In this document: positions 1-4,982 of the stretch, piece by piece
How the letters are laid out: every line of letters begins with the position of its first letter
Position numbering within the stretch: position 1 is the stretch's first letter
Sequence record: PZ049717.1
Reading direction: 5' to 3' (one strand)
Length of the DNA: 4,982 nt
From: a phage
Notes under the pieces: generated by a model
The model's input: the letters and a program-made list of their open reading frames with translations, nothing else
What the model was told of the DNA's origin: nothing
Database searches by the model: none
Position numbers and translations under genes: made by a program

Positions 1-1815
1 CAGCGCTGTGGTGAAGTGATCGGCGTGCTCAGCCTGCAGCACAGCGGCAAGCCACGGGCCTGGCATGCCGACGAAATCGCCTTCGCCGGTGAACTGGCCG
101 ATCAGTACGCGCAGGTACTGGCCAACCAGCAGCGCCTGAGTGCCACCCACATGCTCGGCCTGTTCCAGCGCGCAGTGGAGCAGAGCGCCAGCGCCTTCAT
201 CCTGGTGGACCGGGACGGTCGCGTGGAGTACGTGAACCCTGCCTTCACCGCCATCAGCCAATTCTCCGAGTCCGAAGTGCGCGGTCAGCGCCTGGCCGAT
301 CTCAAGGCTCTGGAAAACCTCGGAGAGCTGCTGTTCGACACCTCGTCGGTACTCGCCCACAGCAACAGCTGGCAGGGCGAGTTTCGCTCAAGGCGCAAGA
401 ATCTGGAGCCCTACTGGGGGCAGCTGTCGATCTCGAAGGTCTTCAACGACGACGGCATGCTCACCCACTACATCGGCATCTACGAGGACATCACCCGCAG
501 CAAGCTGGCCCATCAGCACATCGAGCGCCTGGCCTACACCGACAACCTGACCAACCTGGGCAATCGTCCTTTCTTCATCCGCAGTATCGAGGAGCGCTTC
601 GCCGCAGGCGCCGAGCCGAGGCTCTGCCTGCTGCTGGTGGACATCGACAACTTCAAGCGAATCAATGACAGCCTGGGCCACCAGACCGGCGACAAGCTGC
701 TTACCAGCCTCGCACGCCGGCTGCGCAACGGCCTCAGCCAGCAGAGCGTGCTGGCACGTTTCGCCAGCAACGAGTTCGCCCTGCTGTTCGATGACAAGGG
801 CCTGGAGGAAGGCATAAGACTGGCGGATCAGGTGCTGCGCATCCTCGACAAGCCACTGTTCGTCGACAAGCAGCTGATCAGCGTCAGCGGCTCGCTGGGA
901 CTGGCCTGCTCACCGCAACACGGGCGCGACCCGGAAACCCTGATGAAGCATGCCGGGCAGGCGCTGCACAAGGCCAAGGCGAACGGCAAGAACCAGGTGC
1001 AGATATTCACCGAAGCCCTGCATGCCGAGGCCAACTACAAGCTCTTCGTCGAGAACAATCTTCGCCGCGCGCTGCTGCAGAACGAGTTGGAGGTGTTCTA
1101 TCAGCCCAAGCTGTGCCTGCACACCGGTCGGCTGCAGGGGCTGGAGGCGCTGCTGCGCTGGAACCACCCGGAAAAAGGCATGATCCGCCCGGACCAGTTC
1201 ATCAGCGTCGCGGAAGAGACCGGGTTGATCATTCCGATCGGCAAATGGGTCGTTCGCGAAGCCTGCCGCATGGGCGTTACGCTGTCGGAACTGGGTCTGG
1301 GCAAACCCCAGATCGCCATCAACCTGTCACCCAAGCAGTTCTCCGACCCGGACCTGCTGAGCTCCATCGCGGCGATTTTGCTGGAGGAAAAGCTCCCCGC
1401 CGGGCAACTGGAACTGGAGCTGACCGAGAGCCTGCTGCTCGATGCCACCGAGGAAACCCGTCAACAGCTGATCGGCCTCAAGGCGCTGGGCCTGACCCTG
1501 GCCATGGACGATTTCGGCACCGGTTACTCCTCGCTCAGCTACCTGAAGAAATTCCCCATCGATGTGATCAAGATCGATCGCAGCTTCATCAAGGACATCC
1601 CTGACAACCAGGACGACGTGGAAATCACCTCGGCGGTGATCGCCATGGCGCGCAAGCTGCACCTCAAGGTCGTCGCCGAAGGCATCGAAACGCCGGAGCA
1701 GCTGAAGTTTCTCCGCCGACATCGTTGCGATATCGGCCAGGGCTATTTGTTCGACAAGCCGATCCCGGGCACCGGACTGACCGATGCCCTGCGCCGCTAC
1801 CCTCACTGGTGCTGA
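1..1815 (+). CDS. dipA: c-di-GMP phosphodiesterase, GAF-PAS-GGDEF(degenerate)-EAL architecture (DipA-like); 5'-partial, reading frame open from base 1
   Basis: Frame 1 is open from position 1 to TGA at 1813-1815; the GTG at 16 in the ORF track is not the real start. Translation shows the tail of a GAF domain (approx nt 1-140), a PAS-like segment (approx nt 160-510), and a GGDEF-like domain (approx nt 530-1010) whose signature is ASNEF (nt 763-777) instead of GG(D/E)EF and which ends ALHKAKANGKNQV. The EAL domain (approx nt 1050-1790) has the conserved motifs intact: EVFYQPK (EVF at nt 1090-1098), LLRWNHP, INLSP, ELELTES, DDFGTGYSSLSYL, KIDRSF, EGIETPEQ, QGYLF. High GC3 codon usage. Synteny with msrA supports the dipA (PA5017-like) name. 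Confidence 0.88.
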   Translation, partial: QRCGEVIGVLSLQHSGKPRAWHADEIAFAGELADQYAQVLANQQRLSATHMLGLFQRAVEQSASAFILVDRDGRVEYVNPAFTAISQFSESEVRGQRLADLKALENLGELLFDTSSVLAHSNSWQGEFRSRRKNLEPYWGQLSISKVFNDDGMLTHYIGIYEDITRSKLAHQHIERLAYTDNLTNLGNRPFFIRSIEERFAAGAEPRLCLLLVDIDNFKRINDSLGHQTGDKLLTSLARRLRNGLSQQSVLARFASNEFALLFDDKGLEEGIRLADQVLRILDKPLFVDKQLISVSGSLGLACSPQHGRDPETLMKHAGQALHKAKANGKNQVQIFTEALHAEANYKLFVENNLRRALLQNELEVFYQPKLCLHTGRLQGLEALLRWNHPEKGMIRPDQFISVAEETGLIIPIGKWVVREACRMGVTLSELGLGKPQIAINLSPKQFSDPDLLSSIAAILLEEKLPAGQLELELTESLLLDATEETRQQLIGLKALGLTLAMDDFGTGYSSLSYLKKFPIDVIKIDRSFIKDIPDNQDDVEITSAVIAMARKLHLKVVAEGIETPEQLKFLRRHRCDIGQGYLFDKPIPGTGLTDALRRYPHWC

Positions 1816-1907
1816 TAGGCGGAAAGCGTGGCGACGCACGGTCGCTGGTGCGCTTTCGCTGCCGGCCTGCCTTTTTGTAGCCTAGGGCTCAGCTACCGTC
1901 CCCCGAT

Positions 1908-1911
1908 CGAG
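1908..1911 (+). promoter_or_regulatory. Shine-Dalgarno (GAGG) for msrA
   Basis: GAGG lies 6 nt upstream of the ATG at 1918. No comparable site precedes the GTG at 1828 used by the ORF track. Confidence 0.5.
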
Positions 1912-1917
1912 GCCCGC

Positions 1918-2565
1918 ATGTCGCTACGCTCGCAGATACTGGTCAACAAACAAGCACTGCCCACGGCAGAACAGGCGCTGCCCGGCCGCTCGACGGCGAT
2001 GCCGGTCCCGCCGGCGCACCATGTGAACGGCAATCCGCTGCAGCCACCATTCCCGGCCGGCCTGCAACAGGCGGTCTTCGGCATGGGCTGTTTCTGGGGC
2101 GCGGAACGTCGCTTCTGGGAACAACCCGGGGTATGGACGACGGCGGTGGGCTACGCCGGAGGGATTACGCCGAACCCGACCTACGACGAAGTGTGCTCCG
2201 GACTCACCGGTCACACCGAAGCGGTGCTGGTGGTGTTCGACCCCAAGGTGATCGATTACGAAACCTTGCTGCGCATCTTCTGGGAGGCACACAACCCGAC
2301 CCAGGGTATGCGTCAGGGCAACGATGTGGGCAGTCAGTACCGGTCGGCGATCTACTGCATGGACGCGCAGCAGCGCAGCGCGGCCGAAGCCAGTCGTGAG
2401 CGCTTTCAGCAGCGCCTGAGCCATGCGGGCTTTGCGCAGATCACTACCGAGATTGCCGACGCCCCGCCTTTCTACTATGCGGAGGCGTACCACCAGCAGT
2501 ATCTGGCGAAGAATCCAGGAGGTTATTGCGGACTCGGCGGGACCGGCGTCTGCATGCCGGATTGA
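1918..2565 (+). CDS. msrA: peptide methionine sulfoxide reductase MsrA (215 aa)
   Basis: Translation from the ATG at 1918 begins [24 protein letters not shown], closely resembling the E. coli MsrA N-terminus (MSLFDKKHLVSPADALPGR...) as I recall it. It contains the MsrA active-site signature [13 protein letters not shown] (catalytic Cys codon at about nt 2090-2092) and conserved [39 protein letters not shown] and [19 protein letters not shown] blocks. Stop TGA at 2563-2565. The ORF-track start at 1828 adds 30 non-conserved residues and lacks an RBS. Confidence 0.95.
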
Positions 2566-2640
2566 TGCGGTGCAGTCGAGCTAATGCTGCCCTTCGCCAG
2601 GCGGCCCTGCTGCTTGGCAAACGGCGGACTTGGCAGAAAG

Positions 2641-2662
2641 AAAAAACCCCGCCGAAGCGGGG
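2641..2662 (-). terminator. Rho-independent terminator read on the - strand (6-bp GC stem, UUCG tetraloop, U6 tail); possibly weakly bidirectional
   Basis: The + strand reads AAAAAA-CCCCGC-CGAA-GCGGGG. The reverse complement is CCCCGC-TTCG-GCGGGG-TTTTTTCTTTCT, a GC-rich perfect 6-bp stem with a TTCG loop followed by a T-tract. On the + strand the same hairpin sits ~80 nt after the msrA stop but is followed by CTCTGCAG, a poor U-tract. Confidence 0.65.
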
Positions 2663-2904
2663 CTCTGCAGACTGAATCCTGACATCCTTGATCGCGCGCC
2701 GTCCTGGCACCGCTCCCTGTGTGGTCCGTGTTGTTTGATCGCGCTTCCTGCGCCACATTCCTGATGCGAAAGATTACTGCCAGGCCTTGTGAGCCAGTAG
2801 TAGCCATTTTACATCACGCTTTGTAGCCTTTTCCTACACCGCGTCATCCATGATGCAGGGCTATAAGTCCAGGCTTACATTGCGCGAGTTTTATGACCTG
2901 AGGC

Positions 2905-2964
2905 CCGGCTTAATCGTTCCGCGTCATGGCCAAATAATTTCATATTGCCTTTAGATTAAGCCGG
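2905..2964. repeat. perfect 11-bp inverted repeat (CCGGCTTAATC ... GATTAAGCCGG) enclosing a 38-bp AT-rich core
   Basis: Left arm 2905-2915 is CCGGCTTAATC; right arm 2954-2964 is GATTAAGCCGG, its exact reverse complement. The intervening 2916-2953 is AT-rich (..CCAAATAATTTCATATTGCC..). It lies 8 nt from the acyl-CoA dehydrogenase stop (2972-2974). Confidence 0.6.
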
Positions 2965-2971
2965 CTCGACC

Positions 2972-4750
2972 TCAAAACTGTGCGGCATCCAGCAGGTAGA
3001 GCGACTCGCTGCCGGCCTTGACTGACGCCGTAAGCGAGTGGATGCGCGGCAACATCCGGGCAAAGTAGAAACGCGCCGTGCCCAGTTTGCTCTGATAGAA
3101 ATCGCCCTCGCCCTGCTTCGCCAATGCCACCGCTGCCATGCGCGCCCACATGTAGGCGTACGCGGTGTAGCCGAACACGTGCAGGTACTCGACCGAAGCG
3201 GCGCCGATCTCGTTCGGATTGGCCTTGGCCTGATCGATCACCCAGGCGGTCAGCTCGTCCAGATTGTCCAGCGCAGCCTTGAGGGGCTCGGTGAACTCGC
3301 GCAGATCCGCACCGGCACTGGCGATGAATGCGCGGATCTCATCGACGAACGCCTGATACATGGTGCCGCCGCTGCCGACAATCTTGCGTCCGACCAGATC
3401 CAGCGCCTGGATGCCGTTGGTGCCTTCGTAGATCTGGGTAATACGGCAATCGCGCACCAGTTGCTCCTGGCCCCATTCGCGAATGAAGCCGTGGCCGCCG
3501 AACACCTGCTGACCGTGCACAGTGGTTTCCAATCCCATGTCGGTGAGGAAGGCCTTGGCCACCGGCGTCAGCAGCGCAACTTGCGCCTCGGCCCGCTGCC
3601 GTGCCGCTTCGTCATCGCTGAACTTGGCGATATCGAGCTGCAGCGCGACGTAGCTGGAAAACGCACGCCCACCTTCGTTCAAGGCCTTCATGGTCAGCAG
3701 CATGCGCCGTACATCGGGATGCACGATGATGGGATCGGCGGCCTTGTCCTGCGCCACCGGGCCAGTCGGGGCACGGCTCTGGATGCGCTCGCGAGCGTAC
3801 TCGATGGCGCTCTGGTAGGAACGCTCGCCAGTGGCCAAGCCCTGGATACCGACGCCCAGACGCTCGTAGTTCATCATGGTGAACATCGCCGCCAGACCCT
3901 TGTTGGGTTCGCCGACCATCCAGCCGGTAGCGCCATCGAAGTTCATCACGCAGGTGGCGGAGGCCTGGATACCCATCTTGTGTTCGATCGATCCGCAGGA
4001 CAGCGAGTTGCGCTCGCCCAGCGAGCCGTCGTCGTTGACCAGAACCTTGGGCACCAGGAACAGGGAGATGCCGTGCGAACCGGCCGGCGCATCCGGCAGC
4101 TTGGCCAGTACCAGATGGATGATGTTGTCGGTCAGGTCGTGCTCGCCACCCGTGATGAAGATCTTGGTGCCACTGACCTTGTAGGAGCCATCGGCCTGCG
4201 GCTCGGCCTTGGTGCGGATGATGCCCAGATCGGTACCGGCATGCGGCTCGGTCAGGCACATGGAACCGGACCAGACGCCGGCGTACATGTTCGGCAGGTA
4301 CTTCTGCTTAAGCTCTTCGCTGGCATGGGCGTAGATCGACAAGCAGGCGCCGGACGTCAGCATCGGATACAGACCGAACGCCAGGCTGGCGGAGTTCATC
4401 ATTTCCTCCACCTGCGCCGAGATGACCTTGGGCATGCCCATGCCACCGAATGCCGGGTCACCACCGACACCCACCCAGCCACCTTCAGCGTACAGCTGAT
4501 AGGCCTCGCGATAGCCGGCCGGTGTCGACACCGCACCGTCGTCCCAGCGGCAACCCTCTTCGTCACCACTGCGATTGAGCGGGGCGATGCTGTTGGCGGT
4601 GATCTTGCCGGCCTCTTCGAGGATCGCGTCGGCGGTTTCCGCGTCGACCACCTCGGCCAGGGCTGGCAGCGCCTGCCAGAGCTTCGGCGCATCGAAGACT
4701 TCATTCAGGACAAAACGCATGTCGCGCAGCGGCGCTTGGTAGTCAGCCAT
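2972..4750 (-). CDS. large acyl-CoA dehydrogenase (~592 aa; long-type ACAD with C-terminal extension, FadE/DmdC-like family)
   Basis: Long - strand ORF with high GC3 bias. Preferred start is the ATG at 4750-4748, giving MADYQAPLRDMRFVLNEVFD..., preceded by GAGGAA (4758-4763) 7 nt upstream; the ORF-track start at 4786 adds 12 residues with no RBS. Contains the ACAD catalytic-base region ITQIYEGTNGIQ (YEGT motif), FAD/substrate-fold blocks (CLTEPHAGTDLG, GTKIFITGGEHD, FGGHGF) and a ~130-aa C-terminal extension typical of the ~600-aa ACAD subfamily. Stop TGA at 2974-2972. Confidence 0.92.
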   Translation of the reverse strand: MADYQAPLRDMRFVLNEVFDAPKLWQALPALAEVVDAETADAILEEAGKITANSIAPLNRSGDEEGCRWDDGAVSTPAGYREAYQLYAEGGWVGVGGDPAFGGMGMPKVISAQVEEMMNSASLAFGLYPMLTSGACLSIYAHASEELKQKYLPNMYAGVWSGSMCLTEPHAGTDLGIIRTKAEPQADGSYKVSGTKIFITGGEHDLTDNIIHLVLAKLPDAPAGSHGISLFLVPKVLVNDDGSLGERNSLSCGSIEHKMGIQASATCVMNFDGATGWMVGEPNKGLAAMFTMMNYERLGVGIQGLATGERSYQSAIEYARERIQSRAPTGPVAQDKAADPIIVHPDVRRMLLTMKALNEGGRAFSSYVALQLDIAKFSDDEAARQRAEAQVALLTPVAKAFLTDMGLETTVHGQQVFGGHGFIREWGQEQLVRDCRITQIYEGTNGIQALDLVGRKIVGSGGTMYQAFVDEIRAFIASAGADLREFTEPLKAALDNLDELTAWVIDQAKANPNEIGAASVEYLHVFGYTAYAYMWARMAAVALAKQGEGDFYQSKLGTARFYFARMLPRIHSLTASVKAGSESLYLLDAAQF

Positions 4751-4757
4751 GGCAAGG

Positions 4758-4763
4758 TTCCTC
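4758..4763 (-). promoter_or_regulatory. Shine-Dalgarno (GAGGAA) for the acyl-CoA dehydrogenase
   Basis: The - strand reads GCGAGGAACCTTGCC-ATG, with GAGGAA 7 nt upstream of the ATG at 4750. Confidence 0.55.
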
Positions 4764-4842
4764 GCAAGACACTGGGTTGCAGCCACTGTGGGCCGTTTCC
4801 AGCGAGTCTAACCGAACAACCAGTACAGGATTAAGCGTCTTT

Positions 4843-4872
4843 TTATGACCAGATAGTTTTTTGCGGTCATAA
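4843..4872. promoter_or_regulatory. candidate operator: perfect 8-bp inverted repeat TTATGACC-N14-GGTCATAA upstream of the acyl-CoA dehydrogenase
   Basis: TTATGACC at 4843-4850 and GGTCATAA at 4865-4872 are exact reverse complements separated by 14 nt (AGATAGTTTTTTGC). The site is about 95-120 nt upstream of the ATG at 4750, in the 138-bp gap after the upstream gene's stop (4889-4891). Neither strand has a T-tract after the stem, so it is not a typical terminator. Confidence 0.3.
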
Positions 4873-4888
4873 GCGAACCGCTACAGCC

Positions 4889-4982
4889 CTAACGCGAATG
4901 GCCTGCCATACGCACTGCGCCGCGCCCGCTGCCATGCACCCGAACGCAATTGCGTCCGGCCTTCTTGGCGCCATACAGCGCC
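4889..4982 (-). CDS. 3' end of a gene for a probable GGDEF-domain (diguanylate cyclase-like) protein; only the last ~30 codons are in the window
   Basis: Reverse-strand translation entering from the window edge gives ALYGAKKAGRNCVRVHGSGRGAVRMAGHSR then TAG (4891-4889). ALY.AK..GRN.V is the characteristic C-terminal motif of GGDEF domains; compare ALHKAKANGKNQV at the end of the GGDEF-like domain in the dipA product here. The fragment is short and GC3 is only moderate, hence modest confidence. Confidence 0.4.
   Translation of the reverse strand, partial: ALYGAKKAGRNCVRVHGSGRGAVRMAGHSR

Follow-up and report, generated by a model that had tools for sequence, protein, structure and literature searches.

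The 3′ part of a dipA ortholog from Stutzerimonas stutzeri, predicted to encode a c-di-GMP phosphodiesterase with an inactive cyclase domain

Nucleotides 1-1815 (plus strand) of the 4,982-nt stretch of DNA analyzed here (hereafter the window; PZ049717.1) very probably encode the Stutzerimonas stutzeri ortholog of DipA (PA5017, alias Pch), a c-di-GMP phosphodiesterase with a dead cyclase; we put the probability of this reading at about 0.93. DipA has already been well studied in Pseudomonas, so that finding its S. stutzeri copy is correct but ordinary. For S. stutzeri, the name dipA can replace the label "putative bifunctional diguanylate cyclase/phosphodiesterase", and the gene product can be counted as a c-di-GMP degrader in models of biofilm formation and motility of this nitrogen-fixing, denitrifying species. 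Beyond correct annotation, the result has little significance.

Frame +1 is open across nt 1-1815 and ends with TGA followed by TAG. These 604 codons and the stop codon are the 3′ two-thirds of the gene, the 5′ 286 codons of which lie outside the window, and the encoded fragment comprises the C-terminal 604 of the 890 residues of the protein. It is 100% identical to annotated 890-aa S. stutzeri proteins, and one of these (P0001) has been used as the full-length reference; the N-terminal 286 residues are known only through this identical database protein. P0001 aligns end-to-end with P0127, "phosphodiesterase DipA [Pseudomonas aeruginosa]" (a name taken from NCBI and UniRef), with 626 identities over 894 aligned residues (70%), 7 gaps and E=0. 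The best 120 protein matches and 80 loci of the first searches did not include P. aeruginosa, and its DipA was recovered by a second protein search with a P. tohonis homolog (P0066) as the query.

The first-pass annotation had called the protein DipA-like and proposed an alignment to PA5017. The alignment bears out this assignment more strongly than was claimed, because the 70% identity is accompanied by an identical ASNEF motif and the same downstream gene, msrA. The P. aeruginosa protein also shares the PAS-GAF-PAS-GGDEF*-EAL order (the asterisk denoting the degenerate domain), the lack of an RxxD motif and the EAL signatures. By tblastn, single colinear full-length matches of 63-87% identity, representing the complete gene, were found in 77 of 80 Pseudomonas and Stutzerimonas loci, and the gene is cut by a contig end in the remaining three. 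DipA of P. fluorescens SBW25 (PFLU0458) is grouped with PA5017 as the closest known system, and dipA has been described as encoding a "GAF-PAS-ASNEF-EAL protein" (PMC7314104). The host differs from that of PA5017, S. stutzeri being an environmental denitrifier and nitrogen fixer, and no functional link between this species and DipA was found in the literature searched.

No DipA-specific model was found in NCBIfam, where the best match was the DibA family (NF045675; E 1.2e-148). Since the scores of the S. stutzeri protein (496 bits for the fragment and 495 bits for the full length) and of P. aeruginosa DipA itself (521 bits) are far under the cut-off of 980, membership in DibA was rejected. Scans for repeats, promoters and terminators inside dipA gave nothing notable.

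Pfam places GAF, PAS, GGDEF-like and EAL domains within the window, and matches them in P0001 at residues 188-326, 340-453, 464-618 and 638-873, respectively; the coordinates given below for dipA are all on the plus strand. The segment at nt 1-120 (aa 4-40) matches only the final 35 positions (99-133 of 133) of the GAF profile, so the domain is indeed cut by the window edge as first read, and it is complete in P0001. The PAS sensor domain at nt 160-501 (aa 54-167; Pfam PAS_9/PAS_4/PAS, E 6e-15 to 4e-10) corresponds to the second of the two PAS domains of PA5017, which are located at residues 9-130 and 344-460 (PMC8694187). Both sensors that had been placed before the GGDEF-EAL tandem are thus matched by Pfam. 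They are followed by the degenerate GGDEF, or pseudo-cyclase, domain at nt 532-996 (aa 178-332, E 1.7e-37) and the EAL phosphodiesterase domain at nt 1054-1761 (aa 352-587, E 1.1e-75). The N-terminal PAS domain, which lies outside the window, has no Pfam match in P0001, yet it aligns to residues 1-130 of PA5017.

The N-terminus and the GAF domain are the least conserved parts among 79 orthologs (mean pairwise identity 0.65-0.69), and the N-terminal PAS and GAF domains are also the regions most diverged from PA5017. Since the sensor regions are the least conserved, they may respond to inputs other than those sensed by the P. aeruginosa protein. The primary DipA paper, that of Roy et al. in 2012, is said to have reported modulation by the GAF domain and "two EAL motifs". 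The PAS-GGDEF-EAL core is shared with DibA, RbdA (PA0861), DosP and PdeR/Gmr, but these do not have the N-terminal PAS-GAF region. The best match among solved structures is the GGDEF-EAL module of MorA (PA4601; 4RNH/4RNF/4RNI), to which the GGDEF-EAL region aligns over its full length (window aa 176-590) with E 1.9e-108. MorA is a paralog-level relative rather than an ortholog, and differs from S. stutzeri DipA in its canonical GGDEF motif, membrane location and sensor region. The positions of the motifs are fixed by structure-based references, solved GGDEF-EAL proteins matched with E values of about 1e-108; the structures used are MorA and 5M3C, and the residue numbers of PleD and RocR are from established knowledge.

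The first-pass annotation had listed a full EAL catalytic set beginning with EVF. Every signature residue is present; however, the EVF at nt 1090-1098 (aa 364-366) is not a signature, being part of the strand ELEVFYQPK at the start of the domain. This position is variable in the orthologs (E/D/A/Q), with EVF in 37, DVF in 34 and other triplets elsewhere, and is AVH in P. aeruginosa DipA. The true EAL signature is E382-A-L-L-R386 at nt 1144-1158, which aligns to "aeallrw" of MorA and is found as EALLRW in 78 of the 79 orthologs and as EALVRW in the other one. Because this true motif is intact, the conclusion of an active EAL domain stands despite the misreading of EVF.

The definitions of the EAL motifs come partly from established knowledge of RocR and TBD1265. 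Downstream of EALLR, the metal-binding Asn441 (nt 1321-1323) lies in INLS, which is IN[LV]S in 79/79 orthologs and "vNLS" in MorA. The ExxE motif E473-L-T-E476 (nt 1417-1428), providing a metal-binding Glu and the Glu that stabilizes loop 6, is identical in MorA, and E[LVI]ELTE is found in all 79 orthologs. The metal-binding Asp pair and loop 6 are given by DDFGTGYSS (nt 1507-1533), which is present in 79/79 orthologs and identical in MorA; the 4RNF mutant carries NN at the Asp pair equivalent to D503/D504, and the role of the motif has been described (PMC13492106). The KIDRSF segment (nt 1570-1587) with the catalytic Lys524 is likewise identical in MorA and found in every ortholog. The EGxE motif E560-G-I-E563 (nt 1678-1689), the glutamate of which is the catalytic base (PMC12900916), is AEG[IV]ET in 79/79 orthologs, and EGIE here versus EGVE in MorA is a conservative difference. 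The substrate-binding Gln580 is located in QGYLF (nt 1738-1752), which is identical in MorA and found in 78/79 orthologs. All the elements of a class I EAL domain, namely EALxR, N, ExxE, DDFG(T/A)GYSS, KxD, EGxE and QG, are present in the S. stutzeri protein.

The linker between the GGDEF and EAL domains contains another EAL triplet, in FTEAL (nt 1012-1020), which was examined as a candidate for a catalytic second "EAL". It is also found in P. aeruginosa, but the linker triplet is EAL in about 54 of the 79 orthologs and EVL, ETL, DVL or EEL elsewhere. Since it varies among orthologs, we have not treated it as catalytic.

The intact EAL domain bears on whether the protein might be a receptor that binds c-di-GMP by its EAL domain without hydrolysis and signals by conformational change. 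FimX and LapD, both of which appear among the weaker PDB matches, work as receptors and share with S. stutzeri DipA the tandem with a degenerate GGDEF domain, and DipA and FimX have been grouped as "pseudo-enzymes" (PMC7148300). However, the EAL domains of FimX and LapD are also degenerate, including the EAL and DDFGTG motifs of FimX (PMC7148300), whereas all metal-binding and catalytic signatures are intact here and in 78-79 of the 79 orthologs, and phosphodiesterase activity has been shown for the P. aeruginosa ortholog (PMC7148300). We regard a receptor without hydrolysis as very improbable.

The GGDEF-like domain has ASNEF (nt 763-777, aa 255-259) in place of GG(D/E)EF. As first read, this segment is exactly at the A-site, since the alignments match it to the GGDEF motifs of MorA (4RNH) and 5M3C. 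The GG(D/E)EF of an active cyclase is changed at three positions, G to A, G to S, and D/E to N at the metal-ligand position; because both hairpin glycines are replaced and the metal-binding acidic residue is Asn, the domain cannot be a normal cyclase. The product-inhibition motif is also missing: at the RxxD I-site position there is SQQS (nt 736-747, aa 246-249), which VLARF separates from ASNEF, this five-residue spacer being the I-site register, and SQQS aligns under RDVD of 5M3C. The lack of an RxxD I-site noticed earlier is thereby confirmed, and RxxD is found at this position in 0/79 orthologs. The position is highly variable, and differs from PA5017, which has GDGA.

Cyclase activity has been reported to persist with some non-canonical motifs (GNDEF and GGDQF; PMC12900916), so that sequence alone is not a strict exclusion of residual activity. 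A protein that both makes and degrades c-di-GMP through a weak cyclase would fit these reports, the retained GTP-contact residues, and the label "putative bifunctional diguanylate cyclase/phosphodiesterase" attached to many orthologs in databases. Against this, ASNEF keeps only two of the five residues of the motif, both glycines and the metal ligand having been lost, the cyclase domain of the P. aeruginosa ortholog is experimentally inactive (PMC7148300), and the database label is generic and domain-based. A bifunctional enzyme has very little chance of being the correct reading.

Loss of the cyclase with an active phosphodiesterase, as predicted in the first-pass annotation, fits the residues described above, and the same has been found experimentally for PA5017: its cyclase domain is inactive, its phosphodiesterase domain is active, and deletion of the gene raises c-di-GMP (PMC7148300). 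By analogy with characterized orthologs, S. stutzeri DipA would be a cytoplasmic multidomain phosphodiesterase that converts c-di-GMP to pGpG by two-metal catalysis and makes no c-di-GMP. Lowering of c-di-GMP in this way would favor flagellar motility and biofilm dispersal. The activity may be modulated by the N-terminal PAS/GAF sensors and by partners. In P. aeruginosa, these partners are BdlA, whose relocation switches on the phosphodiesterase activity of DipA (PMC13584717), and a CheA-dependent complex at the pole; Pch (PA5017), with its degenerate GGDEF domain, is polar and CheA-dependent (PMC3861689).

The GGDEF-like domain has a mean pairwise identity of 0.82 among the 79 orthologs. ASNEF is invariant in 79/79 orthologs, whose overall identity is only about 65-87%, and the motif is identical in P. 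aeruginosa DipA. The dN/dS values are 0.07-0.25 for this domain versus 0.05-0.16 for the EAL domain, indicating purifying selection. The segment DIDNFKRINDSLGHQTGD (nt 640-693) of the GGDEF fold is identical in 73/79 orthologs and aligns to "DlDrFKpiNDslGHaaGD" of MorA; it retains a metal-binding Asp, a Lys, and a guanine-binding Asn and Asp, roles which we take to correspond to D327, K332, N335 and D344 of PleD. AKANGK, with the two Lys of the GTP pocket, is also retained. Both segments match their counterparts in MorA, whose GGDEF domain is active, and the GTP-contact residues align identically between the two proteins. Among the best 150 of 1.84 billion cluster representatives, ASNEF is confined to DipA clusters; the bit score falls from 1302 to 572 between DipA clusters and the next relatives, which carry GGDEF, and GGDEF is kept in 132 of 161 domains of the non-DipA relatives recovered. 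The invariant ASNEF, the retained GTP contacts and a dN/dS of about 0.1 indicate that the pseudo-cyclase domain has a selected, non-catalytic job and is not a relic, and its being strictly invariant and family-specific under purifying selection argues for a selected function. The two candidates for this role would be GTP sensing and a docking function, in which the domain binds adaptor proteins or other GGDEF domains.

PdeA (CC3396) of Caulobacter crescentus is an EAL phosphodiesterase activated by GTP, with a degenerate GGDEF domain (GEDEF). If the ASNEF domain likewise bound GTP at the old substrate site and allosterically activated the EAL domain, the phosphodiesterase activity would track the cellular GTP pool. 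By description, the two proteins are alike in having a degenerate GGDEF domain before an active EAL and in retaining the GTP-contact residues, which in DipA orthologs are nearly invariant and match those of active MorA in a domain under purifying selection. However, CC3396 differs in keeping the acidic residues of the motif, and the replacement of both Gly and of the metal ligand (by Asn) in ASNEF should weaken the binding of Mg-GTP. In addition, a pocket that was simply retained would not require every one of the five ASNEF residues to be invariant, and no report of GTP regulation of DipA was found in the literature searched. We consider GTP sensing possible but rather doubtful. The first-pass annotation had noted that dead GGDEF domains in such tandem proteins are often used for GTP binding or allosteric control; for DipA this would be a general precedent only, and published data favor a role in protein interaction at least as much as GTP regulation.

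In P. fluorescens SBW25, 16 of 18 DipA partners in a genome-wide yeast two-hybrid screen were c-di-GMP proteins, all interacting via their GGDEF domains (bioRxiv 10.64898/2026.05.12.724550). In P. aeruginosa, an adaptor binding the GGDEF domain of Pch was proposed by Kulasekara et al. (PMC3861689). The pseudo-GGDEF domain may accordingly heterodimerize with its counterparts in active cyclases, or be linked to the CheA complex by a receiver-type adaptor that it binds, and such docking would place the phosphodiesterase beside local sources of c-di-GMP at the cell pole. The strong constraint on the invariant ASNEF is consistent with this. On the other hand, yeast two-hybrid data are indirect and from P. 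fluorescens, and DipA of Pf0-1 was without such interactions in another study (noted in bioRxiv 10.64898/2026.05.12.724550). We give docking a chance somewhat short of even; it is compatible with GTP sensing, and the two are not exclusive.

It may be, and we suggest this tentatively on the pattern of conservation, that ASNEF is not a "broken GGDEF" but a functional site that was gained and now defines the family, the old active-site hairpin having taken on a new use. The hairpin could be a metal-independent nucleotide sensor, or a surface by which DipA contacts the half-active-sites of genuine cyclases, where it would either cap them or pass what they make directly to its own EAL site. In P. 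aeruginosa and P. fluorescens, for which well-developed systems exist, mutagenesis could be aimed at exactly the five residues of ASNEF.

The gene msrA, for peptide methionine sulfoxide reductase A, is located at nt 1918-2565 on the plus strand (Pfam PMSR, E 7e-63; TIGR00401, 219 bits against a cut-off of 108). It follows dipA on the same strand after a gap of 102 nt, in which no terminator-like site was found by scanning, and is directly downstream in 77 of 80 related loci. A dipA-msrA operon has been described in P. aeruginosa (PMC7314104). Unlike in P. aeruginosa, msrA is followed by rsmY and an acyl-CoA dehydrogenase gene, an arrangement found only in Stutzerimonas loci. The RsmY sRNA gene lies at nt 2643-2762 on the minus strand (Rfam RF00195, 102 bits against a gathering threshold of 57 bits, E 1.7e-24, model positions 1-121 of 121), with seven GGA motifs and a terminator. 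The fold of this region is no more stable than those of shuffled sequences (z -0.62), which is uninformative beside the covariance-model match. A GacA-box match with one mismatch was also found; matches of equal quality occur by chance in about half of the shuffles, and its position upstream of rsmY alone makes the match suggestive.

From nt 1 on, no stop codon interrupts reading frame +1 of the window until the TGA at 1813-1815, and a TAG comes immediately after it; the G+C content is 62-63% over this dipA part and 56-67% over the whole window. The 604 residues encoded here on the plus strand agree at every position (100% identity) with the C-terminal part of two 890-aa proteins from Stutzerimonas (Pseudomonas) stutzeri genomes, P0001 and P0002. 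The following Pfam domains were found in the window protein: the end of a GAF domain (aa 4-40, the last 35 positions of the profile), a PAS domain (aa 54-167, E about 1e-15 to 1e-10), a GGDEF-like domain (aa 178-332, E 1.7e-37), and an EAL domain (aa 352-587, E 1.1e-75). Since the full-length P0001 has a complete GAF domain at aa 188-326, it is the window edge that cuts this domain, as the first-pass annotation had supposed.

For a survey of orthologs, one genome per species was scanned, which yielded 80 loci. With the full-length protein as query, tblastn gave a single match, colinear and spanning residues 1 to about 887 at 63-87% identity, in 77 of the loci; the other three lack a complete gene because a contig end cuts them. 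P. aeruginosa is not among these 80 loci, and its protein P0127 (899 aa, 1813 member sequences), named "phosphodiesterase DipA [Pseudomonas aeruginosa]" in NCBI and UniRef, was found by a second search using a P. tohonis homolog as the query. In an alignment with 7 gaps that starts at the first residue and reaches the C-terminus, P0001 and P0127 are identical at 626 of 894 positions (70%); ASNEF is opposite ASNEF and all EAL signatures are identical. Downstream of dipA on the same strand lies msrA (1918-2565; Pfam PMSR, E 7e-63; TIGR00401 above cut-off), as it does in 77 of the 80 loci, and no terminator-like site was found between the two genes. The mechanical msrA ORF starts at GTG 1828 (245 aa), but the real start is most likely ATG 1918, leaving a spacer of 102 nt, because homologs in the 77 loci align from there (214-216 aa) and the PMSR domain begins at residue 51 of this shorter form. 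The P. aeruginosa gene has been described as encoding a "GAF-PAS-ASNEF-EAL protein" in an operon "dipA-msrA" (PMC7314104), and "a degenerated ASNEF motif" has been reported for P. fluorescens DipA (PFLU0458; 2026 preprint, bioRxiv 10.64898/2026.05.12.724550). All defining features of the DipA group that could be tested are present in the window protein. Because sequence, architecture, motif, and synteny all concur, we identify the gene as the S. stutzeri ortholog of dipA/pch; the likeness to DipA first proposed by eye is thus confirmed by alignment and by msrA synteny. Membership of the DibA family was rejected because the score, 496 bits, is below the cut-off of 980; P. aeruginosa DipA itself scores 521 bits with the DibA model.

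Two DipA loci carry non-Pseudomonas labels, namely "Enterobacterales bacterium" (L078, JBKYMN010000005.1) and a "Rhodoferax sp." MAG (L022, JAQSDS010000381.1). L078 equals the P. nitroreducens locus L076 in tblastn coordinates, identity, and msrA position, and the labels of L078 and L022 probably stem from mislabelling or contamination of the assemblies, not from horizontal transfer.

In the GGDEF-like domain, a script located ASNEF at aa 255-259 (nt 763-777) and SQQS at aa 246-249 (nt 736-747), both on the plus strand, and the five residues VLARF between them put SQQS in register with an RxxD inhibitory site. In HMMER alignments to solved structures, "arfASNEFallf" is opposite "armGGDEFtlll" of the MorA GGDEF-EAL module (4RNH, E 1.9e-108), and "lSQQSvlarfASNEF" is opposite "lRDVDtvarlGGDEF" of 5M3C. 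Because of these pairings, ASNEF is placed at the active site (A-site) and SQQS at the product-inhibition site (I-site), in agreement with what had been read from the sequence alone. The domain lacks both motif glycines and the metal-binding acidic residue, and no RxxD is present in it; the window protein has neither the defining motif of active cyclases nor that of I-site-regulated GGDEF domains.

ELTES, DDFGTGY(SS), KIDRSF, EGIET, and QGYLF are all found in the window protein, and in the HMMER alignment they are identical to those of the MorA EAL domain, except for EGIE versus EGVE. In the 4RNF crystal variant, DD of DDFG is changed to Asn-Asn, identifying these two residues as inactivating mutation sites. 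The first-pass annotation had also counted EVF (aa 364-366, nt 1090-1098, plus strand) in the catalytic set. This was ruled out as the EAL signature: EVF lies within ...NELEVFYQPK... in the first strand of the domain, and its position is variable among 79 orthologs (EVF in 37, DVF in 34, also AVH, QVF, and others), AVH being found in P. aeruginosa DipA. The real EAL signature, E382-A-L-L-R386 (nt 1144-1158, plus strand), is found within ...GLEALLRWNHP..., which aligns to "gaEALLRWqhp" of MorA, and EALLRW is present in 78 of the 79 orthologs. Because this motif is canonical, the conclusion of an intact catalytic set stands. By sequence, the metal-binding, substrate-binding, and catalytic residues are complete, and the protein shows all testable hallmarks of class I EAL phosphodiesterases; it differs in this from FimX and LapD, in which the EAL domain is degenerate (PMC7148300).

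A second "EAL" tripeptide (FTEALHAE; nt 1012-1020, plus strand, aa 338-340) was observed in the segment that links the GGDEF-like domain to the EAL domain, and also in P. aeruginosa DipA as FTEALTAE. Roy et al. in 2012 reportedly described "two EAL motifs" in DipA. Since the linker tripeptide is EAL in about 54 of the 79 orthologs and EVL, ETL, DVL, or EEL in the others, it is not strictly conserved.

Mean pairwise identity among the 79 orthologs is 0.82 for the GGDEF-like domain, 0.87 for EAL, 0.84 for PAS, 0.65 for GAF, and 0.69 for the N-terminal region, and dN/dS (Nei-Gojobori, Stutzerimonas pairs) is 0.07-0.25, 0.05-0.16, and 0.07-0.26 for the GGDEF-like, EAL, and PAS domains, respectively. 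ASNEF is found in all 79, and the I-site position is nearly random, with RxxD in none. DIDNFKRINDSLGHQTGD is identical in 73 of the 79 and AKANGK is kept, both aligning to the corresponding MorA residues. In active cyclases, the equivalent of DIDNFKRINDSLGHQTGD provides the Asp that binds metal, a Lys, and the Asn and Asp that bind guanine (in PleD, D327, K332, N335, and D344). When 1.84 billion cluster representatives were scanned exhaustively with HMMER and the best 150 proteins examined, a single full-length cluster of DipA (67% identity, 1302 bits) and fragments led the hits, and scores then dropped sharply to 572 bits, with identity of 45% or less. Among these 150 proteins, ASNEF is confined to the DipA clusters, 132 of 161 matched GGDEF domains read GGDEF, and RxxD is mostly present in the domains inspected. 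From the invariance in orthologs and this restriction, ASNEF is judged to be a fixed character specific to the DipA family.

Conservation, low dN/dS, the fixed, family-specific ASNEF, and retained DIDNFKRINDSLGHQTGD and AKANGK indicate that the dead cyclase domain is not a relic and support a selected non-catalytic role, for which there are two candidates that are not mutually exclusive. The domain may sense GTP, as the first-pass annotation suggested, in the manner of CC3396; the GTP pocket is retained, but the metal ligand of the motif is lost, and our literature search found no paper reporting GTP regulation of DipA. It may also be a docking surface, which is supported by yeast two-hybrid results from SBW25 showing a hub of GGDEF-domain partners (bioRxiv 10.64898/2026.05.12.724550) and by the adaptor hypothesis for CheA coupling (PMC3861689).

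In work on the ortholog, the cyclase domain of DipA was experimentally inactive and its phosphodiesterase domain active, and dipA deletion raised c-di-GMP and lowered swimming (PMC7148300; PMC9355167). The placement of this DipA at the flagellated pole depends on CheA, and the protein makes daughter cells asymmetric in c-di-GMP (PMC3861689), and dispersion cues cause BdlA relocation, leading to DipA activation (PMC13584717). Given the intact EAL domain, the degenerate GGDEF motif, and this ortholog literature, S. stutzeri DipA would hydrolyze c-di-GMP to pGpG without synthesizing c-di-GMP and would favor the motile state, its activity being governed by the PAS and GAF domains and partner proteins. 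Our literature search found no paper on DipA enzymology or phenotypes in S. stutzeri. The window protein is already in public databases, and its family, ASNEF motif, activity, and operon partner have all been published; only the quantified invariance and family-specificity of ASNEF are modestly new, and they sharpen the existing question of the role of the pseudo-cyclase domain.

Between msrA and an acyl-CoA dehydrogenase gene, a complete gene for RsmY, an sRNA of the Gac/Rsm pathway, was found on the minus strand (2643-2762; Rfam RF00195, E 1.7e-24, 102 bits where the gathering threshold is 57), with seven GGA motifs and an intrinsic terminator hairpin (2666-2643). About 100 nt upstream, the GacA-box-like palindrome TGTAAGCCTGGACTTATA (2879-2862, minus strand) has one mismatch to the consensus, a match not significant alone. 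Because RsmY adjoins dipA-msrA only in the S. stutzeri-type loci L002-L004 and is absent there in nine other scanned Pseudomonas/Stutzerimonas loci, this proximity probably reflects the lineage and not a functional link.

The acyl-CoA dehydrogenase gene (2972-4750, minus strand) has Acyl-CoA_dh_N/M/1 and Acyl-CoA_dh_C domains, and no NCBIfam equivalog was at or above cut-off; one copy is present in the window versus two tandem paralogs in L002. The mechanical ORF starts at GTG 4786, and ATG 4750 is pointed to as the true start because the L002 ortholog begins MADYKAPL. At 4889-4982 on the minus strand, the 3' end of a second GGDEF-domain gene (30 codons, 4892-4981, ending in ALYGAKKAGRNCVRVHGSGRGAVRMAGHSR* with the stop) runs off the right edge. 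This end matches the C-terminus of a 300-aa S. stutzeri 28a22 membrane protein (L002, 12870-13772) at 74% identity; that protein has an intact GGEEF motif, and a gene for a likely active cyclase thus lies about 3 kb from dipA.

Follow-up and report, generated by a model that had tools for sequence, protein, structure and literature searches.

The small RNAs RsmY, RsmZ, RsmX and those of the CsrB type (Rfam clan CL00106) form one class of GacA-activated sponge RNAs with repeated GGA motifs. In Pseudomonas stutzeri A1501, RsmY has a Kd of 55 nM for RsmA, and mutation of the GGA motif abolishes the binding (Shang et al. 2021, PMC8249394). The same study found that rsmY expression is strongly lowered in a gacA mutant, that rsmY is expressed ~100-fold lower than rsmZ, and that biofilm formation in a strain lacking both rsmY and rsmZ is like that of the gacA mutant; rsmY was treated there as a separate RNA, with a deletion and complementation of its own (PMC8249394). 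The A1501 gene has been located in the intergenic region between PST_3857 and PST_3858, and its RNA is bound and stabilised by Hfq (PMC11332353). Supplementary Figure 3b of Shang et al. draws the locus as "PST3858 rsmY msrA" together with its promoter and RNA sequence (PMC8249394). Unlike rsmY, the rsmZ gene of A1501 lies elsewhere and adjoins rpoS. The GacA upstream activating sequence has been described as TGTAAG-N6-CTTACA, positioned at about -75 for P. aeruginosa rsmY (PMC4950607; also PMC4353343).

The stretch of DNA analysed here, 4,982 nucleotides in length and referred to below as the window, carries a spacer of 406 bp (2566-2971) between the stop codon of msrA (2563-2565) and that of an acyl-CoA dehydrogenase gene (2972-2974), as delimited by the open reading frame table. 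This spacer is almost certainly occupied by rsmY on the minus strand (~2764 to 2643) and by its promoter region (~2765-2880). When the entire window was scanned with the Rfam models, RsmY (RF00195) matched on the minus strand at 2762-2643 over model positions 1-121 of 121, with a score of 102 bits (E 1.7e-24; the gathering score is 57). An overlapping, weaker match to another family of clan CL00106 was outscored by RsmY and dropped, and the remaining three Rfam matches in the window are far under their thresholds. We infer a 5' end at 2764 ± 2 (the Rfam match begins at 2762) and take the terminator as the 3' end. The features of the region, in order of position, are as follows:

1918 to 2565, plus strand: msrA, peptide methionine sulfoxide reductase (Pfam PMSR, E 7e-63), convergent with rsmY
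2566 to 2642, no strand: tail-to-tail spacer from the msrA stop to the rsmY terminator, with no recognisable feature
2633 to 2666, minus strand: Rho-independent rsmY terminator, with a G+C-rich stem (2666 to 2643), a UUCG loop and a T-rich tail (2642 to 2633)
2643 to 2764, minus strand: rsmY small RNA gene, ~120 nt (Rfam RF00195; relatives; published A1501 sequence)
2677 to 2761, minus strand: seven GGA motifs of the RsmA/CsrA-binding type (read from the sequence and from folding)
2771 to 2776, minus strand: -10-like hexamer TAATCT, read from the sequence, 6-8 nt upstream of the predicted 5' end
2822 to 2838, minus strand: 17-nt remnant of a proximal GacA box, TGTAGGAAAAGGC-TACA, at the canonical Pseudomonas rsmY position
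2862 to 2879, minus strand: distal GacA box TGTAAGCCTGGACTTATA, matching the consensus at 11/12 positions, its centre ~107 nt before the start of the RNA
2898 to 2975, minus strand: long hairpin starting from the dehydrogenase stop codon, an inverted repeat with no T-run after it
2972 to 4750, minus strand: acyl-CoA dehydrogenase of the PST3858 type, 592 aa (Pfam Acyl-CoA_dh N, M, 1 and C domains)

A sequence-only reading of this stretch had described a gap of ~406 bp between convergent msrA and dehydrogenase genes, and the ends of the two reading frames (2565 and 2972, stops included) agree with that description. Its hand count of ~49% GC for part of the gap also holds; GC content is 48.8% in 2763-2971, 61.9% in 2566-2762 and 62.9% in the window's three coding regions. 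The AT-richer half of the spacer is the rsmY promoter region. The spacer is thus not a plain gap between convergent genes; it holds a third gene, co-directional with the dehydrogenase and converging on msrA. An independent small RNA had been one of several alternatives put forward, and the full-length match to RF00195 singles it out as the correct one; the covariance-model search that had been proposed as a check settled the identity as RsmY.

A small protein gene, or the remnant of a lost one, was another of these alternatives; P. aeruginosa carries a small gene, PA5019, between msrA and PA5020. For other pseudomonads this gene order stands, in that the gene after msrA is rlmJ (Pfam RsmJ, E 9e-102; 278-299 aa), which is on the minus strand, and the next is a plus-strand dehydrogenase. 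It does not carry over to the window, where the dehydrogenase is only ~40% identical to the rlmJ-linked PA5020-type enzyme and is not its ortholog. Short open reading frames of 32-44 aa are present in the spacer, but stops occur in all six frames, the longest spacer-confined frame (44 aa) is antisense to rsmY, and a tblastn search with three RlmJ proteins produced, at best, an alignment of 13 residues at E 0.39 in 2566-2971. A protein-coding gene or gene remnant as the content of the spacer therefore has a negligible probability.

The RNA encoded at 2764 to 2643 has the features of its family. Its GGA motifs lie at 2761-2759, 2748-2746, 2727-2725, 2716-2714, 2704-2702, 2687-2685 and 2679-2677, a count of 7 in 122 nt compared with 3.6 ± 1.5 in mononucleotide shuffles (P 0.035); related RsmY sequences carry 6-9. 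Two of the motifs are displayed in apical hairpin loops (AGGAA and AGGAC, in the hairpins GCGC-AGGAA-GCGC and GUGCC-AGGAC-GGCGC), with a probability of being unpaired of at least 0.98. Folded as a single sequence, the RNA has an unremarkable energy (z-score -0.93), as would be expected of a largely open RNA that works through exposed single-stranded motifs, and this lends no independent support. The RsmY family as modelled in RF00195 (P. fluorescens/protegens CHA0, P. aeruginosa) has the same three-hairpin layout, AGGA loop motifs and terminator, and shares with the window the stretch CAAGGAUGUCAGGA...CAGUCUGCA and a promoter architecture that depends on a GacA box. The hairpin of the rsmY terminator, a stem of 10 pairs of which 6 are G-C in the terminator scan, is the last hairpin of the Rfam RsmY model. 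Two terminator-like sites occur in 2400-3150, compared with 0.6 expected.

Metagenome contigs were scanned with an RsmY pattern, yielding 120 loci; seven of these were false positives in coding sequence and were removed, leaving 113 genuine RsmY loci. The search pattern fixed the first hairpin and the CAGTCTGCA motif, and the conservation of these two elements in the resulting alignment is circular and uninformative. A structure alignment of 34 diverse RsmY sequences, thinned to no more than ~95% mutual likeness and analysed with RNAalifold, gives a consensus of 22 pairs, of which 5 are kept through changes on both sides. Most of these are in the middle hairpin, where C-G is replaced by U-A in 6 sequences, G-C by A-U in another 6, and C-G by U-A at a further pair in 2. 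In the terminator stem, one related sequence has a compensatory G-C to A-U change. The sequence-only reading had also suggested an alignment to look for compensatory changes, and the outcome is positive.

Four of the related loci (L123, L142, L187 and L190) match the window at 98.4-99.0% identity over 2.5-5 kb and at 97.3-98.0% in the spacer. The window and these four relatives have an RsmY RNA that is 100% identical, with a divergence among the five strains of 1-1.6% overall and 2-2.7% in the spacer. A more distant relative with the same arrangement, Pseudomonas sp. NPDC047963 (L026), has a dehydrogenase protein 92% identical to that of the window, a much more diverged spacer, and an RsmY that scores 74 bits. 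When the window RsmY was compared by blastn-short with loci anchored on msrA, only terminator fragments were recovered, and the covariance model was needed to find the RsmY of this relative. In NPDC047963 the counterpart of the segment between the msrA stop and the rsmY terminator is ~120 nt longer and poorly conserved. The msrA-anchored scan of contigs returned mostly distant phyla because MsrA is so conserved, and ~30 pseudomonad loci were usable.

A variant of RsmY was seen on another contig (L195, 6929-7065), in which ~12 nt are inserted behind the first hairpin. The GacA box of this variant has the sequence of the window lineage's proximal box, TGTAGGAAAAGGCTTACA, but is located 11 nt further upstream; the dehydrogenase was not found upstream of this variant.

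The closest described locus is that of A1501, in which the gene order dehydrogenase, rsmY, msrA is the same (PST_3857 is msrA). The sequence in the A1501 figure aligns with the window base for base, the distal box TGTAAGCCTGGACTTATA included, apart from letters dropped in machine reading, and the RNA part is identical save for such letters. The window has TAATCTTTC where the A1501 figure has TAATCTTCC, and the T-tail differs; as the figure sequence was machine-read, these differences are uncertain. The window would thus appear to belong to a different strain within the A1501 group. The element, its location and its function have thus already been described for A1501, a strain very close to that of the window. 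Novelty may lie in minor points alone, namely in the conservation of a second GacA box, in the hairpin that follows the dehydrogenase stop and in changes to both boxes that are specific to the strain.

The association of rsmY with the dehydrogenase extends well beyond these strains. Among the 104 RsmY loci with enough upstream sequence, an ortholog of the dehydrogenase (~81% protein identity) is directly upstream and on the same strand in 72, lies 0.9-9.6 kb away in 12, and is absent in 20. The window shares its upstream gene with most Pseudomonas RsmY loci. Adjoining msrA and rsmY occur only in the window lineage and in NPDC047963 among the loci compared, whereas in two typical loci (L092 and L129) the downstream gene is divergent and codes for a regulator whose N-terminus, judged by eye only, is of the LysR type. 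In two other Stutzerimonas species (L002 and L010), neither RsmY nor the window-type dehydrogenase is found within 4 kb of msrA. In the window lineage, the dehydrogenase and rsmY have as a unit become linked to dipA-msrA, and the junction with msrA is lineage-specific. A literature search for rsmY together with msrA returned nothing relevant. The dehydrogenase sequence, queried for exact identity, matched no record.

An alternative, close to the first of the two implications drawn in the sequence-only reading, is one in which the region is only a long 3' untranslated region of the dehydrogenase mRNA, read through to the terminator at 2666-2633, with no independent gene. The strong minus-strand terminator that had been placed ~310 nt past the dehydrogenase stop is real, with a stem (2666 to 2643) that begins 306 nt beyond the stop, and it is on the same strand as the dehydrogenase. 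However, this terminator is the 3' end of rsmY rather than of a structured, ~310-nt untranslated region. The Rfam match is full length and starts at model position 1, rsmY occurs without the dehydrogenase upstream in the 20 loci mentioned above, and the -10 hexamer and GacA boxes at family-typical distances favour a promoter of its own over a 5' end formed by processing of the dehydrogenase mRNA, as in a small RNA derived from a 3' untranslated region. Further, the A1501 ortholog is gacA-dependent and has been handled as a separate RNA by deletion and complementation (PMC8249394). We consider it highly improbable that the region is an untranslated region and nothing else.

Some read-through from the dehydrogenase is nevertheless plausible, and it could coexist with an independent rsmY gene; it cannot replace that gene. 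The distance from the dehydrogenase stop to the RNA 5' end is 84-87 nt in 66 of the 72 loci with a directly adjacent dehydrogenase, and 207 nt in the window and its four close relatives. In the typical Pseudomonas loci, the GacA box and promoter fill these 84-87 nt (e.g., 5507-5595 in L081) and leave no room for a dehydrogenase terminator, so that read-through into rsmY is plausible and the dehydrogenase probably does read through into rsmY at these 66 loci. In the window, the hairpin that follows the dehydrogenase stop codon lacks a T-run, which likewise makes some read-through plausible. The idea of a 3' untranslated region may therefore hold as a minor additional transcript, though not as the explanation of the spacer.

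The extra ~120 bp of the window lineage consists of the distal GacA box and the hairpin at 2898-2975. The hairpin has perfect inner arms of 11 bp (2964 to 2954 and 2915 to 2905) and a 7-bp outer stem, with a fold energy of -28.2 kcal/mol (z-score -1.68). A hairpin with different arms is present at the same place in NPDC047963 (4800-4880), around a conserved core, GAAATTAWTTGGCCAT. The possibility that the window hairpin is a dispersed repeat was rejected, as no other copies are present in the 1.57 Mb of sequence compared. Its role may be that of a terminator, of an insulator or of a binding site for a protein.

On the opposite strand, the terminator scan found no T-run terminator belonging to msrA before the rsmY hairpin, and read-through antisense to RsmY is therefore possible. 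When the hairpin of the rsmY terminator is read on the plus strand, an A-run comes before it and the sequence after it is not T-rich. The next terminator-like site on the plus strand, at 2709-2725, is antisense inside rsmY. The ends of both the msrA and the dehydrogenase transcripts are predicted ones. Upstream of msrA, a terminator-like hairpin at 1818-1876 (arms 1818-1828 and 1851-1863, T-run CTTTTTG at 1870-1876) sits between the stop of a dipA-like GGDEF-EAL gene (1815) and the msrA start (1918).

The AT-richer part of the spacer contains the elements expected of an rsmY promoter, contrary to the earlier view that no promoter was needed between these genes; rsmY has its own promoter-like -10 sequence and GacA upstream activating sequences. 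The -10-like hexamer TAATCT is kept in the four closest loci, and NPDC047963 has TAGTCT at the aligned position. No good -35 element is present upstream of rsmY, which is what an activator-dependent promoter would lead one to expect, and a simple sigma-70 scan found no full promoter there. The distal box is the sole match to TGTAAG-N6-CTTACA in the window at no more than 2 mismatches, with 0.04 expected by chance, and it is perfect in the four close relatives. The A1501 figure prints the stretch with the distal box in the line under 'Putative GacA binding site' (PMC8249394). The proximal palindrome, TGTAGGAAAAGGCTACA (2838 to 2822), is one base under the 18-nt format, the missing base being in the right half-site.

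Comparison with other loci identifies the two boxes. In ~100 other loci, a single GacA box is positioned at -74 to -76 from the GCGCAGGAAGCGC hairpin anchor. Each of the four close relatives has a pair of boxes: TGTAAGCCTGGACTTACA, which is perfect, at -118 and an 18-nt TGTAGGAAAAGGCTTACA at -77 from the same anchor. It follows that the window's proximal palindrome represents the canonical box minus one T, the distal box being additional. Two boxes are also present in NPDC047963, 42 bp apart, the proximal one perfect (TGTAAGTGAATGCTTACA) and the distal one at the equivalent place; since its spacer is much diverged, the two-box layout is conserved across real sequence divergence. The window lineage thus keeps two GacA boxes 41-42 bp apart, whereas other Pseudomonas rsmY promoters show one. 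A search of the literature on two GacA boxes found nothing specific at the level of titles and abstracts.

Both boxes are altered in the window strain. Six differences are private to the window in the 406-bp spacer, and two of them fall in the GacA boxes. In the distal box, CTTACA of the four closest relatives is changed to CTTATA (position 2863), and in the proximal box a 1-nt deletion changes CTTACA to CTACA and breaks the N6 spacing. The A1501 figure has the CTTATA of the distal box and is without the deletion in the proximal box, the window being one T shorter there, with the reservation that the exact sequence of a machine-read figure is uncertain. Based on these changes, GacA control in the window strain could be weaker than in its relatives.

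Taken further, lesions in both boxes might leave the rsmY of this strain weakly expressed or no longer coupled to GacA. Nearly all related loci keep an 18-nt box, and the low expression of A1501 rsmY relative to rsmZ (PMC8249394) points in the same direction. However, with 6-10 differences in all, two of them at the 24 specified box positions would be no more than mildly unexpected (estimated P ~0.05-0.1), and A1501 has the same CTTATA according to its figure, with rsmY still gacA-dependent there (PMC8249394). The RNA and the -10 hexamer are intact, and the deletion, being in a TT run, could be a sequencing error. A weakly expressed or uncoupled rsmY is unlikely. It is conceivable, if doubtful, that in the window lineage an extension of ~120 bp has given the rsmY promoter an additional GacA box that is functional, placed four helical turns upstream of the canonical box, as well as a hairpin insulating rsmY from dehydrogenase read-through, and that the lesions of this strain in both boxes may weaken GacA control.

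By analogy with the near-identical A1501 locus, the gene would be expected to depend on gacA, its RNA to bind RsmA with a Kd of ~55 nM and to be bound and stabilised by Hfq, and its product to have a role in biofilm formation. In the mechanism that we propose, phosphorylated GacA would bind one or both of the palindromic upstream activating sequences and switch on a promoter with a -10 element and a weak -35. Transcription would stop at the intrinsic terminator (2666-2633), giving a non-coding RNA of ~120 nt that belongs to the RsmY/RsmZ (CsrB-like) class. The GGA motifs presented in hairpin loops and single-stranded stretches would then bind dimers of RsmA, a member of the CsrA family, and RsmA titrated in this way would come off its target mRNAs, relieving their repression, as for pslA and sadC in A1501.

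For the annotation of this DNA, it follows that the spacer is not an anomaly and that its terminator is part of rsmY. This gene is a central output of the Gac/Rsm switch, through which biofilm formation is controlled, and nitrogenase activity influenced, in the closely related strain A1501. For specialists in the Gac/Rsm system, the small points of interest are that the pairing of the dehydrogenase with rsmY is widely conserved, that the msrA junction is specific to a lineage and that this lineage has kept a pair of GacA boxes.

At the other end of the dehydrogenase gene, an AT-richer stretch contains a palindrome, TTATGACC-N14-GGTCATAA (4843-4872), ~95-120 nt upstream of the start codon (4750), which may be an operator.

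Follow-up and report, generated by a model that had tools for sequence, protein, structure and literature searches.

It is very probable that the repeated 10-bp word TTGATCGCGC marks two internal segments of a small RNA gene, the minus-strand rsmY of the Stutzerimonas stutzeri group, and that the exact identity of the two segments has no function of its own. The sequence analysed, which is referred to as the window, is the whole stretch of 4982 bp. The identity and the strand of the gene, the structural context of both copies, their lack of conservation and the chance expectation were determined directly, and from these observations we infer that the repeat plays no separate role. The rsmY gene, which had been overlooked in a sequence-only reading of the window, is a true feature of the spacer downstream of msrA. 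The features of the window are compiled in Table 1.

Table 1 Coordinates of the rsmY gene, its parts and its neighbours in the window
Feature	Coordinates	Strand	Evidence
msrA, peptide methionine sulfoxide reductase (215 aa), convergent with rsmY	1918..2565	+	Pfam PMSR, 1e-62
rsmY, RsmY small RNA (~121-125 nt)	2641..2765	-	Rfam RF00195
Intrinsic terminator of rsmY (10-bp stem, UUCG loop, U-run)	2643..2666	-	Terminator scan
UCAAGGAUGU, RNA nt 75-84, perfect RsmE/RsmA optimal site	2682..2691	-	Regular expression on the RNA
Copy 2, GCGCGAUCAA, RNA nt 69-78	2688..2697	-	MFE and consensus fold
Hairpin 2, GUGCC-AGGAC-GGCGC, RNA nt 56-70, GGA motif 5 in the loop	2696..2710	-	MFE, RNAalifold
Copy 1, GCGCGAUCAA, RNA nt 22-31, 5'-proximal	2735..2744	-	MFE and consensus fold
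Hairpin 1, GCGC-AGGAA-GCGC, RNA nt 13-25, GGA motif 2 in the loop	2741..2753	-	MFE, RNAalifold
Putative -10 hexamer TAATCT	2771..2776	-	Read from the sequence
Proximal Gac-box-like palindrome, TGTAGGAAAAGGC-TACA	2822..2838	-	Aligned orthologous spacers
Distal Gac box, TGTAAGCCTGGACTTATA	2862..2879	-	11/12 specified bases of TGTAAGN6CTTACA
Acyl-CoA dehydrogenase gene (FadE-like, 592 aa), upstream of rsmY	2972..4750	-	Pfam Acyl-CoA_dh N, M, 1, C
PAS-GGDEF-EAL protein gene, cut by the window edge			
10-mer word, TTGATCGCGC/GCGCGATCAA			

The rsmY gene and its surroundings

The window contains a single Rfam match, which belongs to RsmY (RF00195), a family of the CsrB/RsmB-type protein-sequestering RNAs (clan CL00106). 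The covariance model aligns over its full length (model positions 1-121 of 121) with positions 2762..2643 of the minus strand, and the score of 102 bits (E=1.7e-24) lies above the gathering score of 57. The 5' end of the gene was placed at A2765, or at 2762 if the start of the Rfam model is followed, and the 3' end falls within the T-run of the terminator. The choice of A2765 as +1 relies on the aligned RsmY 5' ends of other species and on the putative -10 element TAATCT at 2776..2771. The position of this hexamer is occupied by TAATCT, TAGTCT or TACTCT in sister species, and a strict sigma-70 scan found no site. The features expected of an RsmY gene were found, namely the covariance score, the GGA motifs, a Gac box upstream, a terminator on the same strand and orthologues at the same locus.

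In the sequence-only reading, the hairpin at 2643-2666 had been assigned to the upstream plus-strand gene, msrA, and the repeat had been placed just beyond this terminator. This placement goes back to a misread strand. The terminator scan located the T-run of the hairpin on the minus strand, and the hairpin corresponds to positions 98-121 of the Rfam RsmY model, which is its 3' end. Thus, the hairpin ends the same minus-strand transcript that holds both 10-mers, and both copies are transcribed and lie upstream of the terminator of rsmY itself. The supposed spacer beyond the terminator is in fact occupied by rsmY, which is encoded on the opposite strand. On the plus strand, an A-run precedes the hairpin and no T-run follows it; for msrA, the hairpin would be a weak bidirectional terminator at best. 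Two minus-strand open reading frames that extend over the repeat (2444-2758 and 2523-2807) have no Pfam match, cross the small RNA gene confirmed by Rfam and were treated as spurious.

The MsrA protein is identical in many assemblies, GCA_003936085.1 among them, and its cluster is annotated as Stutzerimonas stutzeri (99% identity to the representative). At the position of the acyl-CoA dehydrogenase, a 592-aa gene was called in all syntenic loci. A 598-aa open reading frame on the plus strand (3038-4834) was rejected as a shadow ORF; it runs antisense to the acyl-CoA dehydrogenase gene, has no Pfam match and is of a type that is typical of G+C-rich DNA. In S. azotifigens (L137) and in the Azotobacter vinelandii group (L140), msrA is located beside neither rsmY nor the acyl-CoA dehydrogenase gene, and no match to RsmY was obtained in the 5.6-kb msrA loci of either of them. 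Thus, only part of the Stutzerimonas clade shows the msrA-rsmY-fadE synteny.

By homology with the RsmY of P. stutzeri A1501, GacA would activate rsmY via an upstream Gac box, and the gene would be transcribed from this GacA-box promoter on the minus strand to the terminator at 2643-2666. A Gac box, as it is expected for an RsmY gene, was indeed found upstream of the promoter. The distal box TGTAAGCCTGGACTTATA is the sole Gac-box match in the window when up to two mismatches are allowed, and any match of this kind was obtained in 8 of 200 shuffles. All 18 conspecific contigs carry TGTAAGCCTGGACTTACA with a perfect CTTACA at this position; the C-to-T change of the window (CTTATA) was seen in none of the 18. 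In aligned spacers, the proximal palindrome corresponds to the perfect box TGTAAGCATTGGCTTACA that two other loci carry (L025 and L058). Most relatives have the proximal box TGTAGGAAAAGGCTTACA, and the strain of the window is one T short, a deletion that is common to 4 of the 18 conspecific contigs (L121, L124, L125 and L128). Judged from the two boxes, the activation of rsmY by GacA may be weakened in the window's strain. The rsmY promoter region of this Stutzerimonas clade (L121-L139 and L261-L270) contains two Gac-box-like palindromes at a distance of about 41 bp, whereas RsmY promoters are usually drawn with a single UAS.

Two 11-bp arms that form a perfect inverted repeat (CCGGCTTAATC / GATTAAGCCGG, 2905-2964) flank a 38-nt A/T-rich spacer (TAAAGGCAATATGAAATTATTTGGCCATG...) in the DNA that separates the distal Gac box from the stop codon of the acyl-CoA dehydrogenase gene. 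This spacer is more conserved across sister species (L129-L139) than its surroundings, whereas the arms are only partly kept. The inverted repeat has no Rfam match and no T-run. It may serve the rsmY promoter as an additional site for a regulator, or it may belong to the upstream gene as a 3' element.

Position of the two copies in the RNA

The RsmY RNA contains seven GGA motifs, of which motifs 2 and 5 are located in hairpin loops. By homology with A1501, the RNA would act as a protein sponge whose seven GGA motifs titrate the translational repressor RsmA. The structure was derived from an MFE fold and from a consensus that RNAalifold computed for 29 diverse RsmY sequences, and both agree in hairpin 1, hairpin 2 and the terminator. 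Hairpin 1 (consensus pairs 13:27 to 16:24) is invariant in the 29 sequences, and the stem of hairpin 2 shows compensatory changes at three pairs in the same set.

In the fold, each GCGCGAUCAA comprises G+C-rich nucleotides from the descending strand of a GGA hairpin together with the unpaired linker that follows it, in differing registers. In copy 1, GCGC forms the 3' strand of hairpin 1 and thereby contributes four stem nucleotides, and GAUCAA is a single-stranded linker. The copy runs on into the A/C-rich spacer ACAACAC, and the A-rich run AACAACAC comes after it. In copy 2, G69 and C70 alone belong to the stem of hairpin 2 and the remainder is linker, the last four nucleotides of which (UCAA) are the start of the high-affinity RsmA-type site UCAAGGAUGU. 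This site contains GGA motif 6 and matches perfectly the RsmE/RsmA optimal-site consensus (A/U)CANGGANG(U/A) (PMC6849547; PMC4353343); the consensus of RsmA-type sites has also been given as CANGGAYG (PMC11837529). With four versus two stem nucleotides and with a different downstream context, the two copies are thus not structurally equivalent.

The copies might also serve as paired RNA-level sites for a second factor, for instance Hfq, by which RsmY of A1501 is bound and stabilised (PMC11332353), or as self-complementary GAUC and GCGC elements for RNA-RNA contacts. An Hfq eCLIP peak has been detected on RsmY of A1501 and the half-life of RsmY is shorter in the hfq mutant (PMC11332353), and the A-rich run behind copy 1 also fits such an idea. 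However, the recognition by Hfq has been ascribed to GGA-type motifs and not to this word (PMC11332353). Moreover, conservation of the 10-mer does not extend even to the nearest sister species, and no positive evidence for a second RNA-binding partner emerged from the analysis. Furthermore, a G+C-rich word that is in part base-paired would be an untypical site for Hfq. Such RNA-level sites are therefore considered very unlikely. It is exceedingly improbable that the exact duplication of GCGCGAUCAA is adaptive, be it by providing two equivalent RNA-binding contacts or by providing a 10-bp microhomology for a 47-nt deletion. If this were the case, the contacts for Hfq or another protein would flank the central GGA cluster, and a reversible 47-nt deletion would remove GGA motifs 3-5, thereby tuning the capacity for RsmA titration.

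Chance expectation and conservation of the pair

An exact word search bore out that the window contains an exact 10-bp direct repeat, as the sequence-only reading had reported. On the plus strand, TTGATCGCGC is present at 2688-2697 and 2735-2744, with 37 bp between the copies and 47 bp from start to start. A third copy was not found in the 4982-bp window when up to one mismatch was allowed. It had also been claimed that a 10-mer recurring within 60 bp is uncommon, which does not hold at the scale of the window. The chance model consisted of 1000 dinucleotide-preserving shuffles, in which exact direct repeats of at least 10 nt within 60 bp were counted. Shuffled whole windows (4982 bp) contained on average 0.36 such repeats, and at least one was present in 29% of them. 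Moreover, the window possesses another exact direct repeat of 10 nt, TGCGGCTCGG (4197-4206 and 4242-4251, 45 bp apart), which falls within the coding sequence of the acyl-CoA dehydrogenase. Thus, such repeats arise by chance in this window, and the repeat is not above chance when the window is scanned as a whole. When the shuffles were limited to the 406-bp spacer or to the 123-nt rsmY gene, a repeat occurred in 1.7% and 0.7% of them, respectively; both restrictions are post hoc and had not been set beforehand. The rarity of a 10-mer repeat in shuffles of the gene nevertheless counts against the reading that the identity has no function.

Apart from chance, the sequence-only reading had considered a tandem binding site. 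At such a site, a transcription factor bound to the two TTGATCGCGC repeats would regulate the termination or the readthrough of msrA, or the transcription of rsmY from within. The exact 10/10 identity, the separation of 47 bp, which is about 4.5 helical turns, and the short palindromes GATC and GCGC in each copy would be compatible with such a site. Indeed, the pair resembles operators with direct repeats and iteron-type sites in that two identical short words lie in direct orientation within less than 60 bp. However, in contrast to those sites, it comprises two copies alone, is located inside a transcribed small RNA gene, is not conserved in orthologous spacers and shows no excess over chance at the scale of the window. 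The copies occupy +22..+31 and +69..+78 of the small RNA, whereas the Gac boxes and the -10 element lie upstream. With respect to GATC as a Dam methylation site, pseudomonads are generally regarded as being without Dam.

The distribution of the word elsewhere also speaks against a tandem DNA site. In a set of 140 loci (~1 Mb), 26 Pseudomonas loci contain one 10-mer each, none of them in RsmY, and two copies are present in 8 conspecific loci alone. A scan of metagenomes for pairs with a gap of 20-50 nt yielded 122 pairs on at least 120 contigs among the matches listed. The listed pairs occur at all spacings and in unrelated and apparently coding DNA; a 37-nt gap or an RsmY-like context was found in none of the 122. 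In 95 of the 122 listed pairs, the distance from start to start is a multiple of three, as is expected for coding DNA of unrelated G+C-rich genomes.

The conservation of the pair was evaluated at several distances. A pattern scan with one genome per species listed at least 120 RsmY loci of the Pseudomonas group, and not one copy of TTGATCGCGC was found within RsmY among them. Since the scan was dominated by the P. fluorescens group, loci of sister Stutzerimonas lineages were fetched through homologues of MsrA. This set comprises 10 loci with the same msrA-rsmY-fadE synteny and with MsrA proteins that are 81-91% identical. Six of these loci were scanned against Rfam, and in all six an RsmY match of 80-91 bits lies between msrA and the gene for the acyl-CoA dehydrogenase. 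The exact 10-mer is present at neither position in any of the 10 syntenic sister loci, although the promoter blocks and the GGA motifs are conserved in these lineages. The sister lineages differ by a 1-nt indel at copy 1, where they read GCGCGAAUCAA, GCGCGGAUCAA, GCGUGGAUUAA, GCGCAAACCGA, GCGCGCUCGA or GCGCAAUCGA, and by substitutions at copy 2, where they read GCGCGAUCAU, ACGCGAUCAC, ACGCGAUCAU, GCAAGACCAC or GCACGAUCAC. The linker of copy 1 is not conserved, and the GCGC part of this copy is the invariant stem. The sequence GAUCA(A) ahead of GGA motif 6 is of old origin and is found widely in several clades of Pseudomonas.

The 10/10 match was seen in this species alone, in which it probably arose by a 1-nt deletion from the linker that follows hairpin 1 and by a substitution ahead of GGA motif 6. 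A lack of conservation in close relatives is what the sequence-only reading itself had named as an argument against its binding site, and this is what the orthologous spacers revealed. Of its two options, chance is thus supported by the 29% of shuffled windows and by the missing conservation; a tandem DNA site, given that the copies lie inside a small RNA gene and that the exact pair is gone from all sister lineages examined, is extremely unlikely. However, several sister lineages retain a degenerate form of the word, (G/A)CGCG(N)AUCA, and this counts against the absence of a function. The two linkers may be under some shared constraint, for instance on spacing or composition around the GGA hairpins.

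It is also conceivable that the repeat is the relic of an internal duplication, by which RsmY grew through doubling of a module of GGA hairpin and linker, with the 10-mer as the best-preserved part. The similarity indeed extends beyond the 10-mer to GC-AGGA-(1-5 nt)-GCGCGAUCAA in both places, and Rsm small RNAs are modular. A duplication at the level of whole genes is known for Rsm small RNAs as well, as has been described for rsmX-2 in P. brassicacearum (PMC7911923). However, both hairpins are ancient, being present in each of the 29 diverse RsmY sequences, but in most lineages they show the least resemblance to each other. Moreover, the structural registers of the two copies do not coincide. 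Identity peaks in the terminal species and declines in its nearest relatives, whereas the reverse would be expected if an ancestral duplication were decaying. The present sampling suggests a lower similarity of the two segments at ancestral nodes, and a duplication relic is rated as highly improbable.

Within the species, the exact pair is kept in 18 of 18 conspecific contigs (spacer 97-99% identical), but RsmY is nearly invariant among them, with differences at no more than two positions. None of the polymorphisms in the RsmY body falls into the 20 nucleotides of the repeat, which says little because about 0.5 would be expected. Some natural polymorphisms destroy GGA motifs of RsmY. In five conspecific contigs (L261, L264, L265, L267 and L270), two of which are NCBI assemblies, GGA motif 7 is one G short (CAGGAUU to CAGAUU, orthologous to window positions ~2678-2679). 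One of them (L264) also has GGGGG in place of GGGAG at GGA motif 4 (orthologous to position 2714).

RsmY in the Gac/Rsm cascade

RsmY was compared with the systems of P. stutzeri A1501, P. aeruginosa and the P. fluorescens/protegens group. This gene has in common with the RsmY family the 5' hairpin GCGC-AGGAA-GCGC, the second covarying GGA hairpin, the conserved AAGGAUGUCAGGA block, a strong terminator, seven GGA motifs and the upstream Gac box. It differs from other RsmY genes in that the allele of this species contains GCGCGAUCAA twice. Moreover, hairpin 1 of sister Stutzerimonas lineages has a 7-nt loop, A[U/A]GGAAA, whereas the canonical AGGAA is found here. The repeated word would simply follow from stems that are rich in G+C and linkers that are short.

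RsmY is already known and characterised in P. stutzeri A1501, and the repeat adds nothing to this knowledge. The A1501 rsmY gene is intergenic and located between PST_3857 and PST_3858 (PMC11332353). Its RNA binds RsmA in a GGA-dependent manner with a Kd of about 55 nM, and its expression is reduced in a gacA mutant (PMC8249394). Furthermore, the rsmY rsmZ double mutant of A1501 phenocopies a gacA mutant for biofilm formation (PMC8249394).

The case illustrates that both strands and the known RNA families should be considered first, before short repeats in a spacer are called protein-binding sites. For the organism, the relevant outcome is the gene itself, as rsmY is a key output of the global Gac/Rsm cascade, which in P. 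stutzeri controls biofilm formation and affects nitrogenase activity.

Follow-up and report, generated by a model that had tools for sequence, protein, structure and literature searches.

A clade-specific inverted repeat around a conserved, putatively regulatory block between an acyl-CoA dehydrogenase gene and rsmY in Stutzerimonas stutzeri

The promoters of GacA-dependent small RNAs (rsmX/Y/Z, csrB/C) combine an 18-bp upstream activating sequence (UAS), TGTAAGN6CTTACA, with auxiliary upstream factors. At rsmZ these factors are said to be IHF and PsrA in P. fluorescens and MvaT/MvaU in P. aeruginosa. Quasi-palindrome template-switch mutation turns an imperfect repeat into a perfect one by templated changes. 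AlgU/RpoE-type ECF promoters follow the pattern GAACTT-N16/17-TCNNA, examples being the algU and pslA promoters of Stutzerimonas stutzeri A1501 (PMC9141998).

In A1501, RsmY has been placed between PST_3857 and PST_3858 (PMC11332353). The A1501 rsmY promoter appears in the supplement of Shang et al. 2021 (PMC8249394) as 'PST3858 rsmY msrA ... CTCGCGCAATGTAAGCCTGGACTTATAGCCC...', and one sequence within it, that of GacA box 1 below, is marked as the putative GacA binding site, the sole site so marked (PMC8249394). The start reported from published 5'-RACE on A1501 is the rsmY +1 alone.

The window, which is the whole stretch of 4,982 nucleotides analysed here (PZ049717.1), belongs by its homologues to Stutzerimonas (Pseudomonas) stutzeri, close to strain A1501. 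At the A1501 locus (CP000304.1, L115) the repeat block is identical. Across the dehydrogenase region the two sequences differ by ~21 substitutions, and GacA box 2 differs by one indel, which makes the source of the window a close relative of A1501 and not A1501 itself. The A1501 promoter figure of PMC8249394 corresponds to the window sequence starting just 3' of the repeat.

All elements of interest lie on the minus strand, in the order dehydrogenase stop, repeat, GacA box 1, degenerate GacA box 2, -10 element TAATCT and rsmY. The acyl-CoA dehydrogenase (CDS 4750-2972, within an ORF at 2972-4786) starts with ATG at 4750, encodes 592 aa with the Pfam domains Acyl-CoA_dh_N/M/1/C, is the orthologue of PST_3858 and ends in TGA at 2972..2974. 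The rsmY gene (2643..2762) is a full-length match to Rfam RF00195 (102 bits, E = 1.7e-24, against a gathering score of 57), which places it in the RsmY family; its intrinsic terminator was called by terminator scan at 2666-2643. A search of the window with all Rfam families at E <= 1 returned RsmY only and nothing on the repeat, which lies outside the rsmY gene. GacA box 1, the UAS (2862..2879, TGTAAGCCTGGACTTATA), has one mismatch to TGTAAGN6CTTACA, and box 2 (2822..2838, TGTAGGAAAAGGC-TACA) is degenerate through a 1-nt deletion relative to A1501 and perfect in other lineages. The -10 TAATCT (2771..2776) is read from the sequence, and TAATCT/TAGTCT is conserved at this position in the alignment. 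Since rsmY begins 140 nt beyond the repeat on the same strand, with a GacA box between, the repeat stands in the distal upstream region of rsmY. This context, with rsmY and its GacA box just downstream, was absent from the original prediction. No terminator was found between the dehydrogenase and rsmY genes in the window. On the opposite side, msrA (1918-2565) and a gene for a PAS-GGDEF-EAL protein converge on rsmY.

Several smaller features surround rsmY. The PAS-GGDEF-EAL ORF (16-1815, plus strand) is truncated at the beginning of the window; the protein of relatives has 890 aa and N-terminal GAF domains. Stutzerimonas rsmY has two GacA boxes ~40 bp apart. The proximal one is perfect in most lineages, and in the window its deletion gives GGC-TACA against GGCTTACA in A1501; the distal one has a TATA variant common to the window and A1501, with TACA in most relatives. 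Between the boxes, nearly every lineage has a CsrA/RsmA-type CAnGGAnG motif (CATGGATG in the window; 2845-2852, minus strand), which lies upstream of the mapped RsmY +1. When the lineages are folded individually, its GGA falls in a hairpin loop in 12 of 13, with lineage-specific stems; the fold energies of this inter-box hairpin are not significant, and RNAalifold gives no consensus for it. The A1501 gene calls include a 34-aa ORF on the rsmY strand, running over the rsmY 3' end into the msrA spacer (2567-2671 of L115), and an MsrA of 245 aa from a long upstream start (L115 2687 onward), compared with 215 aa in other assemblies. Both calls look like annotation artefacts.

The repeat consists of two exactly reverse-complementary 11-bp arms, CCGGCTTAATC (2905-2915) and GATTAAGCCGG (2954-2964) on the plus strand, with a 38-nt spacer that is 60% A+T in a window of ~62% G+C. 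Because the dehydrogenase stop codon occupies 2974-2972, the first arm base is the 8th nucleotide past the stop, and in these coordinates the original prediction was accurate. Read on the minus strand, the stop-proximal arm (2954..2964) is CCGGCTTAATC and contains TTAAT(C), a motif semi-conserved across the genus. The loop follows (2916..2953), of which 2949-2916 is a genus-conserved core, and then the stop-distal arm (2905..2915, GATTAAGCCGG), inside the stretch separating GGAAC and GTCATA, which varies across the genus. An imperfect outer extension pairs TGAGG (2899-2903) with CCTCA (2970-2974) on the plus strand and overlaps the dehydrogenase stop codon; on the minus strand its half at 2899..2903 is CCTCA, opposite TGAGG (2974-2970), and it is polymorphic, without compensation.

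Such a repeat had been called unlikely by chance in a 5-kb window, and this is overstated. In 2000 dinucleotide-preserving shuffles, a perfect inverted repeat with arms of 11 bp or more, no further than 60 nt apart, occurs in 11% of shuffled windows (0.16 expected per window, p ~0.11). In shuffles of the 406-bp intergenic region alone, the same criterion is reached in 0.6%.

The hairpin energy of the repeat is unusual for its composition. The RNA of the minus strand, the dehydrogenase sense strand, folds at -28.2 kcal/mol (z = -2.95), that of the plus strand at -26.5 kcal/mol (z = -3.7), and with DNA parameters z is -2.2. The repeat is no canonical intrinsic terminator, as had already been noted: the 11-bp stem has 6 G-C pairs, but its loop is 38 nt long compared with about 3-8 nt, no T/U run follows the stem (minus strand GCCTCAGGTCATAAAACTC, plus strand CTCGACCTCAAAACTG), and the terminator scan made no call at the site. 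Nor are the arms GacA boxes, since no match to TGTAAGN6CTTACA with <=4 mismatches overlaps them.

Eighty species-level orthologous loci were fetched with the dehydrogenase protein, and the region downstream of the gene has three architectures among them. The P. fluorescens, P. putida and P. koreensis groups have the rsmY GacA box ~15 nt past the stop with nothing between. Where rsmY is missing (P. resinovorans, P. otitidis, Halopseudomonas and others), the stop is followed by a canonical GC hairpin and a T tract. An extra block of ~90 nt, separating the stop from the GacA boxes, is confined to Stutzerimonas-type loci.

The first two architectures have features of their own. In the P. fluorescens/putida/koreensis loci (L025-L079), the GacA box sits within an extended palindrome of up to 12 bp (ACGTCATGTAAG...CTTACATGACGT), and there is no intergenic terminator. 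In three rsmY-less Pseudomonas/Halopseudomonas loci (L015, L018, L021), the stem GCCCCGCTTCGGCGGGGC, ~20-45 nt past the stop, is the same as the rsmY terminator stem. This identity suggests either that rsmY was lost and left its terminator behind or that one terminator was shared by both genes.

The Stutzerimonas block was compared in 14 lineages (eight genomes, five metagenome contigs and the window), and its layout is constant: the stop, 12-25 nt usually with TTAAT(C), the core, 17-18 free nucleotides and GTCATA, followed by 12-13 nt, GacA box 1, GacA box 2 and rsmY. The core consensus is GGCAnnnTGAAATTAWTTnGCCAT-N5/6-GGAAC. In a 13-lineage alignment there are 26 invariant columns, mostly in the loop of the repeat, with GTCATA in addition. 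According to the alignment and a pattern scan, GGAAC (2916..2920, minus strand) is invariant and resembles the -35 element of the ECF/AlgU type; GTCATA (2892..2897, minus strand), 17-18 nt after GGAAC and part of GGTCATAAAA, is near-invariant and -10-like. The stop-distal arm occupies the free nucleotides between these two. Each of the 30 Stutzerimonas-type loci compared has the core, always as one copy directly past the dehydrogenase stop; 72 other Pseudomonas loci have none. Judged from these alignments, the 38-nt interior of the repeat is a genus-wide conserved DNA module. Invariant short blocks at fixed spacing, split by free sequence, are the signature typical of protein-binding DNA.

The locus resembles GacA-dependent small RNA promoters in that the repeat lies upstream of a bona fide rsmY with GacA boxes, and an AT-rich conserved block beside the boxes fits auxiliary protein binding. 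It differs in that the block is upstream of the boxes and not between box and promoter, is Stutzerimonas-specific, and matches no IHF, PsrA or GacA consensus. As far as the A1501 literature consulted for comparison shows, neither the Stutzerimonas block upstream of the GacA boxes nor the clade-specific repeat has been described.

The arms have a narrower distribution than the core. Perfect pairing is restricted to S. stutzeri proper, over 11 bp, and S. frequens, over 9 bp; in the same register 5 of 9 positions pair in S. azotifigens, 7/9 in S. nosocomialis, 9/9 in S. frequens and 11/11 in S. stutzeri. The original prediction was to fall if, besides a lack of other copies genome-wide, the arms were not conserved in related strains; they are conserved in S. 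stutzeri and S. frequens and not in the other species of the genus. S. frequens-type loci, with 97% nucleotide identity in the dehydrogenase gene, carry the perfect 9-bp repeat GGCTTAATC/GATTAAGCC and lack the outer stem. Compared with S. stutzeri, the arms of S. frequens are identical at 18 of 18 positions; the right flank agrees at 4 of 9, and directly outside each arm the sequence has diverged. The S. frequens fold shows no unusual stability (z = -0.5). In lineage L001 the same core is enclosed by another perfect 9-bp repeat, GGCACATTG/CAATGTGCC, again without unusual stability. This second repeat is also found at loci L098 and L099, and the metagenome variant L098 has a C to T change that in RNA would make a G-U pair.

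Within the species, ~45 S. stutzeri genomes show no substitution in 22 arm positions and one singleton 1-nt deletion. The same genomes have four variable sites in 17 flanking positions and two in the loop, and all four flank variants break the outer stem without compensation. That four changes should all fall in the flanks and none in the arms has a hypergeometric p of ~0.03, a pattern of invariant arms and variable flanks that suggests constraint. Neutral diversity in this sample is just ~10% per site (59/593 third codon positions; 8/77 positions of the rsmY-msrA spacer), so taken alone the within-species evidence on the arms is weak. The constraint may act on the sequence of the arms and not on their pairing.

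Evidence for a structure beyond the clade was sought in several ways. The complementarity of the arm flanks, as a trace of compensatory evolution, is not significant. Mapped onto the 13-lineage alignment, the window structure has 34.5% of its cells paired; the corresponding values are 32.6 +/- 1.7% for shuffles and 27-41% for slid controls. RNAalifold on the block recovers an invariant 3-bp GGC/GCC alone, with a covariation term of 0, and a conserved structured RNA was rejected on these grounds. Fold z-scores of the individual lineages range from -0.8 to +1.3, against -2.9 for the window. By all these comparisons, no hairpin structure is conserved across the genus.

The arms are probably young and lineage-specific, superimposed on an older conserved control block. 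The stop-proximal arm seems to reuse the older TTAATC motif, and the distal arm would have gained 9 bp of complementarity in the common ancestor of S. stutzeri and S. frequens, extended to 11 bp in S. stutzeri proper. Both steps are in part read directly from the present-day sequences and in part reconstructed from them.

The original prediction offered three functions for the repeat: a stem in the 3' UTR, a protein-binding palindrome, and the ends of a MITE/REP-like insertion. The first two are possible, and the third is wrong, since the interior and the proximal arm predate the repeat. The explanation preferred here is a tentative one, held with considerable doubt. It takes the repeat of the S. 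stutzeri clade as a non-canonical 3' stem-loop on the dehydrogenase transcript, shielding the rsmY control region. Its observed basis is the position of the repeat, its stability, the conservation of the arms at clade level and the lack of any other terminator between the two genes. The stepwise rise of pairing in one register also counts in its favour. Dehydrogenase transcription would read past the stop into the repeat, and the read-through RNA, with a predicted stability of -28 kcal/mol, might fold in vivo as a stem-loop 8 nt past the stop. The stem-loop would pause or end the dehydrogenase transcript and protect its 3' end, and it may thereby shield the rsmY control region from dehydrogenase read-through. 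It would thus stand in for the canonical terminator of rsmY-less relatives. The rsmY-less Pseudomonas lineages have that terminator at the same position past the stop, which indicates that transcripts normally end here.

In its stable stem close behind the stop, where rsmY-less relatives carry a terminator, the repeat is like terminators and 3' stabiliser stem-loops; it is unlike Rho-independent terminators in its 38-nt loop, in lacking a U tract and in the absence of the stem from most of the genus. Loop length and the missing U tract count against the stem-loop explanation itself, as does the lack of a genus-wide hairpin. So do fold z-scores near zero in every other lineage, including -0.5 in S. 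frequens with its 9-bp repeat, and the four population variants that break the outer stem without compensation. The P. fluorescens group, with its GacA box ~15 nt past the stop, manages with no insulator at all.

The repeat may alternatively have no function. It would then be a quasi-palindrome in a constrained block, perfected by chance or by template-switch mutation, and persist because the clade is young; this is somewhat unlikely, and several results speak for it. The shuffles produce such a repeat in 11% of windows, pairing is not conserved beyond the clade, compensatory changes are absent, the outer stem decays freely, and at ~10% neutral diversity, 0 changes in 22 arm positions are expected about 10% of the time. 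The separate perfect repeat of L001 at the same locus, stable to no unusual degree, fits as well. An imperfect 7/9 repeat as in S. nosocomialis, made perfect by changes that all run toward complementarity, is what template switching would leave; selection gives the same pattern. Against a functionless origin stand the invariance of the arms beside varying adjacent flanks (p ~0.03), the identity of the arms between S. stutzeri and S. frequens where the flanks are ~50% diverged, and the five substitutions, all toward pairing, needed from an S. nosocomialis-like state.

An operator acting at the DNA level is also unlikely. The arms would be an inverted recognition word (GGCTTAATC) around the core; a regulator acting on rsmY, and perhaps on the dehydrogenase gene, would bind them, and the clade would have gained sites. 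The proximal TTAAT(C) is conserved genus-wide without a pairing partner, so its function is independent of pairing. The arm sequence is conserved where the flanks diverge, and the distal arm with its flank resembles GacA box 1 at 11 of 15 positions. Two words recur in the window far more often than expected, GGTCATAAAA in two copies against 0.01 and GCTTAATC in three against 0.07, and both are found at the two ends of the dehydrogenase gene. The second GGTCATAAAA lies upstream of that gene, and the third GCTTAATC (4829..4836, minus strand) falls at the dehydrogenase -35 position and is clade-specific, other lineages having GCTTCGGG there. PmrA, whose half-site is CTTAAK, binds the rsmY promoter region in P. 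aeruginosa (EMSA). The geometry is less favourable: measured between their centres, the half-sites lie 49 bp or ~4.7 helical turns from each other, which puts them out of phase and is atypical for a dimer. No known consensus fits (the PmrA direct repeat, GacA box, IHF, Anr, PsrA and sigma-54 failed or were inconsistent), and most of the genus is without the distal site.

The region upstream of the dehydrogenase gene also has a symmetry of its own. In the window it contains an inverted repeat, TTATGACC-N14-GGTCATAA (4843-4872 and 4829-4850, minus strand). The equivalent in other lineages is xTGAC-N24-26-GTCAx', enclosing a conserved GAGAAC, and its outer base co-varies (ATGAC/GTCAT, GTGAC/GTCAC, CTGAC/GTCAG).

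The core itself could be a promoter. Nine consensus patterns were scanned on the block, and the AlgU/ECF type (GAACTT-N16/17-TCNNA), pointing to rsmY, was the one fitting all lineages, at the same position in 14/14; scans for IHF, Anr/Dnr, sigma-54, PsrA, PmrA, FliA and the GacA box gave no consistent match in the block. GAAC, the spacer and TCATA are present in every lineage, and the mismatches are always the two T's of the -35. The block is like AlgU/RpoE promoters in its (near-)invariant GGAAC and GTCATA, its 16/17-nt spacer and its direction, and unlike them in that the -35 TT is not conserved. Its -10-like GGTCATA resembles the A1501 algU promoter quoted in PMC9141998 (GAGAACTTTTGCGTAAAGCCCGGGTCTATTC; -10 GGGTCTAT). 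In 21.8 kb of a close relative, no GGAAC-N16-19-GTCATA was found beyond this one. The dehydrogenase upstream region has a related, genus-conserved element, GAGAAC-N5/6-GTCAT(T/A)(T/A)AAAGACGCTT. Its 6-nt spacing is impossible for a promoter and points to an operator, which speaks against a pure promoter reading and makes a transcription-factor site common to the two regions just as good an explanation.

An AlgU-like element here would start transcription at ~2885, just before GacA box 1. On that account the block would be a second, stress-sigma (AlgU/ECF) promoter giving a 5'-extended RsmY of ~240 nt, with the repeat as its insulator and a positive loop closed through AlgU, RsmY and RsmA; as a whole this proposal is quite improbable. 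If it were true, the 5' extension of RsmY would carry the extra RsmA-type CAnGGAnG (2852-2845), and the clade-specific repeat would insulate the upstream promoter from dehydrogenase read-through. RsmA represses algU translation in A1501 (PMC9141998), so AlgU would raise RsmY and RsmY would sequester RsmA in a positive loop. Neither this block nor a control of rsmY by AlgU was found in the literature.

A small protein gene is very improbable. The candidate is a 22-aa ORF (MKLFGHDAERLSRASGHKTRAM) that begins in the loop at ATG 2942-2940 behind an AGG-type Shine-Dalgarno sequence; its start is always ATG, TTG or GTG in the 14 lineages and its length is common to eight of them, but lengths run from 10 to 29 aa, the frame relative to GTCATA differs between groups, variable columns are spread 10/10/9 over codon positions 1/2/3 without a coding signature, and the shared stop lies within the GacA box. 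A MITE/REP-like insertion with the repeat as its ends is scarcely credible: it has the form alone in its favour (short terminal inverted repeats, AT-rich core, intergenic position), whereas comparison with orthologous loci lacking the repeat, which for an insertion would show an empty site, finds the interior and the proximal arm in place in all of them, so the repeat arose in place and was not inserted. The element is single-copy per locus in 134 loci (~1.3 Mb of related DNA), plasmids, phages and viral contigs gave no matches, and all five metagenome matches to the core are in dehydrogenase-rsmY context; the pattern of that metagenome scan, GGCANANTG..., differs from the variant of the window, GGCAATATG, and thus tested only other lineages.

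The Gac/Rsm cascade, which governs biofilm formation and nitrogen fixation in S. stutzeri A1501, has two output RNAs, of which RsmY is one; the GacA box is the only published cis element of the A1501 rsmY promoter. If the repeat is a mere 3' hairpin or a neutral quasi-palindrome, the finding is an ordinary one, and the conserved block is the more useful lead. The repeat and the words common to the dehydrogenase promoter raise the possibility of coupling between rsmY and the neighbouring fatty-acid gene. A genus-specific, strongly conserved block just upstream of the GacA box implies a regulatory input to rsmY that has gone unrecognised, which may be a sigma factor or a transcription factor.

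Follow-up and report, generated by a model that had tools for sequence, protein, structure and literature searches.

A phased array of TGACC/GGTCA half-sites upstream of fadE2 in Stutzerimonas stutzeri, probably recognised by an orthologue of the TetR-family regulator PvrA

The window analysed here, the whole 4,982-nt stretch of sequence record PZ049717.1, carries on its minus strand (2972..4750) a gene for a 592-aa medium-chain acyl-CoA dehydrogenase with the Pfam domains Acyl-CoA_dh_N, _M, _1 and _C. Many Stutzerimonas stutzeri proteins share 99% identity or more with the encoded protein; an exact-sequence search gave no match for it, and these near-identical proteins served as its proxies. 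The top match among solved structures is 8PNG/8R1E (594-aa chain), with 1159 bits as against 675 bits for 8PNS (603-aa chain), and all three entries are among the structures solved for P. aeruginosa FadE1 and FadE2 (PMC11890623). Furthermore, the residues that tell FadE2 from FadE1, namely Met130, Glu296 and Gln303 (PMC11890623), are all found in the window protein. Because of the best match to 8PNG/8R1E and the presence of the three FadE2-specific residues, the gene is assigned as the fadE2 orthologue (PA0508, PP_0370).

Upstream of fadE2, and in the same orientation, lies the 3' end of a GGDEF (diguanylate cyclase) gene (4889..4982, minus strand), whose reading frame is visible and ends in a stop codon at 4891-4889; the intergenic region separating it from fadE2 is 138 bp. 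In three S. stutzeri loci (L082-L084) a 429-aa GGDEF gene is located between fadE1 and fadE2, within the gene order bioBFHCD, a small ORF, fadE1, GGDEF, fadE2, a convergent msrA, and a gene for a GAF-PAS-GGDEF-EAL protein, while the order in P. aeruginosa is fadE1, PA0507, fadE2. The P. putida group has the fadE1-GGDEF-fadE2 order of S. stutzeri, and other Stutzerimonas (L001, L002) and the P. fluorescens group have GGDEF-dehydrogenase-fadE2; the promoter array described below is kept whatever the gene order around fadE2.

Several other features of the window can be assigned. The 599-aa reading frame at its left edge (16-1815, plus strand) corresponds to the C-terminal two thirds of the 890-aa GAF-PAS-GGDEF-EAL protein (L082:12937-15609), and a 598-aa ORF opposite fadE2 (3038-4834, plus strand) is a shadow ORF of a GC-rich gene. 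The gene for the small RNA RsmY is matched at full length on the minus strand at 2643-2762 (Rfam RF00195, with 102 bits where the gathering score is 57). It sits between msrA and the 3' end of fadE2, with its terminator at 2666-2643. Approximately 100 nt upstream of rsmY, at 2862-2879, is a palindrome, TATAAG-N6-CTTACA, which we take to be GacA-box-like.

Within the intergenic region between the GGDEF gene and fadE2, positions 4843-4872 of the plus strand read TTATGACC AGATAGTTTTTTGC GGTCATAA, two perfect 8-bp arms that are 14 nt apart, exactly the TTATGACC-N14-GGTCATAA palindrome that a sequence-only reading of the window had picked out. The centres of the arms are 22 bp apart, and their TGACC/GGTCA cores 19 bp. 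The repeat is 17 nt from the GGDEF stop codon and 93-122 nt from the fadE2 ATG (4750, minus strand), close to the 95-120 nt given earlier.

One explanation for such a repeat is that it is a chance palindrome without function, and simple counts lend this some weight. Perfect 8-bp inverted repeats with a spacer of 0-30 nt number four in the whole window, as compared to 3.55 +/- 2.3 in shuffled sequences, and when the 138-bp intergenic region is shuffled 5000 times, 190 of the resulting sequences (3.8%) have at least one. The exact repeat pattern with three or fewer mismatches occurs once where 0.01 occurrences are expected, in what is a post hoc test. Taken alone, the palindrome is weak evidence, barely above chance. 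The repeat is significant because it is conserved in orthologous promoters, and not by virtue of being a palindrome; its position-specific, phased conservation in dozens of species, with variable spacers, effectively refutes the chance explanation and leaves it a negligible probability. A second copy of the TTATGACC 8-mer is located at 2891-2898, in the rsmY upstream region, where it lacks a true partner arm and has just a CGTCAT 23 nt downstream; with approximately 0.15 copies expected in 5 kb, this copy is probably a coincidence.

Read on the minus strand, towards fadE2, the repeat forms the upstream part of a compact promoter region. The promoter-distal arm, H1 (4865..4872), reads TTATGACC, with its TGACC core at approximately -71..-67 from the predicted start, and the core together with the next base is TGACCG. 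It is followed by an A/T-rich spacer of 14 nt (4851..4864) that reads GCAAAAAACTATCT and contains a degenerate internal half-site, H1b (AAACT, 4855-4859, about -57), 4 nt from the promoter-proximal arm; the equivalent position in P. aeruginosa and the P. putida group holds a good half-site, as part of AGACT-N4-GGTCA. The promoter-proximal arm, H2 (4843..4850), reads GGTCATAA and has its GGTCA core at about -52..-48. A third half-site, H3 (AGACG, 4836..4840, about -42..-38), is positioned just upstream of the -35 position; in most species it is TGACC, and the gap separating it from the H2 hexamer is invariant at 4 nt.

The stretch from H3 to the -10 (4811..4835) includes the -35 hexamer and the element GGTTGTTCGGT, and its consensus over the whole stretch is CTATGTGTCgcAAAAGTTGTTgGGt. 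The -35 itself, TAATCC (4828-4833), is poor, with 2/6 matches to TTGACA, and the predicted -10, TAGACT (4805..4810), was assigned from conservation, TAnACT being the best-conserved element of fadE2 promoters. Transcription is predicted to start at approximately position 4798 of the minus strand, implying a 5' UTR of approximately 48 nt, and a GAGG Shine-Dalgarno sequence for fadE2 is found at 4760-4763. No promoter was called by a scan of 4650-4982 for the sigma-70 consensus, a result that fits an activator-dependent promoter. A good -10 paired with a poor -35 and preceded by conserved sites between -72 and -38 would correspond, as far as geometry can be deduced from the DNA, to the classic activator-dependent layout. 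A sigma-54 promoter with an enhancer-binding protein was also considered and rejected, as no GG-N10-GC was seen on reading the sequence.

To place these elements in an evolutionary context, 80 loci with relatives of the window protein were fetched, one genome per species, and 71 fadE2 promoters of Pseudomonas and Stutzerimonas, including those of the window, three conspecific loci, and P. aeruginosa, were anchored on the core RGTCAY-N4-YGACC-25 nt-TAnACT. Ten loci (L056, L064, L067, L068, L071-L073, and L077-L079) were left out; they carry a third paralogue, which lacks the array and has a different upstream gene, apparently for a membrane protein. A relaxed form of the repeat, RTGACY-N14-RGTCAY, has 43 matches in the 616 kb of fetched loci, and 37 of the 80 loci have it at the equivalent spot, approximately 125 nt before the orthologous ATG, with only six matches elsewhere. 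The upstream regions follow a rigid order, in which RGTCAY (H2) is followed by 4 nt, YGACC (H3), a conserved 25 nt, and TAnACT, and H2 is found at a fixed distance from the -10 in 66/71 promoters.

The distal half-site is more mobile. An nTGACY lies exactly 14 nt upstream of H2 in 52/71 anchored promoters, and in others the spacer between TGACY and H2 is 4 nt (9 loci), 24 nt (3 loci), 29 nt (5 loci), or 15 nt (1 locus); no TGACY was found upstream of H2 at any further spacer from 0 to 35 nt in the 71 promoters. The main spacers of 4, 14, and 24 nt differ in steps of 10 bp, one helical turn. For instance, the distal half-site is 24 nt from H2 in the Stutzerimonas relatives L002-L004 and 4 nt from H2 in L018 and L035, where the L035 form is GTGACCAATTGGTCAC. 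Promoters of the P. brassicacearum/corrugata type (L027, L045, and L047) carry a further TGACY-N4-RGTCA palindrome immediately before H1, and exact palindromes of this kind number eight in 771 kb of fetched DNA, all of them in the fadE2 promoter zone. The closest Stutzerimonas relative (L001) is without a recognisable H1, so H1 may be dispensable.

The boundaries of the array are equally apparent from the information content of 51 promoters with less than 85% mutual identity. Conservation sets in abruptly at the distal arm, rising from 0.08 bit/position in the 14 nt upstream of H1 to 0.94 in H1, and continues at 0.66 in the H1-H2 spacer, 1.54 in H2, 0.22 in the 4-nt gap between H2 and H3, 1.52 in H3, 1.35 from -37 to -13, and 1.8 in the -10 hexamer, before falling to 0.32 bit/position downstream of the -10. 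Thus, H2 and H3 are among the best-kept parts of the array, and only the -10 hexamer scores above H2. The spacer varies across lineages (AAAAATAACAAAAC, TATAAATACTTAAT, GAAATTGACTTACC, and the window's GCAAAAAACTATCT), although nearly every lineage retains 'AC' at its positions 8-9. Amongst the S. stutzeri loci the arms are identical, and substitutions are found in the spacer and in the H3-to--10 stretch of the -35 to -10 region. This latter stretch (4811-4835 in the window) is about as conserved in the 70 other promoters as the half-sites, with a diverged 5' part (CTTAATC...) that is common to the window and P. nitroreducens (L008). One possible role for the stretch is that of a second operator, for instance a repressor site within the promoter spacer.

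These patterns bear on the earlier proposal that the repeat is a protein-binding operator in a promoter region, a proposal that had been staked beforehand on conservation of the half-sites in orthologous promoters. They are conserved in both Pseudomonas and Stutzerimonas, where their position is fixed, their spacing is helically phased, and covariation of the hairpin type is absent, so the operator reading survives and is supported by the comparison of promoter sequences.

An alternative that the location immediately brings to mind is an RNA or DNA hairpin, either a terminator or attenuator of the upstream GGDEF gene or an mRNA-stabilising stem-loop, given that the repeat begins right after the GGDEF stop codon. 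On the transcribed strand a 9-bp RNA stem closed by a 12-nt loop is possible, and folding of the 66-nt region gives -17.1 kcal/mol (z = -1.77), but 10/200 shuffles fold as well. Unlike an intrinsic terminator, the stem is A/U-rich, with three G-C among the eight arm pairs, and has a long loop, and the sequence after it, AAAAAGAC, is a run of A with no U tract; a terminator scan makes no call, and an Rfam search of the intergenic region returned no match. Moreover, the repeat is kept in species where the upstream gene is another dehydrogenase that has its own canonical terminator ahead of H1, and an upstream-gene terminator of this kind comes before H1 in many species. Covariation between the arms is also absent, as the innermost pair occurs as T-G (21), C-A (6), T-A (13), and C-G (11), which is the expectation for independence. 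Because of the lack of covariation, the weak stem, and the absence of an Rfam or terminator match, the arms behave as independently read protein half-sites and not as a hairpin, which makes the hairpin explanation most improbable.

The c-di-GMP genes that flank fadE2 raise another possibility, that the H2-H3 segment, GTCATAAAAAGAC, is a site for the c-di-GMP-responsive regulator FleQ and links fadE2 to its GGDEF/EAL neighbours. The segment does resemble the FleQ consensus of P. aeruginosa, GTCaNTAAAtTGAC, and that of P. putida, GTCAaAAAAtTGAC (PMC8125075). However, the element is 13 nt, and not the 14 nt of a FleQ box, in 71/71 promoters, most species lack an A-rich centre in it (for example, GTCATGAGCTGAC), and the window has AGAC in place of TGAC. 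A FleQ site would also leave H1 unexplained, and P. aeruginosa keeps the array without an adjacent GGDEF gene. Finally, PP_0370, PP_0369, and acyl-CoA dehydrogenase are absent from the main text of both FleQ regulon papers, PMC8125075 being one of them. A role for FleQ at this site is accordingly quite improbable.

The sequence-only reading had left the regulator without a name, a point on which it is overtaken by the literature, which places the TetR-family protein PvrA (PA2957) on the orthologous PA0508 promoter with the motif CGGTCA/TGACCG (PMC7293031). In P. aeruginosa, PvrA gives a 19-fold ChIP-seq peak at PA0508 and shifts the PA0508 promoter in EMSA; furthermore, full induction of PA0508 on phosphatidylcholine and palmitate needs PvrA, deletion of pvrA lowers PA0508 expression, and palmitoyl-CoA enhances DNA binding by PvrA (PMC7293031). 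The motif derived by MEME is 5'-CGGTCA-3' (PMC7293031), of which TGACCG is the complement, and palindromic pairs of PvrA motifs with 4-18 bp between sites have been described before fadE and eight other genes (PMC10085694).

The window repeat matches this description in several respects. H1 contains TGACCG exactly, H2 contains TGGTCA, which agrees with the motif at 5/6 positions and is not CGGTCA, the two are 14 nt apart, and the promoter is that of the orthologue of a confirmed PvrA target, PA0508. The promoter bound by PvrA in P. aeruginosa has a homologous site of its own, AGACC-N14-GGTCAC-N4-TGACG, the PA0508 upstream region (L081) reading AGAAGACC-GATATAGACTTAAT-GGTCAC-GACG-TGACG, then 25 nt, and TAGACT. 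GGTCA occurs once in the 272-bp PA0508 intergenic region, inside the array. Against the PvrA reading, H3 in the window is AGACG and not TGACC, and the published PvrA motif is a low-information 6-mer.

It is conceivable that the operator is real and is read by some other regulator, such as a RutR-like TetR protein or an undescribed factor that co-regulates fadE2, in which case the PvrA ChIP and EMSA signal at PA0508 would come from elsewhere in the promoter or from a weak overlapping site. The half-sites, and the 4-nt form of L035 (GTGACCAATTGGTCAC), match the E. coli RutR consensus TTGACCAnnTGGTCAA (PMC2475637), so the half-site is not unique to PvrA, whose motif is only 6 nt long. On the other hand, the sole GGTCA of the 272-bp region being in the array means that the PvrA motif match must fall there, and RutR governs pyrimidine catabolism, which is functionally unrelated to fadE2. 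Another regulator at this site is, on this evidence, rather unlikely.

The pvrA gene itself supplies evidence on both sides of this issue. In P. aeruginosa (L085), the TetR gene at the PA2957 position, identified by synteny with acpP, encodes a protein 100% identical to the chains of the PvrA structures 7Y0Y, 7Y0Z, and 8HJB, with an N-terminus that was joined from two frames in an assembly that has frameshifts; 7XAQ is a PvrA-related PDB entry with DNA. PvrA-like proteins of 89-100% identity are encoded at 80 metagenome loci, and their first 60 residues are near-invariant. Four of these proteins belong to one 90%-identity cluster of 2968 members, among them a protein of Stutzerimonas marianensis with 90% identity to PvrA and the same recognition helix, indicating that the protein is present at the genus level. 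No pvrA was found within 10 kb at the acpP-syntenic Stutzerimonas loci L086-L088, where a nitrile hydratase cluster follows tmk.

The leader of pvrA has a conserved TGACY-N4-RGTC between a CATAAT-like -10 and the ATG, and 35 of 36 matches to this pattern in 396 kb of pvrA loci fall within the 50 nt before the pvrA ATG. The element is located 10-40 nt before the pvrA start in L089-L168 (in P. aeruginosa, for example, at L085:17722-17735). Its presence suggests that pvrA may be autoregulated from the leader, and as a TGACC-type element beside pvrA it is what PvrA autoregulation predicts, which counts against a different regulator of fadE2. Yet the pvrA promoter served as the negative EMSA control in two papers (PMC7293031 is one of them). 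That PvrA gave no shift on its own promoter sits awkwardly with the conserved TGACC-N4-AGTC in the leader, and favours a different protein as the reader of such elements.

Taken together, the inverted repeat would provide the outer pair, H1 and H2, in a phased TGACC/GGTCA array that acts as the upstream activating region of S. stutzeri fadE2 with a PvrA orthologue (PA2957) as its binder, a reading to which we assign a probability of roughly 65%. PvrA is probably the protein on this site, its presence being established at the level of the genus. The half-sites would be positioned at approximately -72 (H1), -57 (H1b), -52 (H2), and -42 (H3), and because they are roughly one helical turn apart they would face the same side of the DNA. 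The sequence-only reading regarded the geometry as that of one dimeric factor. This is doubtful, as arm centres 22 bp apart exceed the reach of one TetR-family dimer and the repeat is just two of at least three to four phased half-sites; because the H1 and H2 cores, at 19 bp, are too far apart for one TetR dimer, we infer two or more. At least two PvrA dimers may thus occupy H1, H1b-H2, and H3 cooperatively, in a presumed stoichiometry and occupancy, and would either recruit RNA polymerase to the weak -35 or stabilise it there once fatty acyl-CoA accumulates. A spacer of 14 nt is not typical of a lone TetR dimer, and the multi-dimer model is a proposal built on this spacing.

One feature of the array that calls for an explanation is the movable distal half-site, at 4, 14, or 24 nt, next to an invariant H2-H3 core. 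It could reflect a need of fadE2 activation for a phased nucleoprotein assembly of several dimers, with either a TetR-family activator working as a dimer of dimers with a movable auxiliary site or a second, undescribed factor on H1 that aids PvrA. We offer this only tentatively, as a possibility with the odds against it, and such an architecture is undescribed for PvrA.

The control of fadE2 by PvrA in P. aeruginosa is already published, and the present case is not a new kind of system. What is new is the S. stutzeri instance, the family-wide conservation of the element, and the movable distal arm among phased half-sites. The S. stutzeri fadE2 promoter thereby gains a probable regulator and mechanism, and the PvrA-fadE2 link is probably ancestral to Pseudomonas and Stutzerimonas. 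The cis-element, three to four phased half-sites at a fixed distance from a TAnACT -10, is sharper than the published 6-mer, and the anatomy of the array could be turned into a position weight matrix for predicting the acyl-CoA-responsive regulon across the family. It is also a possible guide for engineering fatty-acid-inducible promoters in Pseudomonas chassis strains.

Comparison with known operators sets the array apart from the other fatty acid regulators that might be expected upstream of a fad gene. The PsrA box (G/CAAAC-N2-4-GTTTG/C) is likewise the target of a TetR-family, fatty-acid-responsive protein, and is found in the fad gene cluster (PMC11890623). PsrA, however, is a repressor whose box has a different half-site and lies over the promoter core, whereas the window array lies upstream of and over the -35, which fits activation. 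There is no G/CAAAC-N2-4-GTTTG/C in 4751-4888. A true PsrA box, TTTCAAACGCCTGTTTGA, is found instead before the neighbouring fadE1, both in P. aeruginosa (L081:1700-1790) and in S. stutzeri (L082:6480-6530), and the earlier statement that the repeat is neither a PsrA box nor a FadR site holds. A GntR/FadR-type site was set aside, as was an LTTR box (T-N11-A), and P. aeruginosa is reported to lack a fadR homologue (PMC7293031). The P. aeruginosa fadE1 gene is also preceded by TGACCGAGCGGTCG, a near-perfect palindrome located 10 nt before a TTGACA -35; this palindrome is absent in S. stutzeri and is distinct from the GGTCA at -394 of PMC11890623.

The RutR box of E. coli, also a TetR-family operator, has TGACC/GGTCA half-sites identical to those of the window, and its TGACC-N4-GGTCA arrangement is the geometry of a single TetR-family dimer (PMC2475637). 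A palindrome of this RutR type, with the 4-nt spacer, occurs exactly in the fadE2 promoters of L035 and L018. As a description of the window repeat, a single-dimer palindrome was rejected, since the half-sites match but the spacer is 14 nt, and the position 4 nt from H2 is only AAACT. The two systems differ further in their ligands, uracil or thymine for RutR and presumably acyl-CoA here, with fadE2 belonging to beta-oxidation.

The closest counterpart of the window array is the PvrA-bound PA0508 promoter of P. aeruginosa, which shares with it the succession of a GACC-type half-site, 14 nt, GGTCAY, 4 nt, a GAC half-site, and TAGACT. The 14-nt spacing is within the 4-18 bp range published for PvrA targets, and placement upstream of and over the -35 fits the reported role of PvrA as an activator. 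The two promoters differ in which half-sites are well formed. In S. stutzeri the outer arms make a perfect 8-bp repeat and the internal AAACT and the AGACG of H3 are degenerate, whereas PA0508 has a degenerate outer arm, AGACC, and a good internal pair, AGACT-N4-GGTCA; the upstream gene also differs, being a GGDEF gene in the window and PA0507 in P. aeruginosa. Inverted-repeat arms too far apart for one dimer are a feature of long TetR operators that are bound by two dimers, such as QacR IR1, and the long inverted repeat of the window, with arms too distant for a single dimer, resembles operators of this type.
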